Shown here piece by piece: positions 1-64,000 of a stretch of 64,000 nucleotides of DNA (position 1 is its first letter; each line of letters opens with the position of its first letter). Source of the stretch: Alphaproteobacteria bacterium (GTDB taxonomy: Bacteria; Pseudomonadota; Alphaproteobacteria; MPNO01; UBA830); the NCBI GenBank assembly GCA_965243135.1, contig OZ251539.1, positions 3,392,001 to 3,456,000 of the forward strand, written 5' to 3'. The notes under the pieces were generated by a model that worked only from the letters and a program-made list of their open reading frames with translations, ran no database searches and was not told the DNA's origin. Both the position numbers and the translations under genes were made by a program.

Positions 1-356
1 ATAACGGCGTCCATCCCGGCCGCGCGGATAGGCTCCTCGACCGGCTTTGGCGCGTCGCGCGGGAGCGCCGTCTCCGAATCCTCATTAGCAGTCACAACCC
101 CGCTCTGCTGGACGCATTGCCGCTCGAGACAGTTCCGAACGTCGTGTTCTGCTATCGGGATCCTGAAACGGGTTTCAGCCGGTTGACAAGCCTGGAGGAC
201 CTCCCGGACTACCCGGAACTCGTCGCGCAGGGAACGATCGGCCGCCTTATAACTCGCGGCATCCTCGACCGTTTCGTAAAGCGCCGCCCACGTTCGGAAG
301 AAAAGCTTCGACGCAATCAAGCTTGGCTCGCCGAACTATGGAAACGGACTGGATAA
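1..356 (+). CDS. C-terminal part of AAA_21/ABC-type ATPase (AbiEii/RloA-like); 5' end outside window
   Basis: Frame open from position 3: NGVHP (D-loop-like) ... LISSHNPALLD (H-loop), continuing into ORF 117..356. Confidence 0.7.
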   Translation, partial: NGVHPGRADRLLDRLWRVARERRLRILISSHNPALLDALPLETVPNVVFCYRDPETGFSRLTSLEDLPDYPELVAQGTIGRLITRGILDRFVKRRPRSEEKLRRNQAWLAELWKRTG

Positions 357-903
357 CCAGCAGCGTCCGAAATCGTCATCGTCAACACGAGCGCGCCATT
401 CAGCGCGGTTTCCGGCCGCGAGACGGTTCGCGAGGGGATGCCGTCGGCGCGAGCTTGTTGTCGCCGCTGGCGGTCGTGACCGGCAATCGCGTCGCCAAAT
501 CATCGAACGGCAGACGGTTGCAACGAAATTCCGCTATGAAATCCGCGAGGCGCTGAACTGACAAAGCCCGCGGATCCAGCTGGCCGGAACCGAGCTTCTC
601 GCCGACGATTCAAAGAACGGTCAACGCCAGCAGCCCCAAGACCACGACGATGCCCGCCGTCGTAACGAAAAGCAGCTTCGCGAAACCTTCCCATCCCTGC
701 CGATGCCGGACGATTTCGCCTTCGGTGTCCCAAGCCATTTTTCCTCCGTGCCGAGTATTTCGCACGACGTGTATACCCAAATCCCGGCCGAACGTGAACC
801 GGGCTGAGGCGTTCGCTCCGCCCCGCGCCGGTCGGCGCCCGGTCGCCTGCCGGCCAAGCGCGAGAACGGCCAGCCGACCGGCCAGCCCGCCGACGCTCCC
901 TCG

Positions 904-1538
904 CTATTCCGGGTTGAGCAACATCGCCCGGCCGCGCTCCGCGCCGTCGATCCGCACTCTTCCGCCTTCGAGGCGAACCCTGTTCTCGGCGATAAGCCGG
1001 ACGGCCAGCGGGTAGCATCGATGTTCGGCGGCGAGCACCCTGGCGGCGAGCGTTTCCGGATCGTCGCCGTCGAGCACCGGCACCGCGGCCTGCGCGATGA
1101 TCGGCCCCGAATCCATCTCCGGCCGGACGAAGTGCACGGTGCAGCCCGCGATGCGAACTCCGTCGGCCAACGCCCGTTCGTGAGTGCGGAGTCCCTTGTA
1201 GGAGGGCAACAGCGACGGATGGACGTTGATCAGCCGGTCTCGCCAGCGGTCGACGAAGCCGCGCGTGAGAAGCCGCATGAATCCGGCGAGGCATACGAGC
1301 TCCGCGCCGGCCCCGGTCAGCTCCGCATGCAACGCCTCCTCGAATTCCTCCCGCCCGGGAAAAGCCCGGTGATCGACCACGGCGGTTCGAACGCCGGCTT
1401 CGACGGCGTAGGCCAGTCCGGCGGCCGACGGCGCGTTCGACGCGACCAGAGAGATTTCCGCAGGCCAGGAAGGCTGCCGGGCCGCTTGCAGCAACGCGCG
1501 CAGGTTGGATCCCCGGCCGGAGATCAGAACGGCGATCT

Positions 1539-1551
<13 letters not shown>
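904..1551 (-). CDS. purN: Phosphoribosylglycinamide formyltransferase
   Basis: [36 protein letters not shown] motifs; TTG start at 1551 overlaps purM end. Confidence 0.95.
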
Positions 1552-2588
<1,037 letters not shown>

Positions 2589-2651
2589 CTGGCTTATCCT
2601 GCATGGTAGAATCCTCGCATGAAAATAAACGGCACCCGCGAAGGCGGCAAC

Positions 2652-3776
2652 ATGCGCGACCTGCCGGCGAGGGGCGTTCGGCCGCTTCTCGCGGCAGCGA
2701 TCGTTTTCCTCGGCGTTTCCGGAGCCGCGGGGTCGCCGGACGTCTACACCGTGTCCGGCGTCGAGGTGGACGAAACGGCGGAAACGGCCGCCGCGGCCCG
2801 CGACCGGGCCATCGCCGCGGGCCACCTGCTGGCGTTCGAGCGGCTCGCCGCGCGACTGGCGCCGCGCGCCGGACGGAAACGGCTGCCGCCGCCGGACGCG
2901 CCGCGGATCGCTGCCATGGTCGGCAGCTTCGGGATCGACGAGGAAAGGGCCTCCGACGTCCGCTATCTCGGAAAGTTGACCTTCCGTTTTCGGAAAGCCG
3001 AGGTGAGGCGGTATTTCCGATCGAACGGGGTGAGTTTCGCGGAAACCCGGTCGAAGCCCGTTCTGGTGTTGCCCCTTTACGAGGATGCGGGCGCGCTTCT
3101 CCTGTGGGACAAGCCCAACCCGTGGTTCGAGGCATGGAGGGCGTTGCTTCCGGTCGACGGGCTGCTGCCGCTGCTTCTGCCCGCCGGAGACCTCGCCGAC
3201 ATTCGCGACCTGAGCCCCGAGCAAGCGGCGAGGGGAGAGGCGGATCGTCTGAAGGCGCTCGCCGACCGCCATGGCGCGGCGTTCGTCGCAGTCGCGCGGG
3301 CCGGCGCCCGCATTCGCTCCGGCTCGCGGTCATTAACGGTCGCGATCCGGTTTTTCGGAGGCGAACGCCGCGAGAAGACGGAAACGCTGGAGGTCGCGTA
3401 CGACGGCAGGGACGGCCTTGGCGCGGTCATCCAACGGGCGGCGCGAGACGCCGCCGAGCGGCTCGAGGACGACTGGAAGACAGCGAACCTGCTGCGATTC
3501 GACGACCGGCATGAACTCGTCGCCGCGGTTCCGTTGGCGGGCCTGCGTGACTGGGTGGCGATCCGCTCGCGGCTTCGCTCGGCCGAACCGCTGAGCGAAG
3601 CGAGGCTGGTTTCGATTTCCAGACGCGAAGCGACGGTGCGCCTGAGCTACTTCGGCGCCTCCGATCAATTGCGCCTCGCGCTCGCGCAGCGCGACCTCCT
3701 TCTCGAAGAGGTATCGGGGAACTGGACGCTGCGTCGAACGCCGACCGACTTCCAAGGCGAGGAAGACGCCCGGTGA
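2652..3776 (+). CDS. DUF2066-like exported protein
   Basis: Signal-peptide-like N-terminus, YTVSGVEVD...[14 protein letters not shown]; usual position divergent from purM. Confidence 0.75.
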
Positions 3777-4339
3777 ATCTGGCCAACGCGATCACGCTCG
3801 GACGTCTGCTGTCGGTGCCCGTTACCGTATACCTCCTGATGCAATCCGCCTACATGGCGGCGTTCCTGGCGTTCCTTCTGGCCGGCGCGTCGGACGCGCT
3901 CGACGGTTATCTCGCCAAGAAGCACAACCAGGCGACCCAGATCGGCGCCATGCTCGATCCGCTGGCCGACAAGGCATTGCTGGTGGGCGTCTACGTCACG
4001 CTGGGACTGCAGGAGATTCTCGCGGACTGGCTCGTCGTCCTGGTGGTCTCCCGCGACGTCATGATCGTCGGCGGCGTCATCCTGCTGTTTCTGGTGCGGC
4101 TGGACGTCAAGATGCGCCCGCTGGTCGTGAGCAAAATCAACACGGCGGCGCAGATCGGGCTGGCGGCCTTCGTTCTCGCGCAGCTCGGGTTCACGCAACT
4201 CGGTCTCGCGTTCGGAAACGTATGGCTGGAGAGCGCGCTGATCTATCTCGTGGCCGCCACCACGGTGATTTCCGGCGCCAGCTACGTCGTCGCCTGGACG
4301 CGCCAGATGGCGGGCACGGAGTCGACGCGCCGGCTGTGA
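3773..4339 (+). CDS. CDP-alcohol phosphatidyltransferase family protein
   Basis: [10 protein letters not shown] and D(A)LDG(Y)LA...G..LDP.ADK signature. Confidence 0.9.
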   Translation: MNLANAITLGRLLSVPVTVYLLMQSAYMAAFLAFLLAGASDALDGYLAKKHNQATQIGAMLDPLADKALLVGVYVTLGLQEILADWLVVLVVSRDVMIVGGVILLFLVRLDVKMRPLVVSKINTAAQIGLAAFVLAQLGFTQLGLAFGNVWLESALIYLVAATTVISGASYVVAWTRQMAGTESTRRL

Positions 4340-4992
4340 CCATCGACGCGCAACTGACGCTGAACCTGGATCACCGTCCGGCGATGGAGCGAGAGGACTT
4401 CCTGGTCTCGCCCGCCAACGCGGAGGCGGTGGAATGGGTCGATCGGTGGCCCGAATGGCCGGGTTCGGCCATCGTCATCGTGGGCCCCGCCGGCAGCGGC
4501 AAGAGTCATCTCGGCCATGTCTGGCGGAAACGTTCGCAAGCGGCGTTCGTCGGTCCCGACGCGACGCCCGACCCGGCCGCGACGCCGAAAAACGTTTTCG
4601 TGGACGACGTGGACTCGCAGAATCGCGACGCCTTCATCTTTCATCTTTACAACGCGGTTTCCCGCGACGGCGGACACGCGCTGCTGACGACGCGCACGCC
4701 GCCTGCGCGCTGGACCGGACGGCTTCCCGACCTCGCCTCGCGTCTGGCCGCCGTCCCCACCGTACGTATCCGTCCGCCCGACGAAACGTTGATCTCCGCC
4801 TTGATCGTGAAGATGTTCGCCGACCGGCAACTGGACGTGGAAACCGAAGTCGTCGAATACATGGCGACGCGCATGGAGCGGTCCTTCGAAACGGCGCGCG
4901 AGCTGGTGGCCGAGCTGGATCGGGTTTCTCTGGCCGGCCGGCGACGCGTCACGGTGCCGCTGGTTCGCGACGTTCTGGACCGTCGCGGATAG
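4336..4992 (+). CDS. hdaA: DnaA regulatory inactivator Hda/HdaA
   Basis: QLTLNL clamp-binding-like motif, Walker A GPAGSGKS, LPDLASRL, MERSF; GTG at 4336 overlaps upstream stop. Confidence 0.85.
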   Translation: MTIDAQLTLNLDHRPAMEREDFLVSPANAEAVEWVDRWPEWPGSAIVIVGPAGSGKSHLGHVWRKRSQAAFVGPDATPDPAATPKNVFVDDVDSQNRDAFIFHLYNAVSRDGGHALLTTRTPPARWTGRLPDLASRLAAVPTVRIRPPDETLISALIVKMFADRQLDVETEVVEYMATRMERSFETARELVAELDRVSLAGRRRVTVPLVRDVLDRRG

Positions 4993-6072
4993 AAGGCTTG
5001 CGTCAGCGTTGTCCTCGCCGCCGTCGGCCGGAGATCATCGGGCGGGCGCGTCCGCCGCCGCCTCCCGGCCGGAGAATTCCGGGGCTTGGAGCTCGCGCGC
5101 TTCGATTTCGACCCGGTTCACCTCCGGTATTTCCGCGCCGGCCGGAGCGGCGCCGAGAGACTCGAATTTTCTGGCGGTCGGCAGTACCCGCCCTTCCAGA
5201 GAGCCGACCCCTTTGTTGTACCGTTCGACGGCCTGGCGGAGCGAACGGCCGAGACCGTCCATATGCGTTCCGAAGATCTTGATCCGTTCGAACAGATCGT
5301 TCGCGAGATCGACGACAGCTTGCGTGTTTTCGGCAAGTTTCTGCTGCTGCCATCCGTAGCCGATCGCCTTCACGAGCGCGATGAACGTCGTGGGCGTGGC
5401 GATCAGAACGCGATCCTTTATGGCGCGTTCGAAGAGTTCGGGATCGCTTTCGATGGCGGCCGCGAAGAACGCCTCGCCAGGGACGAACATCACGACAAAA
5501 TCCGGGGTGACGGGCAACGCCTTCCAGTACTCCTTCGAGGCGAGCGCGCGGACATGGTTGCGCACGTGCCGGGCGTGGTTCGCGATGAAAGCGGTCCGCT
5601 GCTCCTCGTCGCTGGTTTCCACGGCGTCAAGATATGCTTCAAGGGGCGTTTTCGCATCGACGATGACCGACTTGCCGCCCGGCAGGCGGACGATCACGTC
5701 CGGTCGCAGTTGCCCGTCTTCCCCGGGAACCGCCTGCTCCTCGACGAAATCCACATGCTCGGTCATTCCGGCCATTTCGAGCACGTTATGAAGCTGGTAC
5801 TCGCCCCATCTTCCGCGGGTCTTGGGTTGTCGAAGCGCCTGCACCAGGCGGTTGGTTTCGAAACGCAGGTTCGTTTGTCCTTCCGTCAGGTGCTTGATCT
5901 GTTCGGTAACGGAACGATAGGCGCCCTCGCGGGCCTTCTCGATCTCGCCGATCTTGCTTTCGAACTTGACGAGGCCTTCCCCCAGCGGCTTGACCAGCGT
6001 CTCGATCGCCTTCTGGCGTTCCTGGAGGTCCTTGTCCGCATTCGCATGATGCTTCTCGAACCGTTCGCTCGC

Positions 6073-7720
6073 CAGCAATTCCCGCTAAGGCTCGAAACCC
6101 TTGAAAAATATGGGGCCGGAAAAAAGTCTTTCGTGGACTTTTCGAGGTGATTCGGGGCTATTTGCCTTCGAGCGGAGCATTTTTCTCTGGAAAGTGGTCC
6201 GAAGGCGAGGCGGGATTGTACCAAAATGGCCAGAATACCAGGCATGCGCAAGACGCTCAGCGCTCCGGGATTGCTGAAGGAAGTGCGAGCTTGTTTCGAC
6301 CGTATTGAAGATCCGATCGCGAGCCGGGGGCTGAACCAGACGGACTGTCTGATGTCGGGTCTAGCGGTGTTCGGTATGAAGTATGCGTCGCTTCTGCAAT
6401 TCGACGAAGCCGCGCACGCCGACGAAGCGGTTCGGCACAACCTCGCGACCTTATACGGCGTCAAGCGCGTGCCGTCGGACACTGCGATGCGCGAACGGCT
6501 TGACGAAGTCTGTCCGCGGCAATTGCGGCGTTGTTTCACGAAGATGTTCCAGGTTTTGCAACGAGGCAAGGGGTTGGAACAATACACTTGTCTGAACGGG
6601 CATTACGCTCTTTCGATCGATGGAACGGGATACTTCTCGTCGAACAAGGTGCACTGTAAAAATTGCTGCGAGAAACACCACCGCGACGGTACGATTACCT
6701 ACTACCACCAGATGTTGGGAGCCGTTCTGGTGCATCCGGAACAAAAGGAGGTTTTTCCGTTTGCACCGGAACCGATCCTGAAGGAAGACGGCGCAAAAAA
6801 GAACGATTGCGAACGCAACGCAGCGAAACGGCTTCTGGAAGATGTGCGTCGTGAACACCCGCACCTGAAGCTGGTTGTGTTGGAAGATGGGCTGGCCTCG
6901 AACGGACCACATGTCAATCTTCTCAAGGAGTTAGACATGCGTTTCATACTGGGGGCGAAGCCCGGCGACCACAAATTCCTGTTCGAGTGGGTCAACAACG
7001 CGCCGTCCGTGGAGCGCCGGGAGTTCACGGACGGTGACAACATACGGCACGAATTCCGGTATCTCAACGGAGTGCCTCTGAACGATACGCACTTCGACCT
7101 CAAAGTGAACTTTCTCGAATACTGGGAGAAGCTCCCAAACGGTAAGAAACAACGTTTCTCCTGGGTCACGGATCTGCCAATCGACGAAGGGAACCTGATG
7201 GAGTTGATGCGCACCGGGCGGGCGCGCTGGAAGATCGAGAACGAAACTTTCAACACCCTGAAGAACCAAGGCTACTGCTTTGAGCACAACTTCGGTCACG
7301 GTAACAAGAATCTGTCGACGGTCTTTGCGTTCCTGATGATGCTGGCGTTCCTGATTGACCAGATTCAACAGCGATGTTGCAAACTGTTCCAACAGGCACA
7401 AACGAAGGCCAAGCGGCCCATTTACTTCTGGGAAAAGGCGCGGGGATTGTTTCTCGAATACTTCTTGAAGGACTGGGAAACACTCTACCGAATGATCGCG
7501 TTTGGATACCGGAAAGCAGAGGGAATTCCCTACGACACCTCCTGACCTGGCACCGTGACCGAATGTGCTAAAGCAAGTTTTTCAGGGGAAACAGGATGGT
7601 CAAGGCTAAGTCGGCACCAAGCCGAAGCGGGGAAGGTGCGTCGCGGCGGCTGATCCCTCGGTAACGACGCTATCTCGACGCGCCTTTCGCAAAGGGCGGC
7701 CACCTTAGCGGGAATTTCTG
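6073..7720 (+). mobile_element. Insertion sequence, 1648 bp; probably ISNCY (ISMae2-like: CAG ends, 9-bp DR)
   Basis: IRL 6073-6090 CAGCAATTCCCGCTAAGG vs IRR 7703-7720 (17/18 match); 9-bp direct repeat TTCGCTCGC at 6064-6072 and 7721-7729; lower GC. Family assignment from recalled subgroup properties. Confidence 0.93.
6226..7545 (+). CDS. DDE transposase
   Basis: SIDGTG, LEDGL and R..GRARWKIENETFN.LK..GY..EHNFGHG motifs; lies between the IRs. Confidence 0.93.
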   Translation: MARIPGMRKTLSAPGLLKEVRACFDRIEDPIASRGLNQTDCLMSGLAVFGMKYASLLQFDEAAHADEAVRHNLATLYGVKRVPSDTAMRERLDEVCPRQLRRCFTKMFQVLQRGKGLEQYTCLNGHYALSIDGTGYFSSNKVHCKNCCEKHHRDGTITYYHQMLGAVLVHPEQKEVFPFAPEPILKEDGAKKNDCERNAAKRLLEDVRREHPHLKLVVLEDGLASNGPHVNLLKELDMRFILGAKPGDHKFLFEWVNNAPSVERREFTDGDNIRHEFRYLNGVPLNDTHFDLKVNFLEYWEKLPNGKKQRFSWVTDLPIDEGNLMELMRTGRARWKIENETFNTLKNQGYCFEHNFGHGNKNLSTVFAFLMMLAFLIDQIQQRCCKLFQQAQTKAKRPIYFWEKARGLFLEYFLKDWETLYRMIAFGYRKAEGIPYDTS

Positions 7721-8565
7721 TTCGCTCGCGAGCTTCAGGAAGTTCTCGCTGGTCTTTCCGAGCGCCTCCGCCGCGAGCGCCGTGAACTTTCGCTCGATTT
7801 CGACGCCCATCCTTTCCAGCTCTTCGACCCGAGCGGCATGACTCTTGCGTTCGGTCTCCAGCGTCGCGCGGGTTTCGGCGAGTTCGCCGTTCACCGTTTC
7901 GAGTTGCGAACGGAGCTTTCCGACCTCCTGCTCCAGCTGCTGCGAGCGCCGAGCCTCCACCTCAACAGCGGCTTTTTCGACCGCCAGCGCTTCGCGCTCC
8001 GTCCGGCCGCTTTCGATCCGTTCCTCCATCTCGATCGTTCGCGCCTCCGCCTTGGAAGCCCTCGCCTTCATCGGCACGGCGAACGCGAAATACGCGATAC
8101 CGGCTCCGACGAAGCCGGCCGCCACGCCCACAATGATTTGGAGTTCCATTTCGCTCCCCTTTCCGTTCGACGCGCCAGCATGGCCTCGAGTCCGCCGAGC
8201 CGGGCCCGCAGGCGGTTGCCGACGCGCCACTGCCCCCGACGTCTGCATCATCGCAAGTCGAACGTTTCTTCTGTTCGTTGACGGAAAAACAGCTGAGACG
8301 AGGCGTCCGCCATTCGACTGCCGATCCTGAGCAAGCCGCCTATAATGTCAACGATGACCTGTGCACCGCCGTTGTTCGACGATCTTGCGACACCGTCGGC
8401 GTCCACCTTCGAACTGCGTAAGGGCCGGAACCGGCCTGCGCCAGAACGCCGCGACGGACAGGTGGCGAAAGGGAGAAACGTGAACGGCGAGAACATCGAC
8501 AACTGCATCTCTCTCCTCGATGCTCTCCGCAGATATTGTCCAAATCAATCTGGAAGCACCGTGAT

Positions 8566-9862
8566 ATGACTGGGACGCCCGAACAGAAAGCGCGTCGCGA
8601 AATCGACGAGAATCTCACGGCGGCCAGCTGGCTGGTGCAGGGCCTCGACGAGCTTGACCTCACGGCCGGCCGCGGCATCGCCGTGCGCGAGTTTCCGATG
8701 AAGCCGGGTTCCGGCACGGCGGACTACATAACTCTATCTCGACCGCGAGGCCGTCGGCGCGATCGAGGCCAAGGCTGGCGGCACCCTGACCGGCGTCGAG
8801 GCGCAAATCGCCAAATACGCCGCCGGCCTGCCCGACAATCTGCCCGCGCGCCGCCGTCCTCTGCCATTTCTGTTCGAATCCAACGGTTCAGTGACGTACT
8901 TCACCAACGAGCTCGATCCTGCGCCGCACAGTCGGCAGGTGTTCAACTTCCCAAGGCCCGAGACGCTGGCCGACCGGGCCGCGCAACCCATGCAACTGCG
9001 CGCCAGACTTGGAGAGCTGCCGCCGCTCGACGAATCGCGACTCTGGTCCGTACAAGCCCGCGCCGTCCGCAATCTTGAGGGATCCTTCGCCGAAGCTCAT
9101 CCGCACGCCCTGATGGCGACAGGTTCCGGCAAGACCTTCACAGCGGTCAACGTCGTTTATCGCCTGTTAAGGTTCGGCGAGGCCAAGCGCATCCTCTTCC
9201 TGGTGGACCGAAGCAATCTCGGCAAACAAACGGAAAACGAGTTCGCGAACTTCACGCCGCCCGACGATCCGCGCAAGTCCCCGGAGCTCTACACGGTCCA
9301 GCGGCTTTCGACAAATTCGATCAATCCTGCCGCCAACGTGGTCATCACCACCATCCAACGCCTCTATTCGATGCTCAAGGACGATCCCGAGTTCGACGCC
9401 GGAAACGAGGAAGAATCCGGCTTCGACGCCGCCGTCCCATGGCGCAGCGAGCCGCCGGACGTAGTCTACAACGCCGCTATCCCGCCGGAGTTCTTCGATT
9501 TCGTCGTCGTGGACGAACGCCACCGATCAATCTACGACCTGTGGAGTCAAGTCTTGCTCTATTTCGATTCCTTCATGATTCGGACTGACCGCCACGCCCG
9601 CCGGCAAGACCGTCGGTTTCTTCAACCAGAACCTCGTCATGCAATACGGCCACGACGAGGCGGTCATCGACGGAGTCAACGCGGACTTCGACGTCTACCG
9701 CATTCGGACAAAGATCACCGAGCATGTCGCCACCAGCCTCGCCATCGAGCCGGACGATTTCGAGGGTTCGGCCAGCACGCCGACCTCGGTCTCGCGCACG
9801 CGCTGTTCGGCGACAAACTCAGGCCGATGATGGCGGAGTTGAACGAGCGGTTGGCGGCGTGA
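8566..9862 (+). pseudogene. hsdR: Type I restriction enzyme R subunit, frameshifted and internally deleted
   Basis: TPEQKARREID...ADY/IEAK nuclease region, MATGSGKT, FLVDR, DERH (degenerate DExH), GLTATP; frameshifts near 8730 and 9580; abrupt jump to C-terminal ...LFGDKLRPMMAELNERLAA near 9720. Confidence 0.85.
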
Positions 9863-9931
9863 ACGGAGGATCTTGCGCTGTTCGCTCAATCAGCCAATGA
9901 TCTGGTTAGACTGGTCGGAAAGGTTCGCATC

Positions 9932-10189
9932 ATGCAGAGATGGCAGTTGCAGGAAGCCAAGGCACGTCTCAGCGAACTGGTGCGCGAGGCGGCCACTGAT
10001 GGCCCGCAGACGATCACGGTGCGTGGGCAGCGAGCGGCCGTACTCCTTTCGGCGGAGGACTACGATCGTCTGAAACGTCCGAAGTCTTCGCTGGCGGAAC
10101 TGCTGCGGGCGTCGCCGCTGGCCGGGATCGACCTAAACATCAAGCGTGACCGGTCACCACCGCGCGACATCGATCTACGAGCTTCCTGA
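9932..10189 (+). CDS. Phd/YefM family antitoxin
   Basis: WQLQEAKARLSELVREA...GPQTITVRG...AVLLS. Confidence 0.9.
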   Translation: MQRWQLQEAKARLSELVREAATDGPQTITVRGQRAAVLLSAEDYDRLKRPKSSLAELLRASPLAGIDLNIKRDRSPPRDIDLRAS

Positions 10190-10719
10190 TCGACACCTGC
10201 ACACTCTCGGAATTGACCAAGCCCAAACCGCCGTGCTTGGTCCTCGACTGGTTCGACGCGGCGAAGCCCGAGACCCTGTTCATCAGTGTCCTGACGCTCG
10301 GCGAAATCCGCAAGGGCATCGAAAAGATGGACGGTGGTCGCCATCGTGCCCGGATCGTCGGATGGCTGGAAACAGCGTTGCCGCGCTGGTTCGACGACCG
10401 CGTTCTTTCGGTTGACGCCAATGTCGCAGACGAGTGAGGTCGCCTTGTCGCTCGGTCTCGCAACGTCCCAGCCGTTGACGGTCTGATTGCAGCAACCGCC
10501 TCCTGCCATCGCCTCACGGTCGTTACCCGCAACGAGGCCGACTTCGCCGTCACGGGAGTCGACCTGTTCTGGATCAAGGACGAGAGCCTCACCGATACCG
10601 ACTCGTTGCCTGCGCCCCACGTCGTCGCCGCCGAGATCGTTGACGACCTGAAAACGGCTCTGACGCAATTTGCGAAGATCGCGGCTCGGCTGGAACAAGC
10701 GGACATGGCTCGCGATTAA
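10177..10719 (+). pseudogene. VapC PIN toxin remnant fused in frame to an HsdM-like C-terminal tail
   Basis: FLIDT..LSEL, ISVLTLGEIRKG, DGLIAATA..H.LTVVTRN; start ACG at 10177; internal TGA at 10435; from about 10561 reads DLFWIKDESLTDTDSLPAPHVVAAEIVDDL. Confidence 0.8.
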
Positions 10720-11324
10720 ATCGGGCGCCGCGGAGCCTTTCCTCGCCGGGCGCCAAGTACCGTCAGGATCTCGGGCAGCAGCCCGCGCGCGCCTTTGGCG
10801 CCCAGCAAAAGCCCGTCCCGCTCAACCCGCCTCGGCGCGAACGAAATCCTCCGCCCCTGAACGGCGGAAAGTTTCTTGCTGGACATGTCCGTAAACGAAG
10901 ACGCGGCCCCAGCTGAAAATCTTCGGCATGGCGACCTTGGCGTCGGTAAGCGCACCCGGCGGCGCGGCAACGGCCTGACCCACATCCAACCGCTCTCCGA
11001 CGGCGAATTCGTCCGCGAACGCAGAGGGTGCGGCAAAGAGAGCTCCGCCGCCTCGGGATATCGACGCTCGAAACGCATGAAGGATCTTTCCGTTCGGTCG
11101 CGGCCGGCGATCACCCGGAACCTGCCGCCAGCGGCGAAGATCGTCGTCCGCGGGCCAGATCAAAAAAATGGCTCGGCCTCGGCGGAGCGTCCCTCCGTCG
11201 CGATCGTTCCCGGCGCGTTCGGGAAAATGGAACCGCGCCGACCGATCCTTCGTCTGGAGATCCCGCGGACCGCCGCCTTTCCATGCCGCTCGGGTCGCAG
11301 GATGAACCGCAAGCGGCGGCCGCC

Positions 11325-12467
11325 TCAAATCTCCAGAAGTTCGATCTCGGGGCCGCGCGCCGTCAACGCGATCTCGCCGCGCTTAAGGCGCAGCGCATCG
11401 TCCCCGAAGACCTGACGCCGCCAACCGTGGAGGGCCGGAACGTCGTTGCCGTCCGCGAGTTCCTCCAGGTCGCTCGACGAAGCGACCAGTTTCTGGGCGA
11501 CTCCGTGGCGCTGGCACTTTTGCTTGAGCAATATCTTGAGAAGGTCGATCGTCGCCTCGTCGCTCCGCCTTGAATCCCGTTGCGCAGGAACCGACGGGTA
11601 GAGGGACGGGTCCGTCGCGCGAACGCCGTCGAGAACGGCGACGATCTCGGCCGCGCGCTGCTTGCCGACCCGGTTTTGTGCGACGCGGCGCAGGGACATC
11701 AGATCGCCGACCGACCGGGGCGCCGCGGCGCAGATTTCGACGAGGGCCTCGTCCCTGAGAACCCGGATGCGGGGCATGTCGTCCCTCTGCGCCGCGGTTT
11801 CCCTCCACGCCGCCAGCGCCCGCGCCATCGCCAGATCGCGCGGTTTGCGCGTCTTCAACCTCAGGCGCTTCCAAGCGTTTTCCGGATCGATCCGGTAGGT
11901 GTCTAGATCGGTCAGAACCGTCATTTCTTCCGACAGCCACGGAGTCCGGCCGCTGGCTTCCAGCCGCTCCGAAAGCTGTGCGTAGATCGCCCGAAGATGG
12001 GTTACGTCGCTCAAGGCGTAACGAATCTGCTTGGCGCTCAGAGGCCGCTTCATCCAGTCCGTGAACTGCATCGACTTGTCCACCGAACCGCCCGCCAGAT
12101 CGCGAACCAGCCGTTCGTAGCCGACGGAATCGCCGTAGCCGCAAACCATCGCCGCGATTTGGGTGTCGAAGATCGGAACGGGCACCCGCCCCGTCCGATG
12201 GACGAATATCTCCACGTCCTGCCGGGCGGCATGAAAGACCTTGAGAACGCGCTCGTCGTCGAGAAGGGCGAAAAGGGGCGACAGATCGATGCCCGCCGCC
12301 AGCGCGTCGATCGCGCGGGCTTCGTCGGGCGTCCCGACCTGAATCAGCGCCAGAACCGGCCAGTAGGTTCTCTCGCGGAAAAACTCGGTATCGACGGTGA
12401 CGAACGGAAAGCGCGACGCGCGCGCGCAAAACGCCTCGAGGCCCGCGGTCTCGGTGATCAGCGACAT
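11325..12467 (-). CDS. rnd: Ribonuclease D
   Basis: [39 protein letters not shown]; HRDC region. Confidence 0.95.
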
Positions 12468-12583
12468 GGCGTTGTCTTACATGCATTCCCTCCGGACTTG
12501 AAGCGGAACCGCCAAGCATCTACAAACCCGTTGCGCCGCCGTCCCGGGGCGCCGATCGGTCTCGCCAGCGGCAGGTTCCTCGC

Positions 12584-14356
12584 ATGCACCCGTACCGCAC
12601 CCATAACTGCGGCGAACTCCGCGCCGCGCACGCCGGCGCCGAAGCCCGGTTGTCCGGCTGGGTCCACCGGATCCGCGACCACGGCAATCTGCTTTTCGTC
12701 GATCTCCGCGATCATTTCGGGCTGACGCAATGCGTGGTCGAGGTCGACTCGCCGGTTTTCGCGGAAGTCGAGGCGTTGCGCCTCGAAACTGTGGCCTGCC
12801 TGACCGGCCGCGTCGAGCGCCGCTCCTCGGAAACGCGGAATCCGGGATTGCCGACCGGCGAGGTCGAACTCCGCATCGCCGCTCGCGAAGTGCTGGGGGC
12901 GAGCGAACCGTTGCCGCTGGAAGTCAACAGCGATCGCGATTACGGGGAGGATGTCCGCCTGAAGTACAGGTTCCTCGACCTGCGCCGCGACAGGATCCAC
13001 CGGAACGTCATGATGCGAAGCGCCGTGATCGCCAGCATTCGCAGGCGCATGATCGAGCAAGGCTTCATGGAGTTCCAGACGCCGATCCTGACCTCCGCCT
13101 CGCCCGAAGGCGCGCGGGACTTTCTGGTGCCCAGCCGCCTGCATCCCGGAGAATTCTACGCCCTCCCCCAGGCACCGCAGCAGTTCAAGCAACTGATCAT
13201 GGTCGCCGGCTTCGACCGCTACTTCCAGATCGCGCCGTGCTTCCGCGACGAGGACGCGCGCGCCGACCGCTCGCCCGGCGAGTTCTATCAACTCGACTTC
13301 GAGATGTCGTTCGTCACGCAGGAGGACGTGTTCGCCGCGATCGAGCCGGTGCTGCACGGCGTATTCGAGGAATTCGCGAACGGACGCGGCGTCTCGCCGA
13401 CGCCGTTTCCCCGCATTCCCTACGCCGAGGCGATAAGCAAGTACGGCTCCGACAAACCCGACCTCCGCAACCCCATCGAAATGCGCGACGCCACCGGCGT
13501 CTTCCGCGGTTCCGGATTCCGGGTCTTCGCCGGCATGATCGAAAGCGATCCGGAGGTCCGGGTGTGGGCGATACCGGCGCCGGGGGGCGGCTCGCGCTCG
13601 TTCTGCGACCGCATGAACGCCTGGGCGCAGCAGGAAGGACAGCCCGGGCTCGGTTACGTCTTCTTCCGCGACGGCGAAGGCGCCGGCCCGGTCGCCCGCA
13701 ACCTCGGCCCCGAACGGACCGGGGAGCTGCGGAGCCGGCTGGATCTCGCGGACGGCGACGCCGTCTTTTTCGTCTGCGGAACGCCGGATCAATCCGCCGC
13801 CTTCGCGGGCCGGGCCAGGAACGAACTGGGGACGCGGCTGAAGCTTGCGGCCGAAGGCCGGTTCGAATTCTGTTGGATCGTCGACTACCCCATGTACGAG
13901 CCCGACGAACGGACCGGCGGCTTCGCCTTCAGCCATAATCCGTTTTCCATGCCCCAGGGAGGTCTGGAAGCGCTGGAAACCCGGAATCCGCTGGACGTCC
14001 TCGCCTGGCAGTACGACATCGTCTGCAACGGCGTCGAGCTGTCCAGCGGCGCGATCCGGAATCACCGCCCGGACATCATGTACAAGGCGTTCGAAATCGC
14101 CGGGTACCCGAAAGAGCGGGTGGAAACGGAATTCGCGGGCATGCTGAACGCGCTCAAGTTCGGCGCCCCGCCCCACGGCGGGTCGGCGCCGGGCATAGAC
14201 CGGATCGTCATGCTTCTCGCCGACGAACCGAGCATCCGCGAGGTCATCCTGTTCCCAATGAACCAGCAGGCGCGCGATCTGATGATGAACGCGCCGGCGG
14301 CCGTGCCTGAAGACCGCCTGCGCGAACTCTCGTTGCGAACGACCGCTCGACCGTAG
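12584..14356 (+). CDS. aspS: Aspartate--tRNA ligase
   Basis: [13 protein letters not shown] (non-discriminating-type His), [24 protein letters not shown]. Confidence 0.97.
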
Positions 14357-14747
14357 ACGCCGCGGCGCGGGAGAGCCGTTGCCGCGGCGCTCGCGTTTCC
14401 TCCGAGGGCGGACAGCGCGGAGGAAGGACGGCGCATCGAGAAAAAACGAAAGATGCCGGGACCCGGAATCGGAACGTTTCGTGCGGACGCGAGCCGCGAT
14501 TCCCGCGGCGGACGAAGCGCCGGGGGGCGAACGTCGGCGCCGCGCCGGAAGGGCGCGAACTTTTCGCCGAAAAACGGCTCTTGCCGAACGGAAAAAAATA
14601 TTGTTGAATACTATGGAATCCCGGCTAAGCTTCGAATTGAAGCTGCGCGGACAGCCGCCAGCCGGACAAATCCCGCTTGAACCCGCAGCGAAGCGGCGAA
14701 CGGACGATGCGGGAAGAATCGCTCCACAAACGGACAAGAAAGGCGCC

Positions 14748-15194
14748 ATGAGACAGGGCCCGAACAACAAGCGCATCAGGGGACGGGGCAACGGACGAAA
14801 GCACTCGAACCCGCGCAACCAATCATTCGACAGCAACGGTCCCGACGTAAAGGTGCGGGGCAACGCGCAGCAGATAGTCGAAAAATATCTCACGCTTGCC
14901 CGGGACGCCTCGTCGACGGGGGACCGCATCGCGGCCGAGAACTACTACCAGCACGCCGAACACTACTATCGGCTGCTCAATGCGAACGCCCCGGCCGGCG
15001 AGCACCGCCCGCCGGCCGGGGCGGAACCGGGCGTCGAACCGCCGCGGGAGGACACGGAAGAGTCGGCGCCGGAGAGCGCCGGAAACGGTTCCAAGCGCGG
15101 GAACGGCTATCAAGCGACGCGGCATGCCGCCGACGGACCGCAGCCCGAGGTCGCGTCGGGAGAAACGGCGGAAAGAGCCGGCGACGGCGCCTGA
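14748..15194 (+). CDS. DUF4167 domain protein
   Basis: FDSNGPDVKVRGNAQQIVEKYL.LARDA..GDRI.AENYYQHAEHYYR. Confidence 0.9.
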   Translation: MRQGPNNKRIRGRGNGRKHSNPRNQSFDSNGPDVKVRGNAQQIVEKYLTLARDASSTGDRIAAENYYQHAEHYYRLLNANAPAGEHRPPAGAEPGVEPPREDTEESAPESAGNGSKRGNGYQATRHAADGPQPEVASGETAERAGDGA

Positions 15195-15299
15195 GCCCGC
15201 GAACCGAAGCGGCGCCGCCGCGAGCCGCCGACCGAAGCGCGGAGAGAATTCTCCCGGCTCCGTCCGCGAGCGGCTTGACCAACCGCGAGGCAAACCGGA

Positions 15300-16079
15300 A
15301 TGACCGACCTTCCCATTCGCATCTGGTACCAGGGCTTCACGGACCCCGTCGCGCACGCGAATTACGTCGACAGGCTTCGCAAGCACCTCGACGCGGTCGC
15401 CGGCGACGGGGTTTCCGTCGAGTTTCACGGCGTGGTTCCGCCGGCCAGCCAGCTTCATCCGATCGAGGAGCTGCGATGTTCGCTCGGCGCGATGGCCAAT
15501 GCGCTCAAGGCGCAGGAAGAAGGCTACGACGCCTTCGCGATGGGCCATTTTCAGGAGGCCGGCATCCACGAAATCAAGGCCATGCTCGACATACCTTGCC
15601 TGTCTCTCGGCGAGGCGAGCATGCTGTTCGCCTGCACCCTCGGCCGGAAGATCGGACTCGTCACCATCGATCCGATATTCGTCTCCTGGCATGAAGACCA
15701 GGTCGTCCGCGCAGGGCTGTCGCAGAGGGTGATCGGCGTTCGAGCGATGCGGACCTCGCCCGCGGACTACATGCGAGCCTTCGCCGACGAGGACGCGTAC
15801 CGGAACGTTCTCGGGCAGTTTCGGGAACAGGCCCGTCCGCTGCTCGACCGGGGGGCTGACGTCCTGATCCCGGCCGGCGGCCTGCCCATGCTCCTGCTGT
15901 CCCGCGAAGAAGGGCTGACGATCGACGGCGCTCCGGTGGTGAACGGCATCAACGTGCTGGTGAAAATGACCGAGACGGCCGTGCGCCTGAAACGCATCGA
16001 CGGAGTGGCGGTCAGTCGGCGGTCGAATTACGCGCGTCCTTCGGACGCGGCGATGGCGGAGTTCCGAAAAATCCTGTAG
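15300..16079 (+). CDS. Asp/Glu/hydantoin racemase family protein
   Basis: AQEEGYDAFAMGHFQEAG, GADVLIPAGG, GAPVVNG; the usual catalytic Cys positions appear substituted. Confidence 0.7.
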   Translation: MTDLPIRIWYQGFTDPVAHANYVDRLRKHLDAVAGDGVSVEFHGVVPPASQLHPIEELRCSLGAMANALKAQEEGYDAFAMGHFQEAGIHEIKAMLDIPCLSLGEASMLFACTLGRKIGLVTIDPIFVSWHEDQVVRAGLSQRVIGVRAMRTSPADYMRAFADEDAYRNVLGQFREQARPLLDRGADVLIPAGGLPMLLLSREEGLTIDGAPVVNGINVLVKMTETAVRLKRIDGVAVSRRSNYARPSDAAMAEFRKIL

Positions 16080-16094
16080 CCGCGCCGCCGGCCG

Positions 16095-18464
16095 TTACGC
16101 CTCCGGCCGTTGCGCCGCCGCCTCCGCGAGCCTGAAGAGGCGCTCGGGCGTGGCGGGGAGCTCCATGATCTCGATTCCCGGCAACGCGTCCGATAAGGCG
16201 TTGGCGACGCAGGCCGGAGCCCCGATGGTTCCGCCTTCTCCGAGACCGCGAAATCCGCCGATCGTCGCCGGCGGCGACGCCTCGAGGTGAACGACCTCGA
16301 TCGGGGGGATTTCCGCTGCCGACGGCACCACGTAGTCGACCAGGCTCGCGGTAAGGAGCTGACCCTCCCCGTCGTGAACCACCTCCTCCAGGAGGGCGAC
16401 GCCGATGCCCTGCGCGACGCCGCCGTGCGCCTGCCCGTCGGCGACGAGCGGATTGATCACCCGTCCGCAATCCTCGACCACCAGATACCGCTTGACCGCC
16501 GCCTCCCAGGTCTCCGGATCGATTTCGACGAGGCACAAATGCGCGGCCGACGTCGTCGTGCCGAAGAACGGATCGTAGACGCGGGTCGCCTCCAGATTGT
16601 CGATCTCCTCGCGCAGTTCCTTCGGAACCCGTCCCATCTGGGAATACAGCGCATGGGCGAGTTCGCCGATCTCCATGGAGCGGTCCGTGCCCTTGACCCA
16701 GACGCGGCCGTCGCCGGTTTCGACGTCCTCTTCCGCCGCTTCGAGCAGATGTCCCGCGACGCGGACGATTTTTTCCCGCACCGCCCGCGCGGCCAGCGTT
16801 CCGGCGCCGCCGCCGAACACGGCGCCGCGGCTGGCGTAGGTGCCGGTGGTGTGGCTCACCGCCGCGCTGTCGCCGAGGATCACCTCCACGTCCCCGACCT
16901 TCGCGCCGACCTCCTCCGCGACGACCTGGGCGAGGGTCGTCTCCATTCCCTGCCCCTGGCTCGACAGGCCGAAACGCGCCGTCACGGCGCCGGTCGAATC
17001 GATGGCGACGGTCGCCGTTTCCGTGCCGGTGTTGATCGGCATGCCGGGCGCGACCGCGATTCGCGAACCGACGCCCGTCAGTTCCGCGTAGACGGCGATC
17101 CCGATGCCCACCAGCCTGCCCTGAGCGCGCGCCTGTTCCTGTTCCCGGCGCAGCGCATGGTAGTCCTGCGTCGCTCTTTTAAGACAGGCATGAAACGCCG
17201 ATTTGTCCCACACCAGGCCGGAGGCCGCCTTGTAGGGAAACTCGTCGTCGCCGACGAGGTTGCGGGCGCGCGCCTCGACCGGATCCAGGCCCGCCTTTCG
17301 CGCCGCCATATCGACGAGCCGCTCCATCACGAACGCCGAAATCGGCCGTCCCACGCCGCGATAGGCTCCCATCAGGGTCTTGTTGGTGGCGACCGCGCGG
17401 ACCCGCGCCGCGTAGTTCTCGACCCTGTAGGGCCCGGGCAGGAAGCTCGCCGCCTGGACGGGTTCGATGGTCGCGGTCCAGGGGTAGATGGAATAGGCTC
17501 CGACGTCGCCGATCACGTCCGCCTTCAGTCCGAGTATCGTCCCGTCTTCGGCCAGAGCGATCTCGGCGTCGACGATCTCGTCGAAGGCCTGGGCGGTCGA
17601 CATCAGATCCTCCATGCGGTCGCTCACCCATTTGACCGGGCGTCTCAGGTCGCGGGCGACGGCGCAGACGACGATCTCCTCGGAATAGAGCGACGTCTTG
17701 GCGCCGAAGCCGCCCCCGACATCCGGCGCGATCACGCGGATGCGGAGGCCCGGCAGGATCTCGGAAAGCTTGTCGCGAACGATGCCGGGGATCTGCGTCG
17801 TGCTGTGCAGCGTGAGCGACCGCGCGCCCCGATCGTACTCGGCCGCGGCGGCGCGCGCCTCGATGGCGACCGGCGTGGTCCGGGTGAAACGGAACCGTCC
17901 GCCGGCCGTCACGCGCGCGGACGCGAACGCGCCGTCCACGTCTCCGCGCCCGAAAGACCTTTCGGCCAGAACGTTGGACGCAAGGTCTTCGTGCAAGAGC
18001 GGCGCGCCTTCGACCGCGGACTCCTCCGGATCCGCCAGCGGCGGCAGCGGTTCGACGTCGACTTCGATCAGCCCGAGCGCGTCTTCCGCGACGTACCGGC
18101 TCTCGGCGACGACGGCCGCGACCGCTTCGCCGACGTAGCGCAGCTTGCCTAGGGCGAGCGGCGGTATGTCCGTCGGCTGGTAGCTCTTCATGCGCGAGGT
18201 CGCCCGATAGGGCTTGACGAGCCGGGCGATGTCCTCGCCCGCGTAGACCGCGGCGACGCCCGGCATCGCCGCCGCCGCCGACGCGTCGACCGATACGATG
18301 CGGGCATGGGCGTGATCGCTGCGGCGAAACGCGACGTGCAGCATGCCGTGGCGTTTGATGTCCGCGACGAAGTTGCCCGCGCCCGCGAGCAGCCGCGGAT
18401 CCTCCTTGCGCGCCACGCGCGCGCCGACGTACCGCGGCCGGACGAGGGACGCGTCGCCGGTCAT
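16095..18464 (-). CDS. Xanthine dehydrogenase/CoxL-like molybdopterin-binding subunit
   Basis: RKEDPRLL.G.G, VGGGFGAK, AYRGVGR, QGQG.ET, DCGRVINP, GQAHGG, GLGEGG. Confidence 0.92.
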   Translation of the reverse strand: MTGDASLVRPRYVGARVARKEDPRLLAGAGNFVADIKRHGMLHVAFRRSDHAHARIVSVDASAAAAMPGVAAVYAGEDIARLVKPYRATSRMKSYQPTDIPPLALGKLRYVGEAVAAVVAESRYVAEDALGLIEVDVEPLPPLADPEESAVEGAPLLHEDLASNVLAERSFGRGDVDGAFASARVTAGGRFRFTRTTPVAIEARAAAAEYDRGARSLTLHSTTQIPGIVRDKLSEILPGLRIRVIAPDVGGGFGAKTSLYSEEIVVCAVARDLRRPVKWVSDRMEDLMSTAQAFDEIVDAEIALAEDGTILGLKADVIGDVGAYSIYPWTATIEPVQAASFLPGPYRVENYAARVRAVATNKTLMGAYRGVGRPISAFVMERLVDMAARKAGLDPVEARARNLVGDDEFPYKAASGLVWDKSAFHACLKRATQDYHALRREQEQARAQGRLVGIGIAVYAELTGVGSRIAVAPGMPINTGTETATVAIDSTGAVTARFGLSSQGQGMETTLAQVVAEEVGAKVGDVEVILGDSAAVSHTTGTYASRGAVFGGGAGTLAARAVREKIVRVAGHLLEAAEEDVETGDGRVWVKGTDRSMEIGELAHALYSQMGRVPKELREEIDNLEATRVYDPFFGTTTSAAHLCLVEIDPETWEAAVKRYLVVEDCGRVINPLVADGQAHGGVAQGIGVALLEEVVHDGEGQLLTASLVDYVVPSAAEIPPIEVVHLEASPPATIGGFRGLGEGGTIGAPACVANALSDALPGIEIMELPATPERLFRLAEAAAQRPEA

Positions 18465-18928
18465 TCGGAACCCCTCTTGCCGGCCGCCGTCCGTATGGCG
18501 CGGACGATGTGCTCGTATCCCGTGCAGCGGCAGATGTTTCCCGAGATCCCGTCGCGAATCTCGTCGTCGGTGGCGAGCGGATACTTGCGCAACAGATCGG
18601 TCGCCGTCATCAGCATGCCCGGGGTGCAGAATCCGCACTGGAGCGCGTGATGTTCCCGAAACGCCTCCTGCAGCGGACTCAGCGCGTCGATTTCTCCGAG
18701 GCTTTCGACCGTCTCGATCTCGCCGCCGTCCGCCTGGACCGCGAAGGTCAGGCAGGAACGCACGCTGTCGCCGTCCATGATCACCGTGCAGGCGCCGCAT
18801 ATCCCGTGCTCGCAACCTACGTGTGTGCCGGTCAGGTCGAGATTCTCGCGGATGAAGTCGGCCAGCAGCAGGCGCGGCTCGACGTCGGCCTCGCGCGTCG
18901 CGCCGTTGACCTTGACGGAAATCTTCAC
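18461..18928 (-). CDS. (2Fe-2S)-binding subunit, CoxS-like
   Basis: GCEHGICGACTV, QCGFCTPG, GNICRCTGY. Confidence 0.93.
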   Translation of the reverse strand: MKISVKVNGATREADVEPRLLLADFIRENLDLTGTHVGCEHGICGACTVIMDGDSVRSCLTFAVQADGGEIETVESLGEIDALSPLQEAFREHHALQCGFCTPGMLMTATDLLRKYPLATDDEIRDGISGNICRCTGYEHIVRAIRTAAGKRGSE

Positions 18929-19794
18929 GACCGGCGGCGCTTCAAGGCGGCCGCGAGCGCGCGCCGGGTCAGAACATGGGTCAAGTGACGCCGGTAATCC
19001 GCGGAACCGTGAAGGTCGCCCTCGGGTTCCGCCGCGTCGCGCGCGGCGGCGGCGGCGGCGACGAGAGCGTCCGGCGCGGGCTCGGCGCCGGTCAGTAGCT
19101 CTTCCGCCTCCCTGGCGCGAAGCGGGGTCGGATGCACGCCGGCCAGCGCGATCCGCGCCTCCGAGATCCTGCCGCCGTCGAGCGCGACCACCGCGCACGC
19201 CGCCGCCACGGCGAAATCGCCGCGGCGCCTCGCGACCTCCTCGAAACCCCATCCGGCGCCCGCCGGAAGCGCCGGCAGGGAAACCGCGACCGTCATCTCG
19301 TCGGGACGCAGGGCGGTCGTCAGCGGCGCAAGGAAGAAATCCGATGCCGGAACGGCGCGGGCGGAAGAAGGTCCCGAAATCTCGACGCGGGCGTCCAGAA
19401 GCAGGGAAAGCGCCGGCAGTTCCGCCGCCGGATCCGCGTGGGACAAGCTGCCGCCGACGGTGCCGCGATTGCGGATCGCGAGATGCGCGACATGCTTCAT
19501 CGCCGCCCCGAGAACCGGAAACCGTTCGCGAACCGCGGCCGAGGTCTCCAGGGCGTAGTGGCGCGCCAGCGCGCCGATGCGAAGCCCCCCGTCCGCCGTT
19601 TCCTCGATCCCGGAAAGACCCTCGATGCGGTTGACGTCGATGAAAGTCCGGGCGTCGACCAGGCGGAAATTGAGCATCGGAACCAGACTCTGGCCGCCAG
19701 CCAGCAACTTCGCCTCGCCGCCGCGTTCCGCGAGCATCGCCGTGGCCTCGTCCACGCCGGACGCGCGGACGTAGTCGAAGGAAGCCGGCTTCAT
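18925..19794 (-). CDS. FAD-binding subunit, CoxM-like
   Basis: MKPASFDY, LAGGQSLVPMLNFR, IRNRGTVGGS..HADPAAE. Confidence 0.93.
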   Translation of the reverse strand: MKPASFDYVRASGVDEATAMLAERGGEAKLLAGGQSLVPMLNFRLVDARTFIDVNRIEGLSGIEETADGGLRIGALARHYALETSAAVRERFPVLGAAMKHVAHLAIRNRGTVGGSLSHADPAAELPALSLLLDARVEISGPSSARAVPASDFFLAPLTTALRPDEMTVAVSLPALPAGAGWGFEEVARRRGDFAVAAACAVVALDGGRISEARIALAGVHPTPLRAREAEELLTGAEPAPDALVAAAAAARDAAEPEGDLHGSADYRRHLTHVLTRRALAAALKRRRS

Positions 19795-19804
19795 CGAGCC
19801 GACA

Positions 19805-20743
19805 TCAGCCTCTCTGGATTCCCTTGTAGAGAAGCGCCTCGCCCATGCCCTCGGCGAGGCACCATTCGGCGAAGTTCTCGGGCGTCGATTCCCAAACTCC
19901 GGGCTTCCATTCGTCGTCGACGACGTCGGAATCGAAATCGTATTCGGCCGCGCCGCCGCACGGGTTCTTGAAGTACCAGAAGTAGCAGGACGAGATCGGA
20001 TGGCGGCCCGGACCGATCATGGTTTCCCAGCCGCGGCGGGTCATGTTGTTCCCGCCGCCGAAGAGTTCGTGGATGGTGCCCAACTCGAAAGCCGCGTGAT
20101 GAAATCCCTGCCCTCCATCTCCGGACGCGAGCAAAAACAGGTTATGGTGATGATGGGCGCCGGCGCACCGCATGAAGTAGCCGCGACCCGGATAGAGATC
20201 CGTCAACCTGAAGCCCAGCCTTTCGGCATAGAACTCCTTGTGGGTCTCGATATCGTCGGTGGTGTAGACGATATGGGAAATTTCCATAGGCGAAGCCCGT
20301 TCGGAGACCGCGGCGCGCTTGTTGACGCGGCTCGCGCGGCCCGGGACGTTGACTTCCTGTTCGGGAGCGGTCACGGGCGAGGTTCGCGAGACCCGGAACG
20401 CGACGCCGAACCCCTGCGGGTCGACGGCATGAACGGTTCCTTCGCCGTCCTCGCGCACGTCGCGATCCTGCGCGAGGTTCGCCGCCAGTTCCGCGAGATC
20501 CCCTTCGGACGCCACGCCGAAAGTCGCTTCGCGCATCGTCGCATTCGCGTCGCCGCCCGCGGGCGGCGGCAGTTCGGGATCGTCCGCCGGCCGCAATTCG
20601 ACGACCGCGCCGTTCAACGCCGCGAAAGCGGGATGGCCGTTACCGGATTCGACGGAAGTCAAACCGAAATCCTTCCAGAACCGCGCCGCCGCGTCCGGAT
20701 CGCTCACGCCGTAAGTCAGCTTGTCGATGCCCGTATGGATCAT
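19805..20743 (-). CDS. VOC family protein (extradiol dioxygenase-like)
   Basis: ISHIVY, HHHNLF, FHHAAFE, GPGRH.ISS.YFWYFKNPCGG..EY. Confidence 0.85.
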   Translation of the reverse strand: MIHTGIDKLTYGVSDPDAAARFWKDFGLTSVESGNGHPAFAALNGAVVELRPADDPELPPPAGGDANATMREATFGVASEGDLAELAANLAQDRDVREDGEGTVHAVDPQGFGVAFRVSRTSPVTAPEQEVNVPGRASRVNKRAAVSERASPMEISHIVYTTDDIETHKEFYAERLGFRLTDLYPGRGYFMRCAGAHHHHNLFLLASGDGGQGFHHAAFELGTIHELFGGGNNMTRRGWETMIGPGRHPISSCYFWYFKNPCGGAAEYDFDSDVVDDEWKPGVWESTPENFAEWCLAEGMGEALLYKGIQRG

Positions 20744-20874
20744 CCTGGTTCCCTTTCTCCGCGAAACCTAAACCGGAACGCCCGCATTGTCATCAACCGG
20801 ACGCACGCAGACGCGCAGGGAACGGCCCGTTCCCGCTGAACGGCGCCGGGGCCGCGACGGACAGGGCGTCCCGG

Positions 20875-22638
20875 CTATCGCAGTTCCCGGCGCGCGGAGG
20901 TCATTTCGCCGAACGGATCGGCCCCCTTCAACCGTTCGAGTGCCGCGGGGTCTTCTTTCAGATAACGGTCGAAAACCGCTCTCGCATACCAGTCGCGAAC
21001 GACGTAGGGCATGAAGACCGATCCGGCATCGTCGGTTTCGACCCAGTCCATCCGGTCGTACGGCGCGCCGGAAAAATTCCGCTCCCGGATCTCGTCGCCG
21101 ACCGCCTTGCGCCGCCCGGAGGGGGACAGGGCGAACGGCAAGGCGCCCTTCCGGAATTCCGGCCACGGGAACATCCGGGCGAAGTTGTTGACGAGCCGGC
21201 CGTGATCGACGTCCCGAACGATGACGAGAACGCGGTCGGAGGTCTGTCTCCGGTAAGCGCTGAGAGCGACCGGCTGGGGGTTGGCCCGGCGGTCCGGCAC
21301 GGCGCGCTCCGCTTCCAGCGGAAAGGCGGCTTTCGGATCGCCGCCGGCCGCGGGCAACATTCCCTGGAACAGGTTTTGGAACACCCATTGCACGAAACCG
21401 TCCTCGTCTCCGATCATTTGCACGGTCGGCTTCCGGCTGCCCTCGGGCAACCCTTCCGGAGTCCGCCCGCCGCCGAAGAATTCCTCGGGCGTCCACGTGA
21501 AGGGCGGGCCGTTGTTGAAGCCGAGCGCCACGGAAACTCCGGGAATGTGGTTCGCGCCCATCTGCGAAGTCATCGAGCCCAGCGAATGTCCGGAAAGCCC
21601 GACCGCGTCGGCCACCCGTCCGGACAGGAGGCCGCACAGTTCCCGCGCCGCCGAGGCGGCGCCCATCGAATTCAGCCCGGCCCTGCAGTCGGCCTCGTCC
21701 GAACCGAGCAGCTTCAGCGTGTGGATCACCAGGCCCACGTCCGCCACGCGCTGGCGAAAGAGATTCTGCATCATCGTGGTGGTGCGGCGGACGCCGCCCG
21801 GGACCGCCTTCGCGGACGCGGGGTCGGGACCGTCGAACATGAATCCGAAAAAGTTCGGGATGACCTTCCGCTCGCCCATGACGAGCCGGTACGCCTCCTG
21901 CACTTCGTCCTTCGAAGTTTGGCGGGCGAAAACGGAATCGGGATCGTGGAACACCAACGGGACGCCGCTGTCGGAGATGAAACTCGGCGCGGCGACGACG
22001 TAACCGTGCGAAGCCAGGAATTCGCCGAGGAAGTTCCACATTCCGTAATTGCCGCCGAGCCCGTGCGACAGGATCACCGCGGGGAACCGGCCGGCCGCCG
22101 GCGGGGCTTCGAGATACGCTCCGCGGGCCGCGGCGAAATAGCGCTCTCCGATTTTCTTCAGGGCCTCTTGCCGGGCCGGTTCGGACAACTTGTCGAGCTT
22201 GCCGCCGTCCTTGAAATGCAGGCGCGCGTAGGTGCTGGGAAACAGTTCGGCGGAGGACAGGACCTGGACGGCGTATTCGCCGAAGAAAAAGTCCCCCATG
22301 TTCGCGCGTCTGCCGGACGCCGCCGGCCAGGGAGACCGCGGCCCGGCCAGCCTGCTTCCCGAACGGTTCGCTTCTGCCGGGTACCACAAGTGAAAGATCA
22401 CCGTGCGCGGCTGCCCGGCGGCCTCCACCTTGCGCAGCATCGCCCGGTATTCGGGGCTTGCATAAGCCGTGTTCCACGGGTCGAAGCGCTGACGGTTATC
22501 GACCGCGAAGCCGATCTTCGCGCCCACGGCGTAATCGCCGTAACCGGCGCTGGAAGGAAGCGGCGCGGCTTCGCCGGCGGCCAGAGCGCCCGAAACGGTG
22601 AACGCCGCGAACAGCGTTCCGACTTTGCCTATGGTCAT
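20875..22638 (-). CDS. Secreted alpha/beta hydrolase (PAF-acetylhydrolase-like)
   Basis: RBS AAGGAGG, signal peptide, LWYPA, FPAVILSHGLGG, LASHGYVV, GHSLG nucleophile elbow. Confidence 0.75.
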   Translation of the reverse strand: MTIGKVGTLFAAFTVSGALAAGEAAPLPSSAGYGDYAVGAKIGFAVDNRQRFDPWNTAYASPEYRAMLRKVEAAGQPRTVIFHLWYPAEANRSGSRLAGPRSPWPAASGRRANMGDFFFGEYAVQVLSSAELFPSTYARLHFKDGGKLDKLSEPARQEALKKIGERYFAAARGAYLEAPPAAGRFPAVILSHGLGGNYGMWNFLGEFLASHGYVVAAPSFISDSGVPLVFHDPDSVFARQTSKDEVQEAYRLVMGERKVIPNFFGFMFDGPDPASAKAVPGGVRRTTTMMQNLFRQRVADVGLVIHTLKLLGSDEADCRAGLNSMGAASAARELCGLLSGRVADAVGLSGHSLGSMTSQMGANHIPGVSVALGFNNGPPFTWTPEEFFGGGRTPEGLPEGSRKPTVQMIGDEDGFVQWVFQNLFQGMLPAAGGDPKAAFPLEAERAVPDRRANPQPVALSAYRRQTSDRVLVIVRDVDHGRLVNNFARMFPWPEFRKGALPFALSPSGRRKAVGDEIRERNFSGAPYDRMDWVETDDAGSVFMPYVVRDWYARAVFDRYLKEDPAALERLKGADPFGEMTSARRELR

Positions 22639-23473
22639 GTCCCCCTCCTTGAAGCCGAATGGATCTCGCCTTGCGCGCTCGTTCCAGAAAACCACCATCG
22701 GCCATGGAAGGCAACAGCGCGTCTTCGGGAACGCGTCGGAATCTTTCGTCGACCCGATATTCGTCGACAGCGCTTTCAGGTTGGAAGCGGGATATGCAAA
22801 ACACAATGCGTGAACGACCTTGCGCATGCTGCGTTGCGTTCGAGTCAACTTGCCCTGCGCATCAGGAGCTGAACTCCGCAAATCCGACTTCACTCCCGGA
22901 TTACGCGGTTTCTTTCGTGACTTGCGGGTTTTCGGCCCGGCTTCGTCATGGCGACAGTTTCCTTTGCGCAGGGTTCCGGGCGCCTTGCGCCGAAGCGGCG
23001 GCGGTTTCGCCAGCGCGGGAAGCGGGCGGTCCGGCTGGCTCCGGGCCTTTTTCGGCGCGACCGCTTGGTCCCGGCGACGGTGCGAGACTCCGGAAACTTC
23101 CTGAACGACCACGCAAACGTTCGGCCCAACGCCCGAAACGAACCTCCCCCGGTTCATCCTTGTCGGCCTCTTGAGGTTGCGGTCAACGATCTCTGCGGGA
23201 CGGCGCCGACGCGCTGACCGGCATCGTTAAATCGGGCGCACCGAAATCCCGGCATCCGCTGACGCCTGCGGCCCGGTTTCGCCGTTGCGGGCGGCCGCAT
23301 GCGAGCCGAAGGCGGCTGGGGCCGGGCTGTCGCCGCTCGACCGCTACTCGTCTTGCCGGTCGTCCGACGCACGGGCTGCGCTTGGACTCCGAACGCGGTT
23401 ACCGCTGAATGCGGCCGCGTCCCGGCGGCCGGAAGGAGAGCCCGGCAGCGATTCGCAAAATTTTGCTAAAATG

Positions 23474-23488
23474 TTACCTGTCTGGTAA
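23474..23488. promoter_or_regulatory. Candidate HigA operator TTACC-N5-GGTAA
   Basis: Perfect 5-bp inverted repeat in the AT-rich region just upstream of the toxin gene. Confidence 0.45.
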
Positions 23489-23502
23489 TGAATTCAATGA
23501 CG

Positions 23503-23838
23503 ATGAACATCACGTTCCGAATCCGCAAGCTTGAGAGGGTCTTCAATTCCGCAGATAACCTCAAGCGCGCCTATGGCAGGCAAAGGGCCAAGACCATCGA
23601 GAGACGCATGGCGGTGCTGAAGGCCGCCCCCGCTCTCGCTTCGGTGCCGACGCGCCCGCCGGAGCGGAGGCACATGCTTCAAGGGAAGCGGCATGAGCAA
23701 TTCGCGGTCGATCTCGATCAACCGTATCGGCTTGTTTTTCGCCCCGATCAAGATCCATTGCCGCGTAAAGACGACGGAGGGCTCGATGTCGAAAAAGTGA
23801 CGACCGTCAAGATCGTCGAAGTCATCGACTACCACTGA
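23503..23838 (+). CDS. higB: HigB/RelE-like toxin (killer-protein type)
   Basis: ITF...KL.RVF, PPERRH.L.G.R..QFAVDL.QPYRLVF.P, IVEVIDYH. Confidence 0.85.
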   Translation: MNITFRIRKLERVFNSADNLKRAYGRQRAKTIERRMAVLKAAPALASVPTRPPERRHMLQGKRHEQFAVDLDQPYRLVFRPDQDPLPRKDDGGLDVEKVTTVKIVEVIDYH

Positions 23839-23853
23839 CCGAGGAGAGAAAAA

Positions 23854-24933
23854 ATGATTGCGGCAAACCAGCATTTCGCGCCTGACTACGCCGTGGCCCC
23901 CGGGGAGGTGCTCGAAGAACATCTGGCCGCGCGCGGTCTTTCCCAGACCAGATTCGCCAAGCTATGCGGTCGCTCGTCCAAATTGATCAACGAGATCGTC
24001 TCCGGAAAAGCGCCCGTCGAACCGGAGACAGCCCTTGAGTTCGAAAGGGTCCTGGATCTCGACGCCCGAATTTGGCTGGGCATCGAATCGGAGTACCGGC
24101 TTCGTCTCGCTCGCCGAGCCGAGGCAGAGGAGACTGCGGCCGCTGTCGAGTGGAAGAACGAATTTCCGCTCCGCGAAATGAAAAAGCGCGGTTATTTGAA
24201 GAAATCTGCGTCGGACGCCGAGGTCGCGACAGAACTGCTTTCCTTCTTCGGAGTCGGCTCCATCGAAGCGTGGAGGACGAAGTATGCCGAATCGGCGGTA
24301 GCCTATCGCCACTCGCCGAGTTTCGGGAGCGACCGGGCCGCTCTGGCAGCATGGCTGCGTCTCGGGGAGCGGCATGCCGAAGGCCTGAATTGCGCGAATT
24401 ACGACCGCCAAAAGTTCATGAAGGCGACGCAACGGATTCGCCGCCTTACCCGAAAGCCCGTGAACGAGGCTCTGGCCGACGCGCAACGACTTTGCAGCGC
24501 TGCGGGAGTTGCGCTTGCTCTGATCAAGCCGCTTTCCGGAGCGGCTGTCAGCGGCGCCGCTTGGTGGCTGTCGCCCCGAAAAGCGGTGATCCAGCTCAGC
24601 ATGCGCCACAAGACGGACGACCATCTCTGGTTCAGTTTTTTCCACGAGGCCGCGCATGTTCTGCTCCACAGCAAGAGAAACACCTTCGTCGACGGCATGA
24701 AGGATCAGGCGGACGAAATCGAAGCGGAGGCCAACGAATGGGCCGGTGACAAGCTTGTCGCGCGGCGCGAATGGAAACGATTCGTCGAGACGCTACCGGC
24801 GGACGAAGACGCGGTTCGCGCCTTCGCCGAACGGCAGGAAATCGCTCCGGGCATCGTCGTCGGCAGGCTCCAGCACGAGCGACGTCTGCCATGGTCGCGT
24901 CTGAACCATTTGAAGGTCAGGCTCGAAGGGTGA
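23854..24933 (+). CDS. higA: HigA antitoxin with C-terminal ImmA/IrrE (M78) metallopeptidase domain
   Basis: PDYAVAPGEVLEE HTH domain; WFSFFHEAAHVLLH...EAEAN (HExxH). Confidence 0.88.
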   Translation: MIAANQHFAPDYAVAPGEVLEEHLAARGLSQTRFAKLCGRSSKLINEIVSGKAPVEPETALEFERVLDLDARIWLGIESEYRLRLARRAEAEETAAAVEWKNEFPLREMKKRGYLKKSASDAEVATELLSFFGVGSIEAWRTKYAESAVAYRHSPSFGSDRAALAAWLRLGERHAEGLNCANYDRQKFMKATQRIRRLTRKPVNEALADAQRLCSAAGVALALIKPLSGAAVSGAAWWLSPRKAVIQLSMRHKTDDHLWFSFFHEAAHVLLHSKRNTFVDGMKDQADEIEAEANEWAGDKLVARREWKRFVETLPADEDAVRAFAERQEIAPGIVVGRLQHERRLPWSRLNHLKVRLEG

Positions 24934-25084
24934 CGCGCCTCCGGCGCCGACAGGCTCGGTCGGCGCAGAACGCCTCGCGCGCCGCGCCGGTAGGCGAACG
25001 CGGCGGCCGCGAGCCGCGAACTTCCTCCGCCCGCGCCGCTCATGGTAGGCTTCGACGGGAATATGGAAACCGGGAGAGAGTCGG

Positions 25085-25699
25085 ATGGCCGATTTTCCGA
25101 TCGTTCCTTCGAACATGGCGCTGATCAACGTCGACATGCAGAACTGCTTCGTCGAGAACTCGCCCGTCGCCGCGCCGGGCGGCCTCGAGGTCCTGGAAAG
25201 AATCAATCGCCTGATCGCCGCCTGCCGGGACGCCGGAGTTCTCGTCGTGCACACCGCGCACGTCGTGCGCCCCGACGGCAGCAATATCGGCGTGATGGGC
25301 GAAATCGTTCCGCCGGTGAACGACGGCGTGATCGACAAGGGCGCGCAAAGCGCCGAACTGCATGGCGGCCTCGACGTCGCGGACGGCGACATTCTTCTCG
25401 ACAAGCCGCGCTTCGGATCGTTTCACGGCACCGACCTCGAACTGATCCTGCGCGCCCGCGGCATCGACACCATCGTCGTCACCGGCATCTGCACCAACAT
25501 CTGCTGCGAAACCACGGCGCGCGAGGCGAACGTCCGCGATTTCCGGGTCTTCTTTCTCACCGACGGCACGGCGACGTTCGGCATCGGCGACTTGACGGCG
25601 GAAGACATCCAGGCGGCGACCTGCGCCACCCTCGGCTTCGCGTTCGCGCAGCTCGCCACCGTCGACGAGATGATCGCCGGACTGCGGCGGTCCGGCTGA
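25085..25699 (+). CDS. Isochorismatase-family cysteine hydrolase
   Basis: [34 protein letters not shown]. Confidence 0.9.
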
Positions 25700-25728
25700 G
25701 CGGCGCCGCGCCGCGAGCGCGGTCTCCG

Positions 25729-26601
25729 TCAGACCGGCTGGCGCACCAGCTTTTCGTAATCTTCGAGCAATGTCCGGCTGATCGAACCGACCTGCATGTG
25801 ATATTCGTCGATCCGGCCGACCGGCGTCACTTCCGCCGCGGTTCCGGTGACGAAAACCTCGTCCGCGGACGTCAACTCTTCCGGCATGATCGCCCGCTCG
25901 ACGACCTCTATGTCGCGCTTCCTGGCCAGCCCGATCACGGTTTGACGCGTGATTCCGTCCAGAAAGCAGTCGGGCAACGGAGTGTGAATCTTCCCTTCCC
26001 GGACGAGGAAGATGTTCGCTCCGGTCGTTTCGGCGACCCGTCCGCGCCAGTCCAGCATGAGTGCGTCGTCGAATCCTTCGGCTTCCGCGGCGTGCTTGCT
26101 CAGGGTGCAGATCATGTAGAGCCCCGACGCCTTGGCGTGAACGGGCGCCGTGTCGGGCGCCGGGCGGCGCCATTGCGAGGTCTTCAGCTTGATTCCGCGC
26201 GTCCGCGCGTCGGGCGAAAAATAGGACGGCCACTCCCAGACCGCGATCGCCACGTGGATTTTCGTATCCTGCGCCGAAACGCCCATCATCTCGCTTCCGC
26301 GCCAGGCGACCGGACGCACGTAGGCGTCCGCGTAACCCTGCGCCGCCACCGTTTCGCGAGTCGCCCGCTCAAGCTCGTCGAGGGAATACGGCAGTTCGAT
26401 TCCCAAGGCCGCCGCGGATTCGATCAGGCGTTGCGTGTGCTCCCGAAGCTTGAAGACCTCGCCGCCGTAAACGCGCTCTCCCTCGAACACGCAACTGCCG
26501 TAATGAAGGCCGTGCGACAGGACGTGCAACTGGGAATCCCGCCAAGGCACCAGTTCCCCATCGTACCAGATATGCCCGTCCCGGTCGTCGAAGTTCGCCA
26601 T
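25729..26601 (-). CDS. ilvE: Branched-chain amino acid aminotransferase
   Basis: HGLHYG..VFEG.R, AKASGLY, E.TGANIF, LDGITR, GTAAEVTP. Confidence 0.95.
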   Translation of the reverse strand: MANFDDRDGHIWYDGELVPWRDSQLHVLSHGLHYGSCVFEGERVYGGEVFKLREHTQRLIESAAALGIELPYSLDELERATRETVAAQGYADAYVRPVAWRGSEMMGVSAQDTKIHVAIAVWEWPSYFSPDARTRGIKLKTSQWRRPAPDTAPVHAKASGLYMICTLSKHAAEAEGFDDALMLDWRGRVAETTGANIFLVREGKIHTPLPDCFLDGITRQTVIGLARKRDIEVVERAIMPEELTSADEVFVTGTAAEVTPVGRIDEYHMQVGSISRTLLEDYEKLVRQPV

Positions 26602-26665
26602 CGTTTTCACGCTCCGTCCGCATGTCGTATTGCATAACCAATCGTTGGAACTAATATACGACAAC

Positions 26666-27133
26666 ATGACTGACGTAAAGTCCGGTATCAATCCGCTCTA
26701 CCTGCGCGAAGAGGATCTTCGCCAGGGAATGGAACTGCTTTATTTCGCCTATCGCGACTTCACGACGGAACCGGACGCCATCCTCGGCAAATACGGGTTC
26801 GGACGGGCGCACCACCGCGTGATCTACTTCGTCGGCCGCAATCCGCAGATCACCGTTTCCGAGCTCCTGTCGATTCTCCGGATCACCAAGCAAAGCCTGT
26901 CGCGGGTGCTCGGCCAGCTCGTGCGCGACGGATTCGTCGTGCAACGCAAGGGGGAGAGCGACCGGCGCCAACGGCTTCTGGAACTCACGCCGAAGGGCGT
27001 CGAACTCGAAAGACGCCTCTCGGAGAGCCAGCGCAAGAGAATCGCGGACGCCTACCGCGAGGCCGGCGCGGAGGCCGTCGAGGGATTTCGGCGGGTGCTG
27101 AGCGGCATGATCGGCGACGCTCGCCACAAGTAA
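26666..27133 (+). CDS. MarR family regulator (PetP-like)
   Basis: FAYRDFT, GFGRAHHR, LLSILRITKQSL.RVL; divergent from ilvE. Confidence 0.9.
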   Translation: MTDVKSGINPLYLREEDLRQGMELLYFAYRDFTTEPDAILGKYGFGRAHHRVIYFVGRNPQITVSELLSILRITKQSLSRVLGQLVRDGFVVQRKGESDRRQRLLELTPKGVELERRLSESQRKRIADAYREAGAEAVEGFRRVLSGMIGDARHK

Positions 27134-27256
27134 CGACCCGGGCCCTCGGCGCGTCCTGCGGCCGCCGACCCGGCTTCGCGGCGTTTCGCGAGGACGCCGC
27201 GGGACGGACCGCAGGCGAATCGCCGCAAACGCGGCTTGGAGGAGTCCTCCGCGGCT

Positions 27257-28039
27257 TCAGCGCTCCGCGAAATGACCGAGCGGGCCATGCCCGGCGCCAA
27301 GTCCGGGCGCGCGGCGAATCGCCTCGACCACATAGGCCTGCGCCCGGCCGACCGCCGCCGGCAGCTTCATGCCCTGGGCGATCCCGGTCGCGACGGCCGA
27401 CGCGAGCGTGCAGCCGGTGCCGTGCGTATGCGCGGTCTCGATGCGCGCGGTCTCGAAAACGTGGATGGACCCGTCGTCGAGCAGCACGTCGAACAGCCGG
27501 TCCCCGTCCATATGCCCTCCCTTTACGAGCACCGCGCCGGGGCCGGCGTCCGCGAGCGCGTACGCGGCTTCCTCCATCTCTTCCCTGGAAGCGATGCGCC
27601 GTCCCAGCAGGGTTTCCGCTTCCGGAACGTTCGGGGTGACGATGGCGGCCAGCGGCAACAAGCGCTCCCGCAGGGCGCCGACCGCATCGGAATCGAGAAG
27701 CGGCGCGCCTCCTTTCGCGACCATCACCGGATCGGCGACAAGGGGAATCTTCGCCGCCGAGGCGACGTCGCATACGGCTTCGATCACTTCGGCGTTGTGG
27801 AGCATGCCCGTTTTCAGGCAATCGGCGCCTATGTCGTCGAGCACCGCATCCATCTGCTTCCGGATGAAGGCCGGCTCGACGCCGAGCACGCCGTGGACCC
27901 CGAGCGTGTTCTGCGCCGTAAGCGCCGTCACCGCCGTCGCGGCGTACCCTCCCAGCCCCGTTACCGTCTTGATGTCCGCCTGAATGCCGGCCCCGCCGCC
28001 GGAATCGGAACCGGCGACGACCAGAACCCGCCCCTTCAT
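27257..28039 (-). CDS. thiD: HMP/HMP-P kinase
   Basis: [40 protein letters not shown]. Confidence 0.96.
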
Positions 28040-29394
28040 GCCGAACGTTCCCCGGCGGCATGTTCGATCGCGTCGACGATCTCGCCGACGACGGCGGCGA
28101 TCAGAGCGGAATCCTCTCCCTCCGCCATTACCCGGAGAACGGGTTCCGTCCCCGACTTTCGGACCAGAAGCCGCCCCTCCGCGCCGAGCCGGTCCTCTCC
28201 GTTCCTGATCGCCCTGACTATTCCGTCGTCCGTCAGGGACGGAGGCCGGGCGACCCTCACGTTTTCGAGGATTTGCGGGAGCGGATCGAATCGATGCCCG
28301 ATTTCGCTGAGCTTTCGCCCCGATCCGACCATCATCGAAAGCAGCTGCAGCGCGGCGACGAGGCCGTCGCCCGTCGTCGCGTAGTCGCCCAGCACGATAT
28401 GCCCCGACTGTTCGCCCCCGACGTTGAGGCCGTGCGCCCGCATGTGCTCCGCGACGTAGCGGTCGCCGACCGGCGCCCGGACGAGCCTGAGGCCGAGGCC
28501 GTTCAGATAGCGCTCGAGCCCGAGATTGGACAGAACCGTCGTCACGACTCCGTCGCCCTTCAACCGGCCCGTCCCGAGCCACAAATCGGCGATCGCCGCC
28601 ATCAACTGGTCGCCGTCGAGCAGCGCGCCGGTCTCGTCCGCGACGAGGACCCGGTCGGCGTCGCCGTCGAGGGCGATGCCGAGATCGGCGCCGTGCTCGA
28701 CCACCAGCCGGCGCATGGAGTCCGTGTTGGTGCTGCCGCAGTCCTGGTTGATGTTGAACCCGTCGGGCGCGGCGCCGCAGGTTACGATCTCCGCCCCGAG
28801 TTCCCACAGGGTAGCCGGCGCGACCTTGTAGGCGGCACCGTGCGCGCAATCGATCACCACCTTCAGACCGTCGAGTCTCTGTCCTCGCGGAAAGGTGCTC
28901 TTCACGAACTCGATGTAGCGGCCCTCGGCGTCGTCGAGGCGGCGGGCGCGGCCGAGCTCCGCGGGCGCCGCCAGCTCTTCGGTGATGTCCGAGTCGATCA
29001 GGGTCTCTATCTTCTCCTCCGTCCGATCGGACAGCTTGTAGCCGTCCGGCCCGAACAGCTTGATGCCGTTGTCCTGATAAGGATTGTGGGAAGCGGAAAT
29101 CATGACGCCGAGATCCGCTCGCAGATTGCGGGTCAGCATAGCGACCGCCGGCGTCGGCATCGGCCCCGCCAGAATGACGTCCATTCCCATGGCGATGAAG
29201 CCGGCCGTGAGCGCCGGCTCCAGCAGGTAGCCGGAGAGTCGGGTGTCCTTGCCGATCACCACCGAGTGACGATGCGCCCCGCGGGTGAAGATGCGGCCGG
29301 CCGCCATGCCCGTCCGTAACGCTGTCGCGGCCGTCATGGGTTCGGTGTTCGCGAGGCCGCGAAGGCCGTCGGTGCCAAAAAGCCTTCGCGCCAT
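28036..29394 (-). CDS. glmM: Phosphoglucosamine mutase
   Basis: FGTDG, ISASHNP, DGDADR, GGEQSGH, RKSGTEP. Confidence 0.97.
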
Positions 29395-29429
29395 TTTGCG
29401 CTCGTTCTCCACGCGACAGAGAACGGCGA

Positions 29430-30485
29430 TTATAGCAGGTCGGCTCCGGAGGTCATCGCCCGCCAGATCGCGATCGCTTGGCGGATCTCGCCGACGTCGT
29501 GCACCCGATGCAGCTGCACGCCGCGCGAAAGCGCGATCGCCGTCGCCATTATCGTGCCCGGAACCCGGTCGCGCGGATTCGCCGCGCCGGCGACGCGTCC
29601 GATGAAGCTCTTGCGCGACGCGCCGATCATTACGGCGCAGCCTAGGCCGTGGAACGACCCGGCGCGATCGAGGAGTTCCACGTTGTGATCGTCCGACTTG
29701 CCGAATCCGATCCCGGGGTCCACGGCGATGCGGTCGCGCTCGATGCCGGCCGCAAGGCAGGCCGCGACGCGCCGTTCCAGCCAGCGGAAAATGTCGAAGG
29801 AAGCCAGACGGTATGCCGGCGCCAACTGCATCGTCCGGGGATCGCCCTGCATATGCATGAGAATCACCGACGCCCGAGAGGCGGCGACCGTCTCGAGCGA
29901 CTCGGGATCGCCCGTCAGCGCCGACACGTCGTTGACGATCGCCGCGCCGGCGGCCAAGGCCTGCCGCATGACCTCCGCTCGACGGGTATCGACCGAAACC
30001 GGTACGCCGCTCACCGCTTCGATCACCGGCAAGACGCGGCGCAATTCCTGGGAGACGGAGACCGGCTCCGCGCCCGGACGGGTCGATTCGCCCCCTATGT
30101 CGACGATATCGGCCCCCGCTTCGACAAGTTCGTGAGCCCGGTCGATCGCGCGCGGCGGATCGCCGTCGCCTCCGGAAAAGCTGTCGGGCGTCGCGTTCAC
30201 CACCGCGACGATCCTGGGACGGTCGATCTCGACCCCGGCGAACGGCATTCTCTCGCCCGAGAGCAACGCCATGCGCCGCGAAAAACGCCGGGATGCTTCG
30301 GCGAGATCGATCAGGCGGAACGCCGGCTTCGCCGCCGCTCTGATCTCCTCGACGGTCGAAAACGCGACCCGACCGCCCGCGAGACTCGCCGCGCCGCCGT
30401 CGGCCAGCGCCGCCGCCGCCGCCGCGCCGGTCAGAAATCCCGCCGGATTGAGAACCGCTCTCCGGGCCGCGGCGCCGGGAGGCAT
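29430..30485 (-). CDS. folP: Dihydropteroate synthase (N-terminally extended)
   Basis: [41 protein letters not shown]. Confidence 0.93.
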
Positions 30486-32428
30486 CAGGTGCCGGGTTGC
30501 GGTTCCGGATTAAGGTTTCCCGCGTCTCCGCCCTTCTTCCGGAAAGGCTTCTTCTTGCCGGACGTCGGCACCGACGATTTTCGTTCGGCTCCGGCCGCAG
30601 GTTCCTCCGGCGCGGGACGGTAGACCGGCTCGCCGCGCAACACCGCCCCGACCTCGTCGCCGGACAGGCTTTCGTACTCCAGAAGCGCCTTGGCCAAAAC
30701 GTCGAGATCCGCGCGGCGTTCGGTAAGGATGCGCCGGGCCGTCCGTTCCGCTTCCTCGATGAGGCGGCGGATTTCGGAGTCGATCTTCTCGGCCGTGCTG
30801 TCGGACACGTTCTTCCGCTGCGTCACCGAATGGCCGAGGAACACTTCCTGTTCGTTGTCGGTGTAGCGCAGCGGACCGAGCACGTCGGAGAAGCCGAATT
30901 CGGTAATCATGCGGCGCGCGAGATCCGTCGCCTGGCGGATATCGTCCCCGGCGCCCGTCGTGACGTTGTCGACGCCGAACACCAGCTCTTCGGCGACGCG
31001 GCCGCCGAACATCATGGCGAGCCGCGATCGAAGCTCGACCTTGGAGTATCCGTATCGGTCGCGCTCGGGAAGCGACATCGTGACGCCGAGCGCGCGCCCG
31101 CGCGGGATGATCGTCACCTTGTGGAGCGGGTCGTGCTTCGGCACGGAAAGGGCCACCAGCGCGTGCCCGCCCTCGTGATAGGCGGTCAGCGCCTTTTCGT
31201 CTTCGGTCATGACCATCGAGCGCCGTTCCGCGCCCATCATCACCTTGTCCTTGGCGTTCTCGAACTCGGTCATCGTCACGAGACGCTTGTTCTTCCGCGC
31301 GGCCAGCAACGCGGCCTCGTTGACGAGGTTCGCGAGATCCGCCCCGGAGAAGCCGGGCGTGCCGCGCGCGACGACCTTCGCGTCGACGTCGGGCGCGAGC
31401 GGCACCTTCTTCATATGGACCTTGAGAATCATCTCGCGGCCCAGCACGTCGGGATTCGGCACGGTCACCTGCCGATCGAAACGGCCCGGCCGGAGCAGCG
31501 CCGGATCGAGGACGTCCGGCCGGTTGGTCGCGGCGATGAGGATCACGCCCTCGTTGGCCTCGAATCCGTCCATCTCGACCAGCAGCTGGTTGAGGGTCTG
31601 CTCGCGCTCGTCGTTGCCGCCGCCGAGCCCGGCTCCCCGATGGCGTCCGACGGCGTCGATCTCGTCGATGAATATGATGCAGGGCGCATTCTTTTTGCCC
31701 TGCTCGAACATGTCGCGCACCCGGCTCGCGCCGACGCCGACGAACATCTCCACGAAATCCGAACCGGAAATCGTGAAGAACGGCACGTTCGCCTCGCCGG
31801 CGATCGCCCGGGCGAGGAGCGTCTTTCCGGTGCCGGGGGGTCCCACCAGCAGCACGCCCTTGGGGATCTTGCCGCCCAGGCGCTGGAATTTCTGAGGATC
31901 CCTCAGGAACTCCACCACCTCCTCGAGTTCCTGCTTCGCCTCCTCGATCCCGGCGACGTCCTCGAACGTCACCCTGCCGACCTTTTCCGTGAGCAGCCGG
32001 GCGCGCGACTTGCCGAAGCCCATCGCCTTGCCGCCGCCCGACTGCATCTGGCGCATGAAGAATATCCAGATGCCGATCAGCAGCAGCATCGGGAACCAGG
32101 ATATCAGTATGCTGAGCAGCGAAGGCGATCCGTCGTCGGCGGGAATCGCGCGGATCACGACGCCGTGCTTCTGAAGCTTGTCCACCAGGTTCGGATCGTT
32201 CGGCGCGTAGGTCGAGAACGAACGCCCGTCCTTGCGCACCCCGGAAATGCTGTTGCCCTTTATGGTGACTTCGCCGATCTGGCCGCCCTCGACGTCGGCC
32301 AGAAATTCCGAGAACGCCAGCCCCGACCGGGCGCTCCTGTCGGAAGGCGGCTGGAACAGATTGAAGAGCGCCACCAGGAGAAGGCCGATTATGACCCACA
32401 GCGCGAGGTTCTTGCCGAAATTGCTCAC
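30485..32428 (-). CDS. ftsH: ATP-dependent zinc metalloprotease FtsH
   Basis: Two TM helices, [30 protein letters not shown]; GTG start. Confidence 0.97.
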
Positions 32429-32463
32429 AGGATCCCTTCCGTAAGGCGGCGAGACGGCCCCTA

Positions 32464-33786
32464 TTAGATAATGCGCGGAACCGGTTTGGCAACCGCGAAG
32501 GGCGGACCGCAAAGCGGCGCGTCCGGCCTGAACCGCGCATCCCTCAAAAGACGCTCGCCGGATTGAGTATAACCGATATGCGGGGCTTCGATCACCTCGC
32601 CGCCGACCCAGAGGGCGGGCAGCCCGAAACGGACCGGTCCCGGCAGGCGACGCGCCGCCTCCGGATCGGCCCGCGGCATCGCCGCCTGCCAGCCGGCTTC
32701 GCCCAGCGCCCTGATTTCGGCAGGCCGCGACCGCGCGGCCGGCGCCGCTTCGATATCGAAGCGGCGGTCCCAGCGCATTCGTCCTTCGCCGCGGACCGGC
32801 CTCGCCTCGAGAGCCGTTCCCGGTTCCCGGCATACGCGAAAGCCGCCGGAAATCGGAACGATCAGGCAGTTTCCGAGCGTGCGCCCCGGTCCGCCGCGAA
32901 GGGACGCGAGCAGGCGTTCGACGCTCCGGCGGCGCACGGGACGGCGCGCGCCGCCGACCGCGCGCAGCAGCCCCGAAAGCAGGCCGCGGGAAGTTTCCGC
33001 TTCCGCGTCGCGAAACGCCTCTCCGTCCACCTCCGCGTACCCCTCGGGAAAAAACGCCACCGACCGCGCGGCGAGCCCCGAAACGGCGCGGTCTTGCGCC
33101 GACCTCCGGTCGCCGAGCGCCGCCGCCGCCCGGCCCACCGCCTCCGCCGGGATTCCCGCGGCCCGAAGGTCGGCCATGCGCGTCCTCGCCTCGACTCTCG
33201 CGAACCGCGGATCCTCGTTCGAGGGATCCTCGATCCAGGGCTGGCCCGCCGCGCGAAGAAAGGCCGTCAGCCGCGCGGGCGCCACGCCGAGCAGCGGCCG
33301 GACGATGCGGACGCCGTCGCGCGCCGTCGTCGACGGCATCGCGGCAAGGCCGTCGGCCCCGCTGCCGCGCTGCATCCGGATTAGAAACGTCTCCGCCTGA
33401 TCCTCGAGATGATGGCCGACGAGAAGATGCGGAAATCCGCGGTCGCGACACCATTGCGCCAACAATCCGTAACGCGCGTCGCGCGACGCCTCCTGAATCC
33501 CGGACGAGGGCTTGCGGCCCGTCCACGCCAGGACGCAGTGGGGAATCCGCCGCGAGGCGCACCATGCCGCGACCTGCGCGGCTTCGGCGGCGGAGCCGGC
33601 GCGGAGGCCGTGATCGACCGTCAGCGCGGCGACGCGGGCGCCCGGCGCCCAATCCTTCGCGAGCAGCAGCAAAGCCATGCTGTCGGCGCCGCCGGACACC
33701 GCGACGGCGACCCGCGGAGCGGGACCGAAGGGGCCGGCCGCCGCCATCCGTTCCCGGAATTCGGAAACCGCGAATGGACCGTTCAC
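32464..33786 (-). CDS. tilS: tRNA(Ile)-lysidine synthetase
   Basis: [33 protein letters not shown]. Confidence 0.94.
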
Positions 33787-34709
33787 TGGCACTTCGCGCG
33801 GCCTTGCTCCTGCTTCACCTGCGCCTTCAGCCGCTTGCTCGCCTTGGGAAACGAGGCGAGCAACGCCGAATAGGCGGTGCATGCCTCCGCACGCTTGTCC
33901 AGCTTCGTAAGGGACACGCCGAGCTTGAGAAGGCTCTCGGCGGCTTTCTCGCCCTTGGGAAACTGCTCGAAACCCTTGCCGTAAGCGCGCGCGGCATCGC
34001 GGAATTGCTTGCGCACGAAATAGGTCTGGCCGAGGTAGTAGTGGGCTCTGGACGCCAGTTCATGCTTCGGATTGCCCTTCAGGAACGCGCGCAGGATCTT
34101 CTCCGCGCCCGCGTAATCCTGCTTCTGCAACATCAGGTTTATGGCCGCGTCGTACTGTTCCTCCGGCGCCTGCGCGGTCGAGGCTCCGTCTTTCCGTCCC
34201 GGCGGAGCGGGGCGGGGAACGCCCGGCGGACGCGGCGCCGCGGCGCCGGTCGCCGCTCCGGAGTCCGCCGCGGGTTGCCGGCCGATCCCGGGAGGGCCGG
34301 CCTCGAGCCGGTCGACGCGGTCCCGCAACTGCCGCAGTTCCTGGCCGAGTTCCTCCATCCGCCCGGTTCGCAACTGCCGCAATTCGTGACCGAGCTCCTC
34401 CAGACGTCCGGTGAGGCGCCGGAGTTCGTTCTCGATCAGGTTCAACTGGACGGTGCCTCTCGCCACCGCCTTTCCGGTCTCCGCGGGCGCGGACGGAACC
34501 GGCCTGACGCCGCTCCGGTGGAACTGGCGCTGCAACGTGGTCAGTTCGCGCTGAAGACGATCGACCCGGTTCAGCAGGTTCTGGATATCCGGATTCTGCG
34601 CCGCGGCCGGAAGCGCCCAAGCCGTCGCGGCCACGACCGCGACGAACGCCAGCGCCAGAAGCTTCGATCCGCTTCCGGGCCGTCCCGGCTCGATTCGCCC
34701 TGGCGTCAT
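33783..34709 (-). CDS. cpoB: Tol-Pal system TPR protein CpoB/YbgF
   Basis: Signal peptide, coiled coil, C-terminal TPRs (AHYYLG, SLLKLG, EAC); between pal and tilS. Confidence 0.88.
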
Positions 34710-34719
34710 CGCGGACCGG

Positions 34720-35268
34720 TCAAGTGGCGCCGCCTTCCACGACCGTCACCGCCCGCCGGTTGGCGGCCCAGGCCGCCTCGTTCGAGTCAGGATCGATCGG
34801 TCGCTCCTTGCCGTAGCTCACGGTCCGGACCCTGTTGGGCTCGATGCCGAGAGCGATCATGTAATCGCGCACCGAGTTGGCGCGCCGCTCGCCCAGCGCC
34901 AGATTGTATTCCCGCGTCCCCCGCTCGTCGGCATGGCCCTCGACCGTGACGCTTACGCCCGGGAACCGGCTCAGCCAAATGGCCTGGTTTTCGACGACCA
35001 GGCGCGCCTCGTCGGAAAGGTCGTACCTGTCGAACTCGAACTGCACCCGGTCGCCTACGTTCGTCACGAAGTCCCCGGCGCTGCCGGACGGGCTGGCCAG
35101 GTTCTGGCTCTCGACGGTGCCTTCCAGAGGCTCGGAGGCCACCCCGCCGGAATCCGCGGATCCGGTCACGGAACCGTCGCCGCCCGCGTCGGAAATTATC
35201 TGTTGCGGCGATTCGCACGCTGCGAGCAGCAGGCCAGCCAGCGCACAAGCGACATGAGCGAAACGCAT
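34720..35268 (-). CDS. pal: Peptidoglycan-associated lipoprotein
   Basis: Lipobox LAAC, EGHADERGTREYNLALGERRA, SYGKERP. Confidence 0.96.
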   Translation of the reverse strand: MRFAHVACALAGLLLAACESPQQIISDAGGDGSVTGSADSGGVASEPLEGTVESQNLASPSGSAGDFVTNVGDRVQFEFDRYDLSDEARLVVENQAIWLSRFPGVSVTVEGHADERGTREYNLALGERRANSVRDYMIALGIEPNRVRTVSYGKERPIDPDSNEAAWAANRRAVTVVEGGAT

Positions 35269-36221
35269 CTGAGCATTCTCCGATTGTTTGGCGGGAACGG
35301 CAGCGGAAACGATAACCGCCGCGGCGCGAAATCGCAAGTCCCAAGCATGGCGGCGCGGAACGACGATTTTACGGGGCGCGCGTCGACGAAGCGACGCCGG
35401 GATTCCGGACCGGCTCCGCTCGACGGCCGCACCGTCCGAACCGGGCCGGCGCCCGGCTGCTCGCCTGGATTCGGCTTCGCGCGCGCAGTTGGCAAGACTG
35501 TCGGAGCGACGGGCTGCAGCGGCCCGCGCTCTGCGCGTCGGCGCGGCCGGGCCACGCCGATTCGCGTTTCGGGGCGTAGGCACGATAAACGGTATCCGGA
35601 AATCGGAGTTGACAGGGAGGGGGCGAGTTCAACCGGTCCAGGCCCCCGAAGCGGTGTGCCGAGATGCGGAATTCTCGAGCGGTGCCGACGCGGCGAGCGC
35701 ACGGTTCGCTCGCAGTCAGCCGTTCGGGAACAGCGGACGAACCTGGGAACGCTCGCCGACCTCGGCCGGGCGGCTTGCGGCGCCCCGTCGTCGACGCCGA
35801 AAACGAATGCCCGGAGCGGAAACGAAACCCGTCTCGTCAACGTCGAGCGGGAGGCGCTCTACCGGCGCCGGGCGCCTGTCTCGAAGCGTGGCGACTGGTT
35901 CGCCACAGCCGCTTCGAGCATCCGTTTCTCGCCGAACGCTTGCCGTGCAACTCGGCCATGTCGCCGCGCCCGAGGCGGTCCGCCGCGGCGCGAAGAACGC
36001 GCTGCGGAGAAACGCCGCTCCGCGTCGCCCGTGAGGACGGCAAGCTTCGGCGGCGAATTCTCCGGGATTCCGTCGTCGTCCGCCCCGTAGACTGTCGACG
36101 AAAGGCCGAACGCGGAACGAACCTCCCCTGCGCCGCAAGGTCGAAGCGCTGCCGCGCGCGGAGAAAGCCGGTCTTCTTCTTGAGGAACGCACCGTCGCGG
36201 TAGCCGCCCGAGGCGGGCTGG

Positions 36222-36856
36222 CCGCGCTTCGGAGTTCCGGGGACGTTGCCCGGCCTTCCCCCGGCTTCGGCGCGGAAAACGGCGCGGCGCGGAAATTCGC
36301 GCCGCCTCATGCCGCCGACAGGATAGTTGCGCGGCGCGAACGTTTCGCATACGTTCGTCTTCCCGAAGTCACTGAAGCATCTTATGGAACAGTTCTCTTC
36401 CGAACTCGTCGCCATTCTTGGCGTCGGCGCTTCCATGCTTGGCGTCGGCATTGCCGTTATCGGGCTGGTTCTTCAGCAGGGCCGCCGGCTCGACCGCCGG
36501 ATCGACGGCCTTGCCCTGCGCATGGACGAACAGGACCGGCGGACGGACGACCGGTTCCGGCAGCTGACCGATCAGATGAACGAGCAATTCCGGCAGATGA
36601 ACGAGCAGTTCCAGAGGTTGAGCGAGCGCGTCGCGCGAGTCGAGGGCAAGTTCGACCTGCTCGAGGCTTTCGTCGAGCACCGGAAGGAGCCGCCGGCCGA
36701 GGCGGCGGAATAGCGGGCAAGTCCGGCCCGCCTCGGCGCCGAGGTTCGCTGGCCAGCCCTCTCGCGGCCGCCGCTCGCCGCGCTCTGGAGGTCTGGGGCG
36801 CAGAAGTTGCCTGGCCTTCCCCAGCTTCGGCGCCGCAAGCGGCGCGGAAATTCGCG
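36222..36856 (+). repeat. Imperfect direct repeats (about 36222-36301 and 36777-36856) flanking a small gene
   Basis: GTTGCC(C/T)GGCCTTCCCC..GCTTCGGCGC...GGCGCGGAAATTCGCG present in both copies. Confidence 0.6.
36384..36713 (+). CDS. Small membrane-anchored coiled-coil hypothetical protein
   Basis: N-terminal TM helix, heptad repeats incl. QMNEQF x2, ERVARVEG. Confidence 0.7.
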   Translation: MEQFSSELVAILGVGASMLGVGIAVIGLVLQQGRRLDRRIDGLALRMDEQDRRTDDRFRQLTDQMNEQFRQMNEQFQRLSERVARVEGKFDLLEAFVEHRKEPPAEAAE

Positions 36857-36913
36857 AGGCGGCCGGACCGGACGGGCAGCTGACGAAAAACGGCGCAGCG
36901 CAAACGCCTCGCA

Positions 36914-37160
36914 GTGGACCAGCGCAGAAGGGCCGGCGCGCCCGAACGTCCGCTACGCCGCCGCTGGATCGAGTGGATACGGAGAAACCGCTGGTGGGGC
37001 ACGGCGTTACTTCGCGCTGCACGCTCCGCGCCGGACCGGCAAGACCTCCACCCTGATCGCCTTGCGCGATCTCTTCGACGGCGGCAAGGTCGGCGACTTC
37101 CGCTGCGCGGACATGAACGTCGAGGTCGGCCAGGCGGCAAGGCACGGCGACATGCGCGCC
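36914..37160 (+). pseudogene. Frameshifted 5' remnant of an ATP-binding (AAA) protein
   Basis: EGP.RP.../PPLDRVD.../YFALHAPRRTGKTSTLIALRDL...NVEVGQAAR spread over shifted frames, then truncated. Confidence 0.6.
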
Positions 37161-37303
37161 ACCTGTCGTCCCGGCGGCCTTGTCATCGCCCGGCGACAAA
37201 TCTCCGAACTCGTCCCCGGCATTCGCCGGCCAGTTGGCCCTCACGGCGGAAATTGCAGTCCGCCTGCGTCGCGCGTCGGAATTTACGGGACCCGTCGCAG
37301 TCC

Positions 37304-38239
37304 TCACGTCGGATCGCCATGCCGCCTGCCGGTCAAGCGGCGCAACCGCACCCGTCCGTCGATCACGGCCAGGCCGCAGGCCAGCAACGCCATGCCTGCA
37401 AAGTGCTGCAGGTCCAGCCTTTCGTCGAGGACGGCGACTCCCAGAAGAACGGCGGTGGCCGGGATCAGGAGGGTCGCCAAAAGCAGGTTCGTCGCGCCGG
37501 CCGTGGCCAGGATGCGAAAGTAGATGATGTAGGCCAGCGCAGTCGAAAGCAGGGCGAGGCCCGCGACGGCTGCCCCAGCCTCCCAGCCCGGAGCCGGCAG
37601 CGACCACGGGCGATCCACTGCGAGAAACAGGGGAACGAGTATCGCGGTCGAGACGGTCAATTGACCGGTCGCGGTCACCAGCGGCGCGGCTCCCATGTCT
37701 CGGAAGCGGCGGCCGAACACCGCGGCAAAGGCGAACGAGAGTGCCGCGCCGAGCACCGCAAGCTGGGCGAGAGCGTCGGCGTCCACGCCTTCCAGCGTCT
37801 CCGGTCCGACGATCGCCACGACGCCGGCGAAGGCGACGGCGATCCCGGCCAGCCGCGCCGCCGTGAGCTTTTCGTCCCGGGTCAGAAAATGAGCCACGAT
37901 TGCGGTGAAGAAGGGCGTCGTCGCATTGAGGATCGATGCCAGACCGCTGGCAACGTAGATCTGCCCCCAGGCGATGAGGCAGAAGGGAACGACATTGTTG
38001 AGCAGCCCCATGCCTGCGAACGCGATCCAGAGGCGGCGTTCGGCCGGGATTTCGATACCGGTCATCCACATGATCAGATAGAGAACGACGGCCGCGATCC
38101 CGATCCTCAGGGTAACGATCGTAAGGGGCGGCAGGGTCTCGACCGCGACCGCTACGAAGAAGAACGCGCCGCCCCACAAGATCGACAGCAGCGCCAGAAG
38201 CGACCACTCGACCGGTCCCATGGAACGGTTGACGATCAT
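37304..38239 (-). CDS. EamA/DMT family transporter
   Basis: About 10 TM segments; LWGGAFFF, NNVVPFCLIAWGQ, SGLASILNATTP. Confidence 0.92.
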   Translation of the reverse strand: MIVNRSMGPVEWSLLALLSILWGGAFFFVAVAVETLPPLTIVTLRIGIAAVVLYLIMWMTGIEIPAERRLWIAFAGMGLLNNVVPFCLIAWGQIYVASGLASILNATTPFFTAIVAHFLTRDEKLTAARLAGIAVAFAGVVAIVGPETLEGVDADALAQLAVLGAALSFAFAAVFGRRFRDMGAAPLVTATGQLTVSTAILVPLFLAVDRPWSLPAPGWEAGAAVAGLALLSTALAYIIYFRILATAGATNLLLATLLIPATAVLLGVAVLDERLDLQHFAGMALLACGLAVIDGRVRLRRLTGRRHGDPT

Positions 38240-38401
38240 GCTTCACGCGCGCGCCCGACGAGCGCCGGGGCCTCCGGGACAGCGCCTCCTCGCCGTCCGG
38301 CGTCCGGTTCCCTTCCTTTCGGCGCCCCGTCCCGCCGCAAAGAGATTTCGGCGCCGCTCCGGCAGATCCGCCGCCGCCGAAGCAACGACGGAGCGCGGAG
38401 C

Positions 38402-39100
38402 TTATTGCAGGTCCGGCGCTTGCGGTTGCTTCGCATACGGCTCGTCCATCGCCACGAACTCCGTCTCCCGCAAGGCCGCCTGCGTCCACGCAGTCATCCC
38501 CGGCGTGGACAACAACGTTTGCTGGTAGGCGCAAGCGTCCCCGTCGAGCGACACCTCGTAGGTGACGAACCGCGCCGCGACGGGCGCAAAATAAGCGTCC
38601 GCGGCCGAAAAGGCGCCGAACAGGAACGGTCCGCCACGGCCGAACCGAGATCGCGTCTCGCGCCAAAGGCCAATCAGCCGCCCGATGTCGCGGCGTACCT
38701 CCGGCGTCATGCCCTTGCCAGGGTGGCTGCCGCGAATGTTCATCGGCATGGCCCCGCGCAGCGCCTGATATCCGCCGTGAAAATCCGCGACCAGCGAACG
38801 GGCGCGAGCGCGGGCCTTGGCGTCGGCCGGCCAAATGGCGGCTTCGGGGTGCAGTTCGTGCAGCCGTTCCAGGATGGCGAGCGTGTCGAAGGTAGCGAAG
38901 CCGGCGCCGGGGTCGCCTTCCCACAGCACCGGCACGAGCCGGGTTGGCGACAGGGCGGCGATGTTGGCGGCCCAGTCGAGCGAGTCGAACTTGATCAGAC
39001 GCTCGGCAAACGGAATGCCTGCCTCGGTCATGGCCAGCCAGGCCCGCAGCGACCACGACGAATAGTTCTTGTTTGCGATCACGAGGGTTAACGGGGGCAT
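38402..39100 (-). CDS. Glutathione S-transferase family protein
   Basis: IANKNYSSWSLRAWL, VPVL, DTLAI, FLFG.FSAADAYFAPV. Confidence 0.92.
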   Translation of the reverse strand: MPPLTLVIANKNYSSWSLRAWLAMTEAGIPFAERLIKFDSLDWAANIAALSPTRLVPVLWEGDPGAGFATFDTLAILERLHELHPEAAIWPADAKARARARSLVADFHGGYQALRGAMPMNIRGSHPGKGMTPEVRRDIGRLIGLWRETRSRFGRGGPFLFGAFSAADAYFAPVAARFVTYEVSLDGDACAYQQTLLSTPGMTAWTQAALRETEFVAMDEPYAKQPQAPDLQ

Positions 39101-39788
39101 GGCGTCCTTCCCTGAAGCGCCTTTACCTCGAAGTGGAGTTATCCCGGCCGTGGTTACCGCCCTCCATTCCGCGAAACAAGGACTCTTTCGCGGCATGCCT
39201 ATGGAACGCCCAGCTCCCGCAGGTCCGCCGCGCGTTCAAGCGGCTTCGGTGATGTCGAGGCTTTTTTCGTCGATCCGGGAAGCGAATCCGACGCGGACTC
39301 CCCCTTCTTCTCCGCCACGAGGAGCGGCGGCCTGCAGCCCGGCGGGAGCCGCCGATGCCTGGGCATCGACGTCGCGCCGAGGACAATCATCGTCCGCTCG
39401 CGCAGGACGTGGAGGGGAACGCTTGGCGCGGAGGGATTTCCTGCACGCGCCGCTTCGAGCGATTCCGGAGCGCCGATCCCCATGTTGGTCCCCGCCTCTC
39501 CTGCTTTCGGGCGGGGCGATGCGCGCTTTCTTCCCGGCGGTCGCGCTCCGCCGCCCGCAAGAGACGCCGGAGTTCGGGGTTCGTCGTCAAAGCTCCGAAG
39601 CACGCGGCGGTTCGGCCTCCGTCCATTTCGGTCGATCCGAAACCTTCGCCGCGATGCGTTCCTTTCGCGCCGCGATCCTGTCCCTTGTCCAGGCCCGCCG
39701 CGCCCGGAGTCGGAACGCGTTCGCGGCCCGCCCGCGTCGCTCGCCGCCGGGACCGCCGCCTGCCTCAAGCCCGCGCCTCGCCGCCCGC

Positions 39789-41102
39789 TCACCGCGCCAG
39801 CGGAGACCACGCGGGGTCGGAACCTCCCAACGGAGTCGGGATCGTCCGCTCGTTGTATCCGGTGAGGTCGATCGAAACCAGCTCGGCCTTCCCGCCGTCC
39901 TGCTGCCGCTGTTGCCTGAAAAACATCAGAACCCGGCCGTTGGGCGCCCATGTCGGCCCCTCCACCAGAAATCCCTCGGCCAGAATCCGTTCGCCGTTGC
40001 CGTCGGGCCGCATCACGCCGATCGAGAACCTGCCCGAAAGGACGCGCGTGAACGCGATCAGGTCGCCGCGCGGCGACCATACCGGCGTTGCGTACCTGCC
40101 CTGGCCGAAGCTGATGCGGCGCACGCCCTCGCCGTCCCCGTCCATTACGTAGAGCTGCTGCGAACCGCCGCGGTCCGAATTGAACACGATCCGGCGGCCG
40201 TCCGGCGCGTAGGACGGCGAGGTGTCGATCGCCGGATGCCGGGTGAGGCGCGCGACGCGCCGGGTCCTCAGATCCATCGTGTAGATTTCGGAGTTTCCGG
40301 ACTGGGCCATGCTCATGACCACCTTGTTGCCGTCGGGCGAAAAGCGCGGGGCGAAGGTCATCCCGGGAAAGTTGCCGACGACCTCCTTCCGTCCGGTGTC
40401 TATGTTGTAGAGATACACCCGCGGTCGGCCCTCGACGTAGGACAGATAGGTGATTTCCTGGGCGGTCGGAGAGAAGCGGGGCGTCAGGACCAGGGCCGAC
40501 CCGTCGGTGAGAAAGCGATGGTTGGCGCCGTCCTGGTCCATGATGGCGAGGCGCTTGACCCGCCTGTCCGCCCGACCGGTCTCGGAGACGTAGACGATCC
40601 GCGTGTCGAAATAGCCGCTTTCGCCGGTCACCCGCTTGTAGATCTGGTCGGCGATGATATGCGCCACCCGCCGCCAGTTCTGCTGCGCGGTCGTGTAGCC
40701 CCGGGCCGTCATCTGCGTTCCGCCGAACACGTCCCACAGGCGGAATTCGATCCGCAGCCTGCCGCTGTCTTGCATGCGCACGTTGCCGGCGACGAGCGCC
40801 TGGGCGTTGATCTGGCGCCAGTCTCCGAACCGGGGCTGAACCGCGAGGGAAGACGCCCCCTGGATGAAGGCGCGCCGGTCGATCGGCCTGAACAGCCCGG
40901 AACGCTCGAGATCGGCCGAAACCACGTCGGCGATCTTTCGGCCGGCGTCGGACGCGGGGCCTCCGACGAACGCCGGGATGGCGATCGGCAGCGGCTCGAC
41001 CCTGCCGCGGGTCATGTCCACGCTCAACTCCGCCTGCGACGCGCCTGTCAGCGCGACCAGAATCGGCAGGACGAATTTCGTCGTTCGAGGCATTGTCTTC
41101 AT
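39789..41102 (-). CDS. tolB: Tol-Pal beta-propeller protein TolB
   Basis: [22 protein letters not shown]40 repeats (PRFSPDG, PSYAPDG, PVWSPRG). Confidence 0.96.
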
Positions 41103-41932
41103 TGTCCGAGCATTTCCCTGGGGTCGAAGTTGAACGTTATTTCCTTCCACAGATCGTACTGGTCGAAAGGCAGCTTCAGCGGCATGCATCGCGGATCGCG
41201 CAATGCGCGCAGCGCGCTCTCGGCGACCGCGCGAAAGAACGGATCCCGTTCCATGCGGCCCTGATCCCTGACGCGGGGCGGTCCGCGAAGCGCGCCGTCC
41301 TGGCCAAGCTGTATGCGGATGGCGACCTTCATGTCCGCCGCGTCCTTCGCCCCGGCCGGAATGCTCCAGCATTCCTCCAGCTGACGCCGAACCGCTTCGA
41401 CGATTCGCGCCGCGCGGACGGCTTCGTCCAGCGGCGCCCGGGCGGCCGGAGGCGATGGAGGCGCTTCCTGCCGGGCGAGATCCTTCAGAAGCGATTGCAG
41501 TCTCGACGGAGGCGGCCTCGGCTTGGCTCGCGGACGCGGCGCTTGCGCCTCCTGCTTCTTCGCGGACGGCGCGGGCTTCGGGGTCGGCGCGGGCTTCGGG
41601 GTCGGCCTGGCTTCGGGAACCGGGGCCGGCTCCTCGGCCGCTTTCGGCTCGGGAGCTTTCGGCGCAGGCTCCGGATCTTCGGTCGGCGCCGGAATCTCCG
41701 GCGCGGGTTCGGGAACCGGCGGAGGAGGCGGCGGCAGCGGCGGCGCCGGCGGCGGCTTCGGGGAGGCCGCGGGAGCCGGCGAAGGGTCCGTTCGGGCGCG
41801 TTCGTCCATCACCACGATCTCGACCGCCATCGCCCGCTCCGGTTCGCGGTCGAAAAGACCCGGAAGCCCGAAGACGGCCAGCGCGACGACCGCGAGGTGA
41901 AGCGCCACCGAAGGAAGGACGCCGTAACGCAT
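41099..41932 (-). CDS. tolA: TolA-like cell envelope protein
   Basis: SVALH TM motif, Pro-rich linker, C-terminal CW.IP...AESALRA...C.PL. Confidence 0.85.
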
Positions 41933-41935
41933 CGA

Positions 41936-42376
41936 TCACTTCGCCTTTCCCCCGGGCCCGTCCTTCGGCAGCCGCGTGAGGAGCGCCACCCGGTTGAAGC
42001 CGGCGAGATTGAGAGCTCCCATCACCTCCATCACCTTGCCGTACGCGAGCTTGCGGTCGCCGCGGACGAATATCCGCGTGTCCTTCTTCGCGCGGGTGAT
42101 CGCGTCGAGCCGCGGCACGAGCCGGTCCATGGTTATCGGCGTGTTCTGAATGAACAGGTCGCCCTTTCCGTCGATCGACACGACCAGAGGCTCGTCCTGC
42201 CCCACCATGCGGGAGGCCGCCGTCCTGGGCAGGTCGACAGGAACGCCGACCGTCAGCAAGGGCGCGGTGATCATGAAGACGATCAGCAGCACGAGCATCA
42301 CGTCGACCAGCGGCGTGACGTTGATCTCGCTCATCGGCGTCCGCTTCGCGCCGCGGCCCCGCAACTGGCCGGCCAT
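41936..42376 (-). CDS. tolR: TolR
   Basis: [26 protein letters not shown]...YG.VM. Confidence 0.95.
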
Positions 42377-43083
42377 CAGGAGCCCCGTTCGCTGTGGCGC
42401 GCCAGGATCGCGCCGAATTCGCCGGAGAACGCCTCGAGACGTCCGGCGTACCTGTTCATGTCGCTCGACAGCTTGTTGTAGGCGATGACGGCCGGGATGG
42501 CGGCCACCAGGCCGAGCGCCGTCGCGAACAGCGCCTCTGCAATGCCGGGCGCGACGACGGCGAGCGACGTGTTCTTGGTGACGGCTATCGCCGCGAAACT
42601 GTTCATGATCCCCCAGACCGTCCCGAAGAGCCCGACGAACGGCGCCGTCGACCCGACCGACGCGAGAAAGGTCATGTACCGTTCCACGTGCTCCATCTCG
42701 CGGTTGAGGGTGATGTGCATCACCCTTTCGATGCGCTGGGACCGCTCGCCTTCGGACGCGCCGCCCGAACGTCGCCATTCCTGCATTCCGGACGAGAACA
42801 CCGCGGACATGGGATCCGCCGGCCGGCCGCCGATGCGATCGAACAGATCGTCGAGCGACCCGCCCGACCAGAAGGCCTCCTCGAAACCCTCCGCTCGCCG
42901 GCGCAGCCGCCGCATCCTGAAGAGCTTGTCGAAGATGATCGCCCAGCACCAGATCGACGCGAAGACAAGGGCGAGCATGACCAGCTTGACGACGACATCC
43001 GCCTGGATGAACAAGCCCCATACCGAGAGGTCGCCCGCGACCGACCCGCCAAGGTCGACGGACTGAACAAGTGACGTATCCAT
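42376..43083 (-). CDS. tolQ: TolQ
   Basis: [37 protein letters not shown]. Confidence 0.96.
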
Positions 43084-43104
43084 TTCGTTCTCCGCTCCGT
43101 CCGA

Positions 43105-43512
43105 CTACCGATCCGGGCGTCCCGCGGCCAGGCGCAGTCGCGCGGGGAGGCGCGCGGGCCGGCCGTCGGGACGAACGCAAACCAAACGCAGATCCAGTTC
43201 CGCGAGAACGTCGCTTCCGCGCCGGACGACCTGGCTCAGCCGCAGGCTCGCGCCGGAAGCGCCGACGAGCTTCGTGCGAACCTCCAACCGGTCGTCCAGG
43301 CGCCCAGGCCTGACGTATTCCGCCGCGCAACTGCGCACCGCGAACGCCACGCCGTCGCGCGCGAGAAGCGTCGCATGGTCGAGGCCGAGGCTGCGCAGCC
43401 ATTCGGTCCGGGCCCGCTCCGCGAAGCGCAGGTAGTTCGCGTAATAGACGACGCCTCCCGCGTCCGTGTCCTCGTAATAGACGCGCAGCGGAAACGAGTG
43501 GCCGTCAGTCAT
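43105..43512 (-). CDS. ybgC: Tol-Pal associated acyl-CoA thioesterase
   Basis: [27 protein letters not shown]. Confidence 0.94.
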
Positions 43513-44545
43513 CGTTCCCGCCCTCCTCCGCCAGCAGGTCGAGCTGCTCCTGCAGCCGCCCGGGAACGGCCAGCCCCAGATGGCGCCATGCGTTCGCGGT
43601 CAGCACCCGGCCGCGCGGCGTGCGCTGAAGCAGGCCGCTCTGCAGGAGGTAGGGCTCGATCACCTCCTCGATCGCGTCCCGCTCTTCGGAAAGGACGGCC
43701 GAGATCGTATCGACGCCGACCGGGCCGCCGCCGTAGTTCCGGGCGATGCAGGACAGGTACCGCCGATCCATCGCGTCGAGGCCCGACGCGTCGACGTCGA
43801 GCCGCCGCAGCGCCTGATCGGCGAGAGCGGCGTCCACGGGCTCGTCCTGGGCGAAGTCGCGCACGCGGCGCAGCAGGCGAACGGCGATCCTCGGCGTTCC
43901 GCGCGAGCGCGCCGCGACCTCCGCGGCGCCGTCCGCCGTCACCTCGACGTCGATCACCCGGCCGCAACGGTTCACGATCTCGACGAGGTCCTCCACCTCG
44001 TAGAAATCGAGGCGCAGCGGAATGCCGAAGCGTTCGCGCAGCGGCGTGGTCAACAGGCCGGAGCGGGTCGTCGCGCCGACCAGCGTGAATTCCGGCAGCT
44101 CGATCTGCACCGACCGCGCCGACGGCCCCTCGCCGATGATCAGGTCGAGCTTCCTGTCCTCCAGGGCCGGATACAGGATTTCCTCGACGATGGGATTGAG
44201 CCGGTGGATCTCGTCGATGAACAGGACGTCCTTGGGCTCGAGATTGGTCAGGATGGCCGCGAGGTCTCCGGGCTTGGCGAGCACCGGCCCGGAGGTCGCG
44301 CGAAACCCGACGCCGAGTTCGCGCGCGACGATCTGCGCGAGGGTCGTCTTGCCCAGCCCCGGCGGCCCGTGAAACAGGACGTGATCGAGCGCCTCGCGGC
44401 GGTCGCGCGCGGCCGCGACGAACACCCGCAGGTTCTCGCGCAGCGCCTTCTGGCCGATGAAGTCGTCGAGGCTCTGCGGGCGCAGCGGAACTTCGGACAG
44501 ATCTCCCTCGACGAGCGAGCCCGCCACTTCCCTTGCGCCGTTCAT
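43505..44545 (-). CDS. ruvB: Holliday junction helicase RuvB
   Basis: [34 protein letters not shown]. Confidence 0.97.
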
Positions 44546-45126
44546 GCCGCGAGCTCCTTGAGCCCCGATCTGATCAGGTCTTCGACGGACGCCTCGTCGC
44601 CCAGCGACCGGGCGGCGGCGAGCACCGCGCCATGCGCGTCCGCCCGGCCGTAACCGAGATTGACCAGAGCGGAGACGGCGTCGTCGACGGGCGCGGGACC
44701 GCCGCCGGACGCCGGCGGCGAGATTCCGCCGACCCGGTCCCGGAGCTCCGACAGAATCCGCGCGGCGAGCCTGGGTCCCACCCCCTGAGCGCGGCCGATC
44801 GCGGCCTTGTCCTGGGCGGCGATGGCGCCCGACAGCTCTCCCGGCCCCATAACCGACAGCAGACCCAACGCCACCTTGGCGCCCACGCCCTGCACGGTGG
44901 TCAGAAGCCGGAACCAGTCGCGTTCGACCTGTTCCAGAAACCCGTAAAGCTGAATGCGGTCTTCCCGCATGTGCGTCTCGACGGCGAGCGAGACGCGCTC
45001 CCCGCGCCCGGGAAGCTGCGAAAGAGTCCGCGCCGAGCATTGCACGAGATATCCGACCCCGCCGACGTCGACGACCGCCCAGTCTTCGCCCGCGGAATCG
45101 AGCAGTCCTGTCAGCCGGGCGATCAT
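44542..45126 (-). CDS. ruvA: Holliday junction protein RuvA
   Basis: [12 protein letters not shown], Hh[16 protein letters not shown]. Confidence 0.96.
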
Positions 45127-45617
45127 GCCCGCGCGCCTCGCGCGTGAAGCGGCACGCGATGGTGGGCATGGCAGATCGCGATCGCCAGGGCGTCCGCCGC
45201 GTCGTCGGATTTCGGTCCGGCGCCGGGCAGAAGCACCTGCACCATGGTCTGCACCTGCCGTTTCTGGGCGTGCCCCCGGCCCACCAGCGACTTCTTGACG
45301 AGGTTCGCGGAGTATTCGGCCACCTCGATCCCGGAAGACGACAGCGCCAGCATCGCGGCGGCGCGGGCATGGCCCAGCTTGAGGGTGGAAACAGGGTTCA
45401 CGTTGACGAAAGTCTCCTCGATCGCCGCCTCGGCCGGGCCGTGCCGTTCGGCGACCGCGCGCAATCCCTCGAAGAGCTGGAGGAGGCGGCGGGCGAGCGG
45501 CTCCTGCACGTCGGTCGGCACGACGCCGTTGGCGACGTGCGACAGAGCGTTCCCGTCGATTTCGATCACGCCCCACCCCGTGCGCTGCAATCCGGGATCC
45601 AAGCCGATGAGCCTCAT
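45123..45617 (-). CDS. ruvC: Crossover junction endodeoxyribonuclease RuvC
   Basis: [25 protein letters not shown]. Confidence 0.96.
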
Positions 45618-45624
45618 CGCGCCG

Positions 45625-46371
45625 TCAGCCGTCCAGCCGCTCCAGAACGTCGTCGTCGATGTCGACGTTGGAATCGACCGACCGGACGTCGTCGTTCTCC
45701 TCGAGCGCGTCCAGCAGCTTGAGCAGCGTTCGGGCGCGGTCCTCGTCGACAGGGACCGCGCTCCGCGGCAGCCAGACCAGGCCGGCCGACGCCGACGCCC
45801 CGAACTTCTCCTCGAGCCCGTCCCGGACCGCGTGGAAATCGTCCGGATCGCTGACGATCTCGTGGCCGTCGACGCCGGACCGCACGTCGCGCGCGCCGGC
45901 TTCGAGCGCGGCCTCGAACATGTCCTCGTCGGACGCCGCCGACGGCGGGTAGCTGACCTGTCCCGCCCGATCGAACATGAAGCTGACGCTGTTGGTTTCC
46001 CCGAGATTGCCGCCGAACTTGCCGAACGCCGCCCGCACCTCGCCGGCGGTGCGGTTCCTGTTGTCGGTGAGGGCCTCGACGATCACCGCCACGCCGCCGG
46101 GACCGTATCCCTCGTAACGGATCTCCTCGTACTGCTCGGAGTCGTCGCCCCCGGCGCCGCGCGCGATCGCCCGCTCCATGGTGTCCTTGCCCATGTTGGC
46201 GCCCTTGGCCGCCGCGACCGCGGCGCGGAGGCGCGGGTTCGAGTCCGGATCCGCGCCCTCGCGGGCCGCGACCGTCAGCTCCCTGATGATCTTCGTGAAC
46301 GCCCTGGCGCGCTTCTGATCCTGCGCGCCCTTGCGGTACATGATGTTCTTGAATTTGGAGTGACCGGCCAT
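45625..46371 (-). CDS. yebC: YebC/PmpR family protein
   Basis: [30 protein letters not shown]. Confidence 0.96.
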
Positions 46372-46453
46372 TACCGCTCCATCGCCCCGGAAAATTCCTC
46401 TCGCCGCCCTTTCTGCCGTCTCAATGTGGCAGGAATGGGGCGACAAATCGGCG

Positions 46454-47266
46454 TCAAGCGGGCAATTCCTCGCGCAGGCGGCCGCCGATCCGCACGGGCC
46501 GGACGTCGACGGCCAGCCCCGTCGCGTCGTCCGTGTCCACGAGGACCGCGCAAAGCGTCGCTTCCGACCGCGCCGCCTCCATGCGTTCGGTCGGCATCTT
46601 GCGGACGAAGCGCGCCACCGAGATATCCTTCCGGATGCCGATGACCGAGTCGTAGTCGCCGCACATGCCGATGTCGGAGAGGTATCCCGTCCCGCCCGGC
46701 AGCACCTGCGCGTCCGCGGTCGGGACGTGGGTGTGGGTGCCCACGACGACGGACGCGCGGCCGTCGACGAAGTGCCCCATCGCCATCTTTTCGCTGGTCG
46801 CCTCGCCGTGAAAATCGAGCGCGATCGCGGCGGCGTTGGCGCCCAGCCGCCAAACGCCGAGCATCCTGTCGACGGCGGCGAACGGATCGTCCAGCGGATC
46901 CATGAAGAGGCGTCCCATGAGATGCAGGATCACGATCCGGCGGCCGCGAGCGTCCGCGAATTCGCCGACGCCCCGGCCGGGCGTTCCGGCGGGAAAGTTG
47001 TCCGGGCGCAGCAGACGGCGCTCGCGGTCGAAATGGGGAATGATCTCTTCCCGGTCCCAAACGTGGTTGCCGGTGGTGATCGCGTCGGCGCCGGCGGCGA
47101 AGAGCTCGTCGCAAATCTTCGGCGTGATGCCGAAGCCGGCCGCCGCGTTCTCTCCGTTCACGACGACGAAGTCGATCCGGCACCTTTCCCGCAGGCCCGG
47201 AAGATGCGTCTTGACGGCCTTTCTGCCGGCGCGGCCGACGACGTCGCCGCAAAACAGGATTCTCAT
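46454..47266 (-). CDS. TIGR00282/YmdB family metallophosphoesterase
   Basis: [32 protein letters not shown]. Confidence 0.94.
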
Positions 47267-47808
47267 CGCGTCTCCTCCCGGGGGATATACCTTCGATCGG
47301 TGGCCACCGCATCCAGTTTCTCGTCGTCGGCGCCGGTCGGCACCGCCGCGACCTCCTGTTCGTCGTAGGCGGCGCCGACGGCGAAAACGGCGCCTTCGGC
47401 GCGCAGGCCCCGAAGAGCGCGGTCGTAGAAGCCGCCGCCGTAACCCAGGCGATTGCCGGTCCGGTCGAAGGCGAGCGCCGGAACGACGACCGCCTCGGGA
47501 CGGATTCGCTCGGCGGCGGCGAGGGGTTCGGGAATACCGAAAACGCCGCGCCGCGCCGCGTCGCCGGGCCGCCAAAGGCGGAACGCGAGATCCGCTCGCG
47601 ATATCGCCGGCAGCGCCGTCGGCACGTTCCGGCTTTCGAGAACGCGCAGCAGCGGCCGCACGTCGATCTCGGTTCGGATCGGCCAGTAAAGCGCGACGGT
47701 CGCGGCACCCCGCAGCGCCCGCTCCAGGCGTCGCGAGACCGCTTCGCCGGCCTCGCCTGCGCGGTTCGCGTGGGCCCGCGCGCGGATCTCCGCGGCCGCG
47801 GCCCGCAT
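47263..47808 (-). CDS. ygfA: 5-formyltetrahydrofolate cyclo-ligase
   Basis: YWPI.TEID, GIPEP, VPALAFD..G.RLGYGGGFYDR; ATG 47808 with AAGGGAG RBS. Confidence 0.92.
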   Translation of the reverse strand: MRAAAAEIRARAHANRAGEAGEAVSRRLERALRGAATVALYWPIRTEIDVRPLLRVLESRNVPTALPAISRADLAFRLWRPGDAARRGVFGIPEPLAAAERIRPEAVVVPALAFDRTGNRLGYGGGFYDRALRGLRAEGAVFAVGAAYDEQEVAAVPTGADDEKLDAVATDRRYIPREETR

Positions 47809-47835
47809 GGCTCCCTTGGCGTCCGCGCGAAGCGG

Positions 47836-47990
47836 GCGAAGCCGTGCCGGCCGTCGATCCACATCGTCCTCCGTGGCCTGTCGCTACAGGTGGGCGCCAT
47901 GTACCGCGACCGCGATCGCGGCAGGGACAGCTCCCGGGAGGTGGATATTGGCCCCGGGCACGTCGGATCCGTCGAACCGGACAGCTTCGC
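47836..47990 (-). ncRNA. ssrS: 6S RNA
   Basis: Canonical position between zapA and ygfA; complementary ends GCGAAGC/GCTTCGC; alphaproteobacterial-like blocks CCCGGGGCC, GGGAGCTGTCCCTG, GGCGCCCACCT. Confidence 0.85.
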
Positions 47991-48027
47991 CTTCGCGGAA
48001 TCTAGCGCAATCGGGCCGTCCGGGAAA

Positions 48028-48360
48028 TCAGTCGGGAACGGCGGGAGCGCCCGCCAGGAGGGCGGCGAGAGCCTCTATCCGGACGGCGACGGCTTCGACG
48101 TCCGCGGCGAGGCTTTTCTCCGTCGCGCCGCTCGCCGCCCTGATCTTTCCCAACTCGGCGGTGGCGTCCGCGAACTCGCCGGCGATCTGCAGCGACGCCA
48201 TGAGGATAAGGCGGGCGTCACCCACCTGCCCGACGGAAGCGACGAGGCCTTGCACCCGCCTGTCGACGTACTGGCCCAGCCGCTCGATATGATGTTCCTG
48301 TCCGTCGTCGCACGAGATCTGATAGCTGCGTCCGTTGACGGTGACGTAGACCTGCGCCAC
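48028..48360 (-). CDS. zapA: Cell division protein ZapA
   Basis: V.VTVNGRSY.ISCDDGQE.H, GQVGDARL..MASL. Confidence 0.92.
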   Translation of the reverse strand: MAQVYVTVNGRSYQISCDDGQEHHIERLGQYVDRRVQGLVASVGQVGDARLILMASLQIAGEFADATAELGKIRAASGATEKSLAADVEAVAVRIEALAALLAGAPAVPD

Positions 48361-48361
48361 G

Positions 48362-48565
48362 TCACTCCTCCAGAACGGCCTTGAGGCGACCGATCACCGC
48401 ATCGAGGCGCCCGGAAACCGCCGCGGCCACCGCCTCCAGCTCAGCGCAACGCGCCCGCGCTTCCGCGAGGGCGGTCGCGTCCGTTCCCTCCGCCCGTCCT
48501 GCCGCCTCTTCCAGGGCGGCGACGGCGAGATCGAGGCGTTTTCGCGCTTCATTCAGTTCCGGCAT
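48362..48565 (-). CDS. Small coiled-coil protein (DUF4164-like)
   Basis: RLD.A...LE...VSGRLDAVIGRLKAVLE; immediately upstream of zapA. Confidence 0.75.
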   Translation of the reverse strand: MPELNEARKRLDLAVAALEEAAGRAEGTDATALAEARARCAELEAVAAAVSGRLDAVIGRLKAVLEE

Positions 48566-49096
48566 GCAAAACTCCACCCGACTTCAAGCGTCAAGAATAT
48601 GACCAAGCCGGACGCAGCGTCAACGAATCGGCGCGCTCGGCGGCAGACTGCACCGATCGGACGGCCGACCGCCCCGTGCGCGACAGCGCTTCCGCGCCGC
48701 GGCAAGACCCCGGCCGCGGTTTCCCCGGACCGGCCGTCCGGCGCGCCGGAAGGAAATCGTCTGACTTGCGGATGCGCTCGGGTTAGCATTCGCGCCGGGG
48801 AGGGAATCGACCATGCTTTTTGTCCTTGGCGCGGCAGGACCGTCCGCCGGGGCCTCGGGCCGCTTCGGCGCGGCCTCGCTTCGAGCGTCCTCGCCGGAAA
48901 CGGCCTGCAGACGGCGGCCGTCCGGTTTCGAGGGACCGCTCCGGCCTGCGGGCGCGCAGGTTCGCCGGGGGTTTCGGCGAGCGCCTTCGACGGCCTTCTC
49001 CGGGAGGATCCGGCTCTCCAGCGCTTCCCGGCGGGCCACCGGCTTGAACCTGCGCAGCCCGTGACGACCGCTTCGTCCGGCGCGAATTGGCCCCGC

Positions 49097-49519
49097 ATGC
49101 AGAAAAGCCGCCCGGTCTTCGTCGTCCACTCCCTGGCGCACGCCCTTGCGGCCGCAAGGGCAGCGGGCCCGCGCCCCATCGCGCTGAGCAGCGCGCCCGG
49201 CGCCGCCTGCTACGCCGGCGTCGGCTGGTTTCTCGAAATCCTCGCCGAAACCAGGAAACTGATGCCGGAAGCGGACGTCGCCGCGATCCTCGATTGCGGC
49301 GACGACGCGGCGGTCGCGATCGAAGCGCTCCGCGCCGGCGCGGAAGAAGTTCGAATCCGGGGAGCCGCCGCGGATCAGGTCGCGGAGATCGCGGCGGCCC
49401 TCGGCACCCGAGCGAACGGCCCCGAGGGACCGATCATCGACATGCGGTGGGCGGACTGCGAAACCTGCCTCGCCTTTCTCGATTCTCGGGATCCGCAGAG
49501 CCGCCTTCGCCGTTCGTAA
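49097..49519 (+). CDS. Conserved hypothetical protein
   Basis: VVHSLAHA.AA...LSSAPGAA.YAG.GWF...LDCGDD...A..ALRAG; recalled as a gene typically just upstream of fba in Rhodospirillales. Confidence 0.65.
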   Translation: MQKSRPVFVVHSLAHALAAARAAGPRPIALSSAPGAACYAGVGWFLEILAETRKLMPEADVAAILDCGDDAAVAIEALRAGAEEVRIRGAAADQVAEIAAALGTRANGPEGPIIDMRWADCETCLAFLDSRDPQSRLRRS

Positions 49520-49950
49520 CCTCCGCCCGCAGACTTGAAAGAGACGACGCTTTCGTCCCGATTCGGGCACGGAAGACTTGCGAATTCGCCGCGCCGAAGC
49601 CGCAGTTGGCCCATACCGTCCCCGGAACCGACCCTGCGACGAACGACGGCGCCTCTCCGCGCAAAAAACTCTGAACCCCGAGGGTTGGCCGCGAGCGGCG
49701 TTGCCGGCGCCGAAAACCACGACGCGCAGAGGCAGCGGAACATTCTTTTGCCGGAAGCGGCAAGTTGTCCGACCCGGAGCGCCCTGCGCCGGTTCTCGAA
49801 GCGCTGCCAACGCGAGAGCGGCGCGGACAAACCGCTTCGCGCGGTCTACTGCGTTCTTCGAACCGGCGAGCCTCCCCGAGACCAGCTACGAGGCAATGAC
49901 GGTGAAGCGCCTCGCCGGACGCTCGAAGCTTACGACGCCTCAGGTCGACG

Positions 49951-50153
49951 AAAGCCGCTCCGCGACCGCATGCCCGCGTTCCGACCATAGCCCGGCTCGC
50001 TCCGAGTTTGCCGCATGGCGTCGAGGCAACCCGATATTCCGGTCTTGATCCGCAGTCGCCGGTCTGCATGACTTTTGCGGGCCTGCCGACGGACGGACGG
50101 AGCGGGCGCCGAGCTCGCGGCAGCCGACAAAAACGGCGCGGCGCAAATGCCTC
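49951..50153 (+). repeat. Dispersed non-coding element, copy A (homologous to 54882-55072)
   Basis: Shared blocks CCGCTCCGCGACCG, GGCGTCGA.GCAACCCGATAT, TTGCGGGC.TGCCGACG, GGCAGCCGAC.AAAACGG...GCGCAAA.GCCTC. Confidence 0.7.
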
Positions 50154-50168
50154 TACCGACACTCCTCC

Positions 50169-50203
50169 TTGACGGCTCCGGCGCGGCGGCCTACTCTCTC
50201 CGG
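50169..50203 (+). promoter_or_regulatory. Sigma70-like leaderless promoter
   Basis: TTGACG-17bp-TACTCT-6bp-ATG(50204); no SD. Confidence 0.6.
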
Positions 50204-51737
50204 ATGGCGAAACGCATGCTTCCGACCGGCATGACCTCCCTCCGGAAAATCCGGACGAGGGACTGCTATTACGTCGACAAGACAGACCATGTGCGCCGCC
50301 TCGTCGAAGGGGGCGATTACTACTTTCTGTCACGTCCGCGCCGGTTCGGCAAGACCCTTCTGGTGGACACCCTGCAGAAACTGTTCGAGGGAAGCGAGGA
50401 GCTGTTCCGGGGCCTCGCCGTGCACGGCAAGTGGGACTGGTCGGCGCGCCACCCGATCGTGCGGCTCAGCTTCAGCAGGGGCAATTTCGTCGTCCCGGAC
50501 GGGGTTCGGATAACCGTGGAAAGACAGCTGGCGGCGGCGGAGAGGCGCGCGGGCCTCGAACCGGGGCCCGCCGAGGCCTCGAACCGTTTCGGGGAATTGA
50601 TCGAGGCCCTGCACGAGCGCACCGGGCGGCAGGTGGTCGTTCTGGTGGACGAGTACGACAAGCCGATCCTGGACGCGCTCGGCGACCGGGAACTGGCGCG
50701 GGCCAACCGGGACTTCCTGCGCAGCCTGTACGGGGCGATCAAGGACTGCGACGAGCAGCTCCGTTTCGTTTTCCTGACGGGGGTGAGCAAGTTCTCGCGA
50801 GCGGGCATTTTCTCGGGCCTGAACAATCTGAACGACATCACGCTGGACGAGCGCTACGGTGCCCTTTGCGGCTACACGGACGACGATCTGGACGCGGTCT
50901 TCGCCCCGGAACTGGAGGGCCTGGACCGGGACGAGATCCGCCGCTGGTACAATGGCTACAACTGGCTCGGGCCGGAAAGAGTCTACAACCCGTTCGACAT
51001 CCTGCTGCTGTTCGACAAGCGCGATTTTCGCCCGTACTGGCTCCAGAGCGGCACGCCGACCTTCCTCGCCGACCTTCTGTCGCGGCGCCGGTTCGCGCCG
51101 CCGGCCCTGGAGGGCATGTTCGCGGACGACGACCTGCTTTCGGCCGTCGACGTCGACCGCATCCCCATCGAGGCGCTTCTGTTCCAGACCGGCTACCTGA
51201 CCATCGTCGGCGAGAAGCGGGACGAGGACGCGCGCCTCTACCAGCTGGACTACCCCAACCAGGAGGTGAAGCGCAGCCTGAACGCGCTCCTGCTGGAGGC
51301 GATTGCGCCGGGCGTCGCGGTCGCGGCGGGGAGCCAGGAGCTGCGCCGCCTGATGCGCGCGAACGACTTCGCGGGCCTCGAGAATCTGTTCCGGGCGTTC
51401 CTGGCGAGCATCCCGAACGAGTGGTACGCGAACACGGGCATGGCGGGGGCGCACTACGCGAGCGTGCTCGCACTTCGTGGCGGCGGGGATGGACGTCCGC
51501 GCCGAGGAGAGCACGGCGCGCGGCCGCTCGGACCTGACGGTCCTGTACAACGGCAACGTCTATCTGTTCGAGTTCAAGGTCGCGGACGGGAAGCCGCAAG
51601 GCCGGGCTCTGGCGCAGATTCGGGAGCGCGGCTACGCGGACAAGCACCGGAGTCCGGGCGTGCCGGTCCACCTGATCGGGGTGGAGTTCGGCCGGGAGGA
51701 GCGCAACATCGTCGGGTTCGAGTTCGAGACCGTCTGA
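50204..51737 (+). pseudogene. AAA-ATPase-like + PD-(D/E)XK nuclease, copy 1, frameshifted before the nuclease domain
   Basis: YYVDKT, RPRRFGKT, LVDEYDKP; relative to copy 2 a 6-bp and a 5-bp deletion near 51445-51467; GRSDL..FEFK lies in another frame (51477..51737). Confidence 0.85.
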
Positions 51738-51977
51738 AGCCGGGAGCCGGACGGGCTGGACGTCCCGTCCGGACATTTCGAACGGTCGAACCGCTTCAAC
51801 GAAAGGCGTCGCCCGCGTCGCGGGGACTGGCCCGTCGCGCGTTTCGTCGGAAACGACCTATGCCTCAGCGGAAATCGCCGCGGCGCGGCGCGCGCACCTC
51901 GTCCGCAGGAAACGAATTGAAACCGCCATCGCGTTGCGGTAGAAGAACCGGCAGGAAACTCCCAGGAGACAGCCGAG

Positions 51978-52892
51978 ATGCGCGTCAGCCAGAAGGTCAG
52001 GCAAATCCTGGCCGGATACGAAAGCGACAACCCCGGCACCAAGACTTCGCTTGCCCGGATCCTGATGCAAGGACGCCTCGGCGGCACCGGAAAACTTGTC
52101 GTCCTGCCGGTCGACCAGGGTTTCGAGCACGGACCGGCGCGCAGCTTCGCGCCCAACCCGGCCGGATACGATCCCCACTATCATTTCCAGCTCGCCGTCG
52201 ATGCCGGCCTCTCCGCCTACGCCGCCCCGCTCGGCATGCTGGAAGCGGGAGCGGACAGTTTCGCCGGAGCCGTGCCGACCATATTGAAGTGCAATTCGGC
52301 GAACTCCCTCGCGACCAACAAGGACCAGGCGGTGACCGCGTCCATCGGCGACGCGTTGCGGCTCGGCTGCGCGGCGATCGGATTCACGATCTATCCGGGA
52401 TCGGACGACCAGTACGAACTGATCGAGGAAATCCGCGAACTCGCTGAAGAGGCCAAGTCCGTCGGCCTCGCGGTGGTCGTCTGGTCGTATCCGCGCGGCG
52501 GCGTCCTCGACAAGACGGGCGAGACCGCGGTCGACGTCTGCGCCTACGCGGCGCACATGGCGGCGTTGATCGGCGCCCATATCATCAAGGTCAAGCCGCC
52601 GACCGAGACCGTCTTCCTGGACGCGGCCGCCATGTCTTACGAGTCGATTCCGGTCGCGACTCTCGCGCAGCGCATCGAACACGTGGTCCAGTCGTGCTTC
52701 GCCGGCAAGCGCCTGGTCGTGTTCTCCGGCGGCGAGGCGAAGGACCCGGAAGGGATCTTCGACGAGGTCCGCGCCATTCGCGACGGCGGCGGGAACGGCT
52801 CCATAATCGGCCGCAACACGTTTCAACGTCCGAGAGAGGACGCGCTGAAGATGCTGGACACGATCGTGTCCATCTACGAATTGTCTGCGTAA
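51978..52892 (+). CDS. fbaB: Class I fructose-bisphosphate aldolase (DhnA/FbaB type)
   Basis: LPVDQGFEHGP, GFTIYPGS, WSYPRG, GAHIIKVK, VFSGG, GSIIGRN.FQR. Confidence 0.94.
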   Translation: MRVSQKVRQILAGYESDNPGTKTSLARILMQGRLGGTGKLVVLPVDQGFEHGPARSFAPNPAGYDPHYHFQLAVDAGLSAYAAPLGMLEAGADSFAGAVPTILKCNSANSLATNKDQAVTASIGDALRLGCAAIGFTIYPGSDDQYELIEEIRELAEEAKSVGLAVVVWSYPRGGVLDKTGETAVDVCAYAAHMAALIGAHIIKVKPPTETVFLDAAAMSYESIPVATLAQRIEHVVQSCFAGKRLVVFSGGEAKDPEGIFDEVRAIRDGGGNGSIIGRNTFQRPREDALKMLDTIVSIYELSA

Positions 52893-52953
52893 TACTCTAG
52901 ATAACTCATTTCCTGCCGCGCTGAAGATGCTGGACACGATCGTGTCCATCTAC
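52841..52953. repeat. 37-bp perfect direct repeat separated by a 39-bp AT-rich insert
   Basis: CGCGCTGAAGATGCTGGACACGATCGTGTCCATCTAC at 52841-52877 and 52917-52953. Confidence 0.95.
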
Positions 52954-52972
52954 AGGGACGAGGCCTGACCGC

Positions 52973-53608
52973 ATTCGCGCGGAATCCTGCCAGCTCTACC
53001 TGGTTACCCCGCCGCGGCTTCCCGACCCGGTCCGGTTCCGCGATTCGCTCGCCGCCGCGCTCGACGGCGGTCCGATTGCGTGCGTTCAGCTTCGCCTCAA
53101 GGAAGCGACGGACGACGAGATTCGCGCGGCGACCGACCTTCTGCGCGACGTCGTCCGGGACCGCGACGTCGCCTTCGTCCTGAACGACCGCCCCGACCTC
53201 GCGGCCGAACTCGGCTGCGACGGCGTCCACGTCGGCCAGGACGACGCGCCGTGCGCCGAGGCGCGGCGAACCGTGGGCGAGGACGCGATCGTCGGCGTCA
53301 CCTGCAAGGCGTCGCGGCACCTGGCCCTAGAGGCCGGCGAGGCCGGAGCCGACTACGTGGCGTTCGGCGCGTTCTTTCCCTCCGCGACCAAGCCCGCGAC
53401 CACGCCCTCCGCCCCTGAAATCCTCTCGTGGTGGCAGGAGATGACGACGATGCCCTGCGTCGCGATCGGCGGCATAACGGTCGATAATTGCCCGGCGCTC
53501 GTCGAAGCCGGAGCCGACTTCCTCGCCGTCGCCTCGGGCGTCTGGAACCATCCCGCAGGGCCGGCCGCCGCGGTTCGCGCCTTCGAAGTCCGAATGCGGG
53601 AAGGATAG
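52973..53608 (+). CDS. thiE: Thiamine phosphate synthase; start codon uncertain (ATT?)
   Basis: [52 protein letters not shown]; frame open from 52925 with no ATG/GTG/TTG until 53273. Confidence 0.9.
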
Positions 53609-53633
53609 GCGCGCCCGCCGACGCGCAACCGCC

Positions 53634-54632
53634 TCACGACGCGGTCGCCCACAGGACGTCTTCGATCCGCGGCGCGCCCGTCGCAAGCATCGCCAGCCGG
53701 TCGAAGCCGAGCGCGATTCCGGCGCATTCCGGCAGGCCGCGACCGAGCGCTTCGAGGAAATCGTCGTCGACCGGGTAAACGGCCTGGCCGAGACGGGCGC
53801 GGCGCCCGGCCCATTCCGCGAACCGGCGGCGATGTTCGCCCGGGTCGGTCAGCTCTCCGTAGCCGTTGGCGAGTTCGAGTCCGCAAATGAAGATTTCGAA
53901 GCGCTCGGCGACGCTCGGGTCGTCGGGGTCGAGCCGCGCGAGCGCCGCCATCGGCGCCGGGTAGGAGTGCAGTATCGCGGGCGCGCCGGTTCCGAGAAAC
54001 GGCTCGACGCGGTCGAGGAAGATGCGAAAGAAAACGTCTTCCCAGGAATCGGACGGGGCGGTGCGCAGCCCGATCGTCCGGGCGGCGGCGCGCAGGCCGT
54101 CGACGTCGCCGGCCTCGCCGAGGTCGACATCCGCGTGGCGGCGAAACGCTTCGGCGACCGACACGAACTCCCAGGGAGCCGACAGGTCGCACGCGCTGCC
54201 GTCGCGGCGGACCTCGGGACCGGCCAGCGTCCGGACGAGATCCCTCGCCTCGCAAGCGACATCGCGCCACGAGGCGCCGGTCCGATACCACTCGAGCATG
54301 GAGAATTCGGGATGGTGCTTCGCCGACGAATCTGCGTCGCGAAACACCCGGGCAAGCTGCCATATCCGTTCCATCCCCCCGGCGAGCAGTTTCTTCATCG
54401 CGAATTCCGGCGAGGTGTGCAGATAACGAACCGAGCGGTCGCCGGCGACGATCTCGAAGGCGGAGAGATGGGGTTCGAGTCCGGGCGACGCCTGAAGCGC
54501 GGGCGTCTCCACTTCGGTATAGCCGCGCGCGTCGAAAAACGGGCGAAGCATCCGGATCATCTCGGCGCGGCGCCGCAGCGCCGGGCGGCGGGCGGCGAGC
54601 CGCGAAGGCTCCCACCAGGCGGATTCAGTCAT
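53634..54632 (-). CDS. epmA: EF-P lysine aminoacylase EpmA/GenX
   Basis: EVETP.LQ.SPG.EPHL, YLHTSPEFAMKKLL, HHPEFSMLEWYR, ELANG, GIALGFDRL. Confidence 0.94.
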   Translation of the reverse strand: MTESAWWEPSRLAARRPALRRRAEMIRMLRPFFDARGYTEVETPALQASPGLEPHLSAFEIVAGDRSVRYLHTSPEFAMKKLLAGGMERIWQLARVFRDADSSAKHHPEFSMLEWYRTGASWRDVACEARDLVRTLAGPEVRRDGSACDLSAPWEFVSVAEAFRRHADVDLGEAGDVDGLRAAARTIGLRTAPSDSWEDVFFRIFLDRVEPFLGTGAPAILHSYPAPMAALARLDPDDPSVAERFEIFICGLELANGYGELTDPGEHRRRFAEWAGRRARLGQAVYPVDDDFLEALGRGLPECAGIALGFDRLAMLATGAPRIEDVLWATAS

Positions 54633-54881
54633 ACCGCGAATATGCCCTATCGGCCGGAAAAACGTCACCCGGACGGGACGTGCCAGTCCATGCCGGAACG
54701 CGATTTCGCGCCGCGTCCGTCCGCCGAGGCGCGGTCCCTGCTCCCGCCCGCCGATTCGAGGTTCTTGCGCCGTTCGTAGCGTCTTGAAATACGGACGGCT
54801 TTGAGGGGCGTGGAATTTCTTTCGCTCGGGCACGGAAAAACTGCGGATTTTCCACGCCGAAACCGCCATTTTTTCCACCCC

Positions 54882-55072
54882 AAAACCGCTCCGCGACCGT
54901 GCGTCATGGCCCGGTTCGCCTCGAGTTCGCCGTGCGGCGTCGAAGCAACCCGATATCCGTTTTCGTTCCGCAGCCGCCCTCCTGCCCGACCCTTGCGGGC
55001 TTGCCGACGAGCGGCCGGGGCGGAGCGCCGAGCGGACGGCAGCCGACGAAAACGGTACGGCGCAAACGCCTC
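54882..55072 (+). repeat. Dispersed non-coding element, copy B
   Basis: Aligns by eye to 49951-50153; ends CGCAAACGCCTC. Confidence 0.7.
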
Positions 55073-55257
55073 GAGGTCTGAAATCAATGGCTCGATTGGC
55101 ATTGCATCGCCTTGCCCGGCGTTGTTCGACGATGCCGATGAACGCTCCAGGAAGGAAATTCAAGAAAACCGCATTCAGCGGGTTAGGGGAGATTTCCGCG
55201 GAACCGCGCCAGCTTGATGGCAGCGGAGCATGCATAATGCCGATCGAGCCAATTCAA

Positions 55258-55293
55258 TTGACCGTTTCCGTTGCGGCGGCCTATTCTAACCGA
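55258..55293 (+). promoter_or_regulatory. Sigma70-like leaderless promoter
   Basis: TTGACC-18bp-TATTCT-6bp-ATG(55294); homologous to 50169-50203. Confidence 0.6.
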
Positions 55294-56835
55294 ATGAAAA
55301 AACGCATGCTTCCGATCGGGATGACCTCCCTCCGGAAAATCCAGAGGGAGGACTGCTACTACGTCGACAAGACGGACCTTTTGCGCCGTCTCGTCGAAGG
55401 TGGTCAGCACTATTTTCTGTCGCGCCCGCGCCGGTTCGGCAAGACCCTGCTTGTGGACACGCTGCAGGAGCTGTTCGAGGGAAGCGAGGAGCTGTTCCGG
55501 GGCCTCGCCGTGCACGGCAAATGGGACTGGTCGGCGCGCCACCCGGTCGTGCGGCTGGATTTCGGCGGGGGCGATTTCGGCGACCCGGACGGGGTTCGGG
55601 AAGAAGCGGAATCGCAACTGAAGGCGGCGGAGAGGCTGGCCGGCATCGAGCCGGGCAGCGCCAGAGTTTCGATCCGCTTCCGGGAACTGATCGCGGCCCT
55701 GCACGAGCGCACCGGGCAGCGGGCGGTCGTGCTGGTGGACGAATACGACAAACCGATCCTGGACGCGCTCGGCGACCGGGAACTGGCGCTGGCCAACCGC
55801 GACTTCCTGCGCAGCCTGTACGGGACGATCAAGGCCTGCGACAGGCATCTCCGTTTCGTTTTTCTGACGGGGGTGAGCAAGTTCTCGCAGGCGGGAATTT
55901 TCTCGGGCCTGAACAACCTGAACGACATCACGCTGGACGAGCGCTACGGCGCCCTCTGCGGCTACACGGACGCGGAGCTGGACGCGGTCTTCGCCCCGGA
56001 ACTCGAGGGCCTGGACCGGGAGGAGGTCCGGCGCTGGTACAACGGCTACAACTGGCTCGGACCGGAGAGGGTCTACAACCCGCACGACATCCTGCTGCTG
56101 TTCGACAAGCGCAGATTCCGCCCGTACTGGTTCCAGACCGGCACGCCGACCTTCCTCGCCGACCTTCTGGCGCGGCGCCGGGTCGCAGCGCCGGCCCTGG
56201 AGGGTCTGGTCGCCGGCCACTCGCTGTTGTCGGCCATCGACGTCGACCGCATTCCCGTCGAGGCGCTGCTGTTCCAGACCGGCTACCTGACCGTCGTCGG
56301 CGAAGAGCGGGACGAGGATACGCGCCTCTACCAGCTGGACTACCCGAACCAGGAGGTGAGGCGCAGTCTGAACGCGCTTCTGCTGAAAGCAATGGCGCCG
56401 GAGGTCACGGTCGCGGCGGAGAGCCGGGAGTTGCGCCGCCTGATGCGGGCGAACGACTTCGCGGGCCTCGAGAATCTGTTCCGGGCGTTCCTGGCGAGCA
56501 TCCCGAACGAGTGGTACGCGAACACGGGCATGGCCGGCTACGAGGCGCACTACGCGAGCGTGTTCTACTCGCACTTCGTGGCGGCGGGGATGGACGTCCG
56601 CGCCGAGGAGAGCACGGCGCGCGGCCGCTCGGACCTGACGGTCCTGTACGGCGGCGTCTACCTGTTCGAGTTCAAGGTCGCGGACGGGAAGCCGGAAGGA
56701 CGGGCGCTGGCGCAGATCCGAGAGCGCGGCTACGCGGACAAGTACCGGCGTCCGGGCGTGCAGGTCCACCTGATCGGCATCGAGTTCGGCCGGGAGGAGC
56801 GCAACATCGTCGGGTTCGAGTTCGAGACCGTTTGA
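55294..56835 (+). CDS. AAA-ATPase-like + PD-(D/E)XK nuclease, copy 2, intact
   Basis: LPIG, YYVDKT, Walker A RPRRFGKT, Walker B LVDEYDKP, FLTGVSKF, YPN.EV, GRSDL..FEFK..AL.QI..RGYA.KY. Confidence 0.92.
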   Translation: MKKRMLPIGMTSLRKIQREDCYYVDKTDLLRRLVEGGQHYFLSRPRRFGKTLLVDTLQELFEGSEELFRGLAVHGKWDWSARHPVVRLDFGGGDFGDPDGVREEAESQLKAAERLAGIEPGSARVSIRFRELIAALHERTGQRAVVLVDEYDKPILDALGDRELALANRDFLRSLYGTIKACDRHLRFVFLTGVSKFSQAGIFSGLNNLNDITLDERYGALCGYTDAELDAVFAPELEGLDREEVRRWYNGYNWLGPERVYNPHDILLLFDKRRFRPYWFQTGTPTFLADLLARRRVAAPALEGLVAGHSLLSAIDVDRIPVEALLFQTGYLTVVGEERDEDTRLYQLDYPNQEVRRSLNALLLKAMAPEVTVAAESRELRRLMRANDFAGLENLFRAFLASIPNEWYANTGMAGYEAHYASVFYSHFVAAGMDVRAEESTARGRSDLTVLYGGVYLFEFKVADGKPEGRALAQIRERGYADKYRRPGVQVHLIGIEFGREERNIVGFEFETV

Positions 56836-57175
56836 ACAGCTGTCCAACGCCGATGTCCCCGTGCCGGTTCGAGAGCCTCGGAGGTCTCGATTTCGGAACT
56901 CCCGGCGTGGTGCCCGTTTTCGTTGAATCTTTGCGCAGCGGTCGCGTTTTGCCTCCCTGCGCGACAACGTAGCGCATTGCCTCGGAGCCTCTTGCGATGA
57001 CCGTCTCGCTTGCGAAGCGCAACGCAGGCCGTCGGCGGCGCGACCGGTCAACAACAAAGGCGCAGCGCAAACGCCTCGAGAAAATTCTTGCAATGCCGAA
57101 TCCCGCGGCACATGATCGGCGCGTTCCCGCGAACGAGCGCGAAAAACTCCGGGAACGCCACGGCGGAGGCAAGAC

Positions 57176-57577
57176 ATGACAAGCAAGCAATGCGTATTCG
57201 TCCCCGGCATGTCCGAAGCGTTGGAGGAAGCGAGGGTTCCGATTTCGCCCGCCGTGAAGGCCAACGGTTTCGTGTTCGTTTCCGGCCTGCCTCCCGTCGA
57301 TCCCAAGACCGGCAAGGTCGTCAACGGCGACATCGCGCGGCAAACCCGGCTCAGCCTGCGAAACGTCCAGCGCGCGCTGCGCGCCGCCGGCTCCTCCCTC
57401 GACCGCGTGGTCAAGGTGAACGTGTATATTTCCAACTCCGCGTATTTCAACACGGTCAACGAAGAATACCGCAAGTTCTTTCCCGAGAATCCCCCCGCGA
57501 GAACCTTCGTCACGGTCGGGTCGTGGCCGTGGGAGTTCGATATCGAGATCGAATGCACGGCCTTGTGCGACGACTGA
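57176..57577 (+). CDS. RidA family protein (possibly 2-aminomuconate deaminase)
   Basis: SPAVKANGFVFVSG, NEEY.KFF...PPART, IEIEC; next to nbaC. Confidence 0.85.
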   Translation: MTSKQCVFVPGMSEALEEARVPISPAVKANGFVFVSGLPPVDPKTGKVVNGDIARQTRLSLRNVQRALRAAGSSLDRVVKVNVYISNSAYFNTVNEEYRKFFPENPPARTFVTVGSWPWEFDIEIECTALCDD

Positions 57578-57596
57578 ACCGGCAGGGAGATCATAG

Positions 57597-58118
57597 ATGA
57601 CCGCCCCCGTTCCCCTCAATCTCATGAAGTGGATCGACGATCACGCCGACGTGCTGAAGCCGCCCGTCGGCAACGCCCAATTCTGGGAGGACGGCGACTT
57701 CATCGTCACCGTGGTCGGAGGTCCCAACGTCCGAACCGACTATCACGACGACCCCGGCGACGAGTTCTTCTATCAGCTTCGCGGCGACATGGTTCTTCGG
57801 ATCATGGAGGAAGGCGAACCCAGGGACGTTCCGATCCGGGAGGGAGAGGTGCTGATGCTTCCCGCCCACACGCCGCACTCGCCGCAGCGTCCGTCGGAAA
57901 CGGTCGGCCTGGTGATCGAACGGGTCCGGCAACCCGGGGAGCTCGACGCCTTCGAATGGTATTGCGAAAAATGCGACGCGAAGGTCTACCGCCACGAGGT
58001 CGAGGTCACGGATCTGGTTCGCGATCTGCCGCCTGTTTTCGAAAAATACTACGGCGACCCGGCGTTGCGCGTCTGCAGCCGCTGCGGCCACGGCAACCCG
58101 GGAAAACCGGACAGCTGA
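57597..58118 (+). CDS. nbaC: 3-hydroxyanthranilate 3,4-dioxygenase
   Basis: LKPPVGN, VGGPN.RTDYH, EFFYQ, PHSPQR, WYC..C and C..CG rubredoxin-like site. Confidence 0.95.
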   Translation: MTAPVPLNLMKWIDDHADVLKPPVGNAQFWEDGDFIVTVVGGPNVRTDYHDDPGDEFFYQLRGDMVLRIMEEGEPRDVPIREGEVLMLPAHTPHSPQRPSETVGLVIERVRQPGELDAFEWYCEKCDAKVYRHEVEVTDLVRDLPPVFEKYYGDPALRVCSRCGHGNPGKPDS

Positions 58119-58234
58119 AGCGGCCCGTCCGGCTCGCGTCGGACGGAACGGCGGCGCCGGCCGGAACCGGGATTGTCCGGGCGCCGCCGGACTGTTAGGT
58201 TCCGCGCCGCTTCAGGGATTTGCGGACCGAAGAA

Positions 58235-58801
58235 ATGAAAATCCAGGCGAATGCGATCCGGGCCGGCAACGTCATCGAGCATGACGGCAAGCAATGGAAC
58301 GTCCTGAAAACCGAACTGCTGCTGCCCGGCAAGGGCAGCGCGTTCGTTCAGGTGGAGATGCGCGACGTCAAGTCGGGCAACAAGACAAACGAGCGGTTTC
58401 GCACTTCCGAGAGCGTCGAAAAGCTTATGGTCGAGGAGAAGGGCTGCACCTTTCTGTTCGAAAACGGCGACGAGTTTTCGTTCATGGACTCCGAAACCTA
58501 CGAGCAGTTCACCCTGTCCAGGGACGTCATCGGCGATTCCGCAGCTTTCGTGCGCGACGGCATGGAGGTGACGGCGGAGTTGATCGACGGCGCCGTCACC
58601 AGTGTCAGGCTGCCGCAACATGTCGTCGTGGAAGTGAAGGAGGCCGACCCGGTGGTCAAGGGCCAGACCGCGTCTTCGTCGTACAAACCGGCCGTCATCG
58701 ATAACGGCATGCGCGTAATGGTCCCGCCGCACATCGAGGCGGGCACGCGCATCGTCGTCAGCACGGGAGACGCCTCCTACGTCGAGCGCGCCAAGGACTG
58801 A
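58235..58801 (+). CDS. efp: Elongation factor P
   Basis: PGKG.AFVQ, FMD.ETYEQ, KGQTASSSYKPA, VPPHI. Confidence 0.96.
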   Translation: MKIQANAIRAGNVIEHDGKQWNVLKTELLLPGKGSAFVQVEMRDVKSGNKTNERFRTSESVEKLMVEEKGCTFLFENGDEFSFMDSETYEQFTLSRDVIGDSAAFVRDGMEVTAELIDGAVTSVRLPQHVVVEVKEADPVVKGQTASSSYKPAVIDNGMRVMVPPHIEAGTRIVVSTGDASYVERAKD

Positions 58802-59240
58802 CCGCTTGCCTTCGGGCCCGAGGCGCGGGCCGATTTGAAGGACGCCTCCCCGACGGCCGTCCCGAAGCCCCTCGCCGGGAACATTCCGCGGCGGCGTATG
58901 TCGGACCGCTTCAATGGGGCGAAACCCGACGGCGACCGAAGCGAAGATCGCAGCGCCCCCTCGTCGACCGTCCGCGCGGAGTCCGACCGCGGGACGGTCC
59001 CGGGCTCCGGCGACTTCATCGGCGAAGCGATCGCCGAAATTCAGCTTGGCGGGGGTGGACGCCTTTGCCCCGCGCGGGCGTCCGCAATCCGTCGCGCAGC
59101 GGACAGCGAAACGGTCGCGATCTCAAAGCCGGAGTCGATAGCGGGTATGGATTTTTCGAAATCCGGATCGTATAAACGTCCGCCTTCGGTGCGGAACGGT
59201 CGTGGAAAGGTCGTCGCGCGCCCGCGACCTGGAAGCTTTC

Positions 59241-60056
59241 ATGGCGCTGCCTACACCCCTGATCAACGTCATGAGCATGGCGGTTCGCAAGGCGGCTCGG
59301 CCGCTGGTGCGCGATTTCGGCGAAATCGAGCGATTGCAGGCGTCGCGCAAGGGGCCCGGCAAGTTCGTGACCGAAGCCGGCCGTCGAACCGAAGACATTC
59401 TCCGCGAGGAACTCCGCAGGGCGCGGCCCGGTTTCGGCTACCAATCGGCAAAGGCGGCGGATGCGGGCGGCGCGACCGAACGCTGGCTCGTCGACCCCAT
59501 CGACGGAGCCTTGAACTTTCTGCACGGCATTCCCCATTTCGGGATTTCCATCGCGGTCGAGCGCGGCGGAGATCCCGTTGCAGGAGTTGTCTATGAGCCG
59601 GTTCGCGACGAACTGTTCTGGGCCGAACGCGGCGAAGGCGCCTATCTGAACCGTCACCGCCTTCGCGTGTCCGACCGGAGCCGGATGGCGGACGCCCTGC
59701 TCGCGACCGGAAGCCCGCCCGACAGGCAAGACGGAAAGAAGTTCTTCGACCTCGCATTCGGCGACATCCTGGACCGGGCCGCAGGCGTGCGCAGGCTGGG
59801 CACCGCGTCGCTCGACCTTTGCTACGTCGCCGCCGGCCGATTCGAAGGCTTCTGGGATATCGGCCCGTCGTTCCGGACAGTAGCGGCCGGCGCGGTGGTC
59901 GTCCGCGAAGCCGGCGGTATGGTCAACCGCCTTGGGGATGGCGGCGACGCGCCTGCCGGCAACCCGTTCGTCGCCGCCAATCAGCGATTGCACGACGAAC
60001 TCCACCGGATGCTCGACGAAGCGCTGCGCCGCGCGAACCCCGAAGCGACGGAATAA
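59241..60056 (+). CDS. suhB: Inositol monophosphatase family SuhB-like protein with degenerate active site
   Basis: RDFGEIERLQ.S.KGPG.FV, W.VDPIDG..NFLHGIPHF, RRLG.ASLDL.YVAAGR, EAGG; follows efp. Confidence 0.85.
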   Translation: MALPTPLINVMSMAVRKAARPLVRDFGEIERLQASRKGPGKFVTEAGRRTEDILREELRRARPGFGYQSAKAADAGGATERWLVDPIDGALNFLHGIPHFGISIAVERGGDPVAGVVYEPVRDELFWAERGEGAYLNRHRLRVSDRSRMADALLATGSPPDRQDGKKFFDLAFGDILDRAAGVRRLGTASLDLCYVAAGRFEGFWDIGPSFRTVAAGAVVVREAGGMVNRLGDGGDAPAGNPFVAANQRLHDELHRMLDEALRRANPEATE

Positions 60057-60519
60057 AGGGCCGTTTCGCGGCGCATACGGGCATCTTGTATCGCAATCCG
60101 CGCAGAATTATATTACGCGAACAATGCGCGCCTTCCGCCCGGCGAAATTTAACGATGCGGCGAGGTCGCTGTCTCGCCGAGAGGAATTCATGATCGTGTG
60201 CCCGTCTTCGCGACGTTCTTCAGGCTGCCGCCGTCCGTGCGACCGGACGCGCCGACTATGAAGGATACGCTGAACCGGCGGCGGGCGGTTCGGGAGCTTC
60301 GGCGGTGAATGGATCCGCAGCCGCGCCGCCAGCGACGCGTCGCCCGGCAAGCGGAACGTCCGGACATCTCTTGCGCCGCGCGATGCGCGGAGCGAACGAA
60401 AGGCGTCCCGCCGGGAGACGGGACGCTCCCGCGGCCGCCCGCGGTTTCGCCGGGCCGGAGCGGCGTTTCGACGGCGGAACGAGGCGCGCAAGCGAGCGCC
60501 GCGCCGCGCAGGCCGAAAA

Positions 60520-61668
60520 ATGACTCATCCGCGACGATATCTTCTCCGAATGCTGGTCTTTCTCGTCGCGGTCGGCGCATTCGGGTTTCTGCTGGGCGAG
60601 GGTCTGATAAGCGCCTTCATGGCGAATCCGGGATTCAACGGCTTCATCGTCGGCGCGCTGCTGCTCGGCACCGTTTACATCATCCGTACCGTGCTGATTC
60701 TGGTTCGCGACGTCGCCTGGTTGGAGAGCTTTCGCAGCAACCGGCCGGGTTTGTCCGTCGTTCCGAAGCCTCAAATGCTCGCGCCGATGGCGGTCATGCT
60801 CGGCGACCGGCCGGAGAAGTTCAGCCTTTCCGCGACGGCGATGCGCTCGCTGCTCGACGGCATCTCCGCGCGGCTCGACGAATCGCGGGACATCTCGCGC
60901 TACATGATCGGCCTGCTCATATTTCTGGGTCTGCTCGGCACCTTCTGGGGCCTTATGCAGACGATCGGAGCGATAAGCGCCGTCATCGCCGACCTTTCCG
61001 TGAACGACGGCGGGCTCGACTCGGTGTTCAACGATCTCAAGCGCGGGTTGCAGTCTCCGCTTGCCGGCATGGGCACCGCTTTTTCGTCGTCGCTCTTCGG
61101 CCTCGCGGGTTCGCTGGTGCTGGGATTTCTGGAACTGCAGGCGGGACAGGCGCAGAATCGCTTTTACAACGACCTCGAAGACTGGCTGTCGACGCAGACC
61201 AAGCTCGGATCGGGAACGCTCGGGATCGACAGCGACCAAAACGTTCCGGCCTACGTGCAGGCGCTTCTCGAACAGACGGCCGACAGTCTCGAGAACCTGC
61301 AACGAACGCTGCAACGGGGCGAAGAGGCCAGGGTCGGCGCGAATGTCGGCGTCTCCCGCCTCACGGAAAAGATCGGCACGCTGACCGACCAGATGAAGAC
61401 GGAACAGACGCTGATGGCGCAACTCGCCGAACACCAGCTGGCCCTCAAGCCGATCCTGACCCGTCTCGACGAGAATTTCGCGCGCTCGAACGCCGAGGAC
61501 GCGGCCGCGGAGGAAATTCGCGGGCACCTGCGCAGCATCGATGCGCATCTCGCGCGCCTGCTCGAAGAAATGGCCAGCGGCCGCACGCAAACGGTGCAGG
61601 AGTTCCGGTCGGAAATACGCGTGCTGGCGCGCACGATCGCGGCGGCCGCCGAAAAGTCGGGACGCTAG
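60520..61668 (+). CDS. MotA/TolQ/ExbB proton channel family protein
   Basis: GLLIFLGLLGTFWGL, GMGTAFSSSLFGL; C-terminal coiled coil. Confidence 0.88.
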   Translation: MTHPRRYLLRMLVFLVAVGAFGFLLGEGLISAFMANPGFNGFIVGALLLGTVYIIRTVLILVRDVAWLESFRSNRPGLSVVPKPQMLAPMAVMLGDRPEKFSLSATAMRSLLDGISARLDESRDISRYMIGLLIFLGLLGTFWGLMQTIGAISAVIADLSVNDGGLDSVFNDLKRGLQSPLAGMGTAFSSSLFGLAGSLVLGFLELQAGQAQNRFYNDLEDWLSTQTKLGSGTLGIDSDQNVPAYVQALLEQTADSLENLQRTLQRGEEARVGANVGVSRLTEKIGTLTDQMKTEQTLMAQLAEHQLALKPILTRLDENFARSNAEDAAAEEIRGHLRSIDAHLARLLEEMASGRTQTVQEFRSEIRVLARTIAAAAEKSGR

Positions 61669-61680
61669 GTTCTCGGAGAC

Positions 61681-63084
61681 ATGCCGGGCGCCCTCAACCG
61701 CCAGCGCCGAACGCTCGACATTTGGCCGGGTTTCGTCGACGCCCTCGCGGCCCTGTTGATGATCATCATCTTTTTGGTGCTCGTCTTCACGCTGGCGCAG
61801 TTCTTCCTTAGTCAGGCCCTGTCCGGGCGAAACCAGGCGCTCGAGAGACTCACCCGGCAGGTCGACGAGTTGGCGCAGATGCTGTCGCTGGAGCGGGCCT
61901 CTTCGGCCGGGCTGCGCGACAGTCTCGCCCGGATTTCCGCCGATCTCGACGCCGCGGTCGCCGACAACGAAAGGCTGTCGAGCCGGCTCGCGGAAGTCAT
62001 GCCGCAAAGCGAGGCCCTCGAGACGCAGCTCGCGGAAACCGTCCGCGAGCGCGACCTGCTTCAGGCGCGCCTGAACGAGCGAGCCGCGGCTGCGGCGGAA
62101 ACCGCCGCGGAACTCGAGGAGGCGCGCAAGCTCGTCGAGGCGGACAAGGAGACGATCGCCCTCCAGCTACGGCAGATCGTGCAGCTCAACCGCGACATCG
62201 AGGCGCTGCGCAAGGTCCGCGGCGATCTCGAAAAGCGAGTCGCGGACATGGCCTCGACGATCGCCGACCGAGACAGTACCGTCACCGCGCTTCGCGATCG
62301 ATCGGCGGAACTCGAAGCGCGCCTGTCTACGGAACGCGAACGAACGGCGCTGGCGCAAAAGGAGATCGAGGAAAAAACGCTGACCGTTCGGGAACTCAGC
62401 GCGCAGACGCGGCGCATTGGCGAGGAACTCTCGGACGAGCAACGGGAAAACCTCCGCGCCCGGCGCGAAATAGAATTGCTCAACAGAAACCTCGCGGTTC
62501 TCCGTCAACAGCTGGCGCGATTGAATGCGGCCCTCGAAGCCTCCGAAGCGAAGGCGAGCGAACAGGAAATCCAGATCGTCAGCCTCGGAAAGAGGCTGAA
62601 CGAAGCGCTCGCATCCAAGGTCGCGGAACTTGCGCGTTACCGCTCCGAATTCTTCGGCCGCCTTCGGGCGGTGCTTGGGGAGCGGCGCGAGATCCGCATC
62701 GAAGGCGACCGCTTCGTTTTTCAGTCCGAAGTTCTGTTCTCTTCCGGTTCCGCCGACCTCAGTTCGAGCGGCCGGCAGCAGATCGATCGTCTGGCGGATA
62801 CGCTGATCGATATTTCGGGCCGGATTCCGGACGATTTGAACTGGGTGCTGCGGGTCGACGGACATACGGACCGCATTCCGATCAAGACTCCGCTATACGC
62901 CTCGAACTGGGAGCTTTCGGCGGCGCGGGCGATATCGGTGGTAAAGCAGTTGCTGGAAAGAGGCATACCGGCGACGCGGCTGGTCGCCGCCGGGTTCGGG
63001 GAGTTTCAGCCGCTCGACGACGGCAAATCCGTGGAGGCGCTCCGCCGCAACCGCCGCATCGAGTTCAAGTTGACCCAGCGCTGA
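61681..63084 (+). CDS. Peptidoglycan-binding OmpA/MotB domain protein with long coiled coil
   Basis: WPGFVDAL TM segment, GHTD, SNWELSAARA, NRRIE. Confidence 0.9.
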   Translation: MPGALNRQRRTLDIWPGFVDALAALLMIIIFLVLVFTLAQFFLSQALSGRNQALERLTRQVDELAQMLSLERASSAGLRDSLARISADLDAAVADNERLSSRLAEVMPQSEALETQLAETVRERDLLQARLNERAAAAAETAAELEEARKLVEADKETIALQLRQIVQLNRDIEALRKVRGDLEKRVADMASTIADRDSTVTALRDRSAELEARLSTERERTALAQKEIEEKTLTVRELSAQTRRIGEELSDEQRENLRARREIELLNRNLAVLRQQLARLNAALEASEAKASEQEIQIVSLGKRLNEALASKVAELARYRSEFFGRLRAVLGERREIRIEGDRFVFQSEVLFSSGSADLSSSGRQQIDRLADTLIDISGRIPDDLNWVLRVDGHTDRIPIKTPLYASNWELSAARAISVVKQLLERGIPATRLVAAGFGEFQPLDDGKSVEALRRNRRIEFKLTQR

Positions 63085-63420
63085 CGGGGGCCGAAAACCG
63101 CCGAGGTCGCCCTCGCGGCGATCGCCGAAAAGAGCGTCGAAAGCGCTCGCGAGGGACCGGCACCCTGCCGGGGGCTCGGGTAGCGGGACCATCCGCCATG
63201 GGGGGACACGGTGCGAACCGGCGGCAAGGTGGAAAGCGACATCGCGCCGGACGCCTGCGCAGAGAGAAGCGCATGTCATCGCACGAACTGCAGTTGCCGC
63301 GGTCGCGGAACGGCTGGCGATCCAAGGGCTGGCCCGTCGGAACCAGCGGCCGTTATGCGCTTGCGCAGCCTGCATGGGAACACCTCGGCCGGACCGTCCA
63401 AGTCGGCCGCCCATCACGGC

Positions 63421-63869
63421 ACTTGTCCACTGCACAAGTCGCCCGACGCCGCGGAACATGTCCACTGCGCAAGTTGACAGGGACCGGATCGCCCAGGCCG
63501 GTGACCAAGTCGACCACCCAACGGGAAGCTTGTTCACTGCACAAGTCGGCGACGGCCGTGCCAACTTGTCCACTGCACAAGTCGCCCGACGCCGCGAACA
63601 TGTCCACTGCGCAAGTTGACAGGGACCGGACCGCCCAGGCCGGTGACCAAGTCGACCACCCAACGGGAAGCTTGTTCACTGCACAAGTCGGCGACGGCCG
63701 TGCCAACTTGTCCACTGCACAAGTCGCCCGACGCCGCGGAACATGTCCACTGCGCAAGTTGACAGGGACCGGACCGCCCAGGCCGGTGATCAAGTCGACC
63801 ACCCAACGGGAAGCTTGTTCACTGCACAAGTCGGCGACGGCCGTGCCAACTTGTCCACTGCACAAGTCG
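63421..63869. repeat. Tandem array: three 142-143-bp units built from about 36-bp subunits with palindromic core ACTTGT-CCACTGC-ACAAGT
   Basis: Units start at 63421, 63564 and 63706, with a final core at 63849; CAAGT(C/T)G recurs every 34-36 bp from 63399. Confidence 0.93.
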
Positions 63870-64000
63870 AGGCGCTTACCGAACTGATGGAAATGCACAG
63901 CATGATCTTGGTGCGCTGCAACTTACTGCGCCACCTGACAAACGCTCATGATCGGTGCCTGCTCGCCCCGTAGCATGTAACTGGTGGTTTTGCTGGTGTC

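Follow-up and report, generated by a model that had tools for sequence, protein, structure and literature searches.

A probable off-target CRISPR spacer integration at the 3' end of an alphaproteobacterial fbaB gene

Results and Discussion

A repeat-insert-repeat unit ends the fbaB reading frame

In the 64,000-nt stretch of DNA that we analyzed (the window), an fbaB-like class I aldolase gene ends in a 39-nt AT-rich insert that is flanked on both sides by the same piece of native fbaB coding sequence (Table 1). From sequence comparisons we consider it likely that this unit was created by off-target, full-site integration of a spacer-sized fragment through the Cas1-Cas2 pair linked to the type III-B CRISPR system of the same genome. 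Ectopic Cas1-Cas2 spacer integration, giving a neo-CRISPR unit, had been proposed in an earlier sequence-only reading of this DNA, and the array geometry, read coverage and empty sites described below all support that proposal. We file the fbaB unit as a presumed integration scar and not as a functional CRISPR array.

The structural claims of the earlier reading were confirmed from the sequence. The direct repeat is exact over 37 nt, with a start-to-start spacing of 76 nt, and the outer bases at both of its ends are unmatched, so that 37 nt is the maximal repeat length. Each copy contains a perfect 18-nt palindrome, TGGACACGATCGTGTCCA, which is imperfect in the other aligned species. The insert between the copies is AT-rich as had been stated, with a GC content of 0.38 compared with 0.65 for the genome. 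The exchange of the FbaB tail from RDEA to ELSA with no change in length was likewise borne out when we translated the live frame, which ends in IYELSA and a stop, and the orphaned copy, in which the frame of copy 2 runs on to IYRDEA and a stop. The repeat and the insert are each found nowhere else in the 6.10-Mb single-contig genome. An Rfam search of positions 51500-54000 returned nothing meaningful, with one match at an E value of 0.83.

We scanned the whole genome for isolated 37-nt repeat pairs, requiring at least 34/37 matches and unmatched flanks and applying a low-complexity filter. Only 13 such pairs were found over spacings of 57-106 nt. Isolated units of this type and size are thus rare in the genome, which argues that the fbaB unit is no chance match.

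Table 1. Features of the fbaB 3'-end unit and CRISPR loci of the genome. Positions are those of the window unless marked as genome positions.
Feature	Position	Strand	Description
fbaB-like class I aldolase gene (DeoC/LacD family)	51978..52892	+	304 aa, ends in IYELSA and stop; PF01791, E 7e-28
Presumed target-site duplication, copy 1	52841..52877		Native fbaB coding sequence; palindrome 52855-52872; single in relatives and metagenome strains
Insert (putative spacer)	52878..52916		39 bp, GC 0.38, foreign-looking; codes ELSA tail, TAA stop at 52890-52892
Presumed target-site duplication, copy 2	52917..52953		Outside the fbaB reading frame; second palindrome 52931-52948
Orphaned original fbaB end (RDEA and TGA)	52954..52968	+	In frame with copy 2
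thiE (thiamine-phosphate synthase)	52973..53608	+	211 aa, ATT-start ORF; PF02581, E 2e-57
Array A1, type II-C (Cas9, Cas1, Cas2)			Repeat 36 nt; spacers 30 nt (113/114 of 29-31 nt, one of 27 nt)
Array A2, type III-B (Cmr2, Cmr3, Cmr4, Cmr6/1, CARF-HEPN, Cas1, Cas2)	genome 5284180-5287867		Repeat 37 nt
Array A3, type I-E (full Cascade, Cas1e, Cas2e)			Repeat 28 nt; spacers 33 nt
I-E-period mini-arrays	genome 385672, 973349, 1912721 (=1922849), 2208565, 2510624, 2545732, 2742314-2742950, 2992257, 4477871, 5621020		

The fbaB unit has the dimensions of a resident III-B-linked array

The genome contains three cas1 genes and three large arrays, and each of its systems (II-C, I-E and III-B) comes with a cas1-cas2 pair. 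Among the three arrays, the 37 + 39 dimensions of the fbaB unit fit A2 only. All 48 repeats of A2 are identical, and its 47 spacers measure 37-44 nt, with a mode of 41 nt and with 7/47 spacers of 39 nt. The array lies directly behind the Cmr2/3/4/6-1 genes, a CARF-HEPN gene, Cas1 and Cas2. The III-B Cas1 is intact, as judged by a full-length match to PF01867 (E 8e-84), and Cas2 matches PF09827 (E 7e-21); both genes (genome 5282667-5283985) are located ~200 bp upstream of A2. The comparison of the unit with the genome's own arrays and cas1, which the earlier reading had proposed as a check of spacer integration, came out in its favor, with an intact cas1-cas2 pair adjoining an array of exactly 37-nt repeats.

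At 0.38, the GC content of the fbaB insert is lower than in any of the 47 A2 spacers, where the minimum is 0.40. Its length of 39 nt is below the modal spacer length. Identity between the A2 repeat and the fbaB duplication is at chance level, with 11/37 and 10/37 identities counted by eye in the two orientations. On the minus strand the fbaB duplication starts with GTAGA, and the duplications at two further sites described below start with GTGGA (site 2) and GTCGC (site 3), so that each shares 4/5 positions with the GTCGA of the A2 repeat; for a random site the probability of such a match is ~0.09. This repeat-end match is only 2/5 at site 4, and by eye there is no GT at either end of site 5.

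We infer the acting enzyme from this geometry, and the order of cuts given here is likewise a reconstruction. An integrase loaded with a 39-bp foreign fragment would have cut the fbaB 3' end once on each strand, at points separated by 37 bp, which is the distance that the integrase would normally measure across its own 37-nt repeat. Gap repair would then have copied the 37 bp onto both sides of the fragment, and the outcome would be a one-spacer 'neo-CRISPR' unit in which the repeats are fbaB coding sequence. The unit may have survived because the insert supplies four codons and a stop, thereby keeping the length of the aldolase with ELSA in place of RDEA, and copy 2 would preserve the native sequence ahead of thiE.

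Units of similar geometry recur at unrelated targets

Four of the 13 isolated 37-nt pairs have spacings of 75-77 nt (75, 76, 76 and 77). At site 2 (genome 5399736-5399846), a 36-nt duplication flanks a 39-nt insert with a GC content of 0.33. The gene here has no Pfam family and is broken by the unit into two ORFs, of 159 and 451 aa. Exactly those 75 nt are absent from a paralog at 351584-352619 that is 97-98% identical. The length of the duplication at site 2, 36 bp rather than 37 bp, speaks against our reading. Site 5 (genome 2242318-2242426) consists of a 37-nt duplication and a 35-nt insert, although three shared nucleotides also permit a 34 + 38 parse; it lies in frame within an 890-aa ORF, to which it adds 24 residues. 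The insert at site 5 is an exact copy of genome positions 565156-565190, and the paralog of this gene at 2964789 is empty. Site 3 (genome 2822593) has the 37 + 39 geometry with two mismatches and a spacing of 76 nt, and its minus strand starts with GTCGCAATGCG, similar to the start of the A2 repeat; our search for an empty-site comparator of site 3 found none.

The targets and inserts of these recurring sites are unrelated to each other, and the two 39-nt inserts are mutually unrelated. Site 4 (genome 5486219; 36-37 + 40, spacing 77) was set aside as ambiguous since its insert closes with sequence similar to the upstream flank, and the unit may be a diverged tandem duplication. Pairs at 1915579/1937344 belong to a dispersed repeat family and were not counted as integration units, and further repeat pairs at 5962652, 3805635 and 3808912 were left without an explanation.

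The earlier reading had also proposed a search of viral, plasmid and metagenomic DNA for a protospacer of the 39-mer, and here the outcome was negative: phages, plasmids, and viral, genome and metagenome contigs yielded no source. With blastn against small databases the best phage match was to a Staphylococcus phage at a chance level (E 0.04, 85% over 34 nt), and the best plasmid match had an E value of 6. When viral, genome and metagenome contigs were scanned for the exact 39-mer, each set gave 0 matches; a diverged protospacer would escape this type of search. The same phage, plasmid and contig searches gave no source for the insert of site 2, for which matches to Shigella plasmids are at a chance level (E 6). 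Neither of the two 39-nt inserts has a source in the genome itself, where shared words reach 13 nt at most. The whole A2 array also found no match among phages, and there was therefore no phage to examine for near matches.

Mini-arrays with the I-E period contain self-derived spacers

When the genome was scanned with 28-nt windows, 26 repeat pairs were detected at the I-E period of 61 bp as compared with 0-3 at each of 49 other spacings. The pairs at the 61-bp period are spread over about ten to twelve loci (Table 1) that have 2-11 repeats per mini-array. The 28-nt repeats of these mini-arrays are locus-specific but have a central GCGCGCGG-like core in common. By their period and repeats the mini-arrays look like I-E neo-CRISPR units, and misplacement of spacers is apparently common in this genome.

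Copies in the host chromosome were found for 10/16 singleton spacers and for 4/11 spacers of the mini-array at 2742xxx. For the canonical arrays the counts are 0/114 in A1, 0/47 in A2 (full-length copies) and 2/77 in A3, or 2/238 in total. AA precedes 4/10 of the full-length ectopic protospacers, with ~3% expected at the GC content of the genome. Self-derived spacers are expected to survive only where they are unused for interference.

The two A3 spacers with host matches, at 5304541 and 5304663, match positions 4133743 (33/33) and 5244043 (28/28), respectively, with GAA preceding both matches. These two spacers represent possible self-targeting. Separately, an orphan array of four repeats is present at genome 4812991-4813200, far from cas genes, with a 61-bp period and a repeat that is near the canonical I-E repeat.

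Cas-independent repair or another integrase as the origin of the unit

A Cas-independent repair accident could in principle produce a unit of this type, either through capture of filler DNA at a staggered double-strand break or through template switching during replication provoked by the palindrome. A perfect 18-bp palindrome could form a cruciform or stall replication, and a source-less insert agrees with such an accident. We nonetheless regard this explanation as improbable, as it offers no reason for 36-37 bp duplications to have arisen three times with inserts of 35-39 nt, nor for these duplications to have the length of a resident repeat. The units with a 61-bp period fit the I-E array just as exactly, which points to the rulers of integrases.

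Integration by a different Cas1-Cas2, that is by the II-C module with its 36-nt repeats or by a mixed complex, is in our view quite improbable. The presence of three cas1 genes would allow for this, and the II-C repeat, at 36 nt, is near 37 nt and just as long as the site 2 duplication. However, II-C spacers are nearly all 29-31 nt long (Table 1) compared with 39, 39 and 35 nt for the ectopic inserts, and a scan at the II-C period (63-69) detected no convincing isolated unit, the six matches being tandem or coding repeats or members of a dispersed family. The I-E module, for its part, makes 28 + 33 units.

The insertion is absent from relatives and near-identical strains

The fbaB-thiE region is present in 40/40 relatives searched. 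In three genomes of the same genus (G001, G002 and G004) the BLAST pieces of fbaB and thiE share 36-37 nt of the subject sequence, as they would with one copy there. We aligned 7 of 19 fetched loci, of which three are from the same genus, three from the same family and one from the same order. All seven have a single copy with no inserted DNA and a tail of the form IY-x-G-x-A/S followed by the stop, and in 5/7 thiE comes directly after this stop.

We also compared Logan contigs from four runs (X1, X4, X5 and X9) with positions 52500-53300. X4 is labelled as a sponge metagenome, and X5, labelled as a metagenome, belongs to another study. In each of the two, one contig omits exactly 76 nt, 52841-52916, where the 37 nt at the skip fit either side. 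Over about 710-725 nt the contigs have 4 (X4) and 10 (X5) other differences from the window, so they are ~99.4% and 98.6% identical to it. The search for empty sites suggested by the earlier reading thus had a clear result, namely a single copy without an island in 7/7 aligned relatives and contigs from two metagenomes that lack precisely one repeat plus the insert. In the sequenced organism the insertion is thus clonal, and ~98.6-99.4% identical strains lack it; from contigs of this kind no allele frequencies are obtained for the filled and empty fbaB sites. That near-identical strains and relatives carry the empty site indicates that the fbaB insertion is, on this comparative evidence, recent.

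These empty sites bear on the second explanation put forward in the earlier reading, which was that the repeats are the attL/attR pair of an integrative element at the fbaB 3' end with an interior that was later deleted to 39 bp. Integrative elements that use the 3' end of a gene as their target duplicate their att core and bring along a new end for the gene. The fbaB unit resembles them in having a direct repeat of native gene sequence and inserted DNA that provides a new end and stop, and the new FbaB tail equals the old one in length. It differs from them in that its interior is only 39 bp, no island or integrase is present at the site in any relative examined (7/7 aligned, with fbaB and thiE adjacent in G001, G002 and G004), and the same duplication length is observed at unrelated targets, around inserts of 39 and 35 nt that are likewise unrelated. 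Given a clean empty site in ~98.6-99.4% identical strains, integration and near-total deletion would both have to be very recent. Furthermore, one of the inserts copies a chromosomal stretch, which is unexplained by any site-specific recombinase. No recombinase gene was seen around the site, where the ORFs are fbaB, thiE, AAA-ATPase/PDDEXK_9 genes and a downstream ORF without a Pfam match. The att explanation is unsupported by these results, and we consider it very unlikely.

An assembly or sequencing artefact has a very small probability. Repeats of 37 nt do fragment short-read graphs into separate unitigs, and otherwise nothing favors such an artefact. X1 contains 0.99 of the sampled words (the same fraction as X2 and X3), and it has a 99-nt unitig that runs from copy 1 through the insert to copy 2 with 0 mismatches at a depth of 143. 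In X1 the 37-mer alone has a depth of 284, about twice that of the flanks (left 167, right 192), the left-flank unitig stops within copy 1, and no empty-site joint is reported among the X1 unitigs at fbaB. The short-read unitigs of X1 therefore cover the insert, both junctions and both copies, so the concern that reads might not span the structure was laid to rest, and this agreement without a mismatch argues against an assembly artefact. A 106-nt piece of the filled site is also present in X9, a different sample with the same organism label, at a depth of 2.9.

Transposons and casposons, which generate target duplications of 2-15 bp and have terminal inverted repeats and a transposase, do not fit the 37-bp duplication and the 39-bp interior that has no coding capacity. 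Neither an att scar, another Cas1-Cas2 module, a repair accident nor an artefact accounts for a ruler of 36-37 bp that recurs at targets and around inserts without any relation to one another.

Relation to known off-target integration

Off-target integration by over-expressed E. coli type I-E Cas1-Cas2, together with the birth of neo-CRISPR loci, was reportedly described by Nivala, Shipman and Church in Nat Microbiol in 2018. A preprint that cites this work calls the natural evidence 'circumstantial' and places it in two other species. Off-target spacer integration at fbaB would share with the E. coli neo-CRISPR units the presence of a spacer-sized fragment outside of arrays, a repeat-length duplication of ordinary DNA that could seed an array, and the genome's own cas1-cas2 as the presumed agent. 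Unlike the E. coli units, it would be a natural event that occurred without over-expression, it has the 37 + 39 geometry of a III-B-linked array rather than that of I-E, and it is located where the coding sequence of a housekeeping gene ends, with the empty allele persisting in near-identical strains.

Two systems studied in vitro offer further parallels. In non-CRISPR DNA, the Cas1-Cas2 complex of Pyrococcus furiosus cuts both strands at paired positions separated by the length of one repeat; these off-target cuts are at G or C, and the repeat's G1 and T2 are enriched there (PMC6698737). At fbaB, the duplication starts with GTAGA on its bottom strand as compared with GTCGA in the A2 repeat. 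The P. furiosus system differs from the fbaB unit in being archaeal with 30-nt repeats and plasmid targets in vitro, and its off-target sites are ~43% identical to the repeat (PMC6698737) in contrast to the chance-level identity at fbaB. For the type III-A Cas1-Cas2 of Thermotoga profunda, the passages at hand describe promiscuous integration in vitro that is restrained by HU (PMC13769266), and the likeness to our case lies in an adaptation module that is linked to a type III system and whose own fidelity to its target is weak. The T. profunda case differs from the fbaB unit in that it is in vitro only and of subtype III-A, and those passages mention no genomic scars (PMC13769266).

Off-target integration is itself already known, and what is new here would be a natural, polymorphic instance with III-B geometry in a genome where such events appear frequent. 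The natural record consists of a housekeeping gene that carries a unit with one spacer, and for which near-identical strains show both the filled and the empty allele, of the further units of the same geometry at sites 2 and 5, which have an empty paralog as a built-in control, and of about ten units with the I-E geometry in which self-derived spacers are frequent. A broader and more tentative idea, which we put forward as possible rather than probable, is that adaptation in this lineage is leaky, such that both the I-E and the III-B-linked Cas1-Cas2 would scatter spacer-sized fragments, many of them self-derived, into ordinary genes, and the fbaB unit would show the first step in the birth of an array, caught while still polymorphic. 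If this were true, adaptation would be a measurable endogenous mutagen, with gene ends rewritten, genes split, peptide segments added in frame and arrays seeded. The natural record described above makes the rate at which adaptation damages the host genome, the target features that attract a III-B-linked integrase and the birth of CRISPR arrays open to direct tests. For annotation, a caution is that isolated repeat-insert-repeat units within genes can be CRISPR scars.

Consequences for thiE and features of the neighborhood

thiE has no ATG, GTG or TTG start, as the first common start codon is found only at 53273. An ATT located 4 nt past the old fbaB TGA opens the 211-aa thiE ORF, and the new fbaB stop is 80 nt upstream. 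The CATTC at this position is conserved in 5/7 aligned relatives, and ATT is the likely start of thiE. The position of ATT 4 nt after the old stop together with the conservation of CATTC suggests that the start of thiE is coupled to termination of fbaB. Copy 2 keeps an ATG-started mini-ORF that ends at the old fbaB stop. Located near the ATT start, the fbaB unit may have altered the translational coupling of this vitamin-synthesis gene.

Paralogous AAA-ATPase/PDDEXK_9 genes at 50200-51737 and 55087-56835 flank fbaB-thiE and the downstream gene in direct orientation. A frameshift divides the upstream copy, leaving the nuclease end as an 86-aa ORF of its own at 51477-51737, and the downstream copy is intact. 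At about 63421-63870 of the window (genome 3455421-3455727 onward) there are at least three tandem copies of a 142-143-nt unit.
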